DNA of 64,000 nt, taken from positions 34,943 through 98,942 of the IMG/VR virus record IMGVR_UViG_2870083564_000004. One strand, given 5' to 3'. The notes under the pieces are model-generated. The model was not told the origin of the DNA. It saw only the letters and a program-made list of their open reading frames with translations, and ran no database searches. The number at the start of each line of letters is the position of its first letter. Within the stretch, counting starts at the first letter, position 1. Source of the DNA: a virus. Lineage: Duplodnaviria > Heunggongvirae > Uroviricota > Caudoviricetes. Both the position numbers and the translations under genes were made by a program. This document shows positions 1-64,000 of the stretch, piece after piece.

Positions 1-60
1 AGCGCGTTCTTTGCGACTTGTCACGAAACGAAGGATGGCTGGAAGCCGGTCGAAGCGGGT

Positions 61-624
61 GTGGGGGTGATGTATCGGGTTCATCTGCGAAAACTGAAGT
101 CCCCCTTCGACAACTACATACCGCTTGGGCCGCAGCGCCTACCTCGACCAAGTGAACAGTGCGCGTGGGTCACCGCGCTTCCATTTTGTCATTCGTTCGA
201 GGGATGGCCGGGTGTCGAATTATTGCCGTTCGAGCACGATCGGCATGTCGGCCAGCACTTCTTGGAAATGTTCGAAGGTGGCGGGCGGTTGTTTCCGCCG
301 GACCCGCTGGCCGACGTTGCCGCTGAAATTCTGGCTTGCGGCGAAATCCCGAGCGACATCGTTGAGGCTGCACTAGAGTCGTATGCAAAATACCGCTACG
401 GAATAATTTCCGAGCATCTACCGGCTTTGCGCAAGGAGATTTCGGCACTCGCGAATCTAGTTGAATACCGACGACTGCTGACGGAGCAGCGGATTGCCCC
501 TCTTCTAGCGGACCCAAATTGGGTTGAGCAGATGCTTGGAGCGGTAACGGCGAAAGCAGTCGCGGTAAGCCGTGTGAAAATTTCACCGTCTGATTCAGCC
601 TCGGAAGCTGACTCGGCCACTTGA
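61..624 (+). CDS. hypothetical protein (possibly 5'-truncated by window)
   Basis: 187-aa ORF from the six-frame track with GTG start; no motif I recognise. Lies outside the inferred prophage. Confidence 0.3.
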   Translation: MGVMYRVHLRKLKSPFDNYIPLGPQRLPRPSEQCAWVTALPFCHSFEGWPGVELLPFEHDRHVGQHFLEMFEGGGRLFPPDPLADVAAEILACGEIPSDIVEAALESYAKYRYGIISEHLPALRKEISALANLVEYRRLLTEQRIAPLLADPNWVEQMLGAVTAKAVAVSRVKISPSDSASEADSAT

Positions 625-976
625 TACTTCAAGTCTACAAGCCATCGTTATGATCAAAAAATCGATGCGTCGAACCGCTGCGACTATTGGCGCCGTAGCG
701 ACGGCGTTTTCTGCCACCATGTGGCACGTCTCAGCGAAGGCGAGCATCGCGGCTTCAACCTTACCGGCAACCGCAGACAAGGCAATCCGGTCGCTTCAAA
801 CCCTTTCGTTGCAAGAGAATCTTTGGGCGGCACAGGGAGCGGTTGTCGCTGGAATCCTGTTCGCCGTCGCTATTTTTCTTGAGGACGATTGATTTGGAAG
901 TCCCCGCGTCGTGAGCTATCGCGCTCTTAACATTCGTGGCTGATACCTGCCAGCACGCTCCTGATCATTCTGCCGA

Positions 977-1552
977 ATGCCAATCAATCTTAATCCCACA
1001 CCGCAGGACAGGGCCGCGATGCAAGCCATCGAGAACTTGGTGAATGCAAAAAAGCTCAGCGACCTGAGGAAGATTTGCAGGCGGGCGGTGATTACTGAAG
1101 CAGCCTTCGCCGACTTCATCATGGCTTGCGATTCGGGACTGCTGCGCCCTTGGATACACCACATTTCGTATCGGGATTTCCTGCCGAACTGGCGGTGGAC
1201 CGACGATGACGCGAAGAAAGTCGGGGACATGGACAACGGCCCGTTGACCGAGATGCAAACGAAGGCGATGCGCAAGTGGTATCAGCTTCTCGAAGAGCGC
1301 AGGTATCTCGTCGGACACATCTTCTATCTACCGGATCACTCGAACTGGCAATTCTTCTATTTCGACAATCGCGACGTGTGGCAGCACAAAAATCACTTCA
1401 AGGGTGGACCACACATGCACCTTATCAACCATCTGTGGCCGAACAAGACAGCGGAATCGGTCTGGAATGAATTCAGGGACGGCAATCCCGACATGAAGGG
1501 TGCCGAGCACATACGGTTCGATCGTCCGTATCAACGGCCCCCGCAGTTATGA
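977..1552 (+). CDS. hypothetical protein
   Basis: 191-aa ORF with non-repetitive composition, directly upstream of a CoiA-like gene on the same strand. Confidence 0.4.
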   Translation: MPINLNPTPQDRAAMQAIENLVNAKKLSDLRKICRRAVITEAAFADFIMACDSGLLRPWIHHISYRDFLPNWRWTDDDAKKVGDMDNGPLTEMQTKAMRKWYQLLEERRYLVGHIFYLPDHSNWQFFYFDNRDVWQHKNHFKGGPHMHLINHLWPNKTAESVWNEFRDGNPDMKGAEHIRFDRPYQRPPQL

Positions 1553-1606
1553 AAAGTCCGCTGTCGAGACGCATGTTTCACGAATTAGGCACGAAGGGGG
1601 CGACAG

Positions 1607-2440
1607 GTGCAGTTCGCTATTGTTGAAAATCAGCGCAGCGAGGCGTTTCCGGGCGGCCAAGGTGTTTGCCCGACATGCGGCGCGGCCACCATTGCGAAAT
1701 GTGGCCCGCGCGTCATGCATCATTGGGCGCATGCTAGCCGCCGCGACTGTGATCCGTGGTGGGAGAACGAAACGCCGTGGCATCGAGAGTGGAAAAACCT
1801 ATTTCCAGCGGCTTGCCGAGAAATTTCGCACGTTGCGCCTGACGGCGAAATCCACCGAGCGGACATCAAGACGCCGACAGGCATCGTTGTCGAAATGCAA
1901 CATTCCGCCATGACCGATGTCGAGCGGACTTCCCGCGAAGTGTTCTACCGGAATCTCGTATGGGTCATTGACGGGCGCGGATTCCGGCAGAACTTCGACA
2001 TTTACCACGCGCTGCCGGACCCGGCGTCGGAGTTGGCGCGCGATCTGGTTTGGGCGAAAGCACGGCGAGGGTTGCGGGGTGCAGCTGGCGGGATGTTTTT
2101 TAGACTAACCGAGTGCCACGTACACAATCCGAACGCTACCAAGGCGGACTTGGGCGACGGTTTGCATCGAGTTCACTGGATAGATGAAATCGAAGAGGAG
2201 CTAGGGCGCGTGTATAGCGGGCACCATCAATACGATTGGGTTCGACCACGCGGCACTTGGCTTGATGCCGCATGCCCGGTCTACATCGATTTTGGCGAGG
2301 ATTGGCTTGCACAACTCACGACGTATGACGAATCGGGGCTGCGCTGCATACGGTATGTCGCAAAGAGGAAATTCGTGCACGATGCCATGGTCGAGACCGA
2401 TGCCCGCGCTATCGCAACGCGTTTCTATCCGATCCGTTAG
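1607..2440 (+). CDS. CoiA-like competence/nuclease family protein
   Basis: N-terminal zinc ribbon (CPTCG...C), an HHWAH motif and an E-M-Q-H-S motif that resembles the CoiA EIQxS core. Call is from memory of the family only. Confidence 0.4.
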   Translation: MQFAIVENQRSEAFPGGQGVCPTCGAATIAKCGPRVMHHWAHASRRDCDPWWENETPWHREWKNLFPAACREISHVAPDGEIHRADIKTPTGIVVEMQHSAMTDVERTSREVFYRNLVWVIDGRGFRQNFDIYHALPDPASELARDLVWAKARRGLRGAAGGMFFRLTECHVHNPNATKADLGDGLHRVHWIDEIEEELGRVYSGHHQYDWVRPRGTWLDAACPVYIDFGEDWLAQLTTYDESGLRCIRYVAKRKFVHDAMVETDARAIATRFYPIR

Positions 2441-2595
2441 GCGCTTGCAGGCGTGACATGCCGAGCGACGCATGTTGACGGCTGCGCAAGGCGCAGAAGT
2501 CAAAGCCAAGCGAGCGGCGAGCGGCGGGCGCGACGGCTCCGTCTTAATACGGAAGCCATTGCCATCGGCGGCTCATAAATAATGAGGTAGATCGA

Positions 2596-3243
2596 ATGGA
2601 TACAGACTTGCAGTTGTTGATGGCCGAGGCGCGACGCTCCGCTATCGAAAGGGCCGAAAAAGAATACAAGCTGCAATGTGATGTCTTTGATTCTGCCGAC
2701 CGGAAGGCACAGGGAACGACAACTATTGCTGGGGCATTGCTGGCTGCTGACTTAGGCTTTGTCGCCAAGCTTACAGATACACCGAGCGCTCTAGCAATCG
2801 TTATCCTGCTTTTGATCACTGGCGCCCTCGGGTGTAGCGTCCTTTCGGCGCTGTGGGCGCTGTATGCGCGTGATTCACACGTTCCTGCGACCGGTGGCGA
2901 ATGTGAGTCAGGTTACTTGAAGTTGATCTCACAGGCTTCCATTGGCAATTTTGCGACTGCGGAAATCGAATTGCTGGACTTCATCATCGATAAGCTGAAC
3001 AAGGCGAACGAGTCAGTGACGAAGGTCGCGGCTACTAAAGCAAACTGGGTTCATCGCTCACAGCAGGCTCTTATCTTGGCTGCGGCAGCAACCATAGTTC
3101 TTACGACGGGTTTGATTTTCGATCCGAAGCTGCTGACCCTTGCCACAACGGTTCAGGTAACGCCAGCCTCTGGGTCTCACGCTTCAACTAACGCTGCTGT
3201 GTCGGCTCTGGTGGCTCCGCTCCGGCCGGGTCTCTCGCGGTGA
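2596..3243 (+). CDS. membrane protein, unknown function
   Basis: 215 aa with at least two strongly hydrophobic helices (IVILLLITGALGCSVLSALWAL, ILAAAATIVLTTGLIF). GC is lower than the surroundings. Confidence 0.4.
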   Translation: MDTDLQLLMAEARRSAIERAEKEYKLQCDVFDSADRKAQGTTTIAGALLAADLGFVAKLTDTPSALAIVILLLITGALGCSVLSALWALYARDSHVPATGGECESGYLKLISQASIGNFATAEIELLDFIIDKLNKANESVTKVAATKANWVHRSQQALILAAAATIVLTTGLIFDPKLLTLATTVQVTPASGSHASTNAAVSALVAPLRPGLSR

Positions 3244-3328
3244 AGCCCGTTTGCCAATGCGAACCGCTCAGCGTCCACAGACTCCCTAAAGCCTTCGTAT
3301 GGAGTCGACGGAGATTGCCAACCGAACT

Positions 3329-3799
3329 TTACAGGTCTGCGATCGGAGACAGTTTTTCGGTCGCGACGAATTGAGCAAGACGGGTGCGAGCCGTCGCGAT
3401 CAGATGGGCTGGTACATTCGTCAACTGTCGATCGTGCATCAGCAGGATGTGCTCGACAGCGGTGCGACCACTGGAGGGAATTTCAAAGGCCCCGGTTTTC
3501 TTCGCGGCAACCGCACATTCGACCACTGCGGTTTCGGCGACCCGGAACTGTTCTAGGTCGTGACGACCTACTGTCGCCTCATGGATGAAGTAGGCGACGT
3601 AGATCGTCTGAAATATCTTGCTGACGGCATCGGTGGTACCGTTATTGCCGCTCTGCAATGAGGCAAGGGCAAGGTGATGTTCCAGTGACTTTTTGCGGAC
3701 TATGGCCGCTGGTAGGGGCAGCAACATGTCCTTGGTCATCGGTGCCTTGCTTCGGCGGGTTGAGGATTTCGGGCGGGGCTTCATAGCTATCGTGAGCAA
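3329..3799 (-). CDS. hypothetical protein
   Basis: 156-aa ORF; no confident family assignment. Confidence 0.3.
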   Translation of the reverse strand: MLTIAMKPRPKSSTRRSKAPMTKDMLLPLPAAIVRKKSLEHHLALASLQSGNNGTTDAVSKIFQTIYVAYFIHEATVGRHDLEQFRVAETAVVECAVAAKKTGAFEIPSSGRTAVEHILLMHDRQLTNVPAHLIATARTRLAQFVATEKLSPIADL

Positions 3800-3960
3800 G
3801 GGCGGTGCGTCTTACCTTTATGGTCGAACAAGATCAACTTTAACAACGGGACACGTTGGCTTGGTGTCCGAGCGCTGCCGCGTTCAGAGGGAGAGCGAAA
3901 ATCGGCGAAGGGGCGAATTCGCGTCTGATGATGGGGTGCATGATGGGTCAAAAAACAAAA

Positions 3961-3995
3961 AGCCCCGCAGATCATTGATTTTGCGGGGCTTTTTC
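3961..3995. terminator. bidirectional intrinsic-terminator-like hairpin
   Basis: The sequence aaaaaacaaaa-AGCCCCGC-loop-GCGGGGCT-ttttt has a GC stem flanked by A/T runs on both strands. Confidence 0.5.
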
Positions 3996-4003
3996 GATAT
4001 TTC

Positions 4004-4045
4004 TGGCGGAGAGAGGGGGATTCGAACCCCCGAGGGCCATCTGAA
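4004..4045 (-). other. tRNA 3'-end fragment (tRNA-Ser-like T-arm, acceptor and CCA); candidate prophage att-site copy
   Basis: The minus strand reads ...GGGGGTTCGAATCCCCCTCTCTCCGCCA, a T-stem-loop plus 7-nt acceptor 3' strand, G discriminator and CCA. No complementary 5' acceptor (GGAGAGA) or D-arm lies upstream, so this is a fragment and not a gene. Confidence 0.5.
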
Positions 4046-4251
4046 AATTAAGGGTTCGCGGGCGGTGCGATCCCAATTCCTGTCATTGTTCGCCATCCCG
4101 ATCTCAGCCTTCGCCGCTCGAATACCAGCGTCTACTGCCACTTCACAGTAACGACACGGCGCACTTCACGCTCACTCCGAACATCGAGTTCTTGCCCATT
4201 GATTGTTGGCGCCACAAAAAACTGAAGCCCCGTCTTTACGGGGCTTCTAGA

Positions 4252-4695
4252 CTACCTGCCGCTTGCGCCAGGTTTAGGCGGAGTTCGTACAGTCTTCCCG
4301 ATGACAAACACTGAAACCAGGCTAACAAGTGTTGCGCCGCCAATTCCAACTGCCGCCCAATCATGGCCCATGACCGCAAGTAACGCGGCAATACCGAGCC
4401 CAATTACGCCGATAACGAATCCGGACAGAATGCCCGCCATGCGCTCAACAAATCGGAAAGTATTGACCCGGTGCGCCTCCGACCGGCGAAATTCGCCTTC
4501 GACGCGCGCCTGCTCAAATACCCATTCGACCTTATCAGGAGCAATTTCCTTCAGGCGCTCGATCTGCGCCATCGGAAGGAGGGGCGCGTCAGTTTCGTGA
4601 TGCGATACAGTGAGACTCCGGTCTTTATCCTTCACCTGTGCCGTTGTTTGTCGCCCCATTTTTTCCCGTGAGACAGTAGTAAGACTGCCGTTCAA
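4252..4695 (-). CDS. membrane protein (DUF2335-like)
   Basis: Conserved-looking N-terminal segment (LPMAQIERLKEIAPDKVEWVF) followed by two TM helices, with a hairpin/T-run terminator just downstream. Confidence 0.4.
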   Translation of the reverse strand: MNGSLTTVSREKMGRQTTAQVKDKDRSLTVSHHETDAPLLPMAQIERLKEIAPDKVEWVFEQARVEGEFRRSEAHRVNTFRFVERMAGILSGFVIGVIGLGIAALLAVMGHDWAAVGIGGATLVSLVSVFVIGKTVRTPPKPGASGR

Positions 4696-5139
4696 CGCGC
4701 GCCATTACGCGCCGCATATCTGCCCCGGCAGCCTCAAAGTCTCTCGCTTGGTCGCCTCTGCGGGGGATTTCGTATTGTGGAAAACTACCAAATGCGTTCA
4801 GCGACAAACCCATGCCAGCCAAGGCTTCGAGCAAGTGCTTCATTGCTTTCTCCAATCGGTCGACAGGAAGCCCCAAGCTAGGCGCACAAGCGCCTCTCAA
4901 ACATATGACAAAAAGCTAGGGGGTGCTTGCATTGTACCCTCGAAACTAAAACCGCGTACTTGACAAGGCAAAAAAACTCCAATCAAGTTCAATTATCGGC
5001 AGCAGACGCCTGAACTCAAGATAGGGGCGGCACGAATGTATAAAAACGGATGCGACAAATTGACGCACCGAGCGCCGTTCCGCGCCCGAAAAGAACCCGG
5101 AACCATTTTCCGTAAGCCTCACCTCGCCTTGAGGTCCGA

Positions 5140-5829
5140 TCATTCCTTGAGGCGTGCTCCTGAGTCAAGGTCGGCGACCATCCCGTCAGCGGAATAGAGT
5201 TGCAACATCGCGCGAGCGGCCTCGACGTTCGACGTCGTGAGCCATTCTCCCCAATCGTCCGGCCGAAGTATGACGATCGACCGCTTTTCGTCGCCCGGCT
5301 TGTGCATGCGCGACATGATGGCATGCCCTTCGGCATTCACCGTGATCATCGACATCGCGTGCGATTCGTTCCCGTCCGTGCCCGTCAACGTGCGCCAGAT
5401 CCCCGCGACGCAGTAGGGCCGCCAGCCCGTCAGGCCGATTCGATGCCAGACGTTTCGGCCGGTCTCGTAGCACGGCTCGTAAATCCATCGCACCGGAATC
5501 AGGCAGCGGCGACCTGCGCGCCACGCCGGCCCGTATAGCGGCGATCGCCCAAGATTGTCATCGCGCACGTTCATCGTGCTACGCATGATCGGCGGCTTCT
5601 TGCCCTCCTCTTTCGCCTTCTCGATGTTCGCCTTCTGCAAGGCGCGCGGCCAGTAGCCGAACCCAGCGAGAATCGCCTCGACGCGCCCATTGACCATCGC
5701 CACGGTGGGCGCGAGATAGTCCGGGTAAATCTCAGGCTCCCAAGGCGTTCTCTTCCATAGGTCGATTAGGCCAAGCCGTAGCTCGCTGATCCCCGGATCT
5801 TCGTCCGGCGCGCGGTAATTGGTGCACAC
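5140..5829 (-). CDS. SOS response-associated peptidase (SRAP/YedK, DUF159)
   Basis: The GTG start gives M-C-T-N-Y with the catalytic Cys at position 2. SRAP-like blocks are present (RRCLIPVRWIYE, MITVNAEGHAIMSRMH, RPDDWGEWL). The track ORF extends 15 codons further upstream. Confidence 0.6.
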   Translation of the reverse strand: MCTNYRAPDEDPGISELRLGLIDLWKRTPWEPEIYPDYLAPTVAMVNGRVEAILAGFGYWPRALQKANIEKAKEEGKKPPIMRSTMNVRDDNLGRSPLYGPAWRAGRRCLIPVRWIYEPCYETGRNVWHRIGLTGWRPYCVAGIWRTLTGTDGNESHAMSMITVNAEGHAIMSRMHKPGDEKRSIVILRPDDWGEWLTTSNVEAARAMLQLYSADGMVADLDSGARLKE

Positions 5830-5880
5830 GGCGGCACCTCTTTTCAGGGGATGGATCACTTCATCATAGTCCAAGATATA

Positions 5881-5896
5881 CTGTATAAAATTACAG
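5881..5896. promoter_or_regulatory. LexA (SOS) box CTGTATAAAATTACAG
   Basis: Perfect CTGT-N8-ACAG with an AT-rich spacer, in the 85-bp gap between the divergent SRAP gene and ORF 5915. Confidence 0.5.
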
Positions 5897-5914
5897 GCCT
5901 TCCCGTATTACGAA

Positions 5915-6556
5915 ATGATCCTGCCACCGTTCAATCCACCCAAGCTACCCGAGATGACTGAGTGGTGGACGCGCTGCACATATGCGGACGTCCAGCGTCT
6001 GATTCTCGAAGTTCAGCACCAGCGCCTCACTTTGTGGGAGCTTCGCAGCTGCATTGCCGATGCGTCGCGGCGGGTACGCGCGATCGACCCATCGTTGCTT
6101 GAGTATGGCGCGCCGCTACGGAGGCTCGGCTACATCGTCGACAAGGAAATTGGTCGTGCCGCCCCGTTCGCTCGCATGCGGGAACCGGTCGCGCCGTTTT
6201 CCGACGAGTGGCGTGCACGGCAAGAAATCAGGTCAAAGCGCTGGGAGTCGCCGGACGACACGCCACCCGGCGCATCTCCGAAATCAATCCCAGAGTTTCA
6301 GCGGGTAACGTGGGAAGAATTGCGCGAGAAATGGCGTTTCGAGGAAGGCAAGAATGTCGGCCGGCACACGCTCGAGCAACGCATGGCGCTCGAGATCGCG
6401 TATTTGCGAAGCCACATTGTCGGAAAGTCGCGAAAGCTCGTCGATGCAGCCCGGGTTGAAGCAGAGAAAAGCGGTGTGGAGTTGTTCGCGCTAGACCATC
6501 TGAAACGCCTTCTCGAAGTCGAGCGCGACGAAGAGGCGTTCTACCGCATCACGTAG
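5915..6556 (+). CDS. hypothetical protein
   Basis: 213-aa ORF with ATG start, divergent from the SRAP gene across the LexA box. Confidence 0.4.
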   Translation: MILPPFNPPKLPEMTEWWTRCTYADVQRLILEVQHQRLTLWELRSCIADASRRVRAIDPSLLEYGAPLRRLGYIVDKEIGRAAPFARMREPVAPFSDEWRARQEIRSKRWESPDDTPPGASPKSIPEFQRVTWEELREKWRFEEGKNVGRHTLEQRMALEIAYLRSHIVGKSRKLVDAARVEAEKSGVELFALDHLKRLLEVERDEEAFYRIT

Positions 6557-6690
6557 CAGGGACGATACGATGAACGACCAGGGCTCACTCGATGAGATGC
6601 AAAGGCCAGCTTGACTGCGGCGAACACCACTCTCGCCGGCTTCCGTACTGCCCACCAAAAACGGAAGCGGCGTGGCGAACTGCCGACGCG

Positions 6691-7809
6691 TCAAACTGGA
6701 TCGCCACTATCGATCGGAATCGAGCCTTTGGGCAAACGTGGCGTTTTGAGGACCGCAGCTTTCGCACTGAGCAATTCGTCGTCGCCCACCTCGAAGCGGC
6801 GCAGCCACGCTGCCGTTGATTCGCGCGTGTTGTAGACCGGCGCGCCGGCGTTGACCGTGCCGCGCTGAAGAATGTCCATGCTTTCCGCTCGCACACGCCG
6901 CAGTGCCTTATCGAGGACGACGTAGGCTGGTGGCAAGAACGGGGGTTGCTCCTCGCGCTCAGAGAGCCCCGACTCAGGCAACACGCCCGCACGGATGATA
7001 ACGCCGGCACCATAATCACCAATGGCAAACCAATTCGGGGGAAGTTCCGACGTCAGCGCGCGAACGCCGCCGACAGTGTCCAACATGGGCTTGCCGATAG
7101 CTGTCAGCCAATTGACGGATTTAATTTTGCCCTTCAGATCGCGGGCTGAAGTCGATCCGGGGTCGCCGACATCGAGCCCCGGCATAATTTGCGCGATCCA
7201 GTATTCCGTCGCCTCATTCTCGTGAGGAGCGGTCGGGGAAAGGTTGACGGCGAAGCCCGCCTGACCTTGAACGGCATCTAAGCGGCGCGCAGCATCAAAG
7301 AACAGTTTTGCGAAGGCATCGGGGTTCTCTTGGACAGCCACAACCGGCCATGAGAACGCTAGGGAGTTGAGACCGCGGTTGCCCATCTTCTCTTGCCACT
7401 GGCGCTGACCCACGACCTCGAATCTCCAAAAACTTGCGTCCGAAGCTTGCTCCCCGCCAACGTAGCAGAAGTCGAAACGATCCTCAGGACCGAGCTTACT
7501 GGCGGCGGCACGCAGAGGCTTGGCCCGCGCGAACGCCTGCGCCACCTTCCCGTTACTCCATAGGAACGTCAATTTGCATTCGGGTACAGCACAGTAGTCG
7601 TCGAAACAGTCGGCAACCGCCGCGCGGACGGCGGGATCGAATGCACGCTCAAAATAAAGCGACGCGCGCACGACGACGGCCGCTCCGATTCCACCGGTTG
7701 CGTAGCGAGGTTCCAAAAGACCATTGGGCACCAGCGCTTTGCCCTGATTGGCCTTCGCCCATTCGAGAAAATTCTGATCCATATTCGCGTCGATGCTAGG
7801 AAGGCTCAA
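6691..7809 (-). CDS. putative immunity protein for the upstream nuclease toxin
   Basis: 372-aa ORF that starts (TTG) directly after the toxin stop codon. Its position matches toxin/immunity pairs; the Imm-family assignment is not certain. Confidence 0.4.
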   Translation of the reverse strand: MSLPSIDANMDQNFLEWAKANQGKALVPNGLLEPRYATGGIGAAVVVRASLYFERAFDPAVRAAVADCFDDYCAVPECKLTFLWSNGKVAQAFARAKPLRAAASKLGPEDRFDFCYVGGEQASDASFWRFEVVGQRQWQEKMGNRGLNSLAFSWPVVAVQENPDAFAKLFFDAARRLDAVQGQAGFAVNLSPTAPHENEATEYWIAQIMPGLDVGDPGSTSARDLKGKIKSVNWLTAIGKPMLDTVGGVRALTSELPPNWFAIGDYGAGVIIRAGVLPESGLSEREEQPPFLPPAYVVLDKALRRVRAESMDILQRGTVNAGAPVYNTRESTAAWLRRFEVGDDELLSAKAAVLKTPRLPKGSIPIDSGDPV

Positions 7810-8544
7810 TTATGGAACGACTATGGGGGGCGGCGGCAACGGCAAGCCACCCATGCCAGGCGGGATAGCAGGACTGCGGTTAAGTAGCTGACGCAGGGAA
7901 CGCCCGAGTTCGGAGAGCGCCTCAGAAACCGCTCGGAGCGGACTTTCATTGGCGTCATCGTCGGAGCAGTCACAGTCGCCGGGGCCCATAGTCGCAACCT
8001 TTTCGGGCGAACCCGCAATCCGTGCGTAGTCGTCCTCTTGCTCGCGATCCCTTTCTTGAGGCGGGAATTTAATCTCCACCACGCTCTTGATGTTGTCCTG
8101 AGTTGGCGGCAGAGATCCGTCCTTGACAATCACCACGTCGGGGCGCCGAACAGCACCGGCGCCCGCGGGATACGCATCTTTCCCGCCAGGCCAGTATTTT
8201 TGAATCCAGCCTGGCAAGTAAGGGTGCGGCTCCAAGGGAGACGCGGAGCGCATGATCGGCGACGGAGGGATCTGCGTCATGTCGTAGTTGACTTCCGACT
8301 TGTACGGGCTCTTCCACCCCATAGACCGATCCACGTCGCGCAGGTTGCGCGAAACGCACTGCTGCTTGAGGCTTTGGCGCGATGCACCAGTGTCTGGCTC
8401 TCGACTGCATACACAAACGGCCTTGCAGATGACCTTTTTATCGACCGGGTCGGGCGTAGCGGGCCGAAGACGCACGGGCGTCGTTTCGCCCTTCGGCGAC
8501 ATGCCACCTTGACCGGAGTTGGCTCCGTAGGCACGACCACTCAT
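7810..8544 (-). CDS. putative PD-(D/E)xK-fold nuclease toxin (PAAR-associated effector)
   Basis: Contains RRPDVVIVKDGS...VVEIKFPP, a D...(E/D)xK arrangement. Its ATG overlaps the PAAR stop as ATGA, which indicates translational coupling. The track ORF allows a longer N-terminus up to 8622. Confidence 0.45.
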   Translation of the reverse strand: MSGRAYGANSGQGGMSPKGETTPVRLRPATPDPVDKKVICKAVCVCSREPDTGASRQSLKQQCVSRNLRDVDRSMGWKSPYKSEVNYDMTQIPPSPIMRSASPLEPHPYLPGWIQKYWPGGKDAYPAGAGAVRRPDVVIVKDGSLPPTQDNIKSVVEIKFPPQERDREQEDDYARIAGSPEKVATMGPGDCDCSDDDANESPLRAVSEALSELGRSLRQLLNRSPAIPPGMGGLPLPPPPIVVP

Positions 8545-9101
8545 AAAACACCGCCTTCGCCGGGCCCCTGAGTCGACTCGGCTGAAAATTGCAACGATCC
8601 AGCCGTGTTTGCCTCGTGCCACTGCGTGTAGCCGTCGGCGTCGGTCTGGCCAGATATTGTCCGGCCGTCCGCTGTTTGCAGAACGTAGGGATGGTTCGCG
8701 ATCGGTTTTCCAGTCGTCTCGTCAAATACCTGGAAGCGCCCACGGTATAGATTGTCCGGCCCTCGTGGCATCGACTGCGGAACGACGCTCTTCCCACCGC
8801 CGATCGAATTGCCGCCAGCGGCCCCTGATGTAGGGGCCACCGTGGCGAAGCCTTGCGACGCGATAAGCGTTGCCCCACACGCGGTCTTGTCTCCGTCTGT
8901 AGCAATCGGCCTGTCACCAAACGTCATGTTCAACTCGCGCTTTACGCTGACGATCGGGTAAATCCCACCACATCGCGGACACGTCACCATGTCGCCAAGC
9001 AATGCGATTGCCCTTCCATGAACCGTGTTGGCGACATTACAGCCGACCACACGCCCCCCATGCGTGGTCGTGTCTCCCTCGCAAATAAACGCAAACCCCA
9101 T
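8541..9101 (-). CDS. PAAR-domain protein
   Basis: N-terminal FICEGDTTTHGGRVVGC...GDMVTCPRCGG matches the PAAR repeat logic (GDxTxHGG ... GDMxxCP). Confidence 0.6.
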   Translation of the reverse strand: MGFAFICEGDTTTHGGRVVGCNVANTVHGRAIALLGDMVTCPRCGGIYPIVSVKRELNMTFGDRPIATDGDKTACGATLIASQGFATVAPTSGAAGGNSIGGGKSVVPQSMPRGPDNLYRGRFQVFDETTGKPIANHPYVLQTADGRTISGQTDADGYTQWHEANTAGSLQFSAESTQGPGEGGVL

Positions 9102-9282
9102 GTCGAAGTCTCCACAAGGAAATTTTCGGTGGAATGTAGCACGGGGGAAATTGCCGGAACCACCCTGTCAGACATGACAGGAATCCAAATCCGTAATTCC
9201 GCGAACACCGGAATTGGATCAAAACAATGCACCCGATTTTGGATGCAAAGCCCCGGTCGAGCGACCGGGGCAACTGAACGAA

Positions 9283-10161
9283 CTATTTCTTTTCCGGCTC
9301 GATCCCCCAGCACTGCCCCGCTCGCTCATACTCAGGAATTGCCTCGGGATTATGTTTGCACTTGTCAATAGTATCGAGCGCCGTATGGTAATTGATCACG
9401 AGCGGATCGACGATGCGGCTGATCTGCTCGTCTTGCGCTGACTGGTCCGGAGTGGAACAGTCATCGCCCATGTGCCCGGGATTCGACTGATAGACTCCGC
9501 CGACCGTCAAGAACGATACCGCTCCACTACGAGATGCAGAGTTGATCGCCCCGTACAGTGCCCGTGACGCGGTCGGATATCGGCGCTCATGAGCAAAACC
9601 CGCCGCGTCGATGAACCGCTCGACCCGCTCCGGCTGGCATGACACGATGGGCAAAACAGCATGCACAACGCGCCCTTTCAGATACTCGCGCGCGCCGTAC
9701 ACAGCGAGATCTTGCTTGAACTGATCGACCGCTGCCTGCTTCTCGGGTGTGTCGATGTAGCCCGTCATGTCGTCGAACTCGAAATTCATCAACACCCATT
9801 CGCTGACGTTGATATTCGCGTTGAATACCTCGTCGTGCGTAGGACCAACGCCGCCGTTCTCCGCCATCACCAGTTGATGCAATGCAGTTCCGTCGACGAC
9901 GCCGGGATACACGCCGATATCGGCACCGCGCGCCTTAAACGCGTTCTGTAGCGCATCGATAGTTGCTTGCGTACTCGACACGACTCCACCGCCCGTCGTC
10001 GACGCAGCTGCAGCCATCACACGAGCGGAATGCGCCGCGACGATCGGTGCCCCTGAATACGTCAACTTGATCGCTGGACTGGACGCTGTCGGCCCGTCGT
10101 TCCCGCCCCCACACGCTACCAGCGTCGCCGCCACCACTACCGCAATGATCGTTTTCTTCAT
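9283..10161 (-). CDS. lipoprotein, unknown function
   Basis: Signal peptide plus lipobox (LVAC) at the N-terminus, and a hairpin terminator immediately downstream. Confidence 0.5.
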   Translation of the reverse strand: MKKTIIAVVVAATLVACGGGNDGPTASSPAIKLTYSGAPIVAAHSARVMAAAASTTGGGVVSSTQATIDALQNAFKARGADIGVYPGVVDGTALHQLVMAENGGVGPTHDEVFNANINVSEWVLMNFEFDDMTGYIDTPEKQAAVDQFKQDLAVYGAREYLKGRVVHAVLPIVSCQPERVERFIDAAGFAHERRYPTASRALYGAINSASRSGAVSFLTVGGVYQSNPGHMGDDCSTPDQSAQDEQISRIVDPLVINYHTALDTIDKCKHNPEAIPEYERAGQCWGIEPEKK

Positions 10162-10269
10162 TTTGATCTCAGGTTCTTATTGATATTCCATGCCCCGCGG
10201 ACGAAATATTACACAACAATTACGAAACCCTTCCGCAGACATAGACGAGCAACGCGCGCAGCCAATCGA

Positions 10270-11058
10270 TCAGAACAGCCCGACTGGCTGCGCCGCATCG
10301 TCCCAGCTGAAAATGATCAGCTCGCGGCGCTCGACGCCCTTCCCGCCGCCTATCGTGTACTGAATCGGCACACTCTCGATATGGAAGCCGGCGAACACGC
10401 GCCGGATCTCGGGATGGTCGTTGAGGCTGACGATCGCCCGCCCCTTGATCGACCGCAGCCGCTCGGCCATCTTCTCGTATTCCGCGAACGGAAACGCAAC
10501 GCCGTAGCCTTCGGTCTCGAAATACGGCGGGTCGAGGTAGAACAGCGTGTGCGGCCGATCGTAGCGATCGATGCAGGTCGCCCAATCAAGCCGCTCGATG
10601 TACGCGTTCGCGAGGCGAATATGCGCCGCCGATAGCTCCTCCTCGATGCGCAACAGGTTGAGGCCGGGCACCGACGTTGTCGCCGTTCCGAACGTCTGCC
10701 CTTCGAGCTTGCCGCCAAAGCAACTTTTCTGAAGGTAGTAGAAGCGTGCCGCGCGCTGGATATCGGTGAGGGTTTCCGGGGCCATGTGCTTGAGCCATTC
10801 GAACACCTGCCGGCTCGTCAGCGCCCATTTGAACTGACGCACGAACTCTTCGAGATGGTGCTGAACAACGCGATACAGGTTCACCAGCTCGCCGTTGATA
10901 TCGTTGATCACCTCGACCTTGGCCGGCGGTCGCATGAAGTACAGCGCCGCCCCGCCCGCGAACACCTCGACGTAGCAGTCGTGCTTCGGAAAGCGCGGGA
11001 TGATGTGATCCGCGAGACGACGCTTGCCGCCGATCCAAGGGATGATGGGATTTGCCAT
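10270..11058 (-). CDS. Dam-like N6-adenine DNA methyltransferase (D12 class)
   Basis: Starts MANPIIPWIGGKRR and has FAGGAAL (motif I) and LDPPY (motif IV). The track ORF has a 62-codon Arg-rich upstream extension. Confidence 0.75.
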   Translation of the reverse strand: MANPIIPWIGGKRRLADHIIPRFPKHDCYVEVFAGGAALYFMRPPAKVEVINDINGELVNLYRVVQHHLEEFVRQFKWALTSRQVFEWLKHMAPETLTDIQRAARFYYLQKSCFGGKLEGQTFGTATTSVPGLNLLRIEEELSAAHIRLANAYIERLDWATCIDRYDRPHTLFYLDPPYFETEGYGVAFPFAEYEKMAERLRSIKGRAIVSLNDHPEIRRVFAGFHIESVPIQYTIGGGKGVERRELIIFSWDDAAQPVGLF

Positions 11059-11201
11059 TGTGAAAGCCGTTTTTAAACTTGATGTAGAATCCGGCCCGCC
11101 TACGTAGGTAAGCAGGGCCTTGGCCTCTTTCACTGGCGCTATCAGTGGAAAGGCGGCCGGCATGCGTGTTCCCGCACGCACGCCGGCCGCCCTGTTTCTC
11201 G

Positions 11202-11747
11202 TTACTTCCGCGCGCAGTCCGGCGTCTCGGGCCGCACCGCGCATACATAGCCCTGTAGGGCCGTCAGTTTGTCGATCTCGCGCTGATCGTCGCCGGCGAC
11301 GCCGAAAACGCGTTCCGCAACCGCTGCGTCGACGTCTGCGTAGGTGGCGGCACCATCGCCCATGCCGGCGGCGCTGGAAGCGCCGGGCACGCCGTCGCGA
11401 CCGGCTGCCGTGCAGTTTCGGACGGCGACGCGCAGCCGCTCAGTGCCAGCGGCAAGAGCAGCCCGCAGGCTGCGATTCTCTGCTTCATGCTCGTTCCTCT
11501 CCTTCGTGGTTCGTTGGTCGACGGCGGCCACCGCCGACGCGGCGGCATCGTGCGCGGCGATCGCCCGCTGCTCGGCGTCGAGCGCGGCACGCGAGATCGC
11601 GCCCAACGCTTCGGCGTGCCGTTGCGCGGCGCGAGCGCGCGCGGCCTGCTCATCGGCAAGCCGACGTACGCCGACCAGGTGATCGACGCCAGCGCCGGCC
11701 GCCATGCCAAGCAGCGCGGCCATCAGATAGGGTGTTGCTTTCGGCAT
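11202..11747 (-). CDS. Rz-like i-spanin
   Basis: N-terminal TM (YLMAALLGMAAGAGV) followed by an Ala/Arg-rich coiled coil. The start overlaps the endolysin stop as TGATG. Confidence 0.55.
   Translation of the reverse strand: MPKATPYLMAALLGMAAGAGVDHLVGVRRLADEQAARARAAQRHAEALGAISRAALDAEQRAIAAHDAAASAVAAVDQRTTKERNEHEAENRSLRAALAAGTERLRVAVRNCTAAGRDGVPGASSAAGMGDGAATYADVDAAVAERVFGVAGDDQREIDKLTALQGYVCAVRPETPDCARK
11264..11488 (-). CDS. Rz1-like o-spanin lipoprotein (embedded in Rz, +1 frame)
   Basis: MKQRIAACGLLLPLALSGC lipobox followed by a Pro-rich sequence, lying wholly inside the Rz ORF. Confidence 0.5.
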   Translation of the reverse strand: MKQRIAACGLLLPLALSGCASPSETARQPVATACPALPAPPAWAMVPPPTQTSTQRLRNAFSASPATISARSTN

Positions 11748-12238
11748 CACAGCCCCCGTTCGCAAATTGCGCGCTCCGTAGCGCGGCGTTTCACGAGACC
11801 CGGCAGCACTCGACCGCCGGCAGTCACCCACTGCGGCCGACCGTTGTCCGACTCGTTGATCGCGCGGCACGCGCCCCGCCAGTCGCCAGAATTGAACCGC
11901 CTCGCGGTTGTGCTTCCGCAGTAGGCTCGCGGCCCGATGTTGTAGGCGAAGCTCACTGCAGCCGCGAGCTGATATGTGCGCCCCCTCAAGCCTGGCGTGC
12001 ACGTCAGCACCGGCTTCGCGTGCTCAATGAGCCGTTGCTCGAGCCGAGCGCGGCATTCATCACGCGTGAAGCGCTGGCCGACGTACACGTCTTTCGTATC
12101 GCCATTGCACGCCGTGATGATGCCGATCGGGTCTGGTCGTGCGACGAGGACCTCGCCCTCAAATGCAGGGACGATAGAAAGCAAAAGGGCCGCTGTCGCG
12201 GCCCCTACCAATCCAATCAGCGTCTTCTTCTCAGCCAT
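11747..12238 (-). CDS. SAR endolysin (GH24 / T4-type lysozyme)
   Basis: N-terminal signal-anchor-release helix (LIGLVGAATAALLLSIV) followed by FEGEVLVARPDPIGIITACNGDTK with the catalytic E/D/T. Confidence 0.7.
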   Translation of the reverse strand: MAEKKTLIGLVGAATAALLLSIVPAFEGEVLVARPDPIGIITACNGDTKDVYVGQRFTRDECRARLEQRLIEHAKPVLTCTPGLRGRTYQLAAAVSFAYNIGPRAYCGSTTARRFNSGDWRGACRAINESDNGRPQWVTAGGRVLPGLVKRRATERAICERGL

Positions 12239-12443
12239 CGTGATGCTCCAGTTCACGCAGGCGTGCGGCCAGTTCGACTTGCTCTCGACGGTCCTTGCGC
12301 CGTGCGAAGTAAAAATTCAAACCGAAAGTCGCGATCGCCGTGAGAATACCGACGATGACGCCGATATCGGTCAACGTAAGCGACGACGCGACCGACGCTA
12401 TGCTTCCCGCATAGCTCACGGCTTCCGTAGGACTAGCTCGCAT
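12231..12443 (-). CDS. class II (pin)holin
   Basis: 70 aa with two TM helices and a charged C-terminus (FARRKDRREQ). Resembles phage 21 S21 pinholin, the type paired with SAR endolysins. Confidence 0.55.
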   Translation of the reverse strand: MRASPTEAVSYAGSIASVASSLTLTDIGVIVGILTAIATFGLNFYFARRKDRREQVELAARLRELEHHDG

Positions 12444-12485
12444 CCACTCCTCGCAGAAATGAAAAAGCCGCCCAAAGGCGGCGCA

Positions 12486-13220
12486 TTAAATGATCCCGGT
12501 TCCGTCCAACACCATGAATCGATAGTGCCAACATTCGCGAAACGTTGCGACATTGGGATGTCGGCCGCCGTTGTATAGCAGCGTCCCCCAAGATACGTTG
12601 CCGCCGCTCACCCGCACGGCGCTTATCTCAAGGATGTCCCACAGCCGCTGATTGCTGTTCGACGATCCCCAAATGAAATGCGCAGGCCACATTCCCGAAA
12701 TCAACACCGGACGACCATACGATCGCTGCTGCCATTGAGGACTCGGAGCACCCTCCACCGTCCAGCCCGTTCCATTCATGTAGACATCCTGAATCACGTC
12801 GAGCACACGGTAAAACGGCGTCAACGCATCTGCAATCAATTGACTGCGCTCGTTGAACACCTGCAGTCCGAATCCCCGGTCCGCCGGCGGGACGTTGGAA
12901 AACACAAAGAAGCGCACGGTGGCCTGAGTTTCGGTAATGAAGCGCACCGTGTAGGTCCGCCCGTCGTTGCTATAGGCGTCCCAAATCGATATCCCCACTC
13001 CCGGGTCTGCGGAGAACGCATATAGCGGAACTTCGGCAGAGAATGTGAACGAGCACACCCAAAATTGCCCTTCGTAGGGAATATTTTTGTCATTCCTGAC
13101 CGTCTCAATACGAATCAGTTGCGATATCGCCACCATCGACTGAACGAGTTGATAGTTCGGCGTCGAACCGTCGATCTGAAACACGCCCCCTTCCGTAAAG
13201 GCTTGGAATCTGCCATCCAT
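12486..13220 (-). CDS. hypothetical protein downstream of J
   Basis: 244-aa ORF with clean, non-Arg-rich composition. Confidence 0.45.
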   Translation of the reverse strand: MDGRFQAFTEGGVFQIDGSTPNYQLVQSMVAISQLIRIETVRNDKNIPYEGQFWVCSFTFSAEVPLYAFSADPGVGISIWDAYSNDGRTYTVRFITETQATVRFFVFSNVPPADRGFGLQVFNERSQLIADALTPFYRVLDVIQDVYMNGTGWTVEGAPSPQWQQRSYGRPVLISGMWPAHFIWGSSNSNQRLWDILEISAVRVSGGNVSWGTLLYNGGRHPNVATFRECWHYRFMVLDGTGII

Positions 13221-13528
13221 CAGAAAACCCCGTAGACGAGCCAGCCCGGCACCGGCGTTCGATTACTGGTATTGCCGTCGCGGCTAAACCACCATCGCAC
13301 CCCACCCGCATTGATTTCCACGTTGGGCACCGGGGCGTTCATCGAAATGTGCCGGAACAACCAATCGGGCATGAATGCCCAGAACGGTTCCCCACGCGAA
13401 AGATCTGCCGCCGCGCTGCCGTCCAAGCCCTCTTGAATACGCTGCATTCCAACGATCCGGCCACAGCGTGTCGTTCCGTCGAGCATGAGGCGCCCCGCTC
13501 CGTCCCAAATCCACAATCCCGCATCCAT
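13220..13528 (-). CDS. hypothetical protein
   Basis: Internal start MDAGLWIW, directly after the J stop. Confidence 0.35.
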   Translation of the reverse strand: MDAGLWIWDGAGRLMLDGTTRCGRIVGMQRIQEGLDGSAAADLSRGEPFWAFMPDWLFRHISMNAPVPNVEINAGGVRWWFSRDGNTSNRTPVPGWLVYGVF

Positions 13529-13530
13529 GC

Positions 13531-16500
13531 TCACCACATCCCCATTCGCACGCGGAGCACGCCGTTGCCGTCGTACACCCGCACTCCGTTTCCGTCGATA
13601 ACCGTCCGAATGCCGCTTCCGTTCACGGAGTTGATTTCCATCCAACCGGACTTGTCCCATCGCCAGCCTTGCCGCCCCGCGATGTAGTCGTCGGACTGGA
13701 TGTAGCTGCCGATCATCGCGTTCGTGATCCAGCCCGCACCGATCAGCGCCTGCCGCAAAAACACCTGCCCGCCTTGCACCACGAACGGCACGCCGATCAC
13801 GCCCCCCGAATTCGGATCGATCACCGCAAACCGACTCGCCGACACCAGCACCTGTGATTCGACAACACCGTTGTTGTTGTCGACGCCCACACCAATTCCC
13901 GCGATGTACGTGCGCCCATCCGCCGTGATCTGCGTCTTGATCTGATACGACGCCGCGACGCGCCCGTTCAGATCGGCGTAGGACTGCGCCACGGTTTGCA
14001 CCGCAGCCGCGTTGTCGTTCACCTGCGCCTGCACGGTCGTGATGTCCTGCGCCATCGCACGATCGGCTTCAACACGCGCGATCGTCTCTTTCTGCACCGC
14101 GGCGTTCAACAAATGCGAGCTCGAGCGCATCTGTGCCGCGACCGTGTCGACCTTCTTCGCGACCGCCATGTCGCCCTCTGAAATCGCCGACTGCAACGAC
14201 CACACGCCCGCATTGAGTGTCTCGTCGCCAGCGTAAATCGTCGCATCGCCCGCCATCGGCGGGGTAATCAGGTCAATCGGCGCGCGCAGATCCGTGCCGA
14301 GCGCCGACTTCCCGATCTGACCGGCGAAATACTTCTCGTAGTCGCTTTGATCCGTGCTCGGCTGCCCCTGCACGCCCGGTCCCTTCGCCGGGAACCACGG
14401 CCCGACGTTGCCGGACGTGTCGACCAGGCGCGCCCAGAAATAAAACACCTGTCCGACCGCGAGCCCCTGATACGACGTCGACGCCTGCGGGAACGCGAAA
14501 TCCGAGAACTTGATCGCGTCATCGCGGCTCGGCGTGCGGCTGTACCAGATCTCCGTACGCTGCGTGTCGCCGGCGGACCCGTCGCCCGGGAACGCCCACT
14601 TCAGGTAGATCCCATATACGATGCCCGTCGCGGTCAGCGACACCACTGACGGCGGCGGAGTGGTCTTCCCCGTGAGCACCGTATCGACGCCGTACGCCGG
14701 AATCGACGTCACGCCGAGCGCATTCTCCGCTCGCACGCGTGCGAGGTACTTCCCCTGATAGATACCCGGTACCTCGACCTGCAGGCCGCCCGTCGACGGT
14801 ACCCGGACCCACTCGCCGTTGTCCTTCCGCCATTCCACGAGGTAGCTCGTCGCGTGATTCGCTGCGTCCCACGCGATCACCATCGTCGTCTTCGAGATGC
14901 CCTGATCGACCACCGAGTATGTCGAGAGGCGGACGTTCGACGGCGGCGGCTGCACCGACGGCGGAACGATCGTGATCGGCCGTTGCTGGATCTGCGCGCC
15001 GTCGTCGATTGCCGCGTACTTCCCCGGCTCGTACTGCGTCGCGTTGATCGTATAAACGATCTGGCCGTCGTCGTCGCTCTCCTGCACGCTCACCACGCGA
15101 TACTGCTGCGCCGCGAGCTCGTTGCTCTCGACCATCCACACAGCGCCCGGCACCGGATCGGCATCGAAGCGCGCGGCGAGCGTCACCGTGTCACCGTTGA
15201 CGGCCCTCACCACCCGCGCCTGCGCAATGCCCGACGGCAGAATCGCCGTGAAGCGATCGCCGGCCGCGATGGTCGGCGCCTTGTCGAGCGTGATCGTCTC
15301 GCCGGCTGCGGCGCGGATACGCCCGCCGATCCGGCGGCCGGCCTTCTTCGGATCGGCAACCGCGATCACCTGTCCCGGCGCACAAAGCGTCCCGTCGAGT
15401 CCGACCTGAAACGACACTGTCCCGGTCTCGTACCGCGACGTCAGCAGCAGCCAGCGCCCGAGGCGGTGCGCCTGCGCCTGCGACGTGCAGCCGAACGCCG
15501 TGACCTCTGTTTTGATGACGCCATACCGCGCGATCCCGTCGTCGTCCTGCACGGCTTCGACAGCCTGCTTGTACTGGTTCGTCGGATCGTTGTAGCTGAC
15601 GAGCGCGACCGTGTAACGCGTCTTTCGCTCGCTACCGACGTACTTGAATGAGCCGCCGACGACGTTCGCAGCCGTGTACAGGTAGACTGGATCGGACGGC
15701 ATATCGGCCGACGCGACGACCGACCCGGCGCCCCAGTACGAAATGCCGCGAAACACGCTTGCGATGTCCTGCACCACCTTGAACGCGTCCGCGCGCGTCT
15801 GAATCACGCAGTTGCAGGTAAAGCGCGGCTCCTTGCCGCCCTTCCCATCCGACACCAGCTCGTCGCAGTGGCGCGCGATTTCGTACAGTGCCCACTTGTC
15901 GACCATCGATGCATCAACGCGATCGCCCAACCCGTAGCGCTTGTTCAGCAGCAGGTCGTAATAGACCCAAGCCGGATTGTTCGTCCACGCCATCTTGAAC
16001 GTGCCGTCCCACGTGCCCGAATACGTCCGCGTCTCAGGGTCGTAGTTTGTCGGGACGCGGATAATCAGCCCCCGCACGTGATACGAGCGCACCGGCACGC
16101 TCGAGAACGAGCGCGCGTCGAACGTCATGCCGACCAGCGCCGTCATCGGATAGCGGAGCTTCCGATCGATGATCTCGGTGATCGCTTCGATGTTGATCAC
16201 GTCAGCGATCGTCGCCGTGTGCGCGTTCGGCGTGATGCGACGCACGCGAACCAGCCAGCCGTTTTTCGCGCGCGGCAGCTCAATGCGATGCGAGCGCTCG
16301 TAGAGCGACGTCGTCTTACCGTCGAACGCGCCGGCCAGCACTTGCGCATACGACCCGCCGTCGACCGACAGATCAATTGCGTAGTCGACGCGATAGCCTG
16401 TGACATTGCCGTTCGACGTGTCCTGACGCTGTAACGCGGGCACGCCGAAACGCACACGCACCGCGGTCAACTGCGTATTCTGGATCTGCCGCACCCACGG

Positions 16501-16839
16501 CGCGTCGGACGTCAGTGGCACGCCGACGCCGGCCTCGCGCTCGACGGCCGGAAAGCCCGGGATATAGTCCTGATCCTGCGTGCCGGTTCGCACGTCGACG
16601 GTGTAGCTCTGGAAATTCAGTGAGCCGTCCGCGTTCTGGATCGGCGTGCCGTCGAGATAGACCGACTGCAAGCCGTTCACCAAGCCCACGACCGGCCCCT
16701 CCGAGATCACATCGAGCACCTTCGCGCGTGCGATCGAATGCAGGCTGTCGGGCGATTCGCTGCCACTACCGCCGCCACCGCTTCCCTTCGCCCCGTAGAT
16801 CCGCTTAAACCCGCCTTCAGCATGGAGCTTCTTCAAACC
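13531..16839 (-). CDS. host specificity / tail tip protein J
   Basis: N-terminus (VLDVISEGPVVGLVNGLQSVYLDG) matches the lambda J N-terminus, with fibronectin-like repeats; about 1100 aa. TTG start behind GGAGGA, overlapping the I stop. Confidence 0.8.
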   Translation of the reverse strand, partial: GLKKLHAEGGFKRIYGAKGSGGGGSGSESPDSLHSIARAKVLDVISEGPVVGLVNGLQSVYLDGTPIQNADGSLNFQSYTVDVRTGTQDQDYIPGFPAVEREAGVGVPLTSDAPWVRQIQNTQLTAVRVRFGVPALQRQDTSNGNVTGYRVDYAIDLSVDGGSYAQVLAGAFDGKTTSLYERSHRIELPRAKNGWLVRVRRITPNAHTATIADVINIEAITEIIDRKLRYPMTALVGMTFDARSFSSVPVRSYHVRGLIIRVPTNYDPETRTYSGTWDGTFKMAWTNNPAWVYYDLLLNKRYGLGDRVDASMVDKWALYEIARHCDELVSDGKGGKEPRFTCNCVIQTRADAFKVVQDIASVFRGISYWGAGSVVASADMPSDPVYLYTAANVVGGSFKYVGSERKTRYTVALVSYNDPTNQYKQAVEAVQDDDGIARYGVIKTEVTAFGCTSQAQAHRLGRWLLLTSRYETGTVSFQVGLDGTLCAPGQVIAVADPKKAGRRIGGRIRAAAGETITLDKAPTIAAGDRFTAILPSGIAQARVVRAVNGDTVTLAARFDADPVPGAVWMVESNELAAQQYRVVSVQESDDDGQIVYTINATQYEPGKYAAIDDGAQIQQRPITIVPPSVQPPPSNVRLSTYSVVDQGISKTTMVIAWDAANHATSYLVEWRKDNGEWVRVPSTGGLQVEVPGIYQGKYLARVRAENALGVTSIPAYGVDTVLTGKTTPPPSVVSLTATGIVYGIYLKWAFPGDGSAGDTQRTEIWYSRTPSRDDAIKFSDFAFPQASTSYQGLAVGQVFYFWARLVDTSGNVGPWFPAKGPGVQGQPSTDQSDYEKYFAGQIGKSALGTDLRAPIDLITPPMAGDATIYAGDETLNAGVWSLQSAISEGDMAVAKKVDTVAAQMRSSSHLLNAAVQKETIARVEADRAMAQDITTVQAQVNDNAAAVQTVAQSYADLNGRVAASYQIKTQITADGRTYIAGIGVGVDNNNGVVESQVLVSASRFAVIDPNSGGVIGVPFVVQGGQVFLRQALIGAGWITNAMIGSYIQSDDYIAGRQGWRWDKSGWMEINSVNGSGIRTVIDGNGVRVYDGNGVLRVRMGMW

Positions 16840-17417
16840 TGATCCTCCGCATAGATTCCGGAACTGACCACCTTCGAGCCGACGATCATTTCCCCAATAA
16901 CGAGCGGCACCGGCTCGCCCTGTGCGGCGCTGTTCACGGGTCCGTTGAAGTAGTACGACGAGCCGTTGTTGGCCGCGCCCGCGAGGCCGGCCTGTTGCGG
17001 ACTCAGCATCTGCACAATGCCGCCCAGCGCCATCGACGCACCGAGCCCCATCAGCGACGCGCCCCACGGCTGCGCGAAACCGAACGTCGCGATCGCACCG
17101 ACTGCAACGAGTGCCGCGCCGAAGATCGTATTGAAGAGCCCGCCGCGCTTGCTGCCGACGATTACCGGCGCAATGCGAATTTCGTCGCGCCCCACCGGGT
17201 GCTCGAGCTCGTCCTCGTCGAGATTGCGCCTGCCGTTGAACACGGCGAACGTCAGGCCGACGTCGCGCGCCGACGTCAGGAACACGCGGAAGCCGGGAAT
17301 CAGCACGGACAACGCGCGCACCGCCTCCGCGGTCGACGAAACCGCCAGACGATGAACTCTTCCGAAACGCCCACCGAGCACCCCATACAACTTTATCGTG
17401 CGAAGCGTCTCGCTCAC
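16833..17417 (-). CDS. tail assembly protein I
   Basis: Lambda gpI-like; position between K and J; GTG start forms a GTGA overlap with the K stop. Confidence 0.65.
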   Translation of the reverse strand: MSETLRTIKLYGVLGGRFGRVHRLAVSSTAEAVRALSVLIPGFRVFLTSARDVGLTFAVFNGRRNLDEDELEHPVGRDEIRIAPVIVGSKRGGLFNTIFGAALVAVGAIATFGFAQPWGASLMGLGASMALGGIVQMLSPQQAGLAGAANNGSSYYFNGPVNSAAQGEPVPLVIGEMIVGSKVVSSGIYAEDQV

Positions 17418-18166
17418 TTCCGATCTCCCACATAGCGCAGTACCGTCGTGCAGCAGTCGGCCCACATCCCGCCCCATACCGCGCGCGCGGACAAACGCCC
17501 GTGCATGTGGTGCAGAAACTGCCCGTCGCCGAGATACACGCCCGCGTGATTCGGCACGTCGTTCTTGCTGCGGATCTGCATCAGCAACACGTCACCGACC
17601 TGCAACGTCACGCCACGGCCGACATCAAGGAAACCGGCGTCCTGATAGTGGTTGAGGTAGAGATTCGACCTGCCATCGTTCCACCAATCGTCCTCGCGCT
17701 CGAAATCGGGTAACGCGACGCCGCGCTCGCCGAGATACCAGTCGCGCACGATCGCGTAGCAGTCGTGCACGCCATGTACGAACTGCCGGCCCACCAATCG
17801 CGCGACGTAGCCGTCTGGCTCGAACGCGCACCAGTCGTCGACGCCGATCGAGCCGTCGGCCTGCACGCCGAGCGACACGATCACCCATTTCGCGATGCCG
17901 CTGCGCTCGCACATCGTGCGATCCGCGTCGCTCGGCTGCGCCGACGCTCCCGGATGCGAATGCACCAGCGCGACAATCTCGCCCATGTCTTCGGCCGCTG
18001 CGTAGTCCTCCGCGGCGAGCGCGAATTGGTCGGTTGGTGCGGCAGCGAGGTTGCGGCAGCGTACGTACATCTCCCCGCTCTCGGTCTTCACGACGAGCCC
18101 ACAGCACTCGCGCGGATACTCGTCGAGCGCATGCGCCTCAATCGCCTTCTTGATCTGTTCGTCCAT
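17414..18166 (-). CDS. tail assembly protein K (JAMM/MPN + NlpC/P60)
   Basis: ALVHSHPGASAQPSDAD (JAMM motif) and VHGVHDCY (NlpC/P60 Cys-His). Confidence 0.75.
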   Translation of the reverse strand: MDEQIKKAIEAHALDEYPRECCGLVVKTESGEMYVRCRNLAAAPTDQFALAAEDYAAAEDMGEIVALVHSHPGASAQPSDADRTMCERSGIAKWVIVSLGVQADGSIGVDDWCAFEPDGYVARLVGRQFVHGVHDCYAIVRDWYLGERGVALPDFEREDDWWNDGRSNLYLNHYQDAGFLDVGRGVTLQVGDVLLMQIRSKNDVPNHAGVYLGDGQFLHHMHGRLSARAVWGGMWADCCTTVLRYVGDRK

Positions 18167-18215
18167 AAAAAAACCCGCCGTGCGGCGGGTCCTCATATCG
18201 AAATTGATTCGTGCG

Positions 18216-18899
18216 TCATGCCATCGTGTCGCACAGGAAGCCGTCGAACGGCAACGGGTTGTTCACGCCGAATCGACGTTCACAACCGCTGATCTTCCTG
18301 CTGCATCGATCGAGCGCCGGATCGCTCACGGGGTTGTCGTCCTTGTCAAAGCACGCCGCCCCTGTATACCCGCATTCGGCGCTGCGATATTCACATTGAC
18401 AGATCGAAATAATCTGCCGTTTCGGCAATTGCTGGCCACCGAAGTCGAGCGGCGACGAGAGCGTGAATTCAACGTGCAAACCCGGCTGCTCGTCGCTCTT
18501 CTGTTCGATCCGCCACTGCTGCGTCGGCATTTCTTCGTTCGGGTCCGCCGTCGGATTGCCGGCCGGGAAATTCACGGCGTCGAGGTAGCGCGCGAGTGTT
18601 CGGCGCCGAAACACTTTCGCGCCGACGAGATCGCCAAGCGCAACGCATAGCGCCGATATCGTTCCATTGATGTCGCCCACCCGCAGCGTCGGCGATGGCT
18701 GCTGCGCGTCGGATGTCTGCTCGAAGCCGGTGGCCTGAATCGGCCACGACCTGTACTCGCGCCCCTGCCATACGATCGACGTAGACTGAAGATGCCGATG
18801 AAAGCGCAGCGCGTCGGCGCCAATTTCCGTGCAGTCGACTTCGAAAAACTCAATCAGACGACCCGGCTCGAGTTGCTGGATGTCAGCCGTGATGCTCAC
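18216..18899 (-). CDS. minor tail protein L
   Basis: Lambda gpL-like, with a C-terminal Cys cluster (CQCEYRSAECGYTGAAC). Confidence 0.7.
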   Translation of the reverse strand: MSITADIQQLEPGRLIEFFEVDCTEIGADALRFHRHLQSTSIVWQGREYRSWPIQATGFEQTSDAQQPSPTLRVGDINGTISALCVALGDLVGAKVFRRRTLARYLDAVNFPAGNPTADPNEEMPTQQWRIEQKSDEQPGLHVEFTLSSPLDFGGQQLPKRQIISICQCEYRSAECGYTGAACFDKDDNPVSDPALDRCSRKISGCERRFGVNNPLPFDGFLCDTMA

Positions 18900-20284
18900 T
18901 TCGCCGCCTCCAGTTTCTCAATCCGTCTGAGCGCGTCCTGTAACGCCGCATCCGTCTCAATCAATCCGGCCAACAGCACGCCGACGGCATTCGTGTAACG
19001 GAAGGTCAGCGACGGGCGCCCGTTTGGCGGCCCGCTCTCACCAAAGATTTCCTTGCCGCTCTCGTCGTACTGACGCACGATGAAATCGCCGTCCTCATCG
19101 ATCTCCGGCCCCTCGCCGAGCAGCTCCGGGAAGTCCCACCACTCGTTCGCGATGACGCCCGCCTGTCGCCCTGCCTCCGGGCTGCTCTTTGGCAGATACG
19201 TCACCCCCCGCTTACCGCGCAGCCGCGCCATCACGTTCTCAAGCGTCCGGATATCGGATTTGAAAGCACGGTCGGACGCCTGATTGAAGTTCGATGCGGT
19301 CAACACGCCGAATGTCGTGGCGTTGTAGTTGACGCACTGCAACTCGGCGACCGAGGTGTTGTTGGAGATCCGAAGCTGCGCGCCGACGGTGTTGTTCAGC
19401 CCGGAAAATCCGAGGTAGCTGAGGCCGCCCATTCCGTTCAGGTACAGCGACGCTTGCGTATGAAGCCCTGTTGCACCGACGGCGATTTCCTGCGCCTGCG
19501 TGAACGTCTTCTTCGTCCCGACGTATTGCGGCGTGTCGAGCGTCATCGGTTGCGCAAGATTGCCGCTGTGCCAGAGATAGCCGAGGTATTTGCCGTCAAC
19601 CGTTGCCCCAAGCTGGCCGGCCGTCTTCTTCCCCCAGTCGAATCGGAGGGCGCTCCCCTTGGCGCATACCGTGACAACCTCGTCGTTGACGCGAAACGTA
19701 TGGTCGTTGAGTAGGTATTGGTACGATCCCCCTGCGTCCGGAGACCACCAACCCACCGACCCACTATTCCCGTAGAAATAGCCGGGCATCTTGCCGAGGT
19801 ACAAATGGCCTTCGTCGCTCGATTGCCCGGCCCGGATATCTCCACCTACAGTGAGATTTCCGCTGATAACTTCATCCGGCATCATCTTGCCGCGCTCAGC
19901 GGCGTGCCAGATCTTCACGCCGTCGGAGACGTACTTCACCCAGTCGCCGGTATTCAGCGACGTTAGCTGTGACATGTCGCCTGCCTGCAGTTTGATCGAT
20001 ACCTTCTGCTGCACGTTGAACAGGTGGATGCACGAATTCGGCCTCACAGACGCCGCGAGCGGCATACCGATTACCTTGCCTGCATCAGCCATCCACAGCC
20101 CATATCGCTTTCCGACGTCTTCGGGCCTGAGATCCGCGCTGTCGTTCAGAAATCCGAGATCGAGCGGGGTCGAACGCTCGACCACGTCGAAATTCTCGTT
20201 CGTCTTGATGTGCGCGACACGATTGTTGTCGCCGCCGCTTCCGCCGGGCGGCTCGCCCAAGATGATTTTTTGAAGAACCGACAT
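18896..20284 (-). CDS. tail fiber protein with C-terminal intramolecular chaperone (peptidase S74-like)
   Basis: C-terminus (SDRAFKSDIRTLENV...GVIANEWWDFPELL...RRIEKLEAAK) matches the self-cleaving chaperone domain. Start is at the internal MSVLQKIIL. Confidence 0.6.
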   Translation of the reverse strand: MSVLQKIILGEPPGGSGGDNNRVAHIKTNENFDVVERSTPLDLGFLNDSADLRPEDVGKRYGLWMADAGKVIGMPLAASVRPNSCIHLFNVQQKVSIKLQAGDMSQLTSLNTGDWVKYVSDGVKIWHAAERGKMMPDEVISGNLTVGGDIRAGQSSDEGHLYLGKMPGYFYGNSGSVGWWSPDAGGSYQYLLNDHTFRVNDEVVTVCAKGSALRFDWGKKTAGQLGATVDGKYLGYLWHSGNLAQPMTLDTPQYVGTKKTFTQAQEIAVGATGLHTQASLYLNGMGGLSYLGFSGLNNTVGAQLRISNNTSVAELQCVNYNATTFGVLTASNFNQASDRAFKSDIRTLENVMARLRGKRGVTYLPKSSPEAGRQAGVIANEWWDFPELLGEGPEIDEDGDFIVRQYDESGKEIFGESGPPNGRPSLTFRYTNAVGVLLAGLIETDAALQDALRRIEKLEAAK

Positions 20285-20292
20285 CTGATCTC

Positions 20293-20631
20293 CTACGCAG
20301 AAAACGTCTGTTCGAACTGCGCCGTCATCGTGTACGCGGCGCCGTTCTTGATCGGCTCGGAGTACTTCTCGCAGACGAACAACCCGCGCGCGCGAAGCGG
20401 CGGGGTCCAATAGAACGACTCCGCGCCCGCATGCCGATCGAGGAAATCGATAATTTCCGAGATCTTCGCCGCATTGCCGACAAACCGCAGGTTGAATGTC
20501 GACTCGCGATTGTTCAGGCCGTCCGCGGCCCGCTGCGTGTAGCCGTCGCCGAACTGGGCTTTGCGTACGCGCAACGTCGTATCGCCGCCGTGCCCCTGCA
20601 CCGTCGACGGCCATTCGAATGTGTCTTTCAT
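20293..20631 (-). CDS. minor tail protein M
   Basis: MKDTFEWP... resembles lambda gpM; the start directly follows the tape-measure stop. Confidence 0.6.
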   Translation of the reverse strand: MKDTFEWPSTVQGHGGDTTLRVRKAQFGDGYTQRAADGLNNRESTFNLRFVGNAAKISEIIDFLDRHAGAESFYWTPPLRARGLFVCEKYSEPIKNGAAYTMTAQFEQTFSA

Positions 20632-23600
20632 CCTGCCATCCCGTTTTGCGCTCTCCACAAGGTTCCGCCCTGCCGGCGTTCCCGTTGTATGAGCTCGCGT
20701 ATCATCTGTTCCAGTCTCTTTCGGAACTCGCCAACCGCAATTAGGCTCGCAGGGTTCGACGATCCGCCCTCGATCGAAACTGGCGCGCTGACCGAGATCC
20801 CGCCGTCGCGCGCCGGCGAATCCCCTTCTCCCGCGCTCCCGCCAACGAGCCCACCCGCGGCGAATCGCGCGAAGCCGGATCGTCCGCCCGCGTTCAATCG
20901 TTCGAGGTGTGCGCGCACGCCCGGCTGCGACACCACCGCGGCGCGGACCACGAACTCTCCGTTCGATAGCTGCGCCGGGATGCTGTCGCTCGTAGACGTT
21001 CCCGGCCCCCACACCGCACCGCCCGTCGCGAGATGAAAGCCGTACACGTTCGAACCGACAGCCGCGCTTGCGGCGCCACCAAGCGCGCCAACAGCATCGG
21101 AAACACCGCCAAAACCCAACGCGGAGCCGATCGTCCCGAACACCTGAGACATCGCCGCGCGCGCCGAAAACCGCGCAAGATCGGCGATCATGCTGTCGAC
21201 CAGCCCGCGGAAATTGAGCTTGCCCGACGTCGCGAACGACACGAGCGCATCCTCGGCATTGCGGAACGAACTCGTCAGCGCGTCCTCGGCCAACTGCGCA
21301 GCGTTCTGCGCCGATTCCTGATAAACCGCCAGTGCCCGCTTCACGCCAACGCGCCAGTCCGCCTGCAACGCGAGCCGCTGCTCGAGATACCCGCGCTCGC
21401 GCGCGACCTGCTCCGCCTCGGCCGTGTTGATGCGCTCGATCTCGGCGAGGTACTCGGGCGACCCGAGCGTGCCGTCTTTTCGCGCGCCCTTCGTCAATTC
21501 GTCCCGCCGACGGCGAAACTCGTCGCTCACACGATTGACCGCCTGATTCAGCTCGCGCGCGTTGTCACCCATCGACATTGCCGCAAGCTCGCGCTTCACG
21601 TCACGCTGACGTTCTGCCGCGTAGTCGCCGAGCTCCGCGTCGATCTGGGCGCTGCGCTCCTTCAGCTTGTTGATCGCGTCTCGATAGCGCACCTCCTTTT
21701 CCAACTGCGCCGCTTGCTCGTACATTCCGCGAATCGCCTGCTGATCACGAAGCAGGCTCTTGTCGTCGTCCGACAGCTTCTTGCGCTTGCCGCGTAGATC
21801 CGTCACCTTCTGATCGAACGCGAGGAGATCCTTTTGCGACTGCGTCAGCTTGTCGGTTGCAACCGCCTCGACGCGCAGTTGCGCAATCCGCTGCCGGATG
21901 TTGTCGAGCATGCGCTCGCTTTCCAGCGAATGAACACCGCCGGCCTTCGTGGCGCGAGCCGCGGCAGCGTTAGTTGAGACACGCGACGTCTGCGCAGCCG
22001 CAGACGCGACCGTCTCGTCGAAAGCCTGTTGCCCGCGCGCGGCTGCCGCGGCGCGTGCCGCGTCGGCATTGAAGCCGAATTTCTCGAATTTCTTGCTCGA
22101 CAGGTCGGCCTGGAACTCCTCAAGCGCCTTCGCGACCACCATCTGCTGATTCATCAGCGCGAGCTCGCGCGTCAGATTGTCGATGTTGGTTCGCGCCCCA
22201 GCCGCAGCCTTCGCGTCCTTGTCGGCGATCGCCTTTTCGAGGGACTTGTACGCATCCGCCCGTCCGGCGACGAGGCCAGCCATACGGGCCTGCGCGTCAT
22301 TTGCGCCCTTTGTCCGCGCTTCGTACTCGGCCTTCTGGCGGGCCGTCATACCGATGACGTCGGATTCCTCCCTGAGCTTGTGGACGTATTTCTCCCAAGC
22401 CTCCGATGCCATGCCGCCGGCAAAGAAGTTGCTTTCCTCCGCAAGCAAGCGAATTCCTGCAGCCGCATCGCGTCCGGATGCCCCCATCGCAGAAAGGGCC
22501 TCGGAGTTTTTCCGTGCCGCCCCTTCTGCCTTGTCGATCGCTTCGGCTGCGGAAATCAGAGACTCGCGAAGCTCAGCTCCACCGCCGGACGCCTTCACAA
22601 ATTCATCGATAAGCCCCAGCCGGGTTTTCGATTTCTCGACAACACTGTCGGTCGATGCCTCGACCGCGCGAAGAGACACGTTGAATTTGTCGACCGCTTC
22701 CTGCGCTTCCGGCGAGATGACAGCTATCCCGCCGTCCATTGACGCCGGCATAACCGCCTGCGTCGCCTTGAAAGCAAGCGTCTGATAGCCCGCCGCGGCA
22801 TCGGTATTTGCGCGCCGCCCAACCTTTTCAACACGAAGCCGCTCAGATTCCTGTAACAGTGGCGTCAGTTGCCGATATTTGTCGATGATCTGATCGAGCG
22901 GTGCCTGCATGTCGATCAGGCTCGACGTCGCACTGCTCGCGTTGTCGCGGAACAGCAACCAGTTCGCGGCGGCGCCGAGCGCGACCGAGCCCACGGTCGC
23001 CAGAATCCCCGGCAAGCCGCCGACTGCCGCCAGCAAGCCCGAGCCGACCGAGCGCATCATCGTGCCCGTACGCGCGAGCGCCGTCTGCGCCGTCGCCGCG
23101 CTTTCGGTCGCCGTCTTCAGCCCCGCCGCGCTCGCGGTCGCCGCGCGTTCTGCCCGCTCGCGAGCCTGCGTGGCAAGCGCAACATCGCGCTCGGCTTGCG
23201 CGAGGCCGCGATCCGTCTCGGCCAGCGACGCCGTATAACGCGCTTTGTCGATCGTGCCTTGCTTCGCCGCCGCCTCAAGCGCCGTCCGTCGCTGCTGCGC
23301 GAGCGCGAGCGACGCCTCGGCGCGCTCGAGTTCCTGCTGCGCGGCGGCGGTCTCGCGAGCGATGATCGCCGCATAGGGCATGCCCACGATGCGCGCGCCG
23401 ATTTCCTGACTGCTGGCAACGTTCGCACGCGCCGTCGCGACGTGCGCTTGCGCCGCCGCCTCGACGGCACGCGCTTCGGCAAGCTTCGCTTCGGTGTACT
23501 TGATCGAACCGGCCGTCAACGCCGACTGCATCGCGAGGCTTTCGCGCATCGCGCGCATGCCCGCGAGTTCGGCCTGTGCTGCCGCCTCCGCTGCCTGCGC

Positions 23601-24692
23601 GTTTTGAAGCTTCGCCGCAGCAGCAGCTCGATCGCCCTGCGCTTTGGCGAGCGCCGCCTGCGCCGCCTCATGCTGCTTGATCGTCTCCTCGACGAGCGCT
23701 CGCCGGGCGCCGACCCACGCTGTCGCCGCCTGTGTCGCCGCGACTGCGGATTGCCCGAAGTACACGGCGATCCGCCCGGCCGCGAGCGATACGCCGAGCT
23801 TCACGATACCGTCGAGGTGATCCGCGACGTACGTGATCCCCTCCGCAAGCCTCGCGCTCGCGCCCGTCGCTTGATCCGACTCGCCGATATACTTGACGAT
23901 CTCCGTCTGCAGGCGCGTCATCGTCTGCCCGACCGTCGCCTGCATTTTCTCGAACAGCGCATCCGTGCCGCCCGCCGCGCGCTTCAGCGCCTCGACGAGA
24001 TTACCGACGGTCAGCTTTCCCTCTTCGGCCATCGACTTGAGCTGCGCCGAACTCTTGCCCATGCCGCGCGCGATAGCATCCGCGACGCCCGGCAACTCTT
24101 CGAGCACGCTATTCAGATCCTGACCGCGCAACTGCCCCGCCGCGAATGCTTGCCCAAGCTGCACGAGCCCCATGCGGGCAGTATCTGCCGAGACACCCGA
24201 CAACGCGACCGCCTTGCTGATCGTGGTGACAAGCGGGCCGACCTGTTTGATAGACAACCCGAGATGCGACGCGTTGTTCGCGATCCGCTGATACAGCTCG
24301 GCCGTCGCGTCGAGCGGCTGCCGAGTATCGCGCGCGATGCGCAGCACATCGTTCTGCGCGACCGCGAAATCGATCTGATCCCGCGTGACGATCCGGAGCC
24401 GGTTGCTCAAGTTCGTCCACTCGTCGGCGTACTCGATCAACTGATGCACGCCGAACGCTGCCGCGGCGGCTTGCGCGTATTCACGGATCGAGCCGCGTGC
24501 CGCGTCGAGCGCGCGCACCGTGACCTGCACACTCGCCGCATTCGAAGCAAATGCCGCGTCTGCCGTGCGCCCGCCGTCGCGCACTGCATTGAAATACGAG
24601 CCGGCCGTCGACGAGAGACCGCGCATGCGGCGGTCGTATTCGGTCGTATTCGCCGTGACGCTGACGATCAGCTCGCGAAGGCTCGTTGCCAT
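20628..24692 (-). CDS. tail tape measure protein
   Basis: 1354 aa, Ala/Gln-rich coiled coil, placed between the G/T chaperones and M. Confidence 0.8.
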   Translation of the reverse strand: MATSLRELIVSVTANTTEYDRRMRGLSSTAGSYFNAVRDGGRTADAAFASNAASVQVTVRALDAARGSIREYAQAAAAAFGVHQLIEYADEWTNLSNRLRIVTRDQIDFAVAQNDVLRIARDTRQPLDATAELYQRIANNASHLGLSIKQVGPLVTTISKAVALSGVSADTARMGLVQLGQAFAAGQLRGQDLNSVLEELPGVADAIARGMGKSSAQLKSMAEEGKLTVGNLVEALKRAAGGTDALFEKMQATVGQTMTRLQTEIVKYIGESDQATGASARLAEGITYVADHLDGIVKLGVSLAAGRIAVYFGQSAVAATQAATAWVGARRALVEETIKQHEAAQAALAKAQGDRAAAAAKLQNAQAAEAAAQAELAGMRAMRESLAMQSALTAGSIKYTEAKLAEARAVEAAAQAHVATARANVASSQEIGARIVGMPYAAIIARETAAAQQELERAEASLALAQQRRTALEAAAKQGTIDKARYTASLAETDRGLAQAERDVALATQARERAERAATASAAGLKTATESAATAQTALARTGTMMRSVGSGLLAAVGGLPGILATVGSVALGAAANWLLFRDNASSATSSLIDMQAPLDQIIDKYRQLTPLLQESERLRVEKVGRRANTDAAAGYQTLAFKATQAVMPASMDGGIAVISPEAQEAVDKFNVSLRAVEASTDSVVEKSKTRLGLIDEFVKASGGGAELRESLISAAEAIDKAEGAARKNSEALSAMGASGRDAAAGIRLLAEESNFFAGGMASEAWEKYVHKLREESDVIGMTARQKAEYEARTKGANDAQARMAGLVAGRADAYKSLEKAIADKDAKAAAGARTNIDNLTRELALMNQQMVVAKALEEFQADLSSKKFEKFGFNADAARAAAAARGQQAFDETVASAAAQTSRVSTNAAAARATKAGGVHSLESERMLDNIRQRIAQLRVEAVATDKLTQSQKDLLAFDQKVTDLRGKRKKLSDDDKSLLRDQQAIRGMYEQAAQLEKEVRYRDAINKLKERSAQIDAELGDYAAERQRDVKRELAAMSMGDNARELNQAVNRVSDEFRRRRDELTKGARKDGTLGSPEYLAEIERINTAEAEQVARERGYLEQRLALQADWRVGVKRALAVYQESAQNAAQLAEDALTSSFRNAEDALVSFATSGKLNFRGLVDSMIADLARFSARAAMSQVFGTIGSALGFGGVSDAVGALGGAASAAVGSNVYGFHLATGGAVWGPGTSTSDSIPAQLSNGEFVVRAAVVSQPGVRAHLERLNAGGRSGFARFAAGGLVGGSAGEGDSPARDGGISVSAPVSIEGGSSNPASLIAVGEFRKRLEQMIRELIQRERRQGGTLWRAQNGMAG

Positions 24693-24705
24693 AGTGTTTT
24701 CTCGC

Positions 24706-24984
24706 CTACTTTGCCATGCGCATCAGGGCGGCTTGAAACGAATCACCGCCCCCTTCCTCTGCCGTCGCGTGCTCACCGGACCATTTCGGCATCATGTCCG
24801 ACACCTTGACCTTGGCACCCTGCGACTGAAACGCCGCCGCCGCGATCATCGCCGCATGCAGATCCGCACGATCGTCTGCAACCGGCGATTCCGCGTCGAA
24901 CCCGATCCAGAGACTCAGCTCGGCAGACGACATCTGCTCGCGCAGCTCGGCCAACGTCTTGCCGAGCCGCAGCGCGAGCGACAT
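24706..24984 (-). CDS. tail assembly chaperone T segment (expressed as G-T fusion and/or separately)
   Basis: Lies in the -1 frame relative to G; the ATG overlaps the G stop (TGATG). Confidence 0.5.
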   Translation of the reverse strand: MSLALRLGKTLAELREQMSSAELSLWIGFDAESPVADDRADLHAAMIAAAAFQSQGAKVKVSDMMPKWSGEHATAEEGGGDSFQAALMRMAK

Positions 24985-25454
24985 CAGGAAGCGGAGGCCT
25001 GGGGTTCGGCGGAAGGCTTTTTTGCGTCTTCAACCGGATCGACGTCGAGCTTGCCGAATTCGAGCGCCTTCACGACAATGCGGTTGTGCACGGGGCCGAA
25101 CGCCGTCGCGACTGCGGTCGCGTCGCCGTCCGAGAACAGCCGTCGCCAGCCGTCCAGCGTTTCACCGAACACGACGCGAACGAACAGTCGCGCATTCGCC
25201 TGCATGTGCGCGTCGTCGCTTGCGCGCGTGAACTTCTCGCGAACAGCCATCTCGTCGTCGCCCTCCGTCACCCCGGCGATGTCCCGAAGCGCTTCGATCC
25301 AGAACATGCGGTCGCCGACGGTCGGCTCGCGCACAGCGATCCTTTCGTTGTTCCATTCCGGTACGCTCATCAGTTCGTGCCGCCAACCGATCAGCGGGTT
25401 CAGCACCGCCGCGCGCAAATTCGCGACGCCTTGGTTTTCGCTTTCCATGCTCAT
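24984..25454 (-). CDS. tail assembly chaperone G
   Basis: Position between the major tail protein and the tape measure; acidic, about 156 aa. Confidence 0.55.
   Translation of the reverse strand: MSMESENQGVANLRAAVLNPLIGWRHELMSVPEWNNERIAVREPTVGDRMFWIEALRDIAGVTEGDDEMAVREKFTRASDDAHMQANARLFVRVVFGETLDGWRRLFSDGDATAVATAFGPVHNRIVVKALEFGKLDVDPVEDAKKPSAEPQASAS
25017..25023 (-). promoter_or_regulatory. -1 programmed ribosomal frameshift slippery heptamer A_AAA_AAG (G to G-T fusion)
   Basis: The G frame reads gcA AAA AAG 12 codons before its stop. A -1 slip here enters the T frame. Confidence 0.55.
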
Positions 25455-25474
25455 CTCCTATCTGCGTTTCGGAA

Positions 25475-25930
25475 TTACGCCGCCGGCGGCGGCACGAGCT
25501 TCGGCGCGCCGCTCACGCGAACGCTGTACGTCGCCGAGATCAGCCCATTGACCGACGCCGCCCACGTGTACTGACGCACCATGCCGGCGAACAGAAACTG
25601 CGATTTGTCGGCGAACGTGACGCGGAACACGTGCTTTTCGCCCGTCGCACGCGCGGCACGCAGAATGTTCTGCCCTTCGTCGCTCGACTGGTAATTGCCG
25701 TCGACCGAGAATTCGCCCGGATCGGGCAAGCCGAGCTCGGATTCCTTTTCGTCGCTCGCGAACGTCGTCGCGTCGATTTCTTCCGACTGCCCGCCCTGCC
25801 ACTGGATCTGTTTGCCCGTCGCGCTCAGATCGACGAACACCAGATCGGCCGCGTCGAGATCGGTCGACGCCAATTTCGAGACCTCCACCTTGGTCCCCTG
25901 TGCCTTGGTGCGCTTGCTCTTGTCAGCCAT
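25475..25930 (-). CDS. major tail (tube) protein
   Basis: 151 aa; the position and composition are those of a siphovirus major tail protein. Confidence 0.55.
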   Translation of the reverse strand: MADKSKRTKAQGTKVEVSKLASTDLDAADLVFVDLSATGKQIQWQGGQSEEIDATTFASDEKESELGLPDPGEFSVDGNYQSSDEGQNILRAARATGEKHVFRVTFADKSQFLFAGMVRQYTWAASVNGLISATYSVRVSGAPKLVPPPAA

Positions 25931-25993
25931 AAGCCCCTCACAAATGAAAAAAGGCCCGCGCGCGGCGGGCCAAAAGAACCGTCGTGTCGTCGG

Positions 25994-26341
25994 TCAGAAC
26001 GCGACCGACAGTTCCAAGCTGATACGGAACAATCCCGTGTCCGCCAAGTAGTCGTCCGGCAATTCATCGACGCCGCCGACTGAAAACTGATCCTGCACCG
26101 ACATCGCGCGATCGACCGCCAAGTCGGCAAGCCGATCGGCGTCAGTGAACGTCGGCGCGTAGCAGTCGACCTGAAAGGAACCCGAGCGACCACCCGTCGG
26201 CCCGAAGAGCGACATGTCGAGCTCACCATGTACGCGCGTCACGACGAAGTACGGCGCCTGCGCTTTCGGCGGTGCGACGCCGATATATCCCTTCGCGCCG
26301 CCTATGCCCTGTAGGGCGTCACGGATAACGATCGTGCTCAC
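25994..26341 (-). CDS. tail terminator / tail completion protein (DUF3168-like)
   Basis: Position and size only (115 aa). Confidence 0.4.
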   Translation of the reverse strand: MSTIVIRDALQGIGGAKGYIGVAPPKAQAPYFVVTRVHGELDMSLFGPTGGRSGSFQVDCYAPTFTDADRLADLAVDRAMSVQDQFSVGGVDELPDDYLADTGLFRISLELSVAF

Positions 26342-26760
26342 CGCCGCCCTCCGAGCGCACGATCGATCGCGTGCGCCAGCTCAGTGCGAATCGCTCCTTC
26401 GGCGTCCGCGATCGACGCATCGAACGCCGGCCGCATAAACGGCTGTGCCTTCATGTACTGCGTGCCGAACTCGTCGAAGCGCCAGTAAAACGCGTTGTTC
26501 GGCGAATCGGCCTTGCCCTTCGTCCGGACACGCACGCCTGCGGTCGCCAAGCCCGAAGCGTCTTTCTGTCGAAGTGCGGCCGAGACGATGTTTCGGCGCA
26601 GCTTCCCGGTTTTCTTCGGTGCGCGCTTACGCGCCTCGTCGCGGATGATGGCTGCACCCGCGAGCGTCGCTTTCCGCAACGCAGCGCGCGACTGCGATTT
26701 CGCGAGCCGTTCGAAGTCGACCCGAAGGTCGTTCAAGCCAACGATCTGCACACTAGACAT
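26338..26760 (-). CDS. HK97 gp10-family head-tail joining protein
   Basis: VGLNDLRVDFERL ... YWRFDEFGTQYMKAQPFMRPAF. Confidence 0.55.
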   Translation of the reverse strand: MSSVQIVGLNDLRVDFERLAKSQSRAALRKATLAGAAIIRDEARKRAPKKTGKLRRNIVSAALRQKDASGLATAGVRVRTKGKADSPNNAFYWRFDEFGTQYMKAQPFMRPAFDASIADAEGAIRTELAHAIDRALGGRR

Positions 26761-27079
26761 ACTTTTCTCCCACCTTCACCGACAGGTCGAGATACCCGCG
26801 TTTGCGCGAGGGCAGTACCGCCGTGATGTCGTAGAGCCTGCCGTCGTAGCGGACACGCATCTGTTCGTCGATGCCAGCCCGACAGCGAATGCGCATGCTC
26901 GCGACCGTTGCCCCGCGAACCGCACCGGAAATGACATGTTCTTTTCCGTTCAGGAAACGCACATCGGCCCACGGTCGCGCATGCACGACCCATGCCCCCG
27001 GAATCGGCTCATCGTTCTCATTCATCTCACCGCTCGGCCGCTCGATGACGATCCGCTCCTTCAATTTCCCAGCTTCCAT
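26753..27079 (-). CDS. head-tail adaptor / head closure protein
   Basis: Internal start MEAGKLKERIVIERP; the PWADVRFLNGKE...YDITAV pattern matches the SPP1 gp16-like family. Confidence 0.45.
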   Translation of the reverse strand: MEAGKLKERIVIERPSGEMNENDEPIPGAWVVHARPWADVRFLNGKEHVISGAVRGATVASMRIRCRAGIDEQMRVRYDGRLYDITAVLPSRKRGYLDLSVKVGEKYV

Positions 27080-27645
27080 CAGAACCTCGGCGGAACAGTG
27101 ATCGGATTGAGCAGGACGTCCGCATATCCGCCCGGCATGTCTCCTATGGGCTGCCCCTCCGAGAAGATCTCTCGATGGTCGTAGGCCCATGCGGCCGCGA
27201 GCAGCATCCAAGATCGCACCGACGGATATCGCGCAAGGTCGACGCCTGCCTGGTACGTGATCGTCACGGCGCGCGCGAAAGGCCAACGCGCTTGCCCCGA
27301 AGGAACAAGAAGCGTCTCTCGCCCCAACTGAACAAGCTCGAAGGCGTCGGTGCCGAGCGTCGTTGTCGCTCCGGACGCATCGCGGATCTCAACGCTGTCG
27401 ACACCGATAACCTGCCCGACGGACAATGGGAACTCGCTCGGCGGAAATGCCGGCAGGCGCTCCACGTAGCGCGCCTTGCGTATCGCGGCGCCGGACTTGC
27501 TCTCGGCCGCTTGCCGCGCGCCGGGGATCACGATTCGCTCGACGAAATCCCGTTCATCGTTGTCATCGATGCGGCACTGAAAAGCGACATCCTCGAACGT
27601 TAGCGGCTCCGCGTCGTCCAGATATTCGACGAGAACAGCAGCCAT
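27079..27645 (-). CDS. head-tail connector protein (gp6-like)
   Basis: MAAVLVEYLDDAEPLTFEDVAFQCRIDDNDE is the typical gp6-like N-terminus. Confidence 0.5.
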   Translation of the reverse strand: MAAVLVEYLDDAEPLTFEDVAFQCRIDDNDERDFVERIVIPGARQAAESKSGAAIRKARYVERLPAFPPSEFPLSVGQVIGVDSVEIRDASGATTTLGTDAFELVQLGRETLLVPSGQARWPFARAVTITYQAGVDLARYPSVRSWMLLAAAWAYDHREIFSEGQPIGDMPGGYADVLLNPITVPPRF

Positions 27646-27651
27646 ACCGCG

Positions 27652-27837
27652 TTACCCCTTCGCTGCGATGGGCTTGGCGCTTTCACCCTTCGTCGGCGCT
27701 TTCGCGCCCTTCGCATCCGCCTCGTGAGTCGCGGCAATCTCGGCGTCGACAAGTTTGTCCGCGTACTCGTCGTCGAACCCTGCGATGTCGCCGGGCGTGT
27801 ACTTCCCGTAATGCCGCTCGATCCTGATCACTTTCAT
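27652..27837 (-). CDS. small head-associated protein
   Basis: 61 aa, between the capsid and connector genes. Confidence 0.3.
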   Translation of the reverse strand: MKVIRIERHYGKYTPGDIAGFDDEYADKLVDAEIAATHEADAKGAKAPTKGESAKPIAAKG

Positions 27838-27896
27838 GCTTTTCTCCGATACGCGGCCCGCTCACGAATGAACCGGCCGCGCGGTTACAGCGTCGC

Positions 27897-29204
27897 TTAC
27901 GCGCCCCACGCCACGCCAGCCAGCACCGCGATCGACTCGACGTGACGCGGGCCGAAATCGTTCTTCGCGATCACGCGGATCAGCGTCTGATCGCGCTGGA
28001 AAGCGCTCACCACGTTGCCATCGGCGTCCTTGTAGGTGGCTTCCTTGCTGTAGTCGATCTCCAGCGTTTCATCCTCGCCGATGAAGACGTCGCCGAAGTC
28101 GGTGAAGTAGATCTCCGACTCCTTGCCGGATTCACCGAGATTGATCGGCACTTGCGTCGTTTTCCCAACCGGGTAGCCCTTCAGCATGCCGTTGGCGAGT
28201 TCCGGATAGACCTTGTTGCCGTTCCCGTCGCGCAGGCCCTCAAGGTAGCGGAACGTGCGCGGGGCCATGATCCAGCCGGGCTGCGTCAGATTGGCGTCGG
28301 CGTTTTCGAGCGCGAGAATGGCCTTACCGAGATCCGTCTCGATCTTCTGCAGCGTCGAACCGTCGCTTGCCTTGAGGACGTTGCCGTCGAGCGCCCAGAA
28401 GCGCAGGCCCTTCGGCGTATTTGCCGTACCGTCGTCGCGGATGAATGCCTTGTCCTCGCGTGCGCCAATTGCAGCGGTAAGGTCGCCGACCACGATCTGA
28501 TCGACGTTCGGATTCACGCCGGCATACTTGATGAGATCGTTCGCGATCGGCACCAGCGCGGCCATCTTCTTCGCCGTCAGTTTCAGGTCGCCGAACTGTT
28601 GCTGCGTCGTCGGGATATCAGTGTCGGCGCCGATGTAGCCGACGATCGCGCCGCCCTTCAGGCGCGGGATGGTGATGTTGCCGTTCGATAGCGGCAGCGT
28701 ACGCGCGCCGAGCTTGCGAACGACGGACTTCGGACGCAGCAGTTCGATGACCTCGCTCGACAGGTTCTCTGGCACCAGGACGCCGCCCGCGCCCGGCGAA
28801 AGGGTGTTAAGCGACATCGCGACTTCCTCGCCGAAACCGCGCTCGATCGCCAGTTTCGCCGCGAGCTGCGCGTCGCCGCGCGCCGCCGCGAGTGCGCGCA
28901 CCATGCGCGCCATCTTCGCGCCCTTCACTTCCGGCGCCTTCGGCTGTGCATGCACGGCCGCGGCGGCCGGTGCTGCGACGGCGGCCGGATTCGGGCCGAC
29001 CGGAACGGCTGCCGCAGCGGCCATGCGTTCGGCGGCTTCCGCGCGCTCGATCTGGGCGGTCAGTTCGTTGAACTTCGAGCTGAGTTGGTTGAATTCGGTC
29101 TGTTGCTCGACCGACAGCGCCGTGCCGCTCACCTCGATCTGTGCCAGCGCTTGCACCCGCTGATTGATGGCTGCGCGTTCGCGGCGAAGTTCATTGACGT
29201 TCAC
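27897..29204 (-). CDS. major capsid protein, HK97 family
   Basis: 435 aa with an N-terminal coiled-coil scaffold-like segment and the HK97 fold signature region. Confidence 0.85.
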   Translation of the reverse strand: MNVNELRRERAAINQRVQALAQIEVSGTALSVEQQTEFNQLSSKFNELTAQIERAEAAERMAAAAAVPVGPNPAAVAAPAAAAVHAQPKAPEVKGAKMARMVRALAAARGDAQLAAKLAIERGFGEEVAMSLNTLSPGAGGVLVPENLSSEVIELLRPKSVVRKLGARTLPLSNGNITIPRLKGGAIVGYIGADTDIPTTQQQFGDLKLTAKKMAALVPIANDLIKYAGVNPNVDQIVVGDLTAAIGAREDKAFIRDDGTANTPKGLRFWALDGNVLKASDGSTLQKIETDLGKAILALENADANLTQPGWIMAPRTFRYLEGLRDGNGNKVYPELANGMLKGYPVGKTTQVPINLGESGKESEIYFTDFGDVFIGEDETLEIDYSKEATYKDADGNVVSAFQRDQTLIRVIAKNDFGPRHVESIAVLAGVAWGA

Positions 29205-29306
29205 TACTCTTCTCCAAAAAAAATGCCGCCCAAAGGCGGCAGTGCTTGACTGAGACGCGAACGCGCTCCAGTGTTGAATGACGAAAATCCGATTTCTGAC
29301 GACTGG

Positions 29307-30275
29307 TTACATCATGGCCTGCATGTCCATCGCGGCCGCGCGAGCCGAAACGCTACGGCGCGTATTCGCACCTTGACGATCGGCTCGTGAGGCGCGGACT
29401 TCGGCAGCGATGCGGTTGATCGCTGCTTGTGGCGTCTCGACGCTATCCGCGAGTCCAGCATCAACGCCTTTCTGACCGAAGAAGATTCCCGCCTGCGTGT
29501 CCTTTACCGCTTGCGTGCTCAAACCACGAAAATTAGCGATTGCGTCGACGAACTGCTTGTAGCTGTTTTGCACCATGCTCGTCAGGAATGTCAGCGACTG
29601 GTCGCTCAGCGGCTCATGCGGCGTGAGATCGTTCTTGTGATCTCCGGCAAACACCGACGTCACCTTGATCCCATGCTGCTCATCCCGCTTCGAGACGTCG
29701 AGATGGTTGGCGATCACTCCGATCGATCCGACGCCTGAAGTACGGCTGACGATCACCTGCGATGCCGCAGCGGCAATCAGATAGCCGCCCGAGAAGGCCG
29801 AAAAGTTGACGATCGCCGTGATCGGCTTCACCAGCGACGCGGCGCGGATGTCGTCCGCCAGCTCGAAGGCACCAGTCGCGCTCCCACCGTTGCTGTCGAT
29901 GTCGAGAACAATGTGTTCGACGGCCGGGTCTGCGATAGCCTGATTCACGGAAGTGCGCAGACCCTCGTAGCTGGTCATCGGCTCGCACGGGCTCATGTGT
30001 GCGGATCGCGATACCAGGATTCCCGACACCGGAATGATGTCCATGCCGGTATCGGCGACCAGAGCGCGCCGGCGCTCCGACGCCGCAGCCATCTGCGCGC
30101 CGCTGCCGAATTCGTCGTCGTCCATGATCTTCGGCTGCGCGCCGTTCACGGTCAGATTGACGATGTTCAGATTGAGCGCGTGATTCGCCCATTGCACGGC
30201 GAGCGACATAATCGGGTCCGTGACGAGTTGCGGCTGATTGAAAATCAGACTTGCCAGTCTGAGGTGCGGTTTCAA
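29307..30275 (-). CDS. prohead protease (S49/ClpP-like)
   Basis: ClpP/S49 peptidase-like core (FSAFSGGYLIAAAA...GSIGVI). Confidence 0.75.
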   Translation of the reverse strand: MKPHLRLASLIFNQPQLVTDPIMSLAVQWANHALNLNIVNLTVNGAQPKIMDDDEFGSGAQMAAASERRRALVADTGMDIIPVSGILVSRSAHMSPCEPMTSYEGLRTSVNQAIADPAVEHIVLDIDSNGGSATGAFELADDIRAASLVKPITAIVNFSAFSGGYLIAAAASQVIVSRTSGVGSIGVIANHLDVSKRDEQHGIKVTSVFAGDHKNDLTPHEPLSDQSLTFLTSMVQNSYKQFVDAIANFRGLSTQAVKDTQAGIFFGQKGVDAGLADSVETPQAAINRIAAEVRASRADRQGANTRRSVSARAAAMDMQAMM

Positions 30276-31531
30276 GATAGGATTCTCCCAATTTCGTCGA
30301 TTGCCGCTTTCGTCGGCTCAGACTTCGCGACGGGAAGTTGCTGCGGCTTCGAGGCATCAACCATGTTCATCGGGCTCAGGTAGATGTCGCCACCCTTGAC
30401 CGGCGGCATGTTTTCCAACCGCCGGATGTCATTGATCGACAGCCAGCCCCACTGGCGCCCGACCGCATACGCGGCGTAGCGCGACGCCTGATCGCCTCTC
30501 AGCAGCCCGGAAAGGTTGTATTCGATGAAATACTGTTTTCGTTCGGAAGGCAGTAGCAGATCACGCGTCTTCGCCTGCTCATGCCGCTTGACCCACGGCA
30601 ACAGCGTGTAGATGACGAACTGGAGCGACTGGTGCTCGATGTTGCTGAACGTGGCTCGCTCTAGCTCGTTCACCATATGAGCCGGGATCTTGTAGATCCG
30701 CGCGATGTCGAGCGCCGAGAGGCGCAATGCATCAATCAGCGCTGCGTCGACGTTCGTCATCGACAGCGGCTTAAAGGTCATGCCTTCCTGCAACAGCGCG
30801 ACCTTCTTCGCGTTACCTGATCCGCCGAACTTCGAATTCCAGCCGTCCGTGATTCGATCCACGCTGGCCTGATCCTTGAGCGCCGGACTGTCCTTCGGAC
30901 GTTCGATCACACCCGACAGCGCCGTGCCATTCATAAATGACTTCCCGGCATATTGCTGGATCGCCTGCGCATGCCCGATCGCATTCGCATGGAGCAGGAC
31001 CGGCGATAGCCCCGTGTAGCCATTGATCGACGTCCAGCGAACGTGATGGACCAGCCGTCTCGGCATCGGCTCAGATCCGTAGACCCGATAGACCGGCATC
31101 AGGTCCGGGCCTTTCATGACTGTCACTGCCTCGTTATCCAGCGGATACAACCCTTGAATGACTCCGCCCTGATCGCGATCAATGAAGCTGTAGCTGTTGC
31201 CGCGAAGTCCGACGGCTACCTGCGACTGCTCCTGATACTCGAACGGCGTCTGCCACGGGTTCGGCTGGTACTTCAGGATCGAATACAGAGGGTGATCGGT
31301 CGCTGGCTTTCTGTCGTCGCCGGAACGCTCATACAGCTCAATCGGTAACTGCGCGATGCTCTCCGAAAGCAGCGTGACGCAGTTTTGCAGGACCGTCAGC
31401 GACAGTGCACTTGCCGGAGTCACGACCTGCCCGGCGTCCGATCGCGAGCTACCAAGCAGCGCCGACACCCACCCACCGGCCCCCATCTGCGTCTGACCGA
31501 GGTTGGTCAGCAATTGCCTACTGAAGAACAT
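30272..31531 (-). CDS. portal protein (HK97 family)
   Basis: 419 aa, placed between terminase and protease, with a portal-like conserved core. Confidence 0.85.
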   Translation of the reverse strand: MFFSRQLLTNLGQTQMGAGGWVSALLGSSRSDAGQVVTPASALSLTVLQNCVTLLSESIAQLPIELYERSGDDRKPATDHPLYSILKYQPNPWQTPFEYQEQSQVAVGLRGNSYSFIDRDQGGVIQGLYPLDNEAVTVMKGPDLMPVYRVYGSEPMPRRLVHHVRWTSINGYTGLSPVLLHANAIGHAQAIQQYAGKSFMNGTALSGVIERPKDSPALKDQASVDRITDGWNSKFGGSGNAKKVALLQEGMTFKPLSMTNVDAALIDALRLSALDIARIYKIPAHMVNELERATFSNIEHQSLQFVIYTLLPWVKRHEQAKTRDLLLPSERKQYFIEYNLSGLLRGDQASRYAAYAVGRQWGWLSINDIRRLENMPPVKGGDIYLSPMNMVDASKPQQLPVAKSEPTKAAIDEIGRILS

Positions 31532-31535
31532 GGGG

Positions 31536-31721
31536 CTACTCCTTCAGCTGACCGGCACGCACAGCGCGAGCCGACGCCAGATCCGCCAAAAATGCCCACA
31601 ACAGCAGCAGGACACCCGCAACGATGAGCCCGATCGGCAGGCTGATCAGCAAGACGCCCGCCACCAGCAGCGCAAACCCGAGCAGGCCGGCCACCCAGGC
31701 CGCAATGCCAATTGAATTCAA
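31536..31721 (-). CDS. small membrane protein
   Basis: 61 aa with two hydrophobic helices, between terminase and portal. Confidence 0.3.
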
Positions 31722-33439
31722 ACACCAACTCCTTGATCGTAGATCGACTCGGCATCAACGCGATCCGCCAGCATTGCGCGCCCCACCGCCATGATGAGCG
31801 CCACAGCGCCGTCGATTTTGTTGTCGTTGCCCTGTTTGATCGGTCGCACCACGTCGTCATTTCCCGGCAGGTTCTTGCCGATGACGTTGCTCACGCACCA
31901 CGTCATGATCGGGTTTCCGTCGTGATGGAACCGACCCGCCGTAATCGCTGCCTCGACCTCCTTCATCGGGTCCGACATGTTCGTGTAGTTCTGCACGATC
32001 GTGACCGGCGTCAGTCCTTCATCCTCGAGCTGGTGGGACAGGTTCGTTGCGCCGTGCGGGTCGAGCGGAGTGCATTGCACCGGGCACAACCGGTTCGCAT
32101 CTTTCGCCTCCTCCAGAATGTCGCGATAGTCGATCTCCGCACCGTCCGTTTCGAGTAGAAAGCCCTGATTGACCCACGCCTGATACCGCTCCGCCATACG
32201 CCGATTCTCGGTGTTGCGAACGGTGTCTTCTGGCACCCAGAATCGCGGTGCGACGCAGAAGTAATGCCGGCGCCCCTCGATGTCGCGCCAGAAAAGGCGG
32301 GCCATGCTGTTCAAGTCGAGCTTGCGCGCCATGTCGAGCGCGAGCACGCAGTCTCGCCCCGCGAACTGCTCAAGCGTCAGCGTGCGGTCTTCACACGCTT
32401 TCCAGTCTTCGAGATTGAAGTAGCCCGCCTTTGCCGACGTCCAGACGTTCAAGTGCTTCGTCTTGAACGTGTTCGTGAAGCGCGCTGACTTGATCGCGCG
32501 CTGCTGCTGGCTTTCCAGATACTCCTGGTAGACTGAGATTCCGATGTTCGGATTGGCTTTCGCCAGCACGCGCGGATCGGTCCAATCGTCCCCTTCGTCT
32601 ATCGTCCAGATCCAGCCGAAAAGCTCGTCGTCGGGCACTGTCCCTTCGAGCATTTCGATCACCTGTCGGCGCTTGTCGAAGCACGGTCCCTCGATGTTCG
32701 CGCCCGCGGTCGTGATGATGAACATGAGCGGCTGTTGACGCGCGCCCATGCCAGTCAACATCGTTTCGTATAGAGCGGCGCTGTCGTGTTCGTGATACTC
32801 GTCCACGATCGCACACGACGGCGACGCGCCATCGCCCGGGTTGCCGATGATCGGCTCGAACCGGCTGCCGTCGGCCGGCTTGTTCATGTTCGAGGCATTC
32901 ACCTCAATTCCCGCTGACTCGATCAGCATGGGTGAGCGCTTGACCATCAACTGTGCTGGGCGGAAAACCTCCCACGCCTGCTTTTCGGTCGTCGCCCCCG
33001 CATACACCTCCGCACCGAACTCGTCGTCGAGGACGAACATGCCGATGCCGACCCCCGCTGCGATCACCGATTTGCCGTTCTTTCTTGGGACCTCCCAGTA
33101 GCTTTCTCGAAACCGGCGCTTGCCGGTGCGCTTGTTGAGCCATCCGAAGGTCGCCATCAGGCCGAACTTCTGCCAAGGCTCCAGCGTTACCAGTTGCCCC
33201 TTGAACGCCCACTCGCCCTTCGTGTGCGGCAGCAGTTCAATGAGTGCGAGCTTTCGCTCGGCCGCCTCCGAATCGAACTTCCATCGGAAATCCTTCTTGC
33301 GGCTCGCCGCAAGGTCGTCAAGGTGGCGCTTGCACGCAAGTTGCACATACCGGCAAGCGGGGCGCTCGCCACGAACGACGTCTCGCGCGAACTTGAGCCC
33401 CTGCTCTACGCGCGGGAAATTCGTCGCCATGTCTTCCAA
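31718..33439 (-). CDS. terminase large subunit
   Basis: 573 aa with a Walker A-like ATPase N-domain and an RNaseH-like nuclease C-domain (DEYH...). Confidence 0.9.
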
Positions 33440-33925
33440 TCATTTGCCGAGCAGCTTCGCGAAAGGGTTGTCGGGTGTTTTCGGCTTTGCGCCGACCAGG
33501 CGCTGCCGGCTCGCTGGGTCGAGCCCCAGCATTGCGCCGAAGCTCGCCATTTGCGCTGCTGCTTCCTTCACAACGGTCGCGGCCGGATTCTTCATCGGAC
33601 TGCCTTGGGAGCTGTCGACGACAGGGCCGTTGCGAGTCAAATCAACCTGGGCGGCTCGCCAATTGCCGTAGGCCGAACAGAAGATTTCGACGATGTGTAG
33701 GTCGGTCTCTTGCAGAATTTTCTGCTCACACAAGCGCGGAACGACACGCTCCCACATGTCCCGCGCCTCGCCGGCAATCCAGCCCGGCGGCTCGATGTTC
33801 GTGACCAAGCCGAAATCTGGCTCGTCCTTATTCAGCGCGCGTTTGCCGGGATTTCCCGCCGCGATTTTCCGTGCCGTCGGCTTGGGTTTTCTGCCCCGGC
33901 CCGGCACTGTCGCAATACCCCCCAC
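33440..33925 (-). CDS. terminase small subunit (P27 family)
   Basis: KIAAGNPGKRALNKDEPDF...; typical P27-family small terminase. Confidence 0.7.
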   Translation of the reverse strand: MGGIATVPGRGRKPKPTARKIAAGNPGKRALNKDEPDFGLVTNIEPPGWIAGEARDMWERVVPRLCEQKILQETDLHIVEIFCSAYGNWRAAQVDLTRNGPVVDSSQGSPMKNPAATVVKEAAAQMASFGAMLGLDPASRQRLVGAKPKTPDNPFAKLLGK

Positions 33926-34073
33926 TGGCCAACTCCTGAATATTTAATTTCGCGGGCGTGAAAATTCGACGAAGCGGGCGGTCCCGAAGGCGATGCCTCT
34001 CAGACTTTTTCACCCCCCCTCCCCGCCCGGTACATTCGCCGGGCGGGCAACGACGGGCGCAGCCGCCACCACG

Positions 34074-34430
34074 TCACCGCAACCGCTCGCGCGCCGTTTT
34101 CGCCGCGTGACAGTCACGGCAGATCGCTTGCAGGTTCTCGTCGCGGTCTGTCCCGCCGCGCGCCTTCGAGATAACGTGATCGACAGCAGTTGCCGGCGTC
34201 ACGCGCCCGGCTTGCAGGCAGGGCTGACACAGGCCGCTGTCGCGACGCAAGATGCGCTGCCTGATCTTGTCCCACGCGGTTCCGTATCCCCGCGCATGGC
34301 GATTGCCGCGCACCGCGTCGGGCTTCCACTTCACCGCCTCATGAGTGTGCTGCTCGCAGTACGACTTGCCGTCCGCAACGAGCGCGCCGCATCCTCGGTG
34401 CTTGCAGGGCTTCATCGGTCGTCGTGCCAT
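34074..34430 (-). CDS. HNH endonuclease
   Basis: Paired CxxC motifs, H-N-H (DHVISKARGG...NLQAICRDCH), placed next to the terminase. Confidence 0.8.
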   Translation of the reverse strand: MARRPMKPCKHRGCGALVADGKSYCEQHTHEAVKWKPDAVRGNRHARGYGTAWDKIRQRILRRDSGLCQPCLQAGRVTPATAVDHVISKARGGTDRDENLQAICRDCHAAKTARERLR

Positions 34431-34455
34431 CTCGCCAAAATCTCGCTAACTTTGT

Positions 34456-34484
34456 TTGCATTTTTGTTAGCACTTTGCTAACAT
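34456..34484 (+). promoter_or_regulatory. toxin-antitoxin promoter/operator (TTGCAT-N17-TAACAT with GTTAGC-N5-GCTAAC palindrome over the -10)
   Basis: Lies directly upstream of the toxin ATG. A third GCTAAC copy sits about 20 bp further upstream. Confidence 0.45.
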
Positions 34485-34490
34485 GCGTTT

Positions 34491-34748
34491 ATGCACTCAA
34501 TCGAATTCACCAAACAAGCCGCCCAAGCCCTCAAGGCAATGCCGCGCAACATTTCGGCGACGATTCGGGCAAAGATCGATGCACTGGCAGTTGACCCCTA
34601 CGCACCGAATCCGAACGCGAAGAAGTTAGCGGGCCAGCCCGGCTACCGGCTCCGAGTTGGCGATTGGCGTGTGTTGTACGAAATCGAAGATGGCCGCGTC
34701 GTGATCGTTGTGCTGGCCGTCAAACCCCGTGGAGGTGCCTACAAATGA
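34491..34748 (+). CDS. type II toxin, RelE/ParE family
   Basis: 85 aa with ...GYRLRVGDWRVLYEIEDGRVVIVVLAVKPR, the RelE/ParE C-terminal signature. Confidence 0.75.
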   Translation: MHSIEFTKQAAQALKAMPRNISATIRAKIDALAVDPYAPNPNAKKLAGQPGYRLRVGDWRVLYEIEDGRVVIVVLAVKPRGGAYK

Positions 34749-35131
34749 CCGAAGTTCAATTTATCGAGCAGGACGGCCACCGGGCCTTTGCCGTGGTCCC
34801 CATCGAACTGTGGGACCGCGTGAAGGACCTAATCGAAGATCTCGAAGATGAAGCGCTCTACGCGCAGGCCAAGGCAAACGACGACGGCCGCCGCATCCCG
34901 GCCGCTGTGCTCGATGCTGAACTGGCGGGCGATCACCCTGTTCGAGCTTGGCGCAATCATCTGCGCATGACGCAAGATGCGCTCGCCGCAGCAGCCGGCA
35001 TCAGCAAACCGTATCTCAGCCAGATCGAAACCCGGCAGCGCGTCGGCACTACCGACGTGCTGTCTAAGATCGCCAGCGCACTTGCAGTGCCCGTCGACGA
35101 CTTGATCGAGCCGCCGCCCGCACAGTCGTAA
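34745..35131 (+). CDS. antitoxin, XRE-family HTH (HigA-like, toxin-first operon)
   Basis: ATGA overlap with the toxin. C-terminal HTH (MTQDALAAAAGISKPYLSQIE). Confidence 0.7.
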   Translation: MTEVQFIEQDGHRAFAVVPIELWDRVKDLIEDLEDEALYAQAKANDDGRRIPAAVLDAELAGDHPVRAWRNHLRMTQDALAAAAGISKPYLSQIETRQRVGTTDVLSKIASALAVPVDDLIEPPPAQS

Positions 35132-35397
35132 CGCAATGTCGCTCGTCTCGTCGGCCTGCGTAATGCAGTCGCATGAACGCGATGACCGCCACAGCCGCAC
35201 GCACCCAGTGCGGACGACGGCGAAACATCAGAACGGCCATAGCAACTCCGGGCGCGGAAATGAAAAAGCCCCGCGCGGCGAACCGGCGGGGCTTCTCGCA
35301 TGCAACTTGTGCAGCGTGGTGAAAATCATATACTGCTGTAACAGGAGCGTCAAGTAGGTATGTGGCACGCCCACGCGGTTCAGCGGAGAACTGGGGA

Positions 35398-35922
35398 ATG
35401 GCGGCGAACGCGAAGGTCAGCAACGAAAAGAAGAACCTCAACCGGCTGGCAGGCGAGTTTCTGGTCGCCTCACGCCTGACTCAGCGTGGCTACATGGTGG
35501 CACTGCAATGGGGTACGACTATCGGCTACGACGTTCTCGTGTTCGACAAGAGCGGCAACTCGGCCTTCCTTGAAATCAAATCGTCCGCGTCAAACTCTCG
35601 CCGCTGGCTGCTCCAACAGAAATACGCGAACCCGCGCGCGGACAAAATACCAGCGAACCGCCGATTTGTTTGCTGTGTGGATCTGGCAATCAAGGGCAAA
35701 GAGCCGGATGTCTACGTGTTCCCCGCAACGGTCGTAGCGGATGGGTTGCACTACTTCTTCGCCAGCAAATTCCCAAACAGCCCCAGTTATCACTTGTCAC
35801 TCGACTTCAAGCCGCAATACCGCACGAAGGAGGATGGGGTGCTGACGGTCGGGCAACACATCGAGGCCGAGACATTCTTGGAAAACTATGCCGTGATCGG
35901 AATCGAGACCGTCACGGGATAG
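35398..35922 (+). CDS. stand-alone PD-(D/E)xK-like nuclease-fold protein, unknown function
   Basis: AGEFLVASRL...GYDVLVFDKSGNSAFLEIKSS gives an E, D and ExK pattern. Confidence 0.4.
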   Translation: MAANAKVSNEKKNLNRLAGEFLVASRLTQRGYMVALQWGTTIGYDVLVFDKSGNSAFLEIKSSASNSRRWLLQQKYANPRADKIPANRRFVCCVDLAIKGKEPDVYVFPATVVADGLHYFFASKFPNSPSYHLSLDFKPQYRTKEDGVLTVGQHIEAETFLENYAVIGIETVTG

Positions 35923-36072
35923 AACGCCACCGGACAACCGGATGCCCTGACATTTCACTCGACTCACTCGCGATTCGCTGTCGGTCCCGATAGTCACGAA
36001 CGCCGATATCGACCATGAACGGTCAATCGACTTCTTGATGGGAATCGTCGACATACGAGTGGCCGATACCTC

Positions 36073-36080
36073 GACAGGCC
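36073..36080. repeat. target-site duplication GACAGGCC (left copy)
   Basis: Identical 8-mer abuts both IS66 ends; the other copy is at 38552-38559. Confidence 0.7.
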
Positions 36081-36115
36081 GTAAGCGACCAGCCAACCCG
36101 TCTTGACGAGCGAGT

Positions 36116-37690
36116 TTAAGCGGCAGTCGAGAGAGGTTGCCAACGATGCGGCAGTAGCGCGTCGATGTCGTTGGCCTTGTGGGTCGGCAAGCGTGTGAGG
36201 ACGTCCTTCAGATAGGCGAGCGGATCGAGCCCGTTCAGTTGCGCCGATCGAATCAAGCTCATGATGGCGGCCGCGCGCTGACCCGCACGCAGTGATCCGG
36301 CGAACAACCAATTGGACCGACCGACTGCCCACGGTCGGATCTGGTTTTCGACCCAGTTGTTGTCGATCGGCACATTGCCGTCATCGAGATAGCGCGTGAG
36401 TGCGTCCCATCGTTTCAGGCTGTAGTCCAGCGCCTTCGCAATCGCCGAGCCGTCCGCAACGAGTTTGCGCTGCGCCATCAACCATTCATAGAGGGCGTCG
36501 CACACCGGCTTGGCCCGACGCTGTCGAAGCCGCTGCCGTTCGTCGACATCCAGTGCTGCGGCCTCGCGTTCGATGTCGTAGAGCGCGGTAAAGAACGGCA
36601 GGGCCTGCCCCGCAACATGGCTGCTGTGGTTGGCATGCAATTCAAAGAACTTGCGTCGAGCATGGGCCGCGCATCCGATCTCGGTGATGCCGTGCTGGAA
36701 CGAGGCCTTGTACCCGCTGTAGTCGTCGCATACCAGTTTGCCGTGCCAGCCCGTCAGGAACGTGCGAGCGTGCGCACCGGCGCGGCTCTCGGCGAAGTCG
36801 TAGACCACCGCGCGCAGTTCGCTGAACTGAGTCGACGTATACGCCCACAGGTATGCCCGGTGCGTTTTGCCCTTGCCGGGACTGAGCATTTGCACCGGCG
36901 TCTCGTCGGCGTGCAACACCGCCTGTTGCCGGATGGCCTGGCCGAGTGCGTCGACCAACGGCTGCAACTGCACGCCACACCGGCCCACCCAGGCACCCAG
37001 CGTGGATCTCGGGATGGCCAGTCCCGCACGACCAAAGATCTGTTCCTGGCGATACAGGGGCAGGTGGTCGCCGTACTTGGCGACCAGCACCTGCGCGAGC
37101 AACCTGGCGGTGGGCATGCCCTTGTCGATCACATGCGGTGGAACCGGCGCTTGGATCAGCGTCTCGCACGCTTTGCACACCCACTTGCCGCGGATGTGCC
37201 GTTCCACCGTAAACACACCCGGCGTGTAGTCCAGCTTCTCGCTCACGTCCTCGCCGATCCGTATGCGTTCGCAACCGCACTGGCACGTTGTGCTGTCCGG
37301 TTCGTGATGGACGTCGGTGCGTGGCAGTTGCGGCGGCAGTGGTGCCCGTTTCGGCTGCTCGCGTTGCCGTTCAGCTCGCGTCGGCTCAAGTTGCTCAAGC
37401 TCCATCTCGATGGCAACCAAGTCGCCATCGATCGCCTCGTCGAGCAGGTTCATCTGCTCGCTGTTGAGCTGTTCGCTGCGCCGGCCGAACTGCTGGCGCT
37501 TGAGGATCGAGATCTCATGGGTAAGCTGGTCGATGCGGGTCTGCTTGTAGCGGAGTTCCCGATCTCGTTCACTGGCTTCCCGCTCCTTCTCGTGGATCGC
37601 CTGGTCCTTCGACTGGACCTCTGCAATCAGTTGCGCAGTCAGGGCGCGCAACTGCTCCGGGGTGAGTGCGTCGAGGTCAGCGGGATTCAT
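36116..37690 (-). CDS. tnpC: IS66 transposase TnpC
   Basis: 524 aa with N-terminal coiled coil/Leu zipper, a CxxC zinc motif and a DDE core typical of IS66 TnpC. Confidence 0.85.
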   Translation of the reverse strand: MNPADLDALTPEQLRALTAQLIAEVQSKDQAIHEKEREASERDRELRYKQTRIDQLTHEISILKRQQFGRRSEQLNSEQMNLLDEAIDGDLVAIEMELEQLEPTRAERQREQPKRAPLPPQLPRTDVHHEPDSTTCQCGCERIRIGEDVSEKLDYTPGVFTVERHIRGKWVCKACETLIQAPVPPHVIDKGMPTARLLAQVLVAKYGDHLPLYRQEQIFGRAGLAIPRSTLGAWVGRCGVQLQPLVDALGQAIRQQAVLHADETPVQMLSPGKGKTHRAYLWAYTSTQFSELRAVVYDFAESRAGAHARTFLTGWHGKLVCDDYSGYKASFQHGITEIGCAAHARRKFFELHANHSSHVAGQALPFFTALYDIEREAAALDVDERQRLRQRRAKPVCDALYEWLMAQRKLVADGSAIAKALDYSLKRWDALTRYLDDGNVPIDNNWVENQIRPWAVGRSNWLFAGSLRAGQRAAAIMSLIRSAQLNGLDPLAYLKDVLTRLPTHKANDIDALLPHRWQPLSTAA

Positions 37691-37753
37691 GCAGGCCAGT
37701 CTGCCAGAACGCTGTAGGCGGTGGAAGCTGAACTGTTTACGCCTCCGTCGTAC

Positions 37754-38092
37754 TCAGACGACACGGATCACGCCACTCCCGCCAATGCGTTGCCACGGCA
37801 GGCCCAGCACCAGGCCGGCCAGTTGTTCGTGCGTCAGTTCATGCTGCTTCGGTTCGCTGCCGGCGTGCGGCCAGGCAAATTGCCCCTGATTCAGACGTCG
37901 TGCTGCCAACCAAATGCCGATCCCGTCGTGGATCAGGACCTTCATGCGGTTGGCGCGGCGATTGGCGAACAGATAAGCATGGTGTGGGTGCGCGGCACCG
38001 AATACCTTGACCACGCGCGCCAAGGCCGTGTCGAAACCGGCACGCATGTCCAGCGGATCGGTCGCCAGCCAGATCTCGTCGACGCGGATCAC
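37754..38092 (-). CDS. tnpB: IS66 TnpB (Orf2)
   Basis: IRVDEIWLATDPLDMRAGFDTALARVV...; GTG start overlaps the TnpA stop (GTGA). Confidence 0.8.
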   Translation of the reverse strand: MIRVDEIWLATDPLDMRAGFDTALARVVKVFGAAHPHHAYLFANRRANRMKVLIHDGIGIWLAARRLNQGQFAWPHAGSEPKQHELTHEQLAGLVLGLPWQRIGGSGVIRVV

Positions 38093-38472
38093 CGCATCCA
38101 CTCGCGCAGCCAGGCGGCACACTGGGCGGCTTCGGACACGGGCCAACTGACCGTGATCGACTGATCGCCCCGGCGCACCTCGATGCGGATCTCTGCCGAG
38201 TGCGGACTCGGCGCTCCCAATGGCACCGACACAAAGGCTGGCAGCGACGGTGGCGTGGCCGGTGGACGACCCAGCGGTCTCTTGGGAAGTCGCCCCTCCG
38301 CCTGATCGATCCAGCGCCGCAGCAGATTCGCGTTGAGCCGGTGTTCCAGCGCGACCGCAGCAACCGATACGCCGATTCCCTGGCACGCAGCTACCACCTG
38401 CGCCTTGAACTCCTCGCTGTACCGTTGCCGGCGACGACGCTCGGGGAGTGCTTCCGATTCGATAGTGTTCAC
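38089..38472 (-). CDS. tnpA: IS66 TnpA (Orf1)
   Basis: 127 aa, HTH-like (YSEEFKAQVVAAC), first ORF of IS66. Confidence 0.75.
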   Translation of the reverse strand: MNTIESEALPERRRRQRYSEEFKAQVVAACQGIGVSVAAVALEHRLNANLLRRWIDQAEGRLPKRPLGRPPATPPSLPAFVSVPLGAPSPHSAEIRIEVRRGDQSITVSWPVSEAAQCAAWLREWMR

Positions 38473-38551
38473 GTGTCCGCTTATTCGTTAGGTGGACACG
38501 ATACTCCCAAGAGCTTTACCCCAACTCAAGACGGGTTGCCCGGCCGCTTAC

Positions 38552-38559
38552 GACAGGCC
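38552..38559. repeat. target-site duplication GACAGGCC (right copy)
   Basis: See left copy. Confidence 0.7.
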
Positions 38560-38564
38560 GAGCT

Positions 38565-39371
38565 ATGTATCTACTGTATTGCGATGAGACGAACTTTCAG
38601 AAGCTCTCGGGTGACTTCTTCGTCTACGGAGGAATCGTTATTGATGGCGCGAAGGCAGGCATGCTTGCTGACACACTTTCAAAGATTCGAAAGTCCTATG
38701 GCGTGCCGAACGAGTTCTTAGTGAAGTTCAACCCTGGGCCGCAGCATCTATCCCATATGGATTTCATCGGCCTGAAACAGGCTTATATTGCTGCCGCCGC
38801 CGAGAACGATGTCTTGTTGCTCGTGAACCTTTTGCTACATGACATCGCAAAATCATCTGACGATGCGAGACGATTCGGGATCAATACGCTTTGCTACCAC
38901 TTCGATTGCTACCTGCACAGACCAAAAGCACCGGGACTTGTTTTGATTGATCGCTTCAACGACAAGAAACTAGACGATCAATTGAAGGAGAAAGCGGCGG
39001 TTGGTTTAACCGGGCCCATTGCCTATTCTGGTGAGAAAACGCTAAAGTACATAATCGGCTATCACCTCTCGTCCATCGGACAGTCGCACTTCTGTAGCTT
39101 GGTAGATGTCGTAATTGGATCGCTTCGGTTCGCTATTAACGCCTTCACGCAGGGCAAGGAAGAGCACATGGACTCGGCTGGCGCGATCTTGAATCAGCTG
39201 TCCCCCTTGTTCTTCCGCGAAGGCAAGCCACCTGGCAATACGAAGGCAGTCGACCTGATCAGCTTCTGGTTCAGTCCGGCGAAAGTAAGTGTGGCCAAGT
39301 ACCGTGAGAAATACTTGGCCTTGCGCGACTTCTTGCAGGCTCAAGGCATCGAGATTGAGCAGGTCTTGTAG
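38565..39371 (+). CDS. DUF3800-like protein, unknown function
   Basis: N-terminus MYLLYCDETNF resembles the DUF3800 (YIDESG) start. GC is low for the region. The IS66 right end lies 13 bp upstream of its ATG. Confidence 0.45.
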   Translation: MYLLYCDETNFQKLSGDFFVYGGIVIDGAKAGMLADTLSKIRKSYGVPNEFLVKFNPGPQHLSHMDFIGLKQAYIAAAAENDVLLLVNLLLHDIAKSSDDARRFGINTLCYHFDCYLHRPKAPGLVLIDRFNDKKLDDQLKEKAAVGLTGPIAYSGEKTLKYIIGYHLSSIGQSHFCSLVDVVIGSLRFAINAFTQGKEEHMDSAGAILNQLSPLFFREGKPPGNTKAVDLISFWFSPAKVSVAKYREKYLALRDFLQAQGIEIEQVL

Positions 39372-39798
39372 ATCAAATATGGGTATCCCCGCACGCATAG
39401 ATCGCAAGGCGGCATGGCCTTCGCGCCTCGCAGCCCTCTCCGAGAACGTCACGCCGTGGCGATACGACGGCAACGTTCTGGCTACGGATCTTTGACTTTG
39501 AGTGACTCCAATGGGGTGGATCAAATATCGTTTGTGGATCGATCTTCGCCGCTCGGAAGTCTAACAGGGGTCGGAACCTTCGTACGAAGACCGCGGCCGG
39601 AAGCGGCCAAGAACCGCCATTGAAAGATAGAATTTGACCAGCAGTGCTTTCTGTTTGCGGACATTCGTGCTGACCGCGTAGATGACCGCTGCAGGGGCGA
39701 GCGGGCACCACTCCAAGAGTGGGCGGCTTACCCCACCTTGGCAAGAGGAACCTTTCCGCTAAACTCTGCGGACCAACATCTCACAACGAGGGACGCAC

Positions 39799-41370
39799 AT
39801 GGCAGGGGCCCACAAGATCACACCGTCAAACCCACGACTTTCGTCGCTGCTCACCGACGTGGCGAGGGGGAACATCAAGATTCCCGTCTTCCAGCGTGAG
39901 TACGTCTGGGATGACGAGCAGATCATGAGCTTGCTCGACTCGATCTACCGAGGTTTCCCAGTTGGTTCGCTGCTACTTTGGTCCACCAAGGAGGCGCTCG
40001 AGCATGAGCGCAACGTAGGAGGCTTCGAGCTGCCGAAGACGCCGGAGGATTTCCCGGTCAACTATGTCCTCGACGGTCAGCAGCGTCTGACCACGCTCTA
40101 CGGTGTTTTCAACTCGGACGCGAAGACATCTGACCCGGAGCTGGCCGACCGGTTCAGCGTGTGCTTCGTGCCTTCCACCGAGGAGTTCATCCACTACGCT
40201 GAGGCTGATCCGAAAAGTTCGATCAACCTTCGTGTCATTCTCGACACGACGAAGCTCCTTCCCGAGATAACGCGCTTCGACGACGACATGAAGACGGTGA
40301 TTGCAAACCTCACCGAGCGCTTCAAGGACTACGAGTTCCCGGTCGTTACCATCAGGGATCGCACCAACCAAGAGGTCTGTCGCGTCTTCCAGCGCATCAA
40401 CTCGTCAGGGACGAGCCTCAGCACGCTCGAACTGCTTGCGGCCTGGACGTGGTCGGATCAGTTTGATCTCAGGAAGGAAATCGAGGGGGTTCTCGACAAG
40501 CTCGCGGACAAAGGGTACGACCAGCTTGATGAGGGGTTGCTCCTGCGCAGCCTCGCGGCTGTGGTGCTGAACAGTATCGACGCCGATGCTTTAGTCGATT
40601 TGCCGCCGGAGAACTTGATCGACGGCATGCTGCGTTTGAAGCAGGCAATCTACGCCACCGTGGATTTTCTGGAGAAGGAACTGCACATCAAGAACGTGGT
40701 CTTCATCCCGTTTCCAATCATGTTCGTTCCGCTTGTGAAATTCTTTTCCCTGACGCTGAAGCCTAACGCAGCACAACTGGCGGGACTCAAGCGCTGGTTC
40801 TGGTTTGTTGCCTTCACGCAGCGCTACAAGGCGGGTACCAATGTCGCTGTCATGGAAGATATCCGCGCGATGCACGACCTGGCGAACGGTGATCCGGTAT
40901 TCGACGCGATCGATGCTGAGGTTTCGCCCAGCCTCTTCATGAAGACGTGGCGGATCAATTCGACCGCGGCCAAGGCCACGATTTGTCTCCTTGCGCAGTA
41001 CGCGCCACGCAGCTTCCTTTCGAACAGTTTGGTAGACCTGAGCACGGCCATGTCCGCGTACAACGCGCGCGAGTTCCACCACGTCTATCCGAAGGCATTT
41101 CTGAACTCCCAGGGTATCAAGTTCAGCGAGTCCAACATCATCGCCAACGTCTGCTTCCTAAATCAGGCCGACAACCGCGCGATCAGCGACTCGTCACCCG
41201 CGGACTACATGCCCAAAATCGACACCGCGCGTCGCCCCTCGATTGCTGCTTCGTCACTGCTTCCGGTCGCCGCGATGGACGGTTCGATGACCTACGCTGA
41301 CTTCATCCAGATGCGCGCAGAGATGTTGGCAGTAGCCGCGCGCAAGCTCATCAAGACTGCGGCGGTTTGA
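39799..41370 (+). CDS. GmrSD-family type IV restriction endonuclease-like protein (DUF262 + DUF1524)
   Basis: N-terminal PVFQREYVW and DGQQRLT (DUF262 ParB-like NTPase), and C-terminal REFHHVYPKA...N (DUF1524 His-Me finger). Confidence 0.7.
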   Translation: MAGAHKITPSNPRLSSLLTDVARGNIKIPVFQREYVWDDEQIMSLLDSIYRGFPVGSLLLWSTKEALEHERNVGGFELPKTPEDFPVNYVLDGQQRLTTLYGVFNSDAKTSDPELADRFSVCFVPSTEEFIHYAEADPKSSINLRVILDTTKLLPEITRFDDDMKTVIANLTERFKDYEFPVVTIRDRTNQEVCRVFQRINSSGTSLSTLELLAAWTWSDQFDLRKEIEGVLDKLADKGYDQLDEGLLLRSLAAVVLNSIDADALVDLPPENLIDGMLRLKQAIYATVDFLEKELHIKNVVFIPFPIMFVPLVKFFSLTLKPNAAQLAGLKRWFWFVAFTQRYKAGTNVAVMEDIRAMHDLANGDPVFDAIDAEVSPSLFMKTWRINSTAAKATICLLAQYAPRSFLSNSLVDLSTAMSAYNAREFHHVYPKAFLNSQGIKFSESNIIANVCFLNQADNRAISDSSPADYMPKIDTARRPSIAASSLLPVAAMDGSMTYADFIQMRAEMLAVAARKLIKTAAV

Positions 41371-41681
41371 AGTCCGTCATTCGCCTGTTGCGGGGTTATC
41401 TCGCCGCGCTTGCGCGGGGGAGGCCCACGCTACTCGACGGACTTCCATCAACGCCGCGTCAGAGTTCGCGACAGCTATCGGCAGTAGAGCGACCGCAGAT
41501 GAGGTGGTAGGTGAAGGACTGCAATCGCAAGCAGAAATTGCCCAACGAAACCCGAATGGCTGTAATGGGTCGGTAACGGTCGAAACACGATTCACTACTC
41601 TTGAAGTGACGCTGACCGCAGCGGCCTCCTGCGCAACACTGGCACTGAAACGTCGCATCGGCGGCCCACCGAAAGCGCGTT

Positions 41682-42341
41682 TCACGCGGATTCCGCTATA
41701 CCGCTTATCAGCCCTGTCTCTTCAAAATATGCCGTAAGCCGCCCCACCGCTAGCGCCTCCACTTCTCGCAAGCGCTGCTCAATCTTTTGATATGCGCGCT
41801 TGTACGTCATATGGCTCGCGCCGAAGCTGCGTTCGAGGTCGCGGAAGCTGATCGTCGCCCGCGCGTGATTCGCATACAGCCGAGCGAGCAGGCAGTCGAG
41901 CGCGAGATTCGATATGCCGGGGAACGACGGCTGCAGCCAACGCGAAAGGCTCTGGATCGCTTCCGCACGCTCGGCGAGGAAGTAGTAGCGCTTCACGCCA
42001 TCGCCGTCCCGCGTGTCCCCCATTTGCCCAAAACGCGCGATCACCGCCCATCGCTCGACGTACATCAGCTTCGTGCGGACCGCGCTCACCACGGCGGCAC
42101 ATTGCGCCCGCACTTCCGCCATGTCCAGCCCGCTGAAATTCACGGTCGATTCGGCGGCCGAGCCGGTCAATTGCCCGAGCCACTTGCGCTGATCTTCCGA
42201 CAGTTCGGGCTCGAGCTCCATCGCCCGAATGAGCGCCGTTCGGAGCACGTTCTTCGCGCGTGGCTCGCTCGCCAGAATCAGAAACGACACGTGCAGCGCT
42301 TGGCGAGTGCTGTCGAAAATGAAATCCATCTGTTGTCTCAT
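41682..42341 (-). CDS. putative transcription regulator (C-terminal sigma-70 region-4-like HTH); candidate late-gene activator
   Basis: ISFRDLERSFGASHMTYKRAYQKIEQRL resembles a region-4/LuxR-type HTH. Its position is that expected for Q-like regulators. Confidence 0.3.
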   Translation of the reverse strand: MRQQMDFIFDSTRQALHVSFLILASEPRAKNVLRTALIRAMELEPELSEDQRKWLGQLTGSAAESTVNFSGLDMAEVRAQCAAVVSAVRTKLMYVERWAVIARFGQMGDTRDGDGVKRYYFLAERAEAIQSLSRWLQPSFPGISNLALDCLLARLYANHARATISFRDLERSFGASHMTYKRAYQKIEQRLREVEALAVGRLTAYFEETGLISGIAESA

Positions 42342-42598
42342 GGAAGAACGCGGAAAGGAATGCCCCAGTACATCAGCCAGTTGATCAGGACGGTGCGTAT
42401 CTCCTCGCTGCGCGGAAACCGCATTTCGATTTGTCCGTCTTCGAGCTCGGCGCCTTCGAGCGGGCAGCCGGGAAAGGCAATGAAGCGAGCGCCGGACGCC
42501 GCTTCATTGCGACGCACCGCCATCTTTGCCACGGGCTCCGCAATCTCACCCAAGTCGAAGTAGAGATAGGCGCTCAAGACATCCCCCGCACGTCCCAT
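42338..42598 (-). CDS. hypothetical protein
   Basis: 86-aa ORF in operon register. Confidence 0.3.
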   Translation of the reverse strand: MGRAGDVLSAYLYFDLGEIAEPVAKMAVRRNEAASGARFIAFPGCPLEGAELEDGQIEMRFPRSEEIRTVLINWLMYWGIPFRVLP

Positions 42599-42906
42599 GC
42601 GCTATCTCCGCTCTTGATGAATGCGCCGAGCACGCGCGAGTGCCGATTGCGATGCACGTATGCCTTCGTCCGGAAGACGCCCGGCTCCACCCACCGACCG
42701 TCGCACTGCGGGATGCGCGATCGGTACATCTCGGGAATAAACGCATCCACCTCGACGGCCGCGACCAACTGGCGCTTAACGGTTGCGATTCGAGCGATTC
42801 GAAATACTGTCGCGTCGATCTCACGCTTCCGCTCACAGACGATAATTCCGCCACGTCCGCGATGTCTCGGCACGCTATACGAGCCGTCGGGAATCTCAAC
42901 CCACAT
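42574..42906 (-). CDS. hypothetical protein
   Basis: Internal start MWVEIPDG shortly after the YbcO-like stop. Confidence 0.3.
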   Translation of the reverse strand: MWVEIPDGSYSVPRHRGRGGIIVCERKREIDATVFRIARIATVKRQLVAAVEVDAFIPEMYRSRIPQCDGRWVEPGVFRTKAYVHRNRHSRVLGAFIKSGDSAWDVRGMS

Positions 42907-42914
42907 CCTTACTG

Positions 42915-43331
42915 TCAATCTGCATCTCCCATCTTTCGAGCCCGTACCGGCTCCCATTCCATATATGCCCGGTCCCATGTTGCGACCTTCGTCACACGTG
43001 CCGCCGGGCCAAAGTCAAGCCAGTAATGGCAAGGCCCACATCCGGGCACGGTGTACTCGTGCTTTGCCTTGATACCGGCGCCCTTCCCATGCTTCGACTG
43101 GTTCGAGTGACAATCAACGACCGATTCATGCGACCACCCGACCGAGCAGCAGACGCCCGGCACGCGCAGATAGCATTCCTCGCCACGGCAGGCCGCCAAA
43201 TACTCTGAGCCCTCGGCGACCGTCGGCCGCTTGATCCGCGCCACGATCGCCTTCTGCCTCTTCAGCGTCACCGTTCGCGTCAGGCTGCTGAACGGCGAAT
43301 GCGGCTTCCGCTTGAATCCCGTTCGCTTCAT
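42915..43331 (-). CDS. YbcO-like nin-region protein (DUF1364)
   Basis: CRGEECYLRVPGVCC...HSNQSKHGKG matches the YbcO CQVRIPGVCN...H pattern. Confidence 0.55.
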   Translation of the reverse strand: MKRTGFKRKPHSPFSSLTRTVTLKRQKAIVARIKRPTVAEGSEYLAACRGEECYLRVPGVCCSVGWSHESVVDCHSNQSKHGKGAGIKAKHEYTVPGCGPCHYWLDFGPAARVTKVATWDRAYMEWEPVRARKMGDAD

Positions 43332-43702
43332 TGGCGCCGATCGCGTTGCGCAACGACCACGCAGGAACGAATCATCTTGTCCATGGCGAATGCCGCGTGC
43401 GCGATCGCCGCGTTGCGCTCTCGATGCTGTTCGGCTGCTCGCTTCAAAAAGCGCTCTTGCGGAGACTCGGTCGGCGGCGGAAGTTCCTTGAGCGCGCAGC
43501 GGTACGTAACGGGCCGCGAACCTTCGATCCGTTCAACGTACGTCTTGCCGAGGAGGTTTCGTATGCGTCCCTTCACCGTATCGGTGGTCATCGATGCTTC
43601 GTATCCGATCTGCTCGATCGTCAGCCCGCGGCGGCCTGCCTTCCGCTTCAAGCAATCACAGATCAGCCAGTTACCCGTGCTCAAGCTCACCGTCTTCTTC
43701 AC
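43328..43702 (-). CDS. putative winged-helix DNA-binding protein
   Basis: LTIEQIGYEASMTTDTVKGRIRNL is HTH-like; 124 aa. Confidence 0.3.
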   Translation of the reverse strand: MKKTVSLSTGNWLICDCLKRKAGRRGLTIEQIGYEASMTTDTVKGRIRNLLGKTYVERIEGSRPVTYRCALKELPPPTESPQERFLKRAAEQHRERNAAIAHAAFAMDKMIRSCVVVAQRDRRQ

Positions 43703-44250
43703 TCGACCTCCTGAATCGTGATGCCGTGCTCTCGGAGCATCAGCTTTCGTTTAATGACGTAGTCTTTGTTCTTCCGTGTCACCGCTGACTTCACGTCTTC
43801 AACCACAAACTCCCCCTCCGAATTGCGATAGGTAAAGTCGGCGACGTACTCGACCGCTCGCTCGATCGAACCGTCGGAGCGCTGCTGACGCGCGATCAGT
43901 TCAAACGCCACCTGACGCCGAAGACCGCTGATCAGCCCGACGTCTTGTTGCTTGATCAGCTCGAACCATCGCGAGCGCTCGCGCTTGCTGTCGAACTTGA
44001 TGCCGTCGTGCTCGCACTTGGTGTTGCGGTACTTCGAGCGCTTCGCCGTCATTACCGGCGTGAACAGCGGCCGGTCGAGGTCGCCGGACGCGATTTCGTC
44101 GAACTCAGAGTTCGGCTGCTTGCCCGTGCGGCGCGCCAGCTCGCGCTCGGCGAAGCTTCGGCCAATGGTCCGCTCGTCACGCACGCGTGCCGTGCCAACC
44201 ATCGCCGTTCCCTCGGGGACAACGAGCGGCCAAGAGGTGCGCTTCGTCAC
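43699..44250 (-). CDS. DUF1064 phage protein
   Basis: KYRNTKCEHDGIKFDSKRERSRWFEL...YVADFTY. GTG start overlaps the upstream stop. Confidence 0.55.
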   Translation of the reverse strand: MTKRTSWPLVVPEGTAMVGTARVRDERTIGRSFAERELARRTGKQPNSEFDEIASGDLDRPLFTPVMTAKRSKYRNTKCEHDGIKFDSKRERSRWFELIKQQDVGLISGLRRQVAFELIARQQRSDGSIERAVEYVADFTYRNSEGEFVVEDVKSAVTRKNKDYVIKRKLMLREHGITIQEVE

Positions 44251-45239
44251 GTCGCCTCCTGATCTCGCGGGATGTCGTTGAAGTACCGGTACAACTGCTC
44301 GTATGTCTCATTCCCGAAGCGGGCGGCCTCGCGCAGCATTTCCTCCATCGCCTCGCCGGGGCCGGCCGCCTTGACGACGCGCGCCTTGAAGCGCATGAAC
44401 ACTTCGCCGTCGCGCTGCTCGATACCGAGTTGCTTACCGCGGTCAGTGACGCCTTGTGCGCTCTTGTGCCAATCGGAAGGAACGTCCTGCCCGCTCGTCG
44501 CCGTGCCGTCCGGCTTCACCGGGAACAGCCCCGTCCAGCCGCGTAGCACCGCTTCGTCGATGCAGTCCGCCGGGGCATGCCCAAGCTCTCTCAGCTTCTC
44601 GAGGCGGCGCAGCGACACCTTCGCCGCCGGGCGCGTCCACGGCGCCGACTTCTCCGACGCCTTCGCCTCGCGGTGCTCGCACCAGTCGAGCCACGCGTCA
44701 ACGGGCAACCACTCGGGCAGTTCGATCGATCGCAGCTCGCCATGCAACGCAACTCGCGGCGCACGCCGCGCGGGTTGATGGTTCTCTGATGGTTCTATGA
44801 CGGTTCCTGATGATTCGGGTGCAAAAGCTTTGCACCCTTTAGTGCTGTGATTTGCACCCTTTATGTCGCCAGTTGCACCCTTTACGTCGTCGTTTGCACC
44901 CTTTCCATTGGGTGCATTTTTTGCACCCTTTGAACCCGACGAAATGGGCGCAAGTTCTGCACCGTTTATCCAGTCCGGATTGATTCGGTATTCGCGCGTG
45001 TTCCCACGCCCGCCCTTCGATTCGCTCACGAGAATCAGCCAGCCGGACTGCTGCATCCGGCGAAGCTGGTACTGCACCGCACGCGGCGATTGGCGCGTCT
45101 TCGCAGCCAGCTTGTCGACGCTCGGATAGATGTGTGTGCCGTCGTCGTGCGAATGGTCCGCGAGTGCCAGCGCGAGAATCATCTCGCCGCCGCCCTCGGG
45201 ATAGCGCTCGAACACCGCGCTCATAACCTTGACGCTCAT
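44247..45239 (-). CDS. replication initiator protein (lambda O-like architecture with internal iterons)
   Basis: N-terminal winged-helix domain (MSVKVMSAVFERYPEGG...QYQLRRMQQSGWL). The central linker (KGAKNAPNGKGANDDVKGATGDIKGANHSTKG) is encoded by the iteron array. RBS GGAG upstream. Confidence 0.6.
   Translation of the reverse strand: MSVKVMSAVFERYPEGGGEMILALALADHSHDDGTHIYPSVDKLAAKTRQSPRAVQYQLRRMQQSGWLILVSESKGGRGNTREYRINPDWINGAELAPISSGSKGAKNAPNGKGANDDVKGATGDIKGANHSTKGCKAFAPESSGTVIEPSENHQPARRAPRVALHGELRSIELPEWLPVDAWLDWCEHREAKASEKSAPWTRPAAKVSLRRLEKLRELGHAPADCIDEAVLRGWTGLFPVKPDGTATSGQDVPSDWHKSAQGVTDRGKQLGIEQRDGEVFMRFKARVVKAAGPGEAMEEMLREAARFGNETYEQLYRYFNDIPRDQEAT
44815..44935. repeat. iteron array (5 copies of TGCACCCTTT at 21-22-bp spacing plus GGGTGCAAAAGCTTTGCACCC palindrome); candidate origin of replication
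   Basis: Copies at about 44831, 44853, 44874, 44895 and 44922, with an inverted copy forming a perfect palindrome at about 44817-44838. Confidence 0.6.
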
Positions 45240-45392
45240 AGGCTCCTCAGTGCCCGCACGGCAGCTCGCCGCGAGCGTCAGTCTTTGCGCCACACGACAA
45301 ACACATGCGCTCGCTAGCCACGCGAGCCGTTACTGCGTCGGGCGTCATTTCGCCGGCGTGCGCCGGGCCTGCTTCTTGGACGTCGGCCGGAT

Positions 45393-45653
45393 TCAAGACG
45401 TCCTCCCGAGAGTCAAGCGATAGGCGCTCGGCTGGCCGGGCCGGCGCGTAACGCGCAGCACGCCGGCTTCCTCCAATGCGCGGAGGGCGGACGACACCGT
45501 GACGCGCGTAACGCTCGCAAACTCGGCAATGTCGTCGATTGACGGATCGCAATTCCCCTTCTCATCGGCCAACCGCGCCAGAAAGATCAGGATCACCTTG
45601 GCCGTCGGCGGGAGCTGCTCGCGCATAGCGCGGTTGAGGTACTCGAAACTCAT
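45393..45653 (-). CDS. helix-turn-helix DNA-binding protein (replication-region)
   Basis: IDDIAEFASVTRVTVSSALRALEEAG is a winged-helix HTH. ATGA overlap with the ParB-like stop. Confidence 0.5.
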   Translation of the reverse strand: MSFEYLNRAMREQLPPTAKVILIFLARLADEKGNCDPSIDDIAEFASVTRVTVSSALRALEEAGVLRVTRRPGQPSAYRLTLGRTS

Positions 45654-46471
45654 TCGGCGGCCTCCTGTGCGCTTTCCGCGTCATCGATGCCGAGCACCCA
45701 CCGCAGCGCCGCCAAGCGCTCGCCCGTCGCCTCCGTGAGCGCCGCCTCGATCTGCTTACGCGAGCGCACGCGTGCCGCCGTACCGCCGAGCACGGCCTTC
45801 TGCGCACGCGAACGCGCGTGCCCTTCCTTGCCTTCCGCCGCGTCGATCAGCGCCTGAACCTTCGCGCGTTGCTCGTCCGGAGGCAGCTTCGCGAGCTTCA
45901 GCGCGTGCGACACCGTGATCTGTTCCGCTTCGACGGCGTCGCGCACCGCCATGCAGCAGTCGAGCAACTTCAACGCGGCACGCACAGTCGGCACCTCGAC
46001 ACCGAACGCGACAGCGATTGCGTCCTCGGTATGGCCGACGTCGAGCATGCGGGCCATCTTCTCGGCCCGGTTGATCGGCGAGTCCTCTTCGCGGATCTCG
46101 TTCGTGCTGACCATCATTCCGACGAACGACTTGTCGCTGTCGCGCATGACGCGTTTCGGGATCGCCGGGATCGTGATCGGCTCTTCGCCGGTCTCGATCA
46201 GCAGGCGATTCAGTTCGCGCGCGTTGATCACGCGGCGGCGGCCGTCGATCACGAGGTTCTCGCCCGTCTCCGGGTCTTTGTAGAAGAGCACCGGCTCGAG
46301 CACGCCTTGCGCGCGGTAGTTCCGAACCGTCTTCGAGTTCGGCGCCTGATGTACGCGGCGGTCGTACAGCGGATGCTTCGGGTCCGTGACGAGCGTCAGC
46401 TTGTCCGGGTCCATCGAAAGGACGTTGCCCTTGCCTGATGCCCCGTAGACATCGATCGAGTTCTTTGCCAT
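45650..46471 (-). CDS. ParB-like nuclease domain protein
   Basis: VLFYKDPETGENLVIDGRRRVINARE is the ParB/Srx N-domain. Confidence 0.7.
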   Translation of the reverse strand: MAKNSIDVYGASGKGNVLSMDPDKLTLVTDPKHPLYDRRVHQAPNSKTVRNYRAQGVLEPVLFYKDPETGENLVIDGRRRVINARELNRLLIETGEEPITIPAIPKRVMRDSDKSFVGMMVSTNEIREEDSPINRAEKMARMLDVGHTEDAIAVAFGVEVPTVRAALKLLDCCMAVRDAVEAEQITVSHALKLAKLPPDEQRAKVQALIDAAEGKEGHARSRAQKAVLGGTAARVRSRKQIEAALTEATGERLAALRWVLGIDDAESAQEAAE

Positions 46472-46500
46472 CTCTGGTCCTCGCTAACTTGTGTGCGCAT

Positions 46501-47592
46501 TCAAGCGCTTTCGAAAATGAATGCTGGCTGCCGCAGACGATCGCGCTGCAGCAGCTCGTAATCGGGGTTGAGTTCGCAGCCGACGAATCGGCGACCAAGG
46601 CGCTGCGCAACCTGCCCGGTCGTGCCGCTGCCGAAGAATGGGTCGAAGACGACGTCGCCCGGTCGGCTGCCGGCCAGCACGCACGGCTCGACAAGCGCCT
46701 CCGGAAAAGTCGCAAAATGTGCAGCCGCATATGGTTGTGTGGCGATCGTCCAGACGCTGCGCTTCGTCCGCGTCTGCGCCATCGACTCGTCAGAATTGAC
46801 CCGCTGCGAGAAGTCGACGAGCCCGGCTTTCGTTCGGTGCTCATATGCGCCGTCGTGATACGCGGCCGTACCTTTGTACGCCTTGTTGCCAGGCAAGTTC
46901 GATCGACGACCCTTCTCACGACCTTCGCGGTGAAATGAGCCATGCGCGCCGGCGCCGGTATCCCAGCCGTCCGGCATCTTGGACGCATCGGGATTCCACG
47001 CAGACGGCTCGCGGATCGCCTCATGATCGAAGTAGTACCGCTCGCTCTTGCTGAGCAGGAACAGGTACTCGTGCGCCTTCGTGCAACGATCCCGCACGCT
47101 CTCGGGCATCGGGTTCGGCTTGTGCCAGATGATGTCCTGCCGGAGATACCAGCCGGCGTCCTGAAGCGCGAACGCGAGTCGCCACGGCTGCCCCATCAGG
47201 TCTTTCACCTTCAGGCCATCGACGCCCGCCTTCCGGTTGCTCAGGCAGACGTTCTCTTTCGCGCGAGTGCGTCCGGCGAACAGTTCGCCGCGCATTGGCG
47301 TTTGTCCGCCTGACGACGCGTAACTGTCACCCATGTTCAGCCAGAGCGTGCCGTCGTCGACGAGCAGCTCGCGCGCGAGGTCGAACACCTCGACGAGCGT
47401 GTCAATGAACTCACGCAGCGTCGGCTCGCTGCCGATCTCGCGATGCTTGTCCGGATGGCCGTCCGGTAGATACGAGCGGAGGCCCCAGTACGGCGGCGAC
47501 GTAACGATCGTCTGCACCTTCACGCCGTCGGCAATCATTGCGCGCATGAGGTCGCGACAGTCGCCGCGGTGGGATTTGTCGAGCCAGCTCAT
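46501..47592 (-). CDS. DNA methyltransferase, beta-class (N6A or N4C)
   Basis: TSPPY (motif IV) near the N-terminus and [11 protein letters not shown] (motif I) at the C-terminus. Confidence 0.75.
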
Positions 47593-48821
47593 CCGATCAC
47601 CCCTCGACACGCTTCAATCCACGCGACCGCCGCTTCCGCGTTGATCGCGTTGCCGTAGGCGCGCAGTCGTCCCACTCGCGCGGGAGCCCCATGAGCCAGC
47701 GGCTGTGTGCCGGGTTCAACTGGCCGCCACTTTCCATCCCGGCAGAGGAGCCAGTCAGCATCTCGCCAGAAGCCGTTAGTCGGGCCGGCTGGCTCGATTC
47801 GCTCGAAGCCGTCAGGTAGGCCATCGCCGCTAGATCCGCTCCGTGCGAGCGCATCGCTTCGCGAATGCCGCCTTCCGTTGACCGCACGCCCTTGTCCGCG
47901 AGTGCCGCTGTCGGTGTCGGCCAACCCGCGAATTGCGCCACGTGATTCAGGCTCACCGCGACCTTGCGGCCGTCTGGTGTCTTGCCTGTCGAACTCAGCC
48001 CCTCGAACGATTGCGAGCCCATCGCGTTGCCCACCGTCGGGGTCGGCCACCCGGCAAGTTGAACTTGGTGATCGAGCGTCGTCACCGATTGCCCGCACGA
48101 CAGGCCCACTTTCCTCGCAAGCGCTTGCTCCGGCGTGCCGCCCGGTGCCGAGGCGTTCGGCGTGCCCCATCCGGCTAGCCAAGCCACTCGACCGAGCAGC
48201 GCGTTCAGCGGCACGTTCGCGCATTCCGCGCCGTCCTTGTGATCGCGCGTGGTTGGCGTAGGCCATCCAGTACGCGCGATCCCGGATGTGCGGAGCACCG
48301 ACGCCCGCAGACGGGAACGGGACACACCCATAGGCGTAGTCCAAGGCTTCCACGTCAGCTTGAACAAGGTCGATCCAAGGGTCGACAGCCGAGCTCGCAA
48401 CCTGCTCTCCAAGGATGATTGCAGGGCGGCGCTCGCCGATGAGCCAGTACCACGCAGGCCAGAGATGCCGCTCGTCATCAAACCCAAGTCCTTTGCCTGC
48501 CGCGCTGAAAGGTTGGCAAGGACAGGAACCGGTCCAAACAGGTCGATCGTCGGGCCATCCGGCGCGACGGAGCGCGTAGGACCAGACGCCGACGCCGGCG
48601 AAGAAATGGCACTGGGTGTAGCCGCGCAGGTCGTCGGGATGCACGTCGCGGATGTCGCGCTCGTCGACGTCGCCAGGCGCAATGTGACCGGCGGCGATGA
48701 GGTTTCGCAGCCATGCGGCGGCGACTGGATCGTGCTCGTTGTAGTAGGCGACACTCAAGCGCTCCCCACTACTCGGCCATACCGCGCAGCCGCGCGGAAA
48801 TATCGAGAAGCACCTGCGCAT
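47589..48821 (-). CDS. DNA cytosine-5 methyltransferase
   Basis: FAGVGV (motif I-like), PCQPFS (motif IV), GEQV (ENV-like) and GNAINAEAA (motif X). The start is uncertain and may overlap the 3' end of the CII-like gene. Confidence 0.6.
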
Positions 48822-49209
48822 GCTTGAAGATTCGGTGATCCACGCGCTCGATCTCGTGCCGCTCGACACGGCCGTCTTCGAGCGTCTTCACGATCTCCTG
48901 TCCGACGTCGCCGTGCGTGGACCACGCCTTGCCCATCAGTTCGACGATCGCGGCGTCGCAGCAGTCCACAGCGCTCGGCAACTTCACGAGCGCATAACCC
49001 CGCGCCGTAGCCCACGCTTCGAGCATCCGATCGTCGTCGGTCACGTCCGTCGCGCGAACCGCGTCAGCGAGCCCGAGGTGATGCGTAGCGTTGTTTGGGT
49101 TCACCTTGTTCCGCAGCACCGCCGCCGACATACCAAGACGCGGCGCGAGCGACTCACTGCCGCCCGGGTAATCGTGAACAACCGCGTATGCGGCGTCGAT
49201 GATGTTCAT
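48769..49209 (-). CDS. CII-like regulator (Phage_CP76 family)
   Basis: AAYAVVHDYPGGSESLAPRLGMSAAVLRNKVNPNNATHHL. Confidence 0.6.
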   Translation of the reverse strand: MNIIDAAYAVVHDYPGGSESLAPRLGMSAAVLRNKVNPNNATHHLGLADAVRATDVTDDDRMLEAWATARGYALVKLPSAVDCCDAAIVELMGKAWSTHGDVGQEIVKTLEDGRVERHEIERVDHRIFKHAQVLLDISARLRGMAE

Positions 49210-49392
49210 TCAATCCTCATCTGAACGTTGTTCGTCACGGTAAGGACTACTAAAGTGTGTCCCTATGACGTGAACGAAATTTCAACTTCCTCGACCACGC
49301 CATGCAGGCGCGATCTACTGCATTGGGCGAGGGTCCCGGACTTTCGTCTTAGAATTGGCAGCTCTCAAACAACCACTTCTCTACGGGCCCTC

Positions 49393-49629
49393 ATGGAAGT
49401 TCCAAACCACGAACTCGAAATTCTTGCTAACCGCGTCCTCATTCAAACGATCATTGCGGCACTCGAAGTGGCGCATCCCGGCTCCGAGGCAACGATCAAA
49501 CGGCTAATTGAGAAATTCACTCAGGTCGACGGCCTAGACCTATTGAGCGAAAAGATTGCCGAGATTGCTTTGCGGGTCGTCTCTAACGAGCCCGAGAAAC
49601 CAACTCTGACGCTCGTAAAGTCCGACTAA
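49393..49629 (+). CDS. hypothetical protein
   Basis: 78-aa ORF with lower GC, antisense to the cro-to-cII transcription direction. Confidence 0.25.
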   Translation: MEVPNHELEILANRVLIQTIIAALEVAHPGSEATIKRLIEKFTQVDGLDLLSEKIAEIALRVVSNEPEKPTLTLVKSD

Positions 49630-49790
49630 GCTTTTTGGTCAATGCGGCGATGTCCGGCTCGCGTTCCGCACGATGTGCTTCGATCGCCGGCCGGATCAGC
49701 CACAGGACGAAACGCGCGTACATGCGCTTCATGAAATCTCCTTTTGTTGAGCACTCGCCATCTGATTGCCATCCATAGGATATCGTTAAC

Positions 49791-50120
49791 TTGAATAAGA
49801 TAAAACCGGCACCGCTCACGCAGCACGACCTCGATCACCACCGCCTCAGAATCCAGGTCCTCGCCCTACAGCAAATCGTCTTGCGATTACTCGTCCAACG
49901 ATCGTTCGAGGAAGTCGACGGCGATCCGAAGGAAACGCGCGAGCTCGCGCCCTTGCGCCTACGTGAAGCGCTTCAAGGGCTAGAGCCGGAACCCGGTACC
50001 TCGGAATGGCATCCAGCCGAAGCGGCCGCGTTCGACGACGAACACCGCGAAGTGCTTGCCGACCTGCACAAGCACCTTGAGGTCGTGCTCGCCGACCTGA
50101 TTCCGACGGAAGAAGACTGA
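49791..50120 (+). CDS. hypothetical protein
   Basis: 109 aa, acidic, convergent with the Cro-like gene. Confidence 0.3.
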   Translation: MNKIKPAPLTQHDLDHHRLRIQVLALQQIVLRLLVQRSFEEVDGDPKETRELAPLRLREALQGLEPEPGTSEWHPAEAAAFDDEHREVLADLHKHLEVVLADLIPTEED

Positions 50121-50126
50121 GCGGCA

Positions 50127-50369
50127 TCACGCCGTTGTCTCCTTCTGTTGGGTGAGTTCCGGCCAGATCAGGTGCCAATCCTTTGGCCGTAGATCGCGCC
50201 GGGTTACGTCACCACTCGTGAGCCGTTCAATCGCGACGCAATGACGAACAGGCACCCCGAGTCGCTTCCATTGGCTGACCGCAGCCTTCGTCACGCCGAG
50301 GCAGGTAGCTAATGCAGCGGCCGAGCCAGCAATGGCCGCAGCGCGGGCGATGGGTGAGGTTTTGTCCAT
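50127..50369 (-). CDS. Cro-like HTH regulator (YdaS/Cro family)
   Basis: 80 aa (LGVTKAAVSQWKRLG); divergent from the CI-like gene across an 81-bp AT-rich gap. Confidence 0.55.
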   Translation of the reverse strand: MDKTSPIARAAAIAGSAAALATCLGVTKAAVSQWKRLGVPVRHCVAIERLTSGDVTRRDLRPKDWHLIWPELTQQKETTA

Positions 50370-50450
50370 GGTGAAAGTATAGAAATTTTAAACACCAGAA
50401 GTCAAGCAATACAACACCCAACTAGTTAAGGTTTTCTTTACTCTCTAACC

Positions 50451-50840
50451 ATGAACCTTGCGCAGTGGCTAAAAATTTCCCGGGAAAAAGCGGGACTCAC
50501 CCTCGAAGAGATCGGCGACGTCGTTAGCCGATCAAAGGGGGCAATTTCTCAGTGGGAAAACGGGAAGACAGAGCCGAGCTATTGGCAGGTGTTGGCCATC
50601 TATGAGCGGACCAATCGTGCCGTCGATCTGCCGACTCTTGCTGACGCGCCGGTCGAAGTGGGATTGAGCATCAGCGATGCATGGCTCGCCAAGCTCAGCC
50701 CGAGCGCACGATCTCTGATCGACGCAGTCGCCGTGGCAGACCAAAGAAGCGTATCCCCGGCCGCCCTCGAAGCAATCGCAACTTTGCTTAAATCAATTCC
50801 CGGGGGAGATCCCGAGGACGGTGAACAGCTGCGTCTGTAG
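50451..50840 (+). CDS. CI-like repressor, XRE HTH, no S24 peptidase domain
   Basis: LTLEEIGDVVSRSKGAISQWENGK HTH; 129 aa. No Ser/Lys autocleavage motifs are present. Confidence 0.65.
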   Translation: MNLAQWLKISREKAGLTLEEIGDVVSRSKGAISQWENGKTEPSYWQVLAIYERTNRAVDLPTLADAPVEVGLSISDAWLAKLSPSARSLIDAVAVADQRSVSPAALEAIATLLKSIPGGDPEDGEQLRL

Positions 50841-51129
50841 ACTCGCGTGAGTCGACCATCGAGCCATGAATCGGCTCAAGCTGAGCGTCGTCTGCCAGCA
50901 TATTGTTACCGATTCCCAATCGGCGCCTATTTTTTGTGAGTGTGATCCCGGGCTCGCCAAGAAGGGTTATCGTCCATTCTGTGGACTTGTGAATCCTGCC
51001 AACCAGTACGATACGCCCCACTAGGGCTGGGTTCCACGCAGAAACCACCCTTGCCAGATCCCCCGGCCTGCAGCGCAGGCGCGCCGTCGATTCTTTGTTC
51101 ATTACCGCCCTCTTTATTATTTTCGCCAC
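50788..51129 (-). CDS. hypothetical protein (convergently overlaps the 3' end of the CI-like gene)
   Basis: Composition looks coding (not Arg-rich), but the overlap makes it uncertain. Confidence 0.25.
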   Translation of the reverse strand: MAKIIKRAVMNKESTARLRCRPGDLARVVSAWNPALVGRIVLVGRIHKSTEWTITLLGEPGITLTKNRRRLGIGNNMLADDAQLEPIHGSMVDSRESTDAAVHRPRDLPRELI

Positions 51130-51132
51130 AAA

Positions 51133-51150
51133 ACTGTATGAATATACAGT
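51133..51150. promoter_or_regulatory. LexA/SOS box aCTGTATGAATATACAGt (18/20 to the E. coli consensus)
   Basis: CTGT-N8-ACAG with complementary flanks, sitting at the left edge of the AT-rich island. TATAAT is about 45 bp downstream. Confidence 0.55.
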
Positions 51151-51217
51151 ATTCTGCCAAGGTCAAAGTGGCCTATCAATGACAATTCTGACAGGATATA
51201 ATGGGGCCATATCAAAG

Positions 51218-51367
51218 ATGAATCATCATCACCAAGGGAAATCTATCCCCATTGATGCGCATCACCAATATAGGGCATGGATACAATTTGTCAGTCATGT
51301 CACCCGTGCAGCCGAACAAACTAAGCGCGCAAAAGATGCGGTCGGCATGCGCCAAGAGCGCTATTGA
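51218..51367 (+). CDS. small His-rich ORF (MNHHHQGK...), candidate antirepressor-like peptide
   Basis: 49 codons between the SOS box and the 301-aa gene, with a weak RBS. Confidence 0.2.
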   Translation: MNHHHQGKSIPIDAHHQYRAWIQFVSHVTRAAEQTKRAKDAVGMRQERY

Positions 51368-51400
51368 GAACTACAACCACAATCCGGGGGATGTAAACTG

Positions 51401-52306
51401 ATGGACATGAGTGAATTTCGCATTACCTACGACGGGCCAGCCCTCGAGACGTCTGAAATGGACGTCCGCGAACTCGCGCCCGCTCTCATTGCAATTGGCG
51501 ACCTGCTGGAAGCGGCCACCAAGTCCCTTTGTGGCGACCAAGTCAAATCACAGGTAAATGTCCGTGGCAGTTTCAAGACTGGAAGTTTCGGTATCGACTT
51601 CAATCTCGTCACATCATTTGTCAGCAGGATGCGAGAGCTATTTGCCGGAAACGAGGCAACGGCGATCGCAAACGCACTAGCTATTCTCGGAGCAATCGGG
51701 TTTGCAGCGGAAAAGGGCGGTCGCGGCCTCTTTTCAGTTTTAAAGTGGCTACGCGGTCGCCCCATTGAGCGCGTCCAGGTTCAAGACAATAGTGCAATCC
51801 TGTATGTAGAAGGTGACATGCTTGAGATCGAACTCAGCGTGCTCACCCTACTACGCGACGTATCCGTACGCGAGGCAACGGCCCGCGTGCTGTCTCCGCT
51901 TTCCAGAGAAGGCATTATGATCTTCTCCGCCGGCTCGGACTCCGACATTGTGGAAACCGTTACAGACGATGAGATCGGTTGGTTTCATGCGCCCGAGCAG
52001 CAGGATATTCTGCTTGTTGATGAAACTCGCAAGATGGCCTTCTCAATCGTCTCTCTGGCATTCAAAGATGACAATAAGTGGCGCCTGTACGACGGTGCGG
52101 CAACGATTCATGCGTCAATCACCGATGCCGACTTTCTCAAACGTGTTGACAGCAATCAAATCAGCTTTGCAAAAGGAGACGTTCTGGTCTGTAGCGTCCG
52201 CGTCAAGCAATGGCAAACACCATCTGGTGCAAAAACAGATTACGAAGTGACTGAAGTTCTCGAACATCGCACAGCTGCCCGGCAGATCCAGCTTCCAGGC
52301 CTCTAA
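51401..52306 (+). CDS. hypothetical 301-aa protein (AT-rich island gene 1)
   Basis: Clean ORF with GGGGGA RBS; one internal hydrophobic segment; no motif I recognise. Followed by an intrinsic terminator. Confidence 0.5.
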   Translation: MDMSEFRITYDGPALETSEMDVRELAPALIAIGDLLEAATKSLCGDQVKSQVNVRGSFKTGSFGIDFNLVTSFVSRMRELFAGNEATAIANALAILGAIGFAAEKGGRGLFSVLKWLRGRPIERVQVQDNSAILYVEGDMLEIELSVLTLLRDVSVREATARVLSPLSREGIMIFSAGSDSDIVETVTDDEIGWFHAPEQQDILLVDETRKMAFSIVSLAFKDDNKWRLYDGAATIHASITDADFLKRVDSNQISFAKGDVLVCSVRVKQWQTPSGAKTDYEVTEVLEHRTAARQIQLPGL

Positions 52307-52308
52307 TT

Positions 52309-52336
52309 GCCCCGCCCCGCGCGGGGCTTTTCATTG
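52309..52336 (+). terminator. intrinsic terminator
   Basis: GCCCCGC-GCGGGGC followed by TTTTCATT. Confidence 0.5.
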
Positions 52337-52604
52337 CCGGCCCCGCTCGAACGTCTCCCTCCAGAACGTTGCACCCACTGACGTCAGCAGCGCACTCTCG
52401 TCGTCTCAGGCGGCGCCACGCCTCCGATAGCCAGTTGTCAAATCCAGCGCGGCCATCGTCCGGTCGGCGGACGCCCTTCCCTCAACATTCGACCACTCGA
52501 AGATCGTGATCACTCCGTGTGACGTCATGGTTGGCGCTCCCCCTGTTGATTTCAACTTACACAAAGCTGCGCAGAACATTTCATATTGATAAAATTGATA
52601 TGCC

Positions 52605-53234
52605 ATGCGTGATACGGTACTGCAATGTCAGCATGGGCAAACCGCCACGGAGCAGATATTGTTAAGAAACTTAAAATTTACATTACTCACAATTTCATCA
52701 ATTATATTAATAATCATACTGCTTGGAGTATACAAAACAGCAAGAATTTCCCAGGAGAGACGAACGGAACGCAGCTTGATCCAAGTTTCCCTGCTTTTGG
52801 AGGCATCGCTCAAATCGGATCGAACAAAGAAACCGGAGGACTACGCGAGATTTGGCGACTTGAGACCTATGAACCATGTCCAAGAAGAACATTCAGACGG
52901 ACCATTCTCGCCCTTCGAAAGCAGAGAATTAGCAGATATTGCAAATATCTACAAGGAAAGTGTGACGCGCATCGTCGAGCTCATAGACAAGAAAAGCACA
53001 CTCGAAAGCCAAATTCGCGACGCTCGCTGGTATAAATCGGATGACTGGTATCAAAAAATTGAAGATGCGCGCCATGAGCTTGCATCTTTATCAATCGATT
53101 TAATTAGATCATTGCGAGATGCCCGATCGGCAGGCCTCGATGCTAGCAAGCACCTAAATGAATTCTATTTCCCTGCTACCGAAATAGACCTTGGCATCAT
53201 TCGCTACAGTTCCCTGACCTATTCCACAGAGTAA
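52605..53234 (+). CDS. single-pass membrane protein with coiled coil (AT-rich island gene 2)
   Basis: N-terminal TM (FTLLTISSIILIIILLGVY), then a charged helical region. About 38% GC. Confidence 0.45.
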   Translation: MRDTVLQCQHGQTATEQILLRNLKFTLLTISSIILIIILLGVYKTARISQERRTERSLIQVSLLLEASLKSDRTKKPEDYARFGDLRPMNHVQEEHSDGPFSPFESRELADIANIYKESVTRIVELIDKKSTLESQIRDARWYKSDDWYQKIEDARHELASLSIDLIRSLRDARSAGLDASKHLNEFYFPATEIDLGIIRYSSLTYSTE

Positions 53235-53341
53235 GGACCTTCCGCGCGAATGCGCGCCACCCCGCGGCTGGAGCCTCCCTGAGAAGGGGGTTCCCCGCGA
53301 AATAATCGGGCTTGCCCGCCCTCCCCGCCGATCCGAAGAAT

Positions 53342-53368
53342 CAGCCCGCTTCCCCGCGGGCTTTTTTG
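53342..53368 (+). terminator. intrinsic terminator
   Basis: CAGCCCGC-ttcc-GCGGGCT followed by TTTTTTG. Confidence 0.55.
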
Positions 53369-53465
53369 CGTCCGTTCGACGTGGCGGACATCCCTCCTCT
53401 GTCTATGTGTACGGCGCGTCCATCCCGAGGTTACGAATTTCTATACTGGGCAAGTATATCTTTGC

Positions 53466-53495
53466 TTGACTTTTGATGTTCAGCTTTTCTATACT
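53466..53495 (+). promoter_or_regulatory. near-consensus sigma-70 promoter TTGACT-N18-TATACT
   Basis: Lies in an AT-rich tract with no ORF downstream for about 650 bp. Confidence 0.5.
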
Positions 53496-53502
53496 TTATC
53501 TC

Positions 53503-54170
53503 ACCGCAGCACGGATCGCTGCGCCACCGCTCCGGCGGATCGATCTTTAACAACCTAAGGTAAGCCGGGACCGCAGTATTGGGAGCAACCGGCCGGGGCG
53601 ATCTAGCCTCGTGAATCAGGGCAGACGAACCGCGCTAGGCCGATGTTGGCTACCGGACAGAAATCTGAATGAACCTGATACAAGACAGCCACTAGAAAAG
53701 CGCCCGATGGCTTTGTAATCGGCGCAAACCTCGCGCGCCCCGGAGCCGGCACGGCCGGATGTAGCCGGGCGCGCGAGTGGAAGCAGATTCATGGAGCCGG
53801 AATGCGCAGGCTGATGCGCGACCAGCATAGTCGCTGGAATCCCAAAGCCGGAGATCAGCGCCGGCCCGGCTCCATGAATCTGTTTCGGAATTGCGCCCGG
53901 GTAGATGGACAGCCAACTCCATCGGTGAGCGCGACTCGCCAGCCCTGCGAGTGATAAACGAAGTGGGCCGGGTGCCGTGAGTTGGGCGATGGCAAGCTAC
54001 CCGACGGCCGCGCAGACGGTCACATGCCAAAGTGACGCCGGATGACGTAACCGGCACCTCCGACTGCGCTGATCGAATGGCATTGATCTCTCAGTGCCGT
54101 TCCTTGAGCGTTGTATTGATTTCGGATTACTAAATTATGAAGAGAAACAGCGCAATCGCGAATCTTCAAA
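53503..54170 (+). ncRNA. candidate structured non-coding RNA (unknown class)
   Basis: No + strand ORF of 60 aa or more over about 850 bp. Begins after a consensus promoter. GC-rich core with long-range inverted repeats (CAGATTCATGGAGCCGG ... CCGGCTCCATGAATCTG). The only - strand ORFs are Arg-rich artefacts. Confidence 0.3.
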
Positions 54171-54180
54171 AGGAGATCCA

Positions 54181-54408
54181 GTGGAATCGAATCGGAAGAT
54201 CCCAACCGTGTCGGTCGAGTGGTTGGAGAACGCGGCAGCTGATCTCGAGGTGAGCGCAAACGCGAGCCGCGAGACTTGGGCCCTGCTCGGCCTATCCCAT
54301 CGGTACAGCGAGAACATCGGCCGCGCTCACGCTATGCGACACGCGGCGCGCATGAAGCTCGACTACGACCGACGCATGTTCCTGCGTACGGTCGGGCTCA
54401 AGGTCTAG
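54181..54408 (+). CDS. small protein (75 aa)
   Basis: GTG start 5 nt after a perfect AAGGAG. The same frame is open from 54094 (GTG, no SD). Confidence 0.3.
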   Translation: MESNRKIPTVSVEWLENAAADLEVSANASRETWALLGLSHRYSENIGRAHAMRHAARMKLDYDRRMFLRTVGLKV

Positions 54409-54913
54409 GAATTCGATCATGAGCCAACCCGCAAAGAACCTGCTCGAGCTGCGCCGCATGCCTCGCGGCGCGCTCGTCGAACACCTGCTGCGCGAGATCG
54501 CGCTGAATCTGATCGCCCCCGGCGTCGCCGCAGCAACGGTCTAGTTACTCAACTGCCTCGACGGCAACTCGACATCATCCAACGAGGATTGATCATGGAG
54601 CAATCACGCATCAGGGAGTATGTGAAAGGCTGGAACGACGCAGCTCTCGGCCGCGAGCCGCGGTCGAAGACGATTGGCTATCGGCTTGGCTATGCGGATG
54701 CACGCAGAGGCTGACGTTGGCCACAGTCAAGATCTGGATCAAAGCAGCCGCAGCGGTAATCATCTTCCTAGTTTGGAATGCTTACGATGATCATCGCGAT
54801 CAGCAACTACAGCGAGCATCGTTTCGGCGGGTAGCCTGATGTATTACCGATGAATCGCCGCATGGCTTGCCGAGCACGCGGCCACTCGAAACAGCCGAGA
54901 GCAGATTGGTCGA

Positions 54914-55192
54914 TTACCTGCCGGCAGCCTTCTTTACCGCGGCCTTCTTTACTGCGGCCTTTTTTACTGCTCGTTTTCTCGTCGGAGCATGTCCGTTCAT
55001 ATAGTCAATGAACGCCTGAAGACTCATCTTTACGCCGTTTCTGCGCTTCGTCTTCCCTGCACACCAGATGACGGATGATTTGGTGACAATCAGATCTCCG
55101 AGAAAATTATCGGTGTTATTGCGAATCTCAAGCTCAATACCATTGTTCTTGAGTTCAATCTCAGCAGAGAGATCCTTCACTTTAACTTTCAT
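54914..55192 (-). CDS. small protein with Lys/Ala-rich histone-H1-like tail (possible nucleoid-associated/DNA-binding)
   Basis: C-terminus KRAVKKAAVKKAAVKKAAGR; AT-rich gene. Confidence 0.4.
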   Translation of the reverse strand: MKVKVKDLSAEIELKNNGIELEIRNNTDNFLGDLIVTKSSVIWCAGKTKRRNGVKMSLQAFIDYMNGHAPTRKRAVKKAAVKKAAVKKAAGR

Positions 55193-55400
55193 TTTCGCCC
55201 CCGGATCTTACTTATTCGCCACATGGCGCTTCGAATCATAGTGCACCCGCACACTATAACAATAGGTTTTCTACTTACCCTGTAGCCACGCAAATTCCGG
55301 TGTTCCGGGCGCGTGGCTTTTTTGTGGCAGTCGCAAGCCACACGCCGTAGTTCCCCGCTCGCCGCGCGCGGGTTCTCCTCTCGGATAAGCGCGGCCTTTC

Positions 55401-55436
55401 GGCGGGGCGGCCCGTATGTGCGCCCCGCCGTTTTTT
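55401..55436 (+). terminator. intrinsic terminator
   Basis: GGCGGGGCGG-loop-CGCCCCGCC followed by GTTTTTT. A second hairpin/T6 lies at about 55283-55320. Confidence 0.5.
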
Positions 55437-55628
55437 ACCGGAGATACCCATCAAAACCGCTTCGAAATTCGTTGTCGCGGCCGTGCTGTTTCTGGTGCTG
55501 CTGTCGATCGTGACTCCATGGCTGGTGAATCAGGACAGCAGCATCACCCTGCTCGCCGTGCCGTTCGCGTGGCTGGCGTATGCCGCCGCTTTCGTGAAAT
55601 TTCTTCCCCCTCATATCAAGGAGAACAA

Positions 55629-56441
55629 GTGAAACGCCTGCTTCTGATTTTGCTACTCGCGCCCGTGATGTTCCTCGTGACCGGTTGCGACAACGTCCCT
55701 GCCGGCTATGTCGGCGTGAAGGTGCAACGCTACGGCGACGACCGCGGCGTCAACGTCGAGGTGAAGGGTCCCGGTCGCTACTTCAACGGGCCGAACGTCG
55801 ACATATTCCTGTTCCCGACGTTCACGCAGTCCTACGTGTGGGACAAGGCGGGCAAGTCCGACGAGTCGTTCACCTTCCAGACGATTGAAGGTCTGTCGGT
55901 CAACACCGACATCGGCGTCAGCTACGCGATCCCCCGAGAGAACGCCCCGAAGGTGTTCCAGAAGTACCGACGCGGCGTCGACGAAATCACGGGCGTCTAT
56001 CTGCGCGCGATCGTGCGCGACGCATTGAATCTCGCCGGCGCATCGATGGCTGTCGAGGACGTCTACGGCAAGGGCAAGGCGGCACTACAGCAGCGCGTCG
56101 AGGACGAGGTCAAGGCAAACGCCGCGAAGGTCGGGATCAGCGTCGAGAAGGTCTACTTCGTGAACCAGATGCGCCTCCCCGAACAAGTCATGAACTCGAT
56201 CAACGGGAAGATCGCCGCGACGCAGATCGCGCAGCAGAAAGAGAACGAACTGCGCGCCGCCGAGGCCGACGCGGCGAAGCAGGTCGCGATCGCCAAGGGC
56301 GAGGCCGAAGCGCTGGAGGTGAAAGCAAAAGCACTGCGCGAGAACGGCCAGATCCTGCAACAGATGGCGATCGAAAAGTGGGACGGCAAGCTTCCCCAGT
56401 ACATGGGCGCGAACAGCGTCCCGTTCGTCCAGATCAAGTAA
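55629..56441 (+). CDS. SPFH/band-7 domain lipoprotein
   Basis: GTG start after AAGGAG; lipobox LVTGC; prohibitin-like core with C-terminal coiled coil. The track ORF starts upstream at 55416. Confidence 0.7.
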   Translation: MKRLLLILLLAPVMFLVTGCDNVPAGYVGVKVQRYGDDRGVNVEVKGPGRYFNGPNVDIFLFPTFTQSYVWDKAGKSDESFTFQTIEGLSVNTDIGVSYAIPRENAPKVFQKYRRGVDEITGVYLRAIVRDALNLAGASMAVEDVYGKGKAALQQRVEDEVKANAAKVGISVEKVYFVNQMRLPEQVMNSINGKIAATQIAQQKENELRAAEADAAKQVAIAKGEAEALEVKAKALRENGQILQQMAIEKWDGKLPQYMGANSVPFVQIK

Positions 56442-56701
56442 CGAAGTTCTGAGCCTGCGCCCGGGCTCTCCCCCTCGGATATGGGCGGCCTTTAAGGGTG
56501 GCCAGTTCGGCACCCTCTTTTTCCCCGCGGAGATTCAAGAGCGGACGCTCGGCGGTGGCGGTTGGGCTCCGTCACTCCGTTCACTCCATGCAACGCTGCC
56601 TTATGCGAGCGCTGAGTGTCCGCCCTTGAACCCCCGCTTTGCTGGCGCCTGTATGGGCCAGCATCTTTTCGAATTCCAATGATGCGCATGAGGGCCAAGC
56701 C

Positions 56702-57409
56702 ATGAAAGAACTGCAACAAGTCGTTTCCACTGCCTTCGCGAACATCGTCGCGGCCGGCGCGATCGAGAAAGCGATCGAAGAAAAGTTGGCGAAGACGATC
56801 ACCTCGGTCATCGACGAGGAACTCCGCCCGTACTCGACATTCGGTGAGCAGTTGAAGGAACACGTCAAAACCGCGCTGCAAGTCGATTTTCATAACCTCG
56901 GGCTGCCCGGATATAACGACCTCATTCTCAAGATCGTTCGGCAACAGGTTGACGCGCAATTGAACGCAACGATCACAACGCAGATCGAGCAGCAGATGAA
57001 GGAACTGCTCGCGCCCGCTCCGGCCGAGATCAAGCTTTCGCAACTCGTCGAGGAGTTCATCAAGGACGAGCACACCGACCGGCAATACCGCTCGTGCTCT
57101 TGCGACGAGTCGGATCGCATCACGCTGATTGTTCGCGAAGCGAGCATCATCAGTTCGGAGTTCTACCACATCTACTTGGACAAGGAGCACGGCACCGAAT
57201 ACTACAAGTGCCCGTATCAGATCGACATCCACGACGGCCGCGTATACAGCGTGCAGATCGATCAAAAAGACCCGAGCAAGGCACTCTTCGTCGGCCCCAT
57301 GCATGGCTTCAAGCGCCGCCTGTTCCAGCTCTACGCCGCCGGCACGAAGCTGATCATCGACGGTGACGAGAACAGCATCAATACCTACTACCCGGGTCGT
57401 GACTACTGA
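56702..57409 (+). CDS. hypothetical protein
   Basis: 235 aa, internal start MKELQQ after GAGGG; follows the SPFH gene. Confidence 0.45.
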   Translation: MKELQQVVSTAFANIVAAGAIEKAIEEKLAKTITSVIDEELRPYSTFGEQLKEHVKTALQVDFHNLGLPGYNDLILKIVRQQVDAQLNATITTQIEQQMKELLAPAPAEIKLSQLVEEFIKDEHTDRQYRSCSCDESDRITLIVREASIISSEFYHIYLDKEHGTEYYKCPYQIDIHDGRVYSVQIDQKDPSKALFVGPMHGFKRRLFQLYAAGTKLIIDGDENSINTYYPGRDY

Positions 57410-57423
57410 ACCGCGAGGCGGAC

Positions 57424-58869
57424 ATGACGAACGAAACGAACGAAGAGAAGAGCCGCGCTGATGCGATGACGGACGAACGACGCATGGCACTCGGATCGCT
57501 CATTACCGAGTGGTTCGGAAAGCAAGATGACGGCGGCCGACTGCTCGCCGCGTTCGACTACTGCGATTCGCGCGCTATCGACCTTCTGATCGACGAGGCG
57601 ATCGCGCCTGCCATCGCGGATGCAGTTCAAGTCGCGCGCGCCGCATCCCCCGTCGAGCAGCACGAAGCAGCGCCGGCCGACGTGAACCAGCTTCTCGAAG
57701 CCGCCGCACTCGGGCTGGAACGAGCCGGGATGCTCGACTGCATGCGCATCGTGCGGGGCATGAAACCCGGCTACCCCAAGCAACGCGCACCGGCCGCCCC
57801 GCTCGAAGGCACGGGCAATGGGGCGGATGGATTTACCTACGCGACCAAGCAGGCAACCGCATGCGCAGCCTGCGGCGAGCACAAGCACACGCCATTGCGA
57901 ATCGACTGGATGGGCGGCTACGTCTGCCTGACGTGCATCGATCGCGAGCTGGTATCCCGCGCCCCTCGCACTGAGGTGGCGGGAGCGGTGCCGCAACCCA
58001 TCGGGCCGCATGACGTGACCACCAGCGCGGGAGGACGAGGCTACATCGCCGAGTTCTTCGCGAAGCGCCTTTGCCGACACGACTTCGGCCGCTATATCGA
58101 CGAACGGCTCGCCGCAGATTTTGCGTGCGCACTGGCGAAGTATCTGATGGAGCACGACACCTCTCCCTCCGTAGATGCAGCAGCAGCGCCGGCAGACCAT
58201 ATTTCCCGAACGGGAAAATTGGTGGACGCGGCAGCGCGGGACGATGAGCGCGCGGACGCGCTGCAAGACATGGCATTCGCACACGGCTTGCAGCTTGGCT
58301 GGCAGTTCGGTTCGAACGATGCGCGCGCAGATTACGAAGCTGCCCTTAAGGCGCGCGACGGATACGTCAAGGTGCTTCGAGATACCCGCGCGGCAGCGTC
58401 GCAGCCCGCAGCGGAGCTGACGCCGCGCGAGATCTCTGCGCTGCGCGAACTGAAGAAGCTCGGTGAACATCGGTACTTCGCCATTCGCTCCGCAATCGCC
58501 GAAGCATGGCCTATCGTCGAGCGGCTTACCAGCCGCACCCCGCCCGCGCAATCCGCAGCGGCAGCGGGGCAAGAGGCGGTGGCGTGGGTCCGCAAGCATC
58601 CGGACACGGGAGAACTCTCGGGCGATTGGCTCTGGAATGACGTGATCGAGCAGTGCCGTAAGGACTCGGGAGTTTGGTTCCCGCTGGGCTTTCTCACCGC
58701 CCCGCCCGCGCAGGTCGCCACTCGGCAGGGGCTGACGGATGAGCAGATCATCGAGTGCGCCGGGAAATATCGAATCGACCACTACGGCGATTATTCGCGA
58801 AACGCGTCTGAGCACACGCGTGATTTACTCGCGTTCGCCCACGCCCTTCTCGACGGAGCCAAGCAATGA
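57424..58869 (+). CDS. hypothetical protein (481 aa)
   Basis: Clean ORF in the early-left operon; contains a CxxC...CxxC pair (CAACGEHKH...CLTC). Confidence 0.5.
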   Translation: MTNETNEEKSRADAMTDERRMALGSLITEWFGKQDDGGRLLAAFDYCDSRAIDLLIDEAIAPAIADAVQVARAASPVEQHEAAPADVNQLLEAAALGLERAGMLDCMRIVRGMKPGYPKQRAPAAPLEGTGNGADGFTYATKQATACAACGEHKHTPLRIDWMGGYVCLTCIDRELVSRAPRTEVAGAVPQPIGPHDVTTSAGGRGYIAEFFAKRLCRHDFGRYIDERLAADFACALAKYLMEHDTSPSVDAAAAPADHISRTGKLVDAAARDDERADALQDMAFAHGLQLGWQFGSNDARADYEAALKARDGYVKVLRDTRAAASQPAAELTPREISALRELKKLGEHRYFAIRSAIAEAWPIVERLTSRTPPAQSAAAAGQEAVAWVRKHPDTGELSGDWLWNDVIEQCRKDSGVWFPLGFLTAPPAQVATRQGLTDEQIIECAGKYRIDHYGDYSRNASEHTRDLLAFAHALLDGAKQ

Positions 58870-59016
58870 GTTCGTGGGCTGCATTTTGGTTGTGCTGCGC
58901 GGTGTTTATCGCCTGCGATACCTACCTCTATGCCAAGGGGCACGACACGTTCCTGTGGCAGCACAAAACCGCCGAAGAAAAACAAATTCAAAAACACCAA
59001 GCAGAAGGAACCAACC

Positions 59017-59256
59017 ATGGCTAAGACGCAACTTGGAATCGCGCGCAGCAGAGTGCATCCGAATTGGAAAATGCGCCCCCATCCGTGGGTGGACATGAAC
59101 ACGCTCAAGCCGAAGTACAGCGTGCAGGCTTACGAGCCGGATCTGAAGAAGTGGGCGCACGTCTACAACGGCGAAACGAATATGGCTTTTTTCTTCGAGT
59201 CCACTGAAGCGGCGGCTTCATTTATCAAGGAATTGCAGGGAGCCAATCAGTCATGA
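59017..59256 (+). CDS. hypothetical small protein
   Basis: MAKTQLGIARS...; 79 aa. Confidence 0.35.
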   Translation: MAKTQLGIARSRVHPNWKMRPHPWVDMNTLKPKYSVQAYEPDLKKWAHVYNGETNMAFFFESTEAAASFIKELQGANQS

Positions 59257-59513
59257 ACTGCAACTGCATCGGTGAGATCGAGAAGAAGCTCGCCAAGCGA
59301 TATACCGAAGAACTCGGCGCGGACGCAACGGCAGATTGCCAGTCTTCAGGGTTTGCAATGAGCGTCAACTCGGTCCGTGTGATCCACCAAACCGAATTCA
59401 AGATTGTGGCTCAGGCGAAAGGCTTCACGCGCGGAAAGCTCGTTCCAGTGCTGTCGAGCTACTGCCCGTTTTGCGGAAAGCCGACTGCCGAGGAAGGAGC
59501 CAAGCATGAATAA
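59253..59513 (+). CDS. hypothetical zinc-ribbon-like protein
   Basis: CNC...C and CPFCG pairs; 86 aa. Confidence 0.35.
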   Translation: MNCNCIGEIEKKLAKRYTEELGADATADCQSSGFAMSVNSVRVIHQTEFKIVAQAKGFTRGKLVPVLSSYCPFCGKPTAEEGAKHE

Positions 59514-59862
59514 GACGCTGACGGAGGTGCAGATCAACCGGCGCTGGGTCGAGATCTTGATCGAGACCTTGAGCCTTGAAAAGCCCACTACGATCGGGCC
59601 TAACGACGCATCGTGTTTCGTGAACGCGCTTCGCGGAATTCTCGCCGCTCAGCAGCCGGAGCCGCGCGCCGAGGTGACGAACGACGACAAGGTGTGCGCC
59701 GAACGGTATCGGTGGTTGCGCGAGCGAGCGTGGTACGTCGATGCAGCGACGTACGCGCTCGAGCTTCGCGAGCGCTGGCGCAACGGCGATGAGCCGCCCC
59801 CTGATACAGACGATGTCGAATGCGCGCTCGACGCCGCCCGCACCCAAGGGAGCCAATCGTGA
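59506..59862 (+). CDS. hypothetical protein
   Basis: MNKTLTEVQINRRW...; 118 aa. Confidence 0.35.
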   Translation: MNKTLTEVQINRRWVEILIETLSLEKPTTIGPNDASCFVNALRGILAAQQPEPRAEVTNDDKVCAERYRWLRERAWYVDAATYALELRERWRNGDEPPPDTDDVECALDAARTQGSQS

Positions 59863-60382
59863 GCGCGATTATCAGCCACTGCTGCGGCTACCGCTATCGA
59901 CTCGAGCGTGAGGTCGCGCCGGCCGGATTCGTAGTCGCGTTCTTCGGCGTGAATCCATCACGCGCCGACGCGATCGTGCGCGACCAGACCGACTTGAAAT
60001 GGACGGGATTCGCGGCTCGCTGGGTGCGCGGAAGTACATCGCCGGCAATCCGTTCGCGTGGCGCTCTCGGAACGTGCACGACCTGATCGCCGTCGTCGAT
60101 CCGGTCGGACCGGAGAACGACGAGCATCTCGCGCAGATCATCGCGGACGCCGACCTTCTCGTGCCCTGCTGGGGCGACCGCGGGAAGCTGCCGAGACGCA
60201 TACGCCCGCGCCTCGACGCGCTCGCCGAAATGCTCCTCTCGTCCGGCAAGCCCGTGAAGGTGTTCGGCCTGACGTCGAAGGGCGACCCAAAGCACCCGCT
60301 GATGCTTGGATACGACACGCAGTTGATCGATTGGAACTGCGCGCCGAGACGATCGGAAGATATTAAAGATCCTCGACCGTGA
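59859..60382 (+). pseudogene. DUF1643 family gene interrupted by a 1-nt frameshift in a G-run
   Basis: N-terminal part (AIISHCCGYRYRLER...VNPSRADA...DQTD) is in frame 0. The C-terminal part (GNPFAWRSRNVHDL...PVGPENDEHL...WGDRG) is in frame +2. The join maps to tGGGtg at about 60020-60030, where one extra G would restore the frame. Confidence 0.5.
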
Positions 60383-60632
60383 CGATCGTGATTGGATTGC
60401 GCCCAACCTTCGCAGCGGCTGCCGCAAGAATCCTATCCTTACCCCGCTCAAACGCGGTGAGAGGGTCCGAAATTTGCCCTCCAGCGTCGTCCGGAAACCG
60501 ATCTTCCAAGGCCACGCGAGTTACCACGCAATGGTGTTTGGTTCCATCGACAGTCAGCCAAAAATGTACATCGTGGTCTATGACGGCCGGCCGTTTGCCG
60601 GGAGTCAGGTCGAAGGCCATGACAACCTCCAC
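60363..60632 (-). CDS. DUF1488-like protein
   Basis: 89 aa (HFWLTVDGTKHHCVVTRVALEDRF). Confidence 0.4.
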   Translation of the reverse strand: MEVVMAFDLTPGKRPAVIDHDVHFWLTVDGTKHHCVVTRVALEDRFPDDAGGQISDPLTAFERGKDRILAAAAAKVGRNPITIVTVEDL

Positions 60633-60655
60633 ATCGAGCGATGAGGCTTCGTAGT

Positions 60656-61318
60656 ATGACCGAATGTCCGATCCTTTTCAGCGGCCCGATGGTACGCGCC
60701 ATCCTCGACGGCCGAAAGACCCAAACGCGGCGCATCGTGAAGTGCCAACCACCTGATGACGTCGCACCAATCACCGTCGCGCGTTACAACCCGACGATCA
60801 TCGATCGGCACGGCGAGCAAGCGCCCGGCCTCGAGATCTTCGGCGCGTTCAGCGACGACGGTGAATGGGGATGCAAGTCGCCGTTCGGAGAGCCCGGCGA
60901 CCGGCTATGGGTGCGCGAAACGCACCTGAACTGGTGGAAACTCAATGAGGCGAATCCCGACGGCCCGCGCGAGTTTTCTCACGTCGCAGCATACGCGGCC
61001 GATGGATATGGGCTGCAGCCCGGCGAGAAGTGGATTCCGTCGATCCACATGCTGCGCGCTGCCTCGCGCATCACGCTCAAGATCACCGACGTGCGCGTCG
61101 AGCGGTTGCAGGACATCAGCGAGGTCGACGCAATTTCAGAGGGCATCGATAAGACTGCTGCGGGCTTCTGGAGCACGTACGGTCAGTGCGACGTCGATGG
61201 CACATACTCGCCCCGACTTTCTTACCAGTGCCTATGGAACAGCCTCAACGCCGCGCGCGGCTTCGGGTGGGATGCCAATCCGTGGGTGTGGGTCGTCGAG
61301 TTCGCGAAGTCGGTCTAA
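60656..61318 (+). CDS. ASCH-domain-like phage protein
   Basis: CPILFSGPMVRAILDGRKTQTRR N-terminal signature. Confidence 0.4.
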   Translation: MTECPILFSGPMVRAILDGRKTQTRRIVKCQPPDDVAPITVARYNPTIIDRHGEQAPGLEIFGAFSDDGEWGCKSPFGEPGDRLWVRETHLNWWKLNEANPDGPREFSHVAAYAADGYGLQPGEKWIPSIHMLRAASRITLKITDVRVERLQDISEVDAISEGIDKTAAGFWSTYGQCDVDGTYSPRLSYQCLWNSLNAARGFGWDANPWVWVVEFAKSV

Positions 61319-61320
61319 CG

Positions 61321-61650
61321 CTAGAGATCGCCTTCGTCGATCTGAATCACGAAGGGGTCAGGCACATCAACAGGGCCCAGCGGGTCGTACCGAACCATAC
61401 GCAATGCGACGATCTCACGTATACGCCTTTCGATTCTCGCCTGTTCCGTCGCATTGCCAGTTTCATGACGGTTGATCGCGTCAACATCGATCACGATTAC
61501 CATCGGCGCATTGCGCCGCAGCGCATCGTCTCGACCTGCAACCTGCCACCTAACGATAACGTGATTGCTTCGACTCCCTTCCAGAAACTCCACGTCCGAT
61601 GGAAAGTCGTCATGCAGTATGAAATCCAACCACTCCGACTCGCGAGACAT
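61321..61650 (-). CDS. hypothetical protein
   Basis: 109-aa acidic ORF. Confidence 0.3.
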   Translation of the reverse strand: MSRESEWLDFILHDDFPSDVEFLEGSRSNHVIVRWQVAGRDDALRRNAPMVIVIDVDAINRHETGNATEQARIERRIREIVALRMVRYDPLGPVDVPDPFVIQIDEGDL

Positions 61651-61698
61651 GTCGACCTCCTCGAAGAGGGATGGCTCAATCGTAGCAAAATGTTTGAA

Positions 61699-61941
61699 TC
61701 ATGAAAGTGAATTATCGATGCGTCGCCGCGCCTCGTCCCGTCGGTATTCGATCGCCAGCTCACGCGTAATCGTTTTGCCGGCCGGTAGCATGCGAATCGG
61801 CGCCTCGAGAAACAGCACCTCGCCATCGCGTGTGCGAACAATCGACATGCCGACCAGCACGCGCGGGCCGAGTGCGTCGCCTTCGCGCTCCGTCGCCTCT
61901 ATTTCTACGTTGTAGCCGCGGTATGTGGACCGTTCAAGCAT
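61699..61941 (-). CDS. small hypothetical protein (paralogue of 61951-62160)
   Basis: Shared RGY(N/H)V...E(R)(E/D)G pattern with its neighbour. Confidence 0.3.
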   Translation of the reverse strand: MLERSTYRGYNVEIEATEREGDALGPRVLVGMSIVRTRDGEVLFLEAPIRMLPAGKTITRELAIEYRRDEARRRIDNSLS

Positions 61942-61950
61942 GGCGCTCGC

Positions 61951-62160
61951 TCAACCGTTACGCGCGAGCCACTCGACGGAGAACGACCGCGCCCGCTCGA
62001 CCGCCGCCTCTTCCGTTTCGTACGTCCCGAGCGTCTTGAACGATGCTTCCGGGTTGTAGCCCATGTAGGTGAACGTCACCTGTGCGGCGAACTGACCGTC
62101 CTCGGTCACGCGCGGCGTGCAGTCGACGTGATAGCCGCGCATCGTGAATAAATGCTTCAT
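61951..62160 (-). CDS. small hypothetical protein (paralogue of 61699-61941)
   Basis: See neighbour. Confidence 0.3.
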   Translation of the reverse strand: MKHLFTMRGYHVDCTPRVTEDGQFAAQVTFTYMGYNPEASFKTLGTYETEEAAVERARSFSVEWLARNG

Positions 62161-62241
62161 TTGAATCAGATCATGAAACGAACCGGGGCAATCGTAGCAC
62201 TCCCGGGTTTCATGAGTCTGACGGCGCGACGCGCGCGGGGG

Positions 62242-62478
62242 TCAGTGCTGGATTGAATTCACCGCGAGCCACACGCGGGACTCGGCATCGCCCGTCAAGA
62301 CGCGTGCAAACGCTGCACCGCACGCCGAGCACTCGTAGTGCTCTTCTCGACATTCGCCTTGGAACACGCCTGCGCCGACCATCACGAGATGCGCCGGCTT
62401 CACAGTCGACGGTTGCCCGTGCAGTTCGGCGCACTCGGCACACAGCTTGATCGTCTCGAACTCCACCACTATCCCCAT
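62242..62478 (-). CDS. small zinc-ribbon-like protein
   Basis: CAEC...CSAC pairs; 78 aa from the internal start MGIVVEF. Confidence 0.3.
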   Translation of the reverse strand: MGIVVEFETIKLCAECAELHGQPSTVKPAHLVMVGAGVFQGECREEHYECSACGAAFARVLTGDAESRVWLAVNSIQH

Positions 62479-62627
62479 AAGTTTTGAAATCGAAATGCAA
62501 GGAATCCTAGCATGAGCAACAGCATGAAAACCGCCTGCTATCACGTGAAGCGGCAGCGCGCCACGCAGCCACTGAGACCTCGTCAATTCGACGGCCGTTC
62601 GCGAATCAGATTTCGTGAGACACGCCA

Positions 62628-62921
62628 ATGATCGCGGCCTTCGCATCCCGGTATGTCACCGTGCTCAAGTTCTGTGACATGACCGGCTATACGGAAGACG
62701 CGGTGAAATCCAAACGCCGCGATGGTGTGTGGCTAGAAGGACAACTGTGGATTAAGGCGCCGGACGGGCGCATTTTGATTGATATCGAGGGGTATGAAAG
62801 ATGGGTAGAAACGGCACGGGTGTCCGCGCCATTAGTGGCAGTTCGATCGAAGTCACCTTCACCTATAAGGGCGTCCGTTGTCGCGAGCGCATCCGCCTCG
62901 AGCCCACGCCCGCTAACCTAA
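62628..62921 (+). CDS. xis: excisionase-like protein (DUF1233-type)
   Basis: YVTVLKFCDMTGYTEDAVKSKRRDGVWLEGQLWIKAPDGRILIDIEGYERW. The reading frame runs 121 nt into the integrase start. Confidence 0.45.
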   Translation: MIAAFASRYVTVLKFCDMTGYTEDAVKSKRRDGVWLEGQLWIKAPDGRILIDIEGYERWVETARVSAPLVAVRSKSPSPIRASVVASASASSPRPLT

Positions 62922-64000
62922 AAGCGGCTGCCAATTTTCTCGGTGCGGTTCGCACCGCCATCGCAAACGGAACTTTCGACTACCGAGTTTCCTTCCCGGA
63001 GTCAAAACGGATAGCGCAGTTCGTCGAGCGGCAAGGCGATGCCCTGATGGTCGGAGCGTTCCTAGACACGTGGCTTGAACGGCAGGAAAACGTTCTAGCG
63101 GCCAGCACGATCGAGGGTTACAAAAAAATCATCAAGGGGACTCTGAAACCTGCGTTCGGCCATCTTGTAATGTCGGACGTGCGTCGCTCCCACGTACGCG
63201 AATGGGCTTCGAAGCAGAAATTCGGCAATAAACGGATGACCAACGTGCTGTCGGTTTTCCGTGCGGCGCTCGCCGAGGCCGTGCAAGACGAGATCGTCGA
63301 GACAAACGTTCTGTACGGGTGGACGTATCAGCGAAACGACGCCCCGGGCCGAGACGACGATGTCGATCCCTTCACCGCGGAGGAACAGGCTGCGATTCTC
63401 GGCGCGATGGTCGGGCAAGAAAAAAATCTGTTCCAGTTTGCGTTTTGGACTGGCCTGCGGACATCCGAGTTGATCGCCCTTCAGTGGAGCGACGTTGATT
63501 GGGAACGCGGAATCGTTCGCGTGCAACGGGCACGGACGCGAGCTGCTCGCGTCGCTAAGAAGGTCGAGGACACGAAAACGCGCGGCAGCCGCCGCAACGT
63601 AAAGTTGCTTGAGCCCGCACTCGCCGCCCTTAACGACCAAAAACGATTCTCTTCGCTTCTCGGTGGCTCGATCTTCCTGAATCCTCGAACCGGCGAAGCG
63701 TGGAGCGGCGACAACGTGATCTGGCTAGCGTGGAACCGCGCCATTGAAAAATCGGCAGCGCGCTACCGTCGCCCTTACCAGACGCGGCACACCTACGCGA
63801 GTATGATGCTGTCGGCTGGCGAACCGCCGATGTGGGTCGCTAGCCAGATGGGCCATATCAGCCTAAAGATGATCGAGCAACGATACGGCCGATGGATCAA
63901 GGACGCGGCGCCCGATGCCGGAAGACGAGCTGAAGCCTTATTCGGCGGCGCTGTCGCGCGCGCTCGAAGGGCGACTGACGGGTCGGGGGGAAACGACTGA
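62801..64000 (+). CDS. int: tyrosine integrase with N-terminal arm-binding domain
   Basis: N-terminal RAISGSSIEVTFTYKGVRCRERI...GTFDY arm-binding domain (DUF3596-like), and a C-terminal catalytic domain with R...HxxR...Y (RHTYASMM...GH). The stop falls at the window end. Confidence 0.85.
   Translation: MGRNGTGVRAISGSSIEVTFTYKGVRCRERIRLEPTPANLKAAANFLGAVRTAIANGTFDYRVSFPESKRIAQFVERQGDALMVGAFLDTWLERQENVLAASTIEGYKKIIKGTLKPAFGHLVMSDVRRSHVREWASKQKFGNKRMTNVLSVFRAALAEAVQDEIVETNVLYGWTYQRNDAPGRDDDVDPFTAEEQAAILGAMVGQEKNLFQFAFWTGLRTSELIALQWSDVDWERGIVRVQRARTRAARVAKKVEDTKTRGSRRNVKLLEPALAALNDQKRFSSLLGGSIFLNPRTGEAWSGDNVIWLAWNRAIEKSAARYRRPYQTRHTYASMMLSAGEPPMWVASQMGHISLKMIEQRYGRWIKDAAPDAGRRAEALFGGAVARARRATDGSGGND

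What the first reader, a model, noticed from the sequence alone, without database searches (positions are those of the whole stretch)
51100..55300. AT-rich 4-kb island immediately downstream of the CI-like repressor: SOS box, 301-aa unknown protein, membrane protein, ncRNA-like tract and small ORFs
This stretch drops from about 65% GC to roughly 40-50%. It occupies the position that rexA-rexB hold in lambda, downstream of cI on the same strand.
- It starts with a near-consensus LexA box.
- Gene 1 (51401-52306) is a 301-aa soluble protein with no motif I recognise.
- Gene 2 (52605-53234) is a 209-aa single-pass membrane/coiled-coil protein; each gene has its own intrinsic terminator.
- The pair matches the soluble sensor plus membrane effector layout of Rex-like and many abortive-infection systems.
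- An ORF-free promoter-driven tract, three tiny ORFs with strong SD sequences and an H1-tailed DNA-binding-like protein follow.
- None of these proteins matches a defence family I can name, so this is the most likely site of an undescribed lysogeny-expressed defence or exclusion module.
Basis: partly seen in the sequence, partly recalled or inferred. Interest (0 to 1): 0.85.

Follow-up and report, generated by a model that had tools for sequence, protein, structure and literature searches.

The report
Prophage cargo slot with candidate defence gene
This is the immunity region of a Burkholderia pseudomallei prophage, where separate pieces of foreign DNA sit between the phage's own control elements: one carries a gene from a catalogued but untested anti-phage candidate family, one a rare membrane protein, and next to them lies a conserved folded RNA that no RNA database lists.

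Summary
The region is the immunity region of a phi1026b/phiE125-like prophage. It is bracketed by two near-identical early promoters: PR at 50376-50405 (minus strand) and PL at 53466-53495 (plus strand).

- **LexA box (51134-51149).** It belongs to a conserved 104-aa gene on the minus strand. All 52 related phage loci with that gene have the box upstream of it. This gene is a likely SOS-induced antirepressor.
- **Cargo slot.** Cargo sits between the LexA box and PL. This gap is only 80-230 bp in 42 of 51 related phages.
- **Gene 1 (301 aa).** It is a full-length member of PADLOC candidate family PDC-S42 (E=7e-111), which is the same as NCBIfam "LAPAL". The family is widespread, single-copy and untested. 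It has a C-terminal OB fold and sits in the lysogeny module of unrelated phages.
- **Gene 2 (209 aa).** It is a near-orphan, fast-evolving single-pass membrane protein. It never accompanies gene 1 outside this prophage type.
- **"ncRNA-like tract".** This is the PL leader: a boxA-containing structured RNA of about 290 nt with strong covariation and no Rfam match.
- **Tiny ORFs.** These are ordinary early phage genes.

A defence role for gene 1 is plausible but untested.

The parts
50127..50369 (-). Cro-like regulator, 80 aa
   Evidence: Pfam YdaS_toxin E=2e-19 and P22_Cro E=1e-10.
50374..50409 (-). PR-like promoter/operator block driving cro (TTGACT-18-TATACT)
   Evidence: Promoter scan scores 10 of 12 matches. 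The block is a 36-nt inverted repeat, 83% complementary, with 53462-53497. Alignment shown.
50451..50840 (+). CI-like XRE repressor, 129 aa, with no S24 self-cleavage domain
   Evidence: Pfam finds only HTH_31 and HTH_3. Homologues in related phages are annotated as repressors.
50788..51102 (-). Conserved 104-aa gene convergent with the repressor gene and overlapping its 3' end; candidate SOS-induced antirepressor
   Evidence: ATG at 51102 is preceded by AAGAGGG. Protein-level homologues occur in 44-51 related phage loci at 30-70% identity. The other-strand ORF is not conserved. No Pfam, NCBIfam or PADLOC family matches.
51134..51149 (.). LexA box CTGTATGAATATACAG, operator of the 104-aa leftward gene
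   Evidence: Perfect consensus, 0.03 expected by chance. It overlaps the -10 of a minus-strand promoter at 51160..51133. All 52 loci with a homologue of the small gene have CTGT-N8-ACAG 44-76 nt upstream of it.
51401..52306 (+). Gene 1: 301-aa PDC-S42 / LAPAL-family protein with a C-terminal OB fold (cargo 1)
52309..52327 (+). Intrinsic terminator after gene 1
   Evidence: 7 G-C pairs followed by TTTTCATT.
52326..52541 (.). Spacer shared with other phages, separating cargo slot 1 from slot 2
   Evidence: 71% identical to phiBtTUL1a L087:3403-3619. There it lies between a Phd-Doc module and a different 210-aa membrane protein.
52605..53234 (+). Gene 2: 209-aa single-pass membrane, all-helical protein (cargo 2); near-orphan
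   Evidence: Only 3 homologues among 5.8 billion proteins, plus 2 more by exhaustive HMMER. The transmembrane helix and length are kept at 53% and 28% identity. Model pLDDT 81.5. GC is 44%. Versus L002 there are 25 nucleotide and 16 amino-acid differences.
53343..53362 (+). Intrinsic terminator after gene 2
   Evidence: Hairpin followed by TTTTTTGC.
53427..53497 (+). OL/PL: early-left promoter TTGACT-18-TATACT with two copies of a ...TTTCTATACT operator-like repeat
   Evidence: Promoter scan. Direct repeat D4 and inverted repeat I1. 29 of 36 positions are identical to the PR block.
53503..53790 (+). Structured PL-leader RNA core of about 290 nt: two hairpins, boxA-like GATCGATCTTTAACAA at 53538-53553, then a multi-helix domain
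   Evidence: Conserved in more than 60 Burkholderia phages and prophages. In the 69-sequence alignment, 95.5% of cells are paired against 31-40% in slid controls. 38 pairs show compensatory change against 13-18 in controls, and 0 of 500 shuffles reach these values. UUCG and GNRA loops swap in one hairpin. No Rfam match.
53791..54093 (+). Optional 3' extension of the leader, including a 21-bp-stem hairpin at 53780-53886
   Evidence: Present in phi644-2, Bups phi1 and vB_E192a. Absent from Magia, BgManors32, L002 and phi1026b. MFE z-score is -5.8 for 53503-54100.
54094..54839 (+). Conserved early-left phage genes; the first gene's true start is probably inside the 54094-54408 ORF, followed by 41-, 41- and 40-aa ORFs
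   Evidence: phrog_16318 E=2e-52, phrog_20909 E=5e-25, phrog_21177 E=3e-5. 88-93% identical DNA in phiBt-TXDOH, L002 and phi1026b.
54914..55192 (-). Third, separate low-GC insertion: 92-aa protein with an AVKKAA-repeat (H1-like) tail
   Evidence: No homologue in the related phage loci. 18 homologues elsewhere, some carrying PF07382 HC2. GC is 48.6%.

Best explanation
**What is shown**
- The stretch is the immunity region of a phi1026b/phiE125-like (Stanholtvirus) prophage of Burkholderia pseudomallei.
- A CI-like repressor without a self-cleavage domain sits between two near-identical early promoters, PR (driving cro) and PL.
- A perfect LexA box sits just upstream of a conserved 104-aa gene on the opposite strand, which converges on the repressor gene.
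- In most relatives this box lies only about 100 bp from PL. Here the gap holds about 2.3 kb of lower-GC cargo in two independent units, each with its own terminator.
- Unit 1 is a 301-aa member of the PDC-S42/LAPAL family. It is single-copy, widespread and under purifying selection, and it ends in an OB fold.
- Unit 2 is a 209-aa single-pass membrane helical protein from a tiny, fast-evolving family. That family always sits just upstream of PL.
- The PL transcript begins with a conserved structured leader RNA that contains a boxA.

**What is inferred**
- After DNA damage, LexA cleavage switches on the 104-aa gene. Its product inactivates the repressor, acting as an antirepressor.
- The leader RNA recruits Nus factors, or RNA polymerase directly, so that PL transcription reads through terminators.
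- Both cargo genes are expressed in the lysogen and protect it from other phages.
- Gene 1 most likely uses its aromatic- and basic-lined OB fold to bind phage single-stranded nucleic acid or a phage protein. It would then block or abort the infection.
- Gene 2 most likely acts at the membrane as a superinfection-exclusion protein.
- The two do not work as a pair.
For: **Backbone**
- Relatedness to Burkholderia Stanholtvirus phages.
- The two best promoter matches share identical hexamers and spacing and form a 36-nt inverted repeat.
- The repressor has only HTH domains.
- A LexA box lies upstream of the small gene in 52 of 52 loci.

**Cargo slot**
- The gap from LexA box to PL is 82-226 bp in 42 of 51 loci and 0.5-3 kb in 9, all with low GC.
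- Other cargo in the slot: PDC-M63A/DUF6932 in L129, PDC-M24B in phi644-2, Phd-Doc in phiBtTUL1a, and LysR plus MFS in phi1026b.
- The phi1026b slot genes are expressed in the lysogen (PMC2920897).

**Gene 1**
- Family matches.
- Codon-position-3 bias in substitutions.
- It lies directly after an S24 repressor in a Xanthomonas prophage and in the immunity region of a Pusillimonas prophage.
- It lies in the lysogeny modules of Listeria phage 188, Lactobacillus phage A2 and Bifidobacterium phage PMBT6.
- Some homologues neighbour MADS genes, other PDC candidates, IS elements or integrases.
- OB fold, with invariant K226, W227, R228, K258, W271, Y281 and H289.

**Gene 2**
-.

**RNA**
-.
Against: - No experiment shows an anti-phage effect for any PDC-S42 member. 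The PADLOC authors describe the 145 PDC systems as untested, and no paper names PDC-S42 or the LAPAL motif.
- NCBIfam labels the family "putative phage structural protein".
- Most immediate neighbours of homologues in 58 diverse genomes are housekeeping genes. Only about 10 of 113 are defence- or mobility-related.
- About 60% identity across genera is unusually conservative for a defence gene.
- No convincing sigma-70 promoter was found upstream of gene 1 or gene 2. Expression in the lysogen is therefore assumed.
- No enzymatic or pore-forming domain was recognised in gene 1.
- The antirepressor and antitermination roles rest on position and analogy only.
Confidence: 0.65

Rival explanations
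1. Genes 1 and 2 form one Rex-like two-component abortive-infection system, with a soluble sensor and a membrane effector, switched by the LexA box.
For: - The position between the repressor and PL matches lambda rexAB.
- One protein is soluble and the other is a membrane protein.
- The two genes are adjacent in the window and in two B. thailandensis prophages.
Against: - Gene 2 is found next to none of 80 gene-1 homologues from other species.
- No conserved partner of any kind emerged from neighbour clustering.
- Gene-2-like proteins sit beside Phd-Doc or PDC-M63 cargo instead.
- A terminator and a spacer shared with other phages separate the two genes.
- The two genes evolve at very different rates.
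- The LexA box serves the leftward gene.
- PADLOC returned no family other than PDC-S42 for gene 1 and none for gene 2.
Confidence: 0.05
2. Gene 1 is a phage structural (virion) protein, as its NCBIfam name says, and is not an accessory gene.
For: NCBIfam NF053583 "LAPAL motif-containing putative phage structural protein" matches at 285 bits. The family is in PHROGs.
Against: - In every phage or prophage context examined, the gene lies in the lysogeny or immunity module, next to a repressor or integrase, and never among head or tail genes.
- Many homologues are solitary genes next to housekeeping genes.
- Closely related phages lack the gene altogether.
- No structural-protein fold was found.
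Confidence: 0.04
3. Gene 1 and/or gene 2 are lysogeny-expressed cargo with a role other than defence. Examples are a nucleic-acid-binding regulator of host or prophage physiology, an addiction-type module, or a host-fitness or virulence factor.
For: - The same slot carries clearly non-defence cargo (LysR plus MFS) in phi1026b and a toxin-antitoxin pair in phiBtTUL1a.
- High conservation and housekeeping neighbours of many gene-1 homologues.
- The OB fold fits many DNA- or RNA-binding roles.
Against: - The family was picked up independently because members are embedded in BREX, DISARM or type I RM loci.
- Some homologues here neighbour MADS and PDC genes.
- Its recurrent position beside repressors in unrelated phages is where known exclusion genes sit.
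Confidence: 0.25
4. The conserved tract at 53503-54093 is not a functional RNA. It would be conserved DNA (operators, an origin or a recombination site) or would hide small protein genes.
For: Depositors annotated short ORFs over it in Magia, Bups phi1 and phiBtTUL1a. It lies beside operator repeats.
Against: - Compensatory base changes are found in 38 of 80 pairs, with 95.5% of cells paired against 31-40% in slid controls.
- Whole hairpins are replaced while their stems are preserved, and UUCG and GNRA loops swap.
- Many G-U pairs occur on the plus strand only. These would be A-C mismatches on the other strand.
- Indels are not multiples of three.
Confidence: 0.07

Closest known systems
PADLOC phage defence candidate PDC-S42 (Payne et al. 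2024, bioRxiv 10.1101/2024.01.29.577857), which is the same family as NCBIfam NF053583 "LAPAL"
   Same: Gene 1 matches end to end (E=7e-111; 285 bits) and is a single gene without a conserved partner.
   Different: The family was defined from genes embedded in BREX, DISARM or type I RM loci and has not been tested. Here the gene is prophage cargo in the repressor-to-PL slot. The NCBIfam name ("structural protein") conflicts with every genomic context seen.
Lambda rexA-rexB
   Same: Location on the repressor's strand between the repressor gene and OL/PL. Presumed expression in the lysogen. One soluble and one membrane protein.
   Different: No sequence or fold similarity was detected. The two genes are not a conserved pair. 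Each has its own terminator. Gene 2 has one transmembrane helix; from memory, RexB has four.
Prophage superinfection-exclusion membrane proteins (P22 SieA/SieB, lambda SieB)
   Same: Gene 2 is a small, fast-evolving, prophage-encoded membrane protein placed next to PL.
   Different: This is analogy only. No homology was found in Pfam, PHROGs (weak phrog_7263), NCBIfam or PADLOC. The family has about 6 known members.
LexA-controlled antirepressors (coliphage 186 Tum, Salmonella Gifsy antirepressors, N15 AntC)
   Same: A repressor lacking a self-cleavage domain, plus a small gene behind a perfect and universally conserved LexA box.
   Different: The 104-aa protein matches no known antirepressor family. 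It is convergent with and overlaps the repressor gene. Binding to the repressor is untested.
Lambda nutL / rrn boxA leaders and HK022 put antiterminator RNAs
   Same: The element lies immediately downstream of the early-left promoter. It contains a boxA-like CGNTCTYTAACAA and conserved hairpins.
   Different: It is much larger (about 290 nt core, up to about 600 nt) with a multi-helix domain. The loop of the hairpin after boxA is not conserved, so it is not a lambda-type boxB. No second copy lies on the PR side. It is not in Rfam.
Morons and moron hotspots of Burkholderia phages (Ronning et al. 2010, PMC2920897)
   Same: Variable, lower-GC, terminator-bounded insertions at a fixed site between conserved phage genes. 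In phi1026b the genes in this slot are expressed in the lysogen.
   Different: I did not see this slot (LexA box to PL) or its defence-candidate cargo mentioned in the passages of that paper that I read.

Membership tests
PADLOC PDC-S42 | Full-length match to the family HMM | tested here: met
   PDLC05015 E=7.2e-111, residues 1-299 of a 302-position profile.
PADLOC PDC-S42 | Single-gene system with no obligatory partner | tested here: met
   One copy per locus and no conserved neighbour across 80 species.
PADLOC PDC-S42 | Embedded in or next to known defence systems, which was the basis of the prediction | tested here: inconclusive
   This does not hold at this locus, which is prophage cargo. 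Among 113 nearest neighbours in 58 genomes there are a few MADS (mad3 in 3, mad8 in 2) and PDC-S64/S32 hits. Most neighbours are housekeeping genes.
PADLOC PDC-S42 | Protects against phage | not testable with these tools
   The PADLOC authors call the 145 PDC systems untested. No paper names PDC-S42.
NCBIfam NF053583 LAPAL "putative phage structural protein" | HMM score above the curated cutoff, and a LAPAL motif | tested here: met
   285 bits against a cutoff of 60. The motif LAPAL is at residues 25-29.
NCBIfam NF053583 LAPAL "putative phage structural protein" | Encoded among virion structural genes | tested here: not met
   The gene lies next to a repressor or integrase in the window, L002/L003, L084, L085, Listeria phage 188, Lactobacillus phage A2 and Bifidobacterium phage PMBT6.
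Rex-like two-gene abortive-infection system | The two genes co-occur as a conserved pair | tested here: not met
   0 of 80 loci from other species carry a gene-2 relative. Gene-2 relatives are found with other cargo.
Rex-like two-gene abortive-infection system | Location between the repressor gene and PL, on the repressor's strand | tested here: met
Rex-like two-gene abortive-infection system | Sequence homology to RexA or RexB | tested here: not met
   PADLOC, Pfam and PHROGs returned no Rex family for either protein. I did not check whether each library contains Rex models.
Moron (Hendrix-type phage cargo) | Present in some related phages and absent from others at the same site | tested here: met
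Moron (Hendrix-type phage cargo) | Composition different from the phage backbone | tested here: met
   GC is 52.9% for gene 1, 44.0% for gene 2 and 48.6% for the H1-tail region, against 60.4% for the window.
Moron (Hendrix-type phage cargo) | Own terminator and own promoter | tested here: inconclusive
   Terminators were found after both genes. No promoter passed the scan upstream of either gene; by eye there is only a lone TATAAT at 51197-51202.
LexA-controlled antirepressor module | Conserved LexA operator at the gene's promoter | tested here: met
   52 of 52 loci. The box overlaps the -10 of a minus-strand promoter.
LexA-controlled antirepressor module | The cognate repressor lacks a RecA-stimulated self-cleavage domain | tested here: met
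   129 aa with HTH domains only and no Peptidase_S24.
LexA-controlled antirepressor module | The product binds and inactivates the repressor | not testable with these tools
   No homology to known antirepressor families.
nut/put-type antitermination leader | boxA-like element just downstream of an early promoter | tested here: met
   GATCGATCTTTAACAA at 53538-53553 is the only match in the window. It is conserved across the family.
nut/put-type antitermination leader | Causes terminator read-through | not testable with these tools
   No N-like protein was identified and no second (nutR-like) copy was found.
Any Rfam family (release 15) | Covariance-model match | tested here: not met
   0 hits at gathering score on the whole window. 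Only chance-level hits at E up to 1 on 53250-54200.

The most novel reading that the evidence does not exclude
Two novel readings remain open.

- **The leader RNA.** The 290-600-nt boxA-containing leader could be a new class of phage regulatory RNA. It might be a large put-like RNA that makes RNA polymerase terminator-resistant on its own, or a riboregulator gating the early-left operon. It is shared by many Burkholderia temperate phages.
- **Gene 1.** PDC-S42/LAPAL could be a new single-protein immunity factor that senses phage single-stranded nucleic acid through its OB fold.

Together these would make the LexA-box-to-PL gap a defence hotspot usable for gene discovery in a select-agent genus.
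Probability: 0.3. Interest if true: 0.7.

Novelty: new member of a known kind. Interest (0 to 1): 0.45.

Why it matters
**Testable anti-phage candidates**
- Gene 1 is a small, self-contained candidate from a family with more than 1300 members across Proteobacteria and with relatives in Gram-positive phages. No function has been demonstrated for it, and the two databases that list it contradict each other.
- The study defines a precise cargo slot in Burkholderia lambdoid prophages, between the LexA box and PL. In three of the loci with cargo the slot holds PADLOC candidates (PDC-S42, PDC-M24, PDC-M63). This gives a simple way to find more.

**Prophage induction**
- The LexA-controlled small gene is conserved in all 52 loci examined. 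It is a concrete hypothesis for how these S24-less prophages of B. pseudomallei and B. thailandensis are induced. That bears on phage therapy and on strain engineering.

**The leader RNA**
- It is a well-supported structured RNA family missing from Rfam.

**Limits**
- None of this changes a paradigm. The value is in giving testable, well-bounded parts.

Tried and rejected
- **Rfam.** The gathering-score search on the whole window and the permissive search on 53250-54200 returned nothing real. Only chance-level mir-1289 and rydB hits appeared.
- **Structure searches for gene 1.**
  - A PDB profile sequence search found nothing.
  - BFVD gave a DUF6575 protein and an uncharacterised mycobacteriophage protein, neither informative.
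  - The afdb50 library was unavailable.
- **Neighbour clustering around gene-1 homologues.** It first seemed to show tandem paralogues. This came from how overlapping ORFs were clustered and counted, and a direct BLASTP showed one copy per locus.
- **Gene 2 versus the phiBtTUL1a 210-aa protein.** Direct BLASTP is only marginal (E=0.015 over 36 residues). Their kinship rests on shared architecture, position and a common intermediate hit in L129/L116, so it is tentative.
- **The plus-strand 90-aa ORF at 51095-51367.** Treated as probably non-coding. It shows 84% amino-acid identity against about 96% nucleotide identity with L002 and has no family hits.
- **A second boxA or nutR-like copy on the PR side.** None was found.
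- **Flanking direct repeats around the cargo.** None was found.
- **Literature searches.** Searches for PDC-S42, "LAPAL motif", Burkholderia LexA/antirepressor and antiterminator RNAs returned nothing specific.
- **Not run.** I built no covariance model, because the roughly 290-position model would probably exceed the calibration limit. I did not use the metagenome scan.

Full report
**Context.** The window around 49-57.5 kb is 88-94% identical in patches to Burkholderia phages of the phi1026b/phiE125 group (Stanholtvirus). Proteins 99-100% identical to two of its products are recorded from B. pseudomallei. This is therefore a B. pseudomallei prophage. The 51.2-53.4 kb part is absent from almost all sequenced relatives.

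**Checking the observation.** Most listed features are real.
- The LexA box at 51134-51149 is a perfect CTGTATGAATATACAG, with 0.03 matches expected by chance in the window.
- The 301-aa and 209-aa ORFs exist, and each is followed by a terminator-like hairpin with a T-run.
- Gene 2 has a strongly hydrophobic segment at residues 25-43. Its all-helical model has pLDDT 81.5.
- The composition claim is overstated. The window averages 60.4% GC and the finding 53.3%. Only gene 2 (44.0%) and the H1-tail gene region (48.6%) are below 50%.

**The backbone: two matching promoters.**
- The two best sigma-70 matches in 50-55.6 kb have identical hexamers and spacing (TTGACT-18-TATACT). One lies on the minus strand upstream of the cro-like gene (50405..50376). 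The other lies on the plus strand at 53466-53495.
- The surrounding 36 nt form an inverted repeat with 83% complementarity (alignment).
- A second copy of the ...TTTCTATACT element lies 48 bp upstream of the right-hand promoter.
- This is the classic PR/OR and PL/OL arrangement around a repressor gene. The repressor (50451-50840, 129 aa) has only a helix-turn-helix domain and no S24 domain.
- Genes 1 and 2 therefore sit where rexA-rexB sit in lambda.

**The LexA box belongs to a different gene.**
- Immediately left of the box, a minus-strand ORF starts at ATG 51102 behind AAGAGGG. It runs to 50788 and overlaps the end of the repressor gene.
- Its 104-aa product has protein-level relatives at 30-70% identity in dozens of related phages and prophages. 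The ORF on the other strand does not.
- All 52 loci with such a gene have a perfect CTGT-N8-ACAG 44-76 nt upstream of it, whether or not cargo is present.
- In the window the box overlaps the -10 of a minus-strand promoter.
- The box is therefore the operator of this leftward gene and not the start of an island.
- A repressor that cannot self-cleave, paired with an SOS-controlled small gene, is the logic of coliphage 186 Tum and the Gifsy antirepressors (from established knowledge). The antirepressor role here is an inference. The protein matches no known family.

**A cargo slot.**
- The distance from the LexA box to the PL promoter is 82-226 bp in 42 of 51 loci. In nine it is 0.5-3 kb, always with lower GC (0.51-0.57).
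- Contents of the slot differ from phage to phage:

| Phage or locus | Cargo in the slot |
|---|---|
| This window | Gene 1 (PDC-S42) plus gene 2 |
| L129 | DUF6932/PDC-M63A protein, a 325-aa protein and a gene-2-like membrane protein |
| phi644-2 | DUF1828/1829 (PDC-M24B) protein |
| phiBtTUL1a | Phd-Doc toxin-antitoxin plus a 210-aa membrane protein |
| phi1026b | LysR regulator plus MFS permease |

- Published RNA-seq of a phi1026b lysogen found the permease and LysR morons expressed independently of the phage genes (PMC2920897).
- A 216-bp spacer between genes 1 and 2 (52326-52541) is shared with phiBtTUL1a. There it separates different cargo. The window's insert is therefore two units, not one.

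**Gene 1.**
- *Family.* It matches PADLOC PDC-S42 over its full length (E=7e-111), NCBIfam NF053583 "LAPAL motif-containing putative phage structural protein" (285 bits against a cutoff of 60) and phrog_3243.
- *Status of the family.* The PDC families are 145 untested candidates. They were chosen because members are embedded in BREX, DISARM or type I RM loci.
- *Distribution.* There are 1331 homologues, one per locus in 80 species of beta-, gamma- and alphaproteobacteria.
- *Selection.* Against the B. thailandensis copy, 16 of 21 substitutions are at codon position 3 and only 3 change the protein.
- *Context.* The gene follows an S24 repressor directly in a Xanthomonas arboricola prophage. It lies in the immunity region of a Pusillimonas prophage. 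Distant relatives lie in the CI operon of Listeria phage 188, beside the integrase of Bifidobacterium phage PMBT6, and between lysin and integrase in Lactobacillus phage A2. No context is structural, so the NCBIfam name looks wrong.
- *Caveat.* Nearest neighbours in 58 diverse genomes are mostly housekeeping genes. A minority are IS1595 transposases, integrases, S24 repressors, MADS genes and other PDC candidates. A defence role is therefore plausible, at roughly even odds, and remains untested.

**Gene 2.**
- It has 3 homologues among 5.8 billion proteins and two more by an exhaustive HMMER search. At 53% and 28% identity these keep the N-terminal membrane helix, the length and a C-terminal P-x-E-I...G...R-Y motif.
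- It evolves fast, with 16 amino-acid changes from 25 substitutions against L002.
- It is absent beside every gene-1 homologue outside this prophage type.
- Similar proteins sit just before PL next to other cargo. Direct similarity to the phiBtTUL1a protein is marginal.
- The soluble-sensor plus membrane-effector pair is therefore not supported.
- A membrane-level exclusion role, like the Sie proteins, is the most likely function. This rests on analogy only.

**The "ncRNA-like tract".**
- *Conservation.* Starting about 7 nt after the PL -10, the sequence is conserved at 70-95% identity in phages that otherwise differ. These include phi644-2, Bups phi1, vB_E192a, Magia and BgManors32, plus more than 60 IMG/VR prophage contigs.
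- *Covariation.* On a 69-sequence alignment with an RNAalifold structure of 80 pairs, 95.5% of cells are paired against 31-40% when partners are slid. 38 pairs show compensatory changes against 13-18 in the controls. No shuffle out of 500 reaches the observed values. Two rows of that alignment (L137, L145) are false positives and add only noise.
- *Other signs of an RNA.* One hairpin alternates between UUCG and GNRA loops, and another is replaced wholesale while its stem is kept. Abundant G-U pairs indicate the plus strand is the functional one. The MFE z-score is -5.8.
- *Modules.* The 5' part has two hairpins and a boxA-like GATCGATCTTTAACAA, the only match in the window. Phages lacking the larger domain keep just this roughly 95-nt module.
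- *Database status.* Rfam has no match.
- *Reading.* The best interpretation is a nutL-like antitermination leader with an extra, optional structured domain of unknown role.

**The remaining items.**
- The ORFs at 54094-54839 match PHROG families and are conserved in relatives. They are ordinary early-left genes.
- The 92-aa minus-strand protein with the lysine/alanine-repeat tail is a third, separate low-GC insertion. It is missing from the related phage loci, and longer relatives carry the HC2 histone-H1-like domain.

**Verdict.**
- The "undescribed two-gene defence module switched by LexA" resolves into conserved phage control elements plus independent cargo.
- The main cargo gene belongs to an already catalogued, untested candidate family.
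- The new contributions are the slot definition, the universal LexA-controlled small gene, the evidence against the "structural protein" label, and a well-supported structured RNA absent from Rfam.

Noticed in passing
window 5881-5896, with the minus-strand ORF at 5140-5874: A second perfect CTGT-N8-ACAG LexA box lies 7 nt upstream of a 244-aa ORF. Its N-terminus reads ...VCTNYRAP, which resembles the Cys-first start of SOS-response-associated peptidases (YedK/SRAP). This is probably an ordinary SOS gene.
   Followed up: partly
L092 (OK094664, "Shewanella phage vB_Sb_QDWS") 2501-2781, and OP650936 ("Hujiaoplasma phage zrk29-1"): Two records with very different stated hosts have the same length (47,902 bp). 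Both carry the Burkholderia-type PL leader RNA at 82.7% identity. The host assignments look doubtful; these may be the same Burkholderia-like phage or a contaminant.
   Followed up: no
window 54914-55192 (-): A 92-aa protein has a conserved N-terminal domain of about 65 aa and an AVKKAA-repeat tail. It has 18 homologues in Burkholderiales, and longer ones carry PF07382 (histone H1-like HC2). It is a separate low-GC insertion with a promoter-like site at 55262..55235. It could be a small DNA-binding or silencing protein.
   Followed up: partly
L129:4116-5551, and L034/L035 upstream ORFs (L035:4967-5923): By eye, 300-325-aa proteins next to or replacing gene-1-type cargo have a similar-looking C-terminal region. 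The L129 protein is paired with a DUF6932/PDC-M63A protein. They may be distant relatives of the PDC-S42 architecture. PADLOC and Pfam gave no hit for the 325-aa protein.
   Followed up: partly
L084 (Pusillimonas prophage) 10871-12581, and Magia gene 057 (L091:2913-3293): Diversity-generating retroelement parts lie close to the immunity region in relatives. These are bAvd plus a reverse transcriptase in L084, and a lectin-fold "possible DGR target" directly after the leader RNA in Magia. No link to the RNA was examined.
   Followed up: no
window 55416-56441 (+): An SPFH/Band-7 (prohibitin-like) lipoprotein is conserved in this phage group (Pfam Band_7 E=1e-23; phrog_200). It is a membrane-scaffold protein in the early-left operon with unknown role.
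   Followed up: no
window 51197-51202 and 51219-51367: A lone perfect TATAAT without a -35 element lies 200 bp upstream of gene 1. It is followed by a histidine-rich 49-aa ORF (MNHHHQGK...). This may be gene 1's promoter and leader. There is no conservation evidence.
   Followed up: no

Follow-up and report, generated by a model that had tools for sequence, protein, structure and literature searches.

What is specified by about 680 nt of phage DNA that follow a promoter and hold no gene? The question arises in a Burkholderia prophage, of which we analysed 64,000 nucleotides (the whole stretch under study, hereafter the window). A first-pass annotation had proposed for the ORF-free region a promoter-driven, structured non-coding RNA outside the known families, and this proposal has stood: conservation begins at the -10 box, the helices show strong covariation, the reading frames are not conserved and Rfam holds no match. 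We find that the stretch is the untranslated and highly structured start of the early-left operon (Table 1), and that its RNA family, found in about 100 phages, has no entry in Rfam. The strongest clue to its function, overlooked in the first-pass annotation, is a hairpin and boxA motif at its 5' end.

The gene map of the window is lambda-like. It comprises genes for an O-like replication protein and a CII-like protein (- strand), a cro-like gene, a repressor, morons and a terminator, followed by the element, small genes and an integrase at 62801. The terminator that had been placed behind the gene upstream is indeed there, as a hairpin plus T-run, and it ends the moron genes on the repressor side (51401-52306 and 52605-53234), insulating them from the early-left promoter. 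The region had also been described as GC-rich, unlike its flanks, which is true on one side only: the GC content of the element (0.60-0.62) differs from that of the upstream moron genes (0.40-0.47), but not from that of the genes downstream (0.60-0.65). The first gene of the operon is a homologue of gp45 of phi644-2 (phrog_16318, E = 8e-53). Because no convincing terminator precedes this gene at 54181, in the window or in the short forms of the leader, the RNA is the 5' leader of the early-left operon rather than a free-standing gene. We lean towards a leader that spans roughly 53503 to 54180, as the 5' UTR of the early-left (pL-type) operon of a lambda-like Burkholderia prophage.

The promoter reported for the region is the best sigma-70 match (10/12) within the 3 kb scanned. 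It closely resembles the divergent cro promoter, with 30 of 36 positions identical, the same -35 and -10 boxes and most of the spacer in common. Because of this match, the element sits where lambda has pL-nutL-N. The same likeness suggests that the early-left promoter is probably repressed in a stable lysogen; RNA-seq or Northern blotting of a resting lysogen could then be falsely negative, and the RNA would be expected after induction or infection. Homology with other phages begins at 53495-53501, that is, at the -10 box or the predicted transcription start, and a -10-like hexamer stands at a fixed distance in 78 of the 99 distinct leaders.

Table 1. Features of the element and of its surroundings, in coordinates of the window.
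Feature	Position	Strand	Description
Early-right (pR-type) partner promoter	50372-50407	-	directly in front of the cro-like ORF 50130-50369
Cro-like ORF	50130-50369	-	Pfam matches P22_Cro / YdaS; apparently leaderless
Intrinsic terminator	53343-53362	+	7-bp GC stem, then TTTTTT; 3' of the upstream ORF 52605-53234
Early-left (pL-type) promoter	53466-53495	+	TTGACT-N18-TATACT; predicted start at about 53502-53503
Hairpin H1	53505-53523	+	CGCAGC...GCTGCG; first structure of the transcript; 4/6 pairs with compensatory changes
Hairpin H2	53527-53538	+	CCGCT..GGCGG; directly 5' of boxA; 99% paired, variation on one side only
boxA	53542-53553	+	GATCTTTAACAA; near-consensus; about 40 nt from the predicted start
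Core 5' domain	53564-53682	+	P3, P4, P5 and variable insert; helices 1-8 with compensatory changes
P3	53564-53593	+	conserved GA/AGCAA internal loop
P4	53594-53611	+	GATC loop; CG<->GC in 12 sequences
P5 and variable insert	53612-53682	+	P5a AU<->GC in 16 sequences
Junction	53674-53690	+	CCTGATACAAGACAGCC; nearly invariant
Core 3' domain	53700-53779	+	P6 and P7; helices 9-11, 16/29 pairs compensatory
P6	53700-53725	+	core 3' domain
P7	53729-53779	+	conserved GGAGCC / RNGUAGCC internal loop
Optional module B1	53783-53883	+	four-way junction; 16-bp closing stem; 99.8% of cells paired, 14 loci
B1 hairpins (three)	53803-53820, 53822-53837, 53847-53865	+	hairpin 2 covaries, CCAGC/GCTGG <-> CTGGC/GCCAG
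Optional module B2	53884-54060	+	multi-hairpin; present in 9 of the loci examined
Terminal hairpin C'	54066-54110	+	outer stem, small internal loop, inner stem
First operon gene	54181-54408	+	75 aa; GTG start; AGGAG ribosome-binding site at 54171-54175

A number of arguments, all comparative or computational, indicate that the region is a modular structured RNA on the + strand. First, covariation among the homologous regions, a check that the first-pass annotation had proposed, reveals base pairs kept by compensatory substitutions beyond the level of both kinds of control: in an alignment with 63 pairs (A2, 98.6% paired), 17 are compensatory, against 3.5 +/- 1.3 in shuffles and 0-2 in slid controls, and in the alignment of the core (A5, 61 pairs, 95.7% paired) the figures are 29 against 10.3 +/- 2.0 and 6-11. 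Second, the + strand has many G-U pairs; read from the opposite strand, these positions would be A-C mismatches. Third, the folding energy of a 631-nt sequence, compared with shuffles, gives z = -7.5 on the + strand and z = -3.3 on the - strand. The 281-nt core alone folds no better than its shuffles (z = -1.3), so that the real support for the structure comes from covariation and not from folding energy.

The domains of this structure are in part independent of one another. The junction CCTGATACAAGACAGCC provided the anchor for independent searches, and P6-P7, part of the core, is also a module of its own: covariance model R1 detects it, at 51-74 bits, in type III leaders, where it is joined to a different 5' domain, and twice in relative L192. 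The inverted repeat that the first-pass annotation had singled out is present, with arms of 21 nt (53780-53800 and 53866-53886, 95% complementary, 65 nt between) that contain a perfect core of 17 nt; the start-to-start distance is 86 nt, fairly described as about 80. It forms the closing stem of B1, which is an optional module and not part of the conserved core. The further repeats were also recovered, GGAGCCGG occurring at 53742 and 53793 (+) and at 53866 (complement), with 8 copies in the whole window against 3.75 expected. We considered whether B1 is a dispersed MITE-like repeat and rejected this, since there is one copy per phage and at this position only. In B2, compensatory changes affect 10 of the 50 predicted pairs among 9 sequences, e.g., GUCAC/GUGAC <-> GCCGG/CCGGC. 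The terminal hairpin C' corresponds in structure to the hairpin called "module C", with which the leader of other phages ends, and part of C' scored as a weak terminator-like site without a proper U-run. Among related phages, P3-P5, P6-P7, B1, B2 and C' are separately conserved, shuffled and sometimes duplicated; elsewhere in the window, no second copy of the element or of any module was found.

The region is non-coding. As had been claimed, no + strand ORF of 60 aa or more lies within 53400-54093 (the longest have 54 and 50 aa), and the 104-aa ORF with a GTG start at 54094 is a mere upstream extension of the gene at 54181. The - strand ORFs (121 and 70 aa), earlier set aside as artefacts, lack conservation among relatives. 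In phi644-2, which is 94% identical, the frames and the ORF sets differ, and indels of one base separate close relatives. Such frame-breaking indels and non-conserved ORF sets rule out coding by the 50-aa Arg-rich ORF of the + strand (53802-53954) and by the - strand ORFs.

The RNA resembles none of the families with which we compared it. A search with the Rfam 15 covariance models, which the first-pass annotation had recommended, gave no match at gathering score in the window, and at E <= 10 only chance-level ones, to mir-1289 (22.9 bits vs 66) and rydB (17.7 vs 50). The families thus searched include GOLLD, ROOL, HEARO, OLE, raiA, tmRNA, RNase P, 6S, group I and II introns, riboswitches and the sRNAs of Burkholderia; positions 3800-4900 of L192 had no Rfam match either. 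ARAGORN predicted no tRNA or tmRNA in the window or in 12 loci, including the T-loop-like insert in L233. The earlier failure to assign the region to a retron msr-msd or a type III TA repeat array was borne out, with no tandem or long direct repeats and no RT domain in the neighbouring ORFs scanned. A DGR template RNA, considered since the next gene in phage Magia is annotated as a possible DGR target, was rejected in view of the lack of a repeat pair and of an RT. Literature searches on boxA with Burkholderia phages, on antiterminator RNA and on the phi644-2 genome paper found no earlier description.

The element is carried by 40 phage records and about 100 viral contigs (Burkholderia phages and prophages), always between the repressor side and the early-left genes and on the strand of those genes. 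A scan of metagenomes yielded only 6 loci, and the lineage thus appears narrow. The first downstream gene and the context of its ribosome-binding site vary between phages with the same RNA; the early-left genes include a nuclease, RecT and others. In one relative, a homing endonuclease (HNH, L192-type) has invaded the RNA gene with the P6-P7 sequence as its target, and the invaded allele has kept the fold via many double changes, which implies that the fold itself is under selection and provides a natural example of such an invasion in an RNA gene. The family thus offers a covariation-backed set of RNA modules (P3-P5, P6-P7, B1, B2) for structural and genetic work.

The motif at the 5' end relates this RNA to ribosomal operons. 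As expected of an rrn-type boxA, the consensus GCUCUUUAACAA is matched early in the transcript, on the strand that is transcribed, by a sequence that is the sole such motif in the window, and H2 occupies the place that boxB has in rrn leaders. Together with the 3' arm of H2, boxA makes up the 17-mer GGCGGATCGATCTTTAA (53534-53550), which is identical at 17/17 nt to a site 197 nt upstream of the 16S rRNA in Paraburkholderia sp. HD33-4 (L041), a genome other than that of the window's own host. A search of genome contigs with the 17-nt pattern gave mostly chance matches, the informative ones lying in at least one Burkholderia prophage and at least three Paraburkholderia rrn leaders. BoxA is associated with the core throughout the family: when the cores were found via a different anchor, 76 of 82 were preceded, at 100-400 nt, by a boxA-like motif, which elsewhere in the same loci occurs at 0.002 per 300 nt. 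The variants include CGCTCTCTAACAA, TGCTCTTTAACAA and similar sequences, and in divergent members with extra inserted sequence no other element lies closer to the 5' end than boxA. RNAalifold predicts a pairing of boxA with CAAGACAGC; both sides are invariant, without covariation either way, and the pairing, if real, would hide boxA.

These observations incline us to the view that the element mimics the rrn leader and provides antitermination through Nus factors, without N. Upon loss of the repressor, RNA polymerase would initiate at the early-left promoter and at once transcribe two small hairpins and a boxA that copies the leader signal of the host rRNA operons. The host proteins NusB and NusE (S10), with NusG, NusA and SuhB, would assemble on boxA, which itself would remain tethered to the polymerase, as happens on the leaders of rrn operons and CRISPR arrays. 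The elongation complex would become resistant to Rho, which would otherwise halt transcription in such a long untranslated RNA, and the polymerase would complete the structured leader and go on into the early genes towards the integrase without a protein of the lambda N type; in searches of Pfam and PHROGs, none of the small downstream ORFs matched an N-like antiterminator. It is established that Nus complexes bound to boxA protect rRNA and the long untranslated transcripts of CRISPR arrays from Rho (PMC7665894), and that lambdoid phages lacking N rely on put, a leader RNA made just downstream of pL (PMC9378689). The modules would most likely act in cis, on the transcript that carries them, and in one or more of three ways: they may help to stabilise the modified complex, in the manner of N or of put RNA, they may tune the amount of transcription or translation that arrives at the first genes, or their long helices may serve for processing by RNase III.

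Several observations count against this antitermination leader. The window has no second boxA on the - strand downstream of the cro promoter, as an analogue of nutR or putR, whereas lambda (nutL, nutR) and HK022 (putL, putR) equip both early operons; a boxA on the left operon only fits the protection of this long untranslated RNA better than a general system of early antitermination. Terminator-like sites of the intrinsic type number 5 downstream against 10.4 expected, without a defined barrier to overcome. A boxA would not by itself call for 230-630 nt of conserved structure, and swappable, sometimes duplicated modules resemble independent functional RNAs or platforms for proteins as much as parts of an antiterminator. 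The large swappable domains could be cis modules of the put or N kind, or a trans-acting RNA.

It is indeed possible, with clearly less confidence than we place in the antitermination leader, that the structured part is itself a functional RNA, which acts in trans, perhaps after release by RNase III. In the early programme it would be made first, to serve as a scaffold, or as a decoy or sponge aimed at a host protein or defence system, and boxA would be there merely since a long untranslated RNA needs protection from Rho, as rRNA and CRISPR arrays do. This would account not only for the left-only boxA, but also for the self-contained and freely recombining modules, with P6-P7 found outside its usual context and B1 and B2 optional. 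The highly conserved junctions and loops (CAAGACAGCC, the GATC hairpin loop, the GUAGCC internal loop) suggest binding surfaces, the long perfect helices in the stems of B1 and module C are plausible sites for RNase III, and P6-P7 has been an endonuclease target while its fold was kept. Besides, in Burkholderia phages the slot adjoining the immunity region is recognised as a hotspot of accessory functions (PMC2920897). Yet no terminator or conserved 3' end parts the RNA from the mRNA, a column-pair covariation scan for pseudoknots and long-range pairs gave no signal beyond subtype-linked columns, no external complementarity was found, and every one of the supporting observations fits a cis-acting leader too.

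More broadly, we tentatively envisage a hitherto unrecognised class of modular phage RNAs of large size, 280 to more than 700 nt, transcribed by an rRNA-style (boxA/Nus) antitermination complex and either taking over, as RNAs, the job of the N protein or acting in trans, in early host takeover or anti-defence. With the same reserve, its domains may be exchangeable cassettes, and the RNA may be important enough to have become the target of a homing endonuclease, with its fold restored by compensatory mutations.

We consider it unlikely that the element is a riboswitch-like or protein-sensing cis-regulator. In such a regulator the core would take a metabolite, or a protein of the host or the phage, as its ligand and in response switch either the terminal hairpin or the first gene's ribosome-binding site, so that early-left expression follows the state of the cell. 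The location in a 5' UTR, a conserved multi-helix core with invariant junction nucleotides and a conserved terminal hairpin shortly before the ribosome-binding site are what such a device would have. However, the first gene and its ribosome-binding-site context differ among phages that share this core, there is no sign of an alternative pairing of terminator and antiterminator, a U-run is lacking, relatives exchange or lack entire domains, an unusual pattern for an aptamer, and no Rfam riboswitch matches. Finally, it is very improbable that the stretch consists of decayed gene remnants or small unannotated ORFs, or is a DNA-level site (origin, packaging, attachment), even if Bups phi1, Magia and phiBtTUL1a have hypothetical proteins annotated across it (several GenBank records thus call for correction), because frames are not conserved at 94% identity, single-base indels are tolerated, the compensatory substitutions within helices include strand-specific G-U pairs, homology starts at the -10 box of a promoter, and there are no iterons or tandem repeats.

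How does the antitermination leader that we favour compare with known systems? Like GOLLD and ROOL, the element is a large, multi-domain and covarying RNA of phages or prophages, but the Rfam models of these do not match it, it has no tRNA nearby, and it is a promoter-proximal operon leader with a boxA. The closest likeness is to the rrn leader (boxB-boxA-boxC, on which the rrnTAC forms with NusA/B/E/G, SuhB and S4): in both, a hairpin directly precedes a near-consensus boxA, close to the start of a long and structured transcript that is not translated, and a host-type rrn leader has the same 17 nt around boxA. In contrast to that leader, the element belongs to an early operon of a phage and has protein-coding genes behind it, no likeness to rRNA was found beyond boxA, and a boxC-like motif is at best weak and seen in some members only. 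In the leaders of CRISPR arrays (PMC7665894), boxA likewise heads an unusually long untranslated RNA, where its expected role is to prevent premature termination by Rho. The phage RNA so protected differs from these arrays in being a covarying multi-domain structure at the head of an operon and not an array of repeats. If our model is right, the protection of long untranslated RNAs by boxA extends from rRNA and CRISPR arrays to a regulatory RNA of phages.

With lambda nutL and N, the element shares the presence of boxA and a position immediately downstream of the repressor-controlled leftward early promoter. The N leader of lambda is itself long, structured and processed by RNase III, to which the long structured leader of the element may be likened. 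The order of the parts is different, hairpin then boxA as in rrn leaders, where lambda has boxA then boxB; moreover, the element has no N-like gene downstream, its first gene varies, and there is no second nut-like site in the right operon. The put sites of HK022 and HK639 share with the element the lack of an evident N protein, a structured RNA just downstream of pL and a proposed action in cis on the transcribing polymerase. However, put RNA has about 70 nt in two stem-loops, needs neither boxA nor Nus factors and is present in both early operons (PMC9378689), whereas the element has 280-680 nt, many helices, a boxA and one operon only, and no likeness in sequence or structure was detected between the two. 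If the model holds, temperate phages of the Burkholderia pseudomallei, cepacia and gladioli groups would run their early-left programme without an N protein, having copied the antitermination signal of the host rRNA operons and attached it to a large structured RNA, which would be a third solution beside N/nut of lambda and put of HK022.

Covariation across homologues bears out what the first-pass annotation had proposed, a structured RNA, and places it on the + strand; no reading frame is conserved among them. A 63-pair model over 39 core-containing sequences is 98.6% paired, and in 17 of the pairs both partners have changed; shuffling the columns yields 3.5 +/- 1.3 such pairs (0 of 500 reach 17), and sliding the partner by 1-3 columns leaves 0-2. 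A 61-pair model over 37 sequences, a less redundant set that takes in divergent metagenomic members, is 95.7% paired with 29 compensatory pairs, against 10.3 +/- 2.0 in shuffles and 6-11 in slid controls. Many conserved pairs are G-U and would be A-C mismatches on the opposite strand, which identifies the + strand as functional. The real evidence for structure does not lie in folding energy: 53500-54130 has z = -7.5 against shuffles on the + strand and -3.3 on the - strand, but the 281-nt core alone folds no better than its shuffles (z = -1.3). There is indeed no + strand ORF of at least 60 aa in 53400-54093, and coding is excluded, because ORFs differ in every frame in phi644-2 (94% identical) and close relatives are separated by single-base indels. 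The earlier failure to assign a known RNA family also stands: Rfam 15 gave nothing at gathering thresholds across the window and only chance-level matches at E <= 10, and the window holds no tRNA or tmRNA. The supposed GC-richness holds relative to the AT-rich upstream genes but not to the downstream ones, than which the element is no GC-richer.

Features of the leader RNA and its surroundings (window positions)
Feature	Position	Strand	Remark
O-like replication gene, methyltransferases, CII-like gene	within the window	-	lambda-like map
cro-like gene	50130-50369	-	lambda-like map
Repressor	50451-50840	+	lambda-like map
Two AT-rich accessory genes, terminator, element, small ORFs, in that order	within the window	+	lambda-like map
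Terminator	53343-53362	+	3' of upstream ORF
Promoter TTGACT-N18-TATACT	53466-53495	+	best sigma-70 match within 3 kb scanned
Common 5' leader	5' of core	+	alignments
Hairpin H1	53505-53523	+	4/6 pairs covary
Hairpin H2	53527-53538	+	directly 5' of boxA
boxA GATCTTTAACAA	53542-53553	+	near-consensus
Core, module A	53564-53779	+	alignments
Optional module B1	53783-53883	+	alignments
Optional module B2	53884 to ~54060	+	alignments
Terminal hairpin	54066-54110	+	alignments; 'module C' in other phages
Integrase	62801	+	lambda-like map

The RNA is modular. B1 is a four-way junction closed by the long-range inverted repeat seen at first pass, whose 21-nt arms (53780-53800 / 53866-53886) are 95% complementary and include the 17-nt perfect segment; the additional GGAGCCGG copies are also real (53742 and 53793, with the complement at 53866). 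Since B1 varies little (99.8% paired), its covariation is modest; in B2, 10 of 50 pairs are compensatory, in nine sequences only. B1 is not a dispersed repeat, as each phage has one copy, at the leader position only. Other leaders share H1, H2 and boxA yet diverge downstream: type II (e.g., vB_PR2b) retains only P3-P4 of the core 5' domain, and type III combines another 5' domain with the same P6-P7 (core 3') domain, whose covariance model scores 51-74 bits there. Candidate interaction surfaces, judged by conservation, are the P3 GA/AGCAA loop, the P4 GATC loop, the invariant CAAGACAGCC and the P7 GGAGCC / RNGUAGCC loop, which we take to resemble a bulged-G motif.

Variant alleles add to this picture. 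At L192, a relative's locus (IMGVR_UViG_2545824755_000003, 3972-4620, - strand), the RNA gene is interrupted by an ORF for an HNH homing endonuclease (Pfam HNH_3, E = 1e-7), with a copy of P6-P7 on either side; no group I intron was detected. Many compensatory double changes set the upstream copy apart from consensus and keep the fold, and the downstream copy is near consensus and truncated, lacking the P6 start. The arrangement has the look of an invasion by the endonuclease, with an allele that preserves the structure and probably resists cleavage, and retention of the structure despite the invasion argues that the P6-P7 fold is under selection. Elsewhere, the distal P7 hairpin of locus L255 (2444-2536, - strand) is the exact reverse complement of that in all other members, with the stem retained and the internal-loop strands exchanged. 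Locus L233 (3850-4180, - strand) carries a ~150-nt insertion in B1 with a T-loop-like GGTTCGAGTCC resembling a tRNA T-arm, in which ARAGORN called no tRNA.

The promoter and the upstream terminator predicted at first pass were both recovered (table). The early-left promoter region matches the divergent cro-side promoter at 30 of 36 positions, a match that takes in both hexamers (-35 and -10) and most of the spacer (GCTTGACTTyTGrTGTTyA...TTTCTATACTTT). By sequence, this is the expected look of paired, repressor-controlled early promoters, so that the leader RNA would be expected after induction and not in the resting lysogen. Homology to relatives sets in where the -10 box ends (blastn, phage genomes). 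In 78 of 99 distinct leaders a -10-like hexamer keeps a fixed distance, 36-40 nt, to the second hairpin, which places the transcription start at ~53503. On the cro side (50369-50407, - strand), the -10 (TATACT) ends 6 nt 5' of the ATG of the cro-like ORF, whose mRNA is therefore probably leaderless.

The transcript opens with H1, H2 and then boxA, the clue overlooked at first pass; the 64-kb window has no other such motif. In Paraburkholderia sp. HD33-4 the 17-mer GGCGGATCGATCTTTAA is the boxA of the rrn leader, 197 nt 5' of the 16S rRNA gene and on its strand, and the 16S-23S spacer of that genome has TCTTTAACAA a second time. Our initial viral scan was baited with boxA itself, and we therefore rescanned from a core-internal anchor (CCTGAYRCAAGACAGCC). 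Of the 82 cores recovered in this way with enough upstream sequence, 76 have a boxA-like motif on their own strand, 100-400 nt towards the 5' end, against 0.002 per 300 nt elsewhere in these loci. In four of the six cores counted as lacking it, boxA is split by a hairpin insertion. In these (L229, L249, L256 and L266, ~120-200 nt upstream of the anchor), GCTCNTTAGAC is followed by a ~35-nt inserted hairpin and then ...CAGACAATCGAAGG, which interrupts the usual TTAACAA. Two divergent metagenomic members have extra structured sequence between boxA and core, with boxA still 5'-terminal. RNAalifold pairs boxA (53542-53548) with the invariant core CAAGACAGC (53681-53689), to which it is partly complementary (GCUCUYU / GAUCUUU); both sides being invariant, covariation is silent either way. 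Such a pairing, if real, could mask boxA once the core is transcribed.

The leader occurs in 40 phage records (sensitive blastn against phage genomes), mostly without any annotation, and pattern scans of viral contigs added ~100 loci. The closest match is phi644-2 (93.7% over 53495-54180). Thirty-eight records come from Burkholderia phages. The remaining two, OK094664 ('Shewanella phage vB_Sb_QDWS') and OP650936 ('Hujiaoplasma phage zrk29-1'), are 47,902 bp each and carry this Burkholderia-type leader, 83% identical, amid a gene context like that of lambda-like Burkholderia phages. Their stated hosts look doubtful and may reflect contamination or one phage deposited twice. Gene order is identical in all annotated phages, with the cro-like gene on one strand and the repressor, 0-3 accessory genes, element, small ORFs, nuclease and RecT on the other. 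On this lambda-like map, the element corresponds in position to pL, nutL and N of lambda. The two AT-rich genes that separate the repressor from the early-left promoter (51401-53234, + strand; GC 0.40-0.47 against ~0.60 around) have their own terminator; one encodes 301 aa (phrog_3243, unknown function), the other 209 aa. Lambda carries rexAB in this slot, which makes them candidate exclusion or defence genes expressed in the lysogen. Opposite the early-left operon, a 92-aa ORF (54914-55192, - strand) without a Pfam match ends in a AVKKAAVKKAAVKKAA repeat, a lysine/alanine-rich tail.

What might this RNA do? An untranslated transcript of 680 nt is an ideal Rho substrate. On the simplest reading, the phage would borrow the host rrn boxA signal, and polymerase would transcribe the leader to its end and go on to the early-left genes without an N-type protein. 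NusB/NusE bind boxA RNA and, with NusG, NusA and SuhB, render RNA polymerase Rho-resistant on rRNA operons and long untranslated CRISPR arrays (PMC7665894); by analogy, the leader would recruit Nus factors and confer Rho resistance. We lean towards this cis-acting, rrn-mimicking antitermination leader. Phages with the same RNA differ in their first downstream gene, and the small downstream ORFs show no likeness to antiterminators, which is consistent with independence from N. We found no convincing terminator between the RNA and the first gene, so the element is a leader and not a separate gene. The main rival is that the RNA acts in trans, as a protein sponge, anti-defence decoy or scaffold, with boxA only ensuring its synthesis. 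We consider this a tentative possibility: boxA is confined to the left operon in the window, which suits protection of the RNA itself no less well than general antitermination of the early operons, and 230-630 nt of conserved structure in swappable modules is more than boxA by itself accounts for. A riboswitch-like sensor is conceivable but rather improbable. That the stretch consists of decayed genes, or is a DNA-level site, can practically be dismissed.

Relative to known systems, the putative antitermination leader would resemble rrn and CRISPR-type boxA leaders in its mode of action and lies where lambda has nutL-N and HK022 has putL. The reversed order of hairpin and boxA, the lack of N and the lack of a second site rule out a lambda nut site. 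N-less lambdoid phages carry the leader RNA put just 3' of pL (PMC9378689). Size, architecture, copy number and the presence of boxA all distinguish the element from put, and it has no Rfam match to the large phage-associated RNAs GOLLD and ROOL. The literature searched yielded no earlier description. We would class it as a boxA-dependent antitermination leader, in itself of a known kind, that bears a large, novel and modular RNA.
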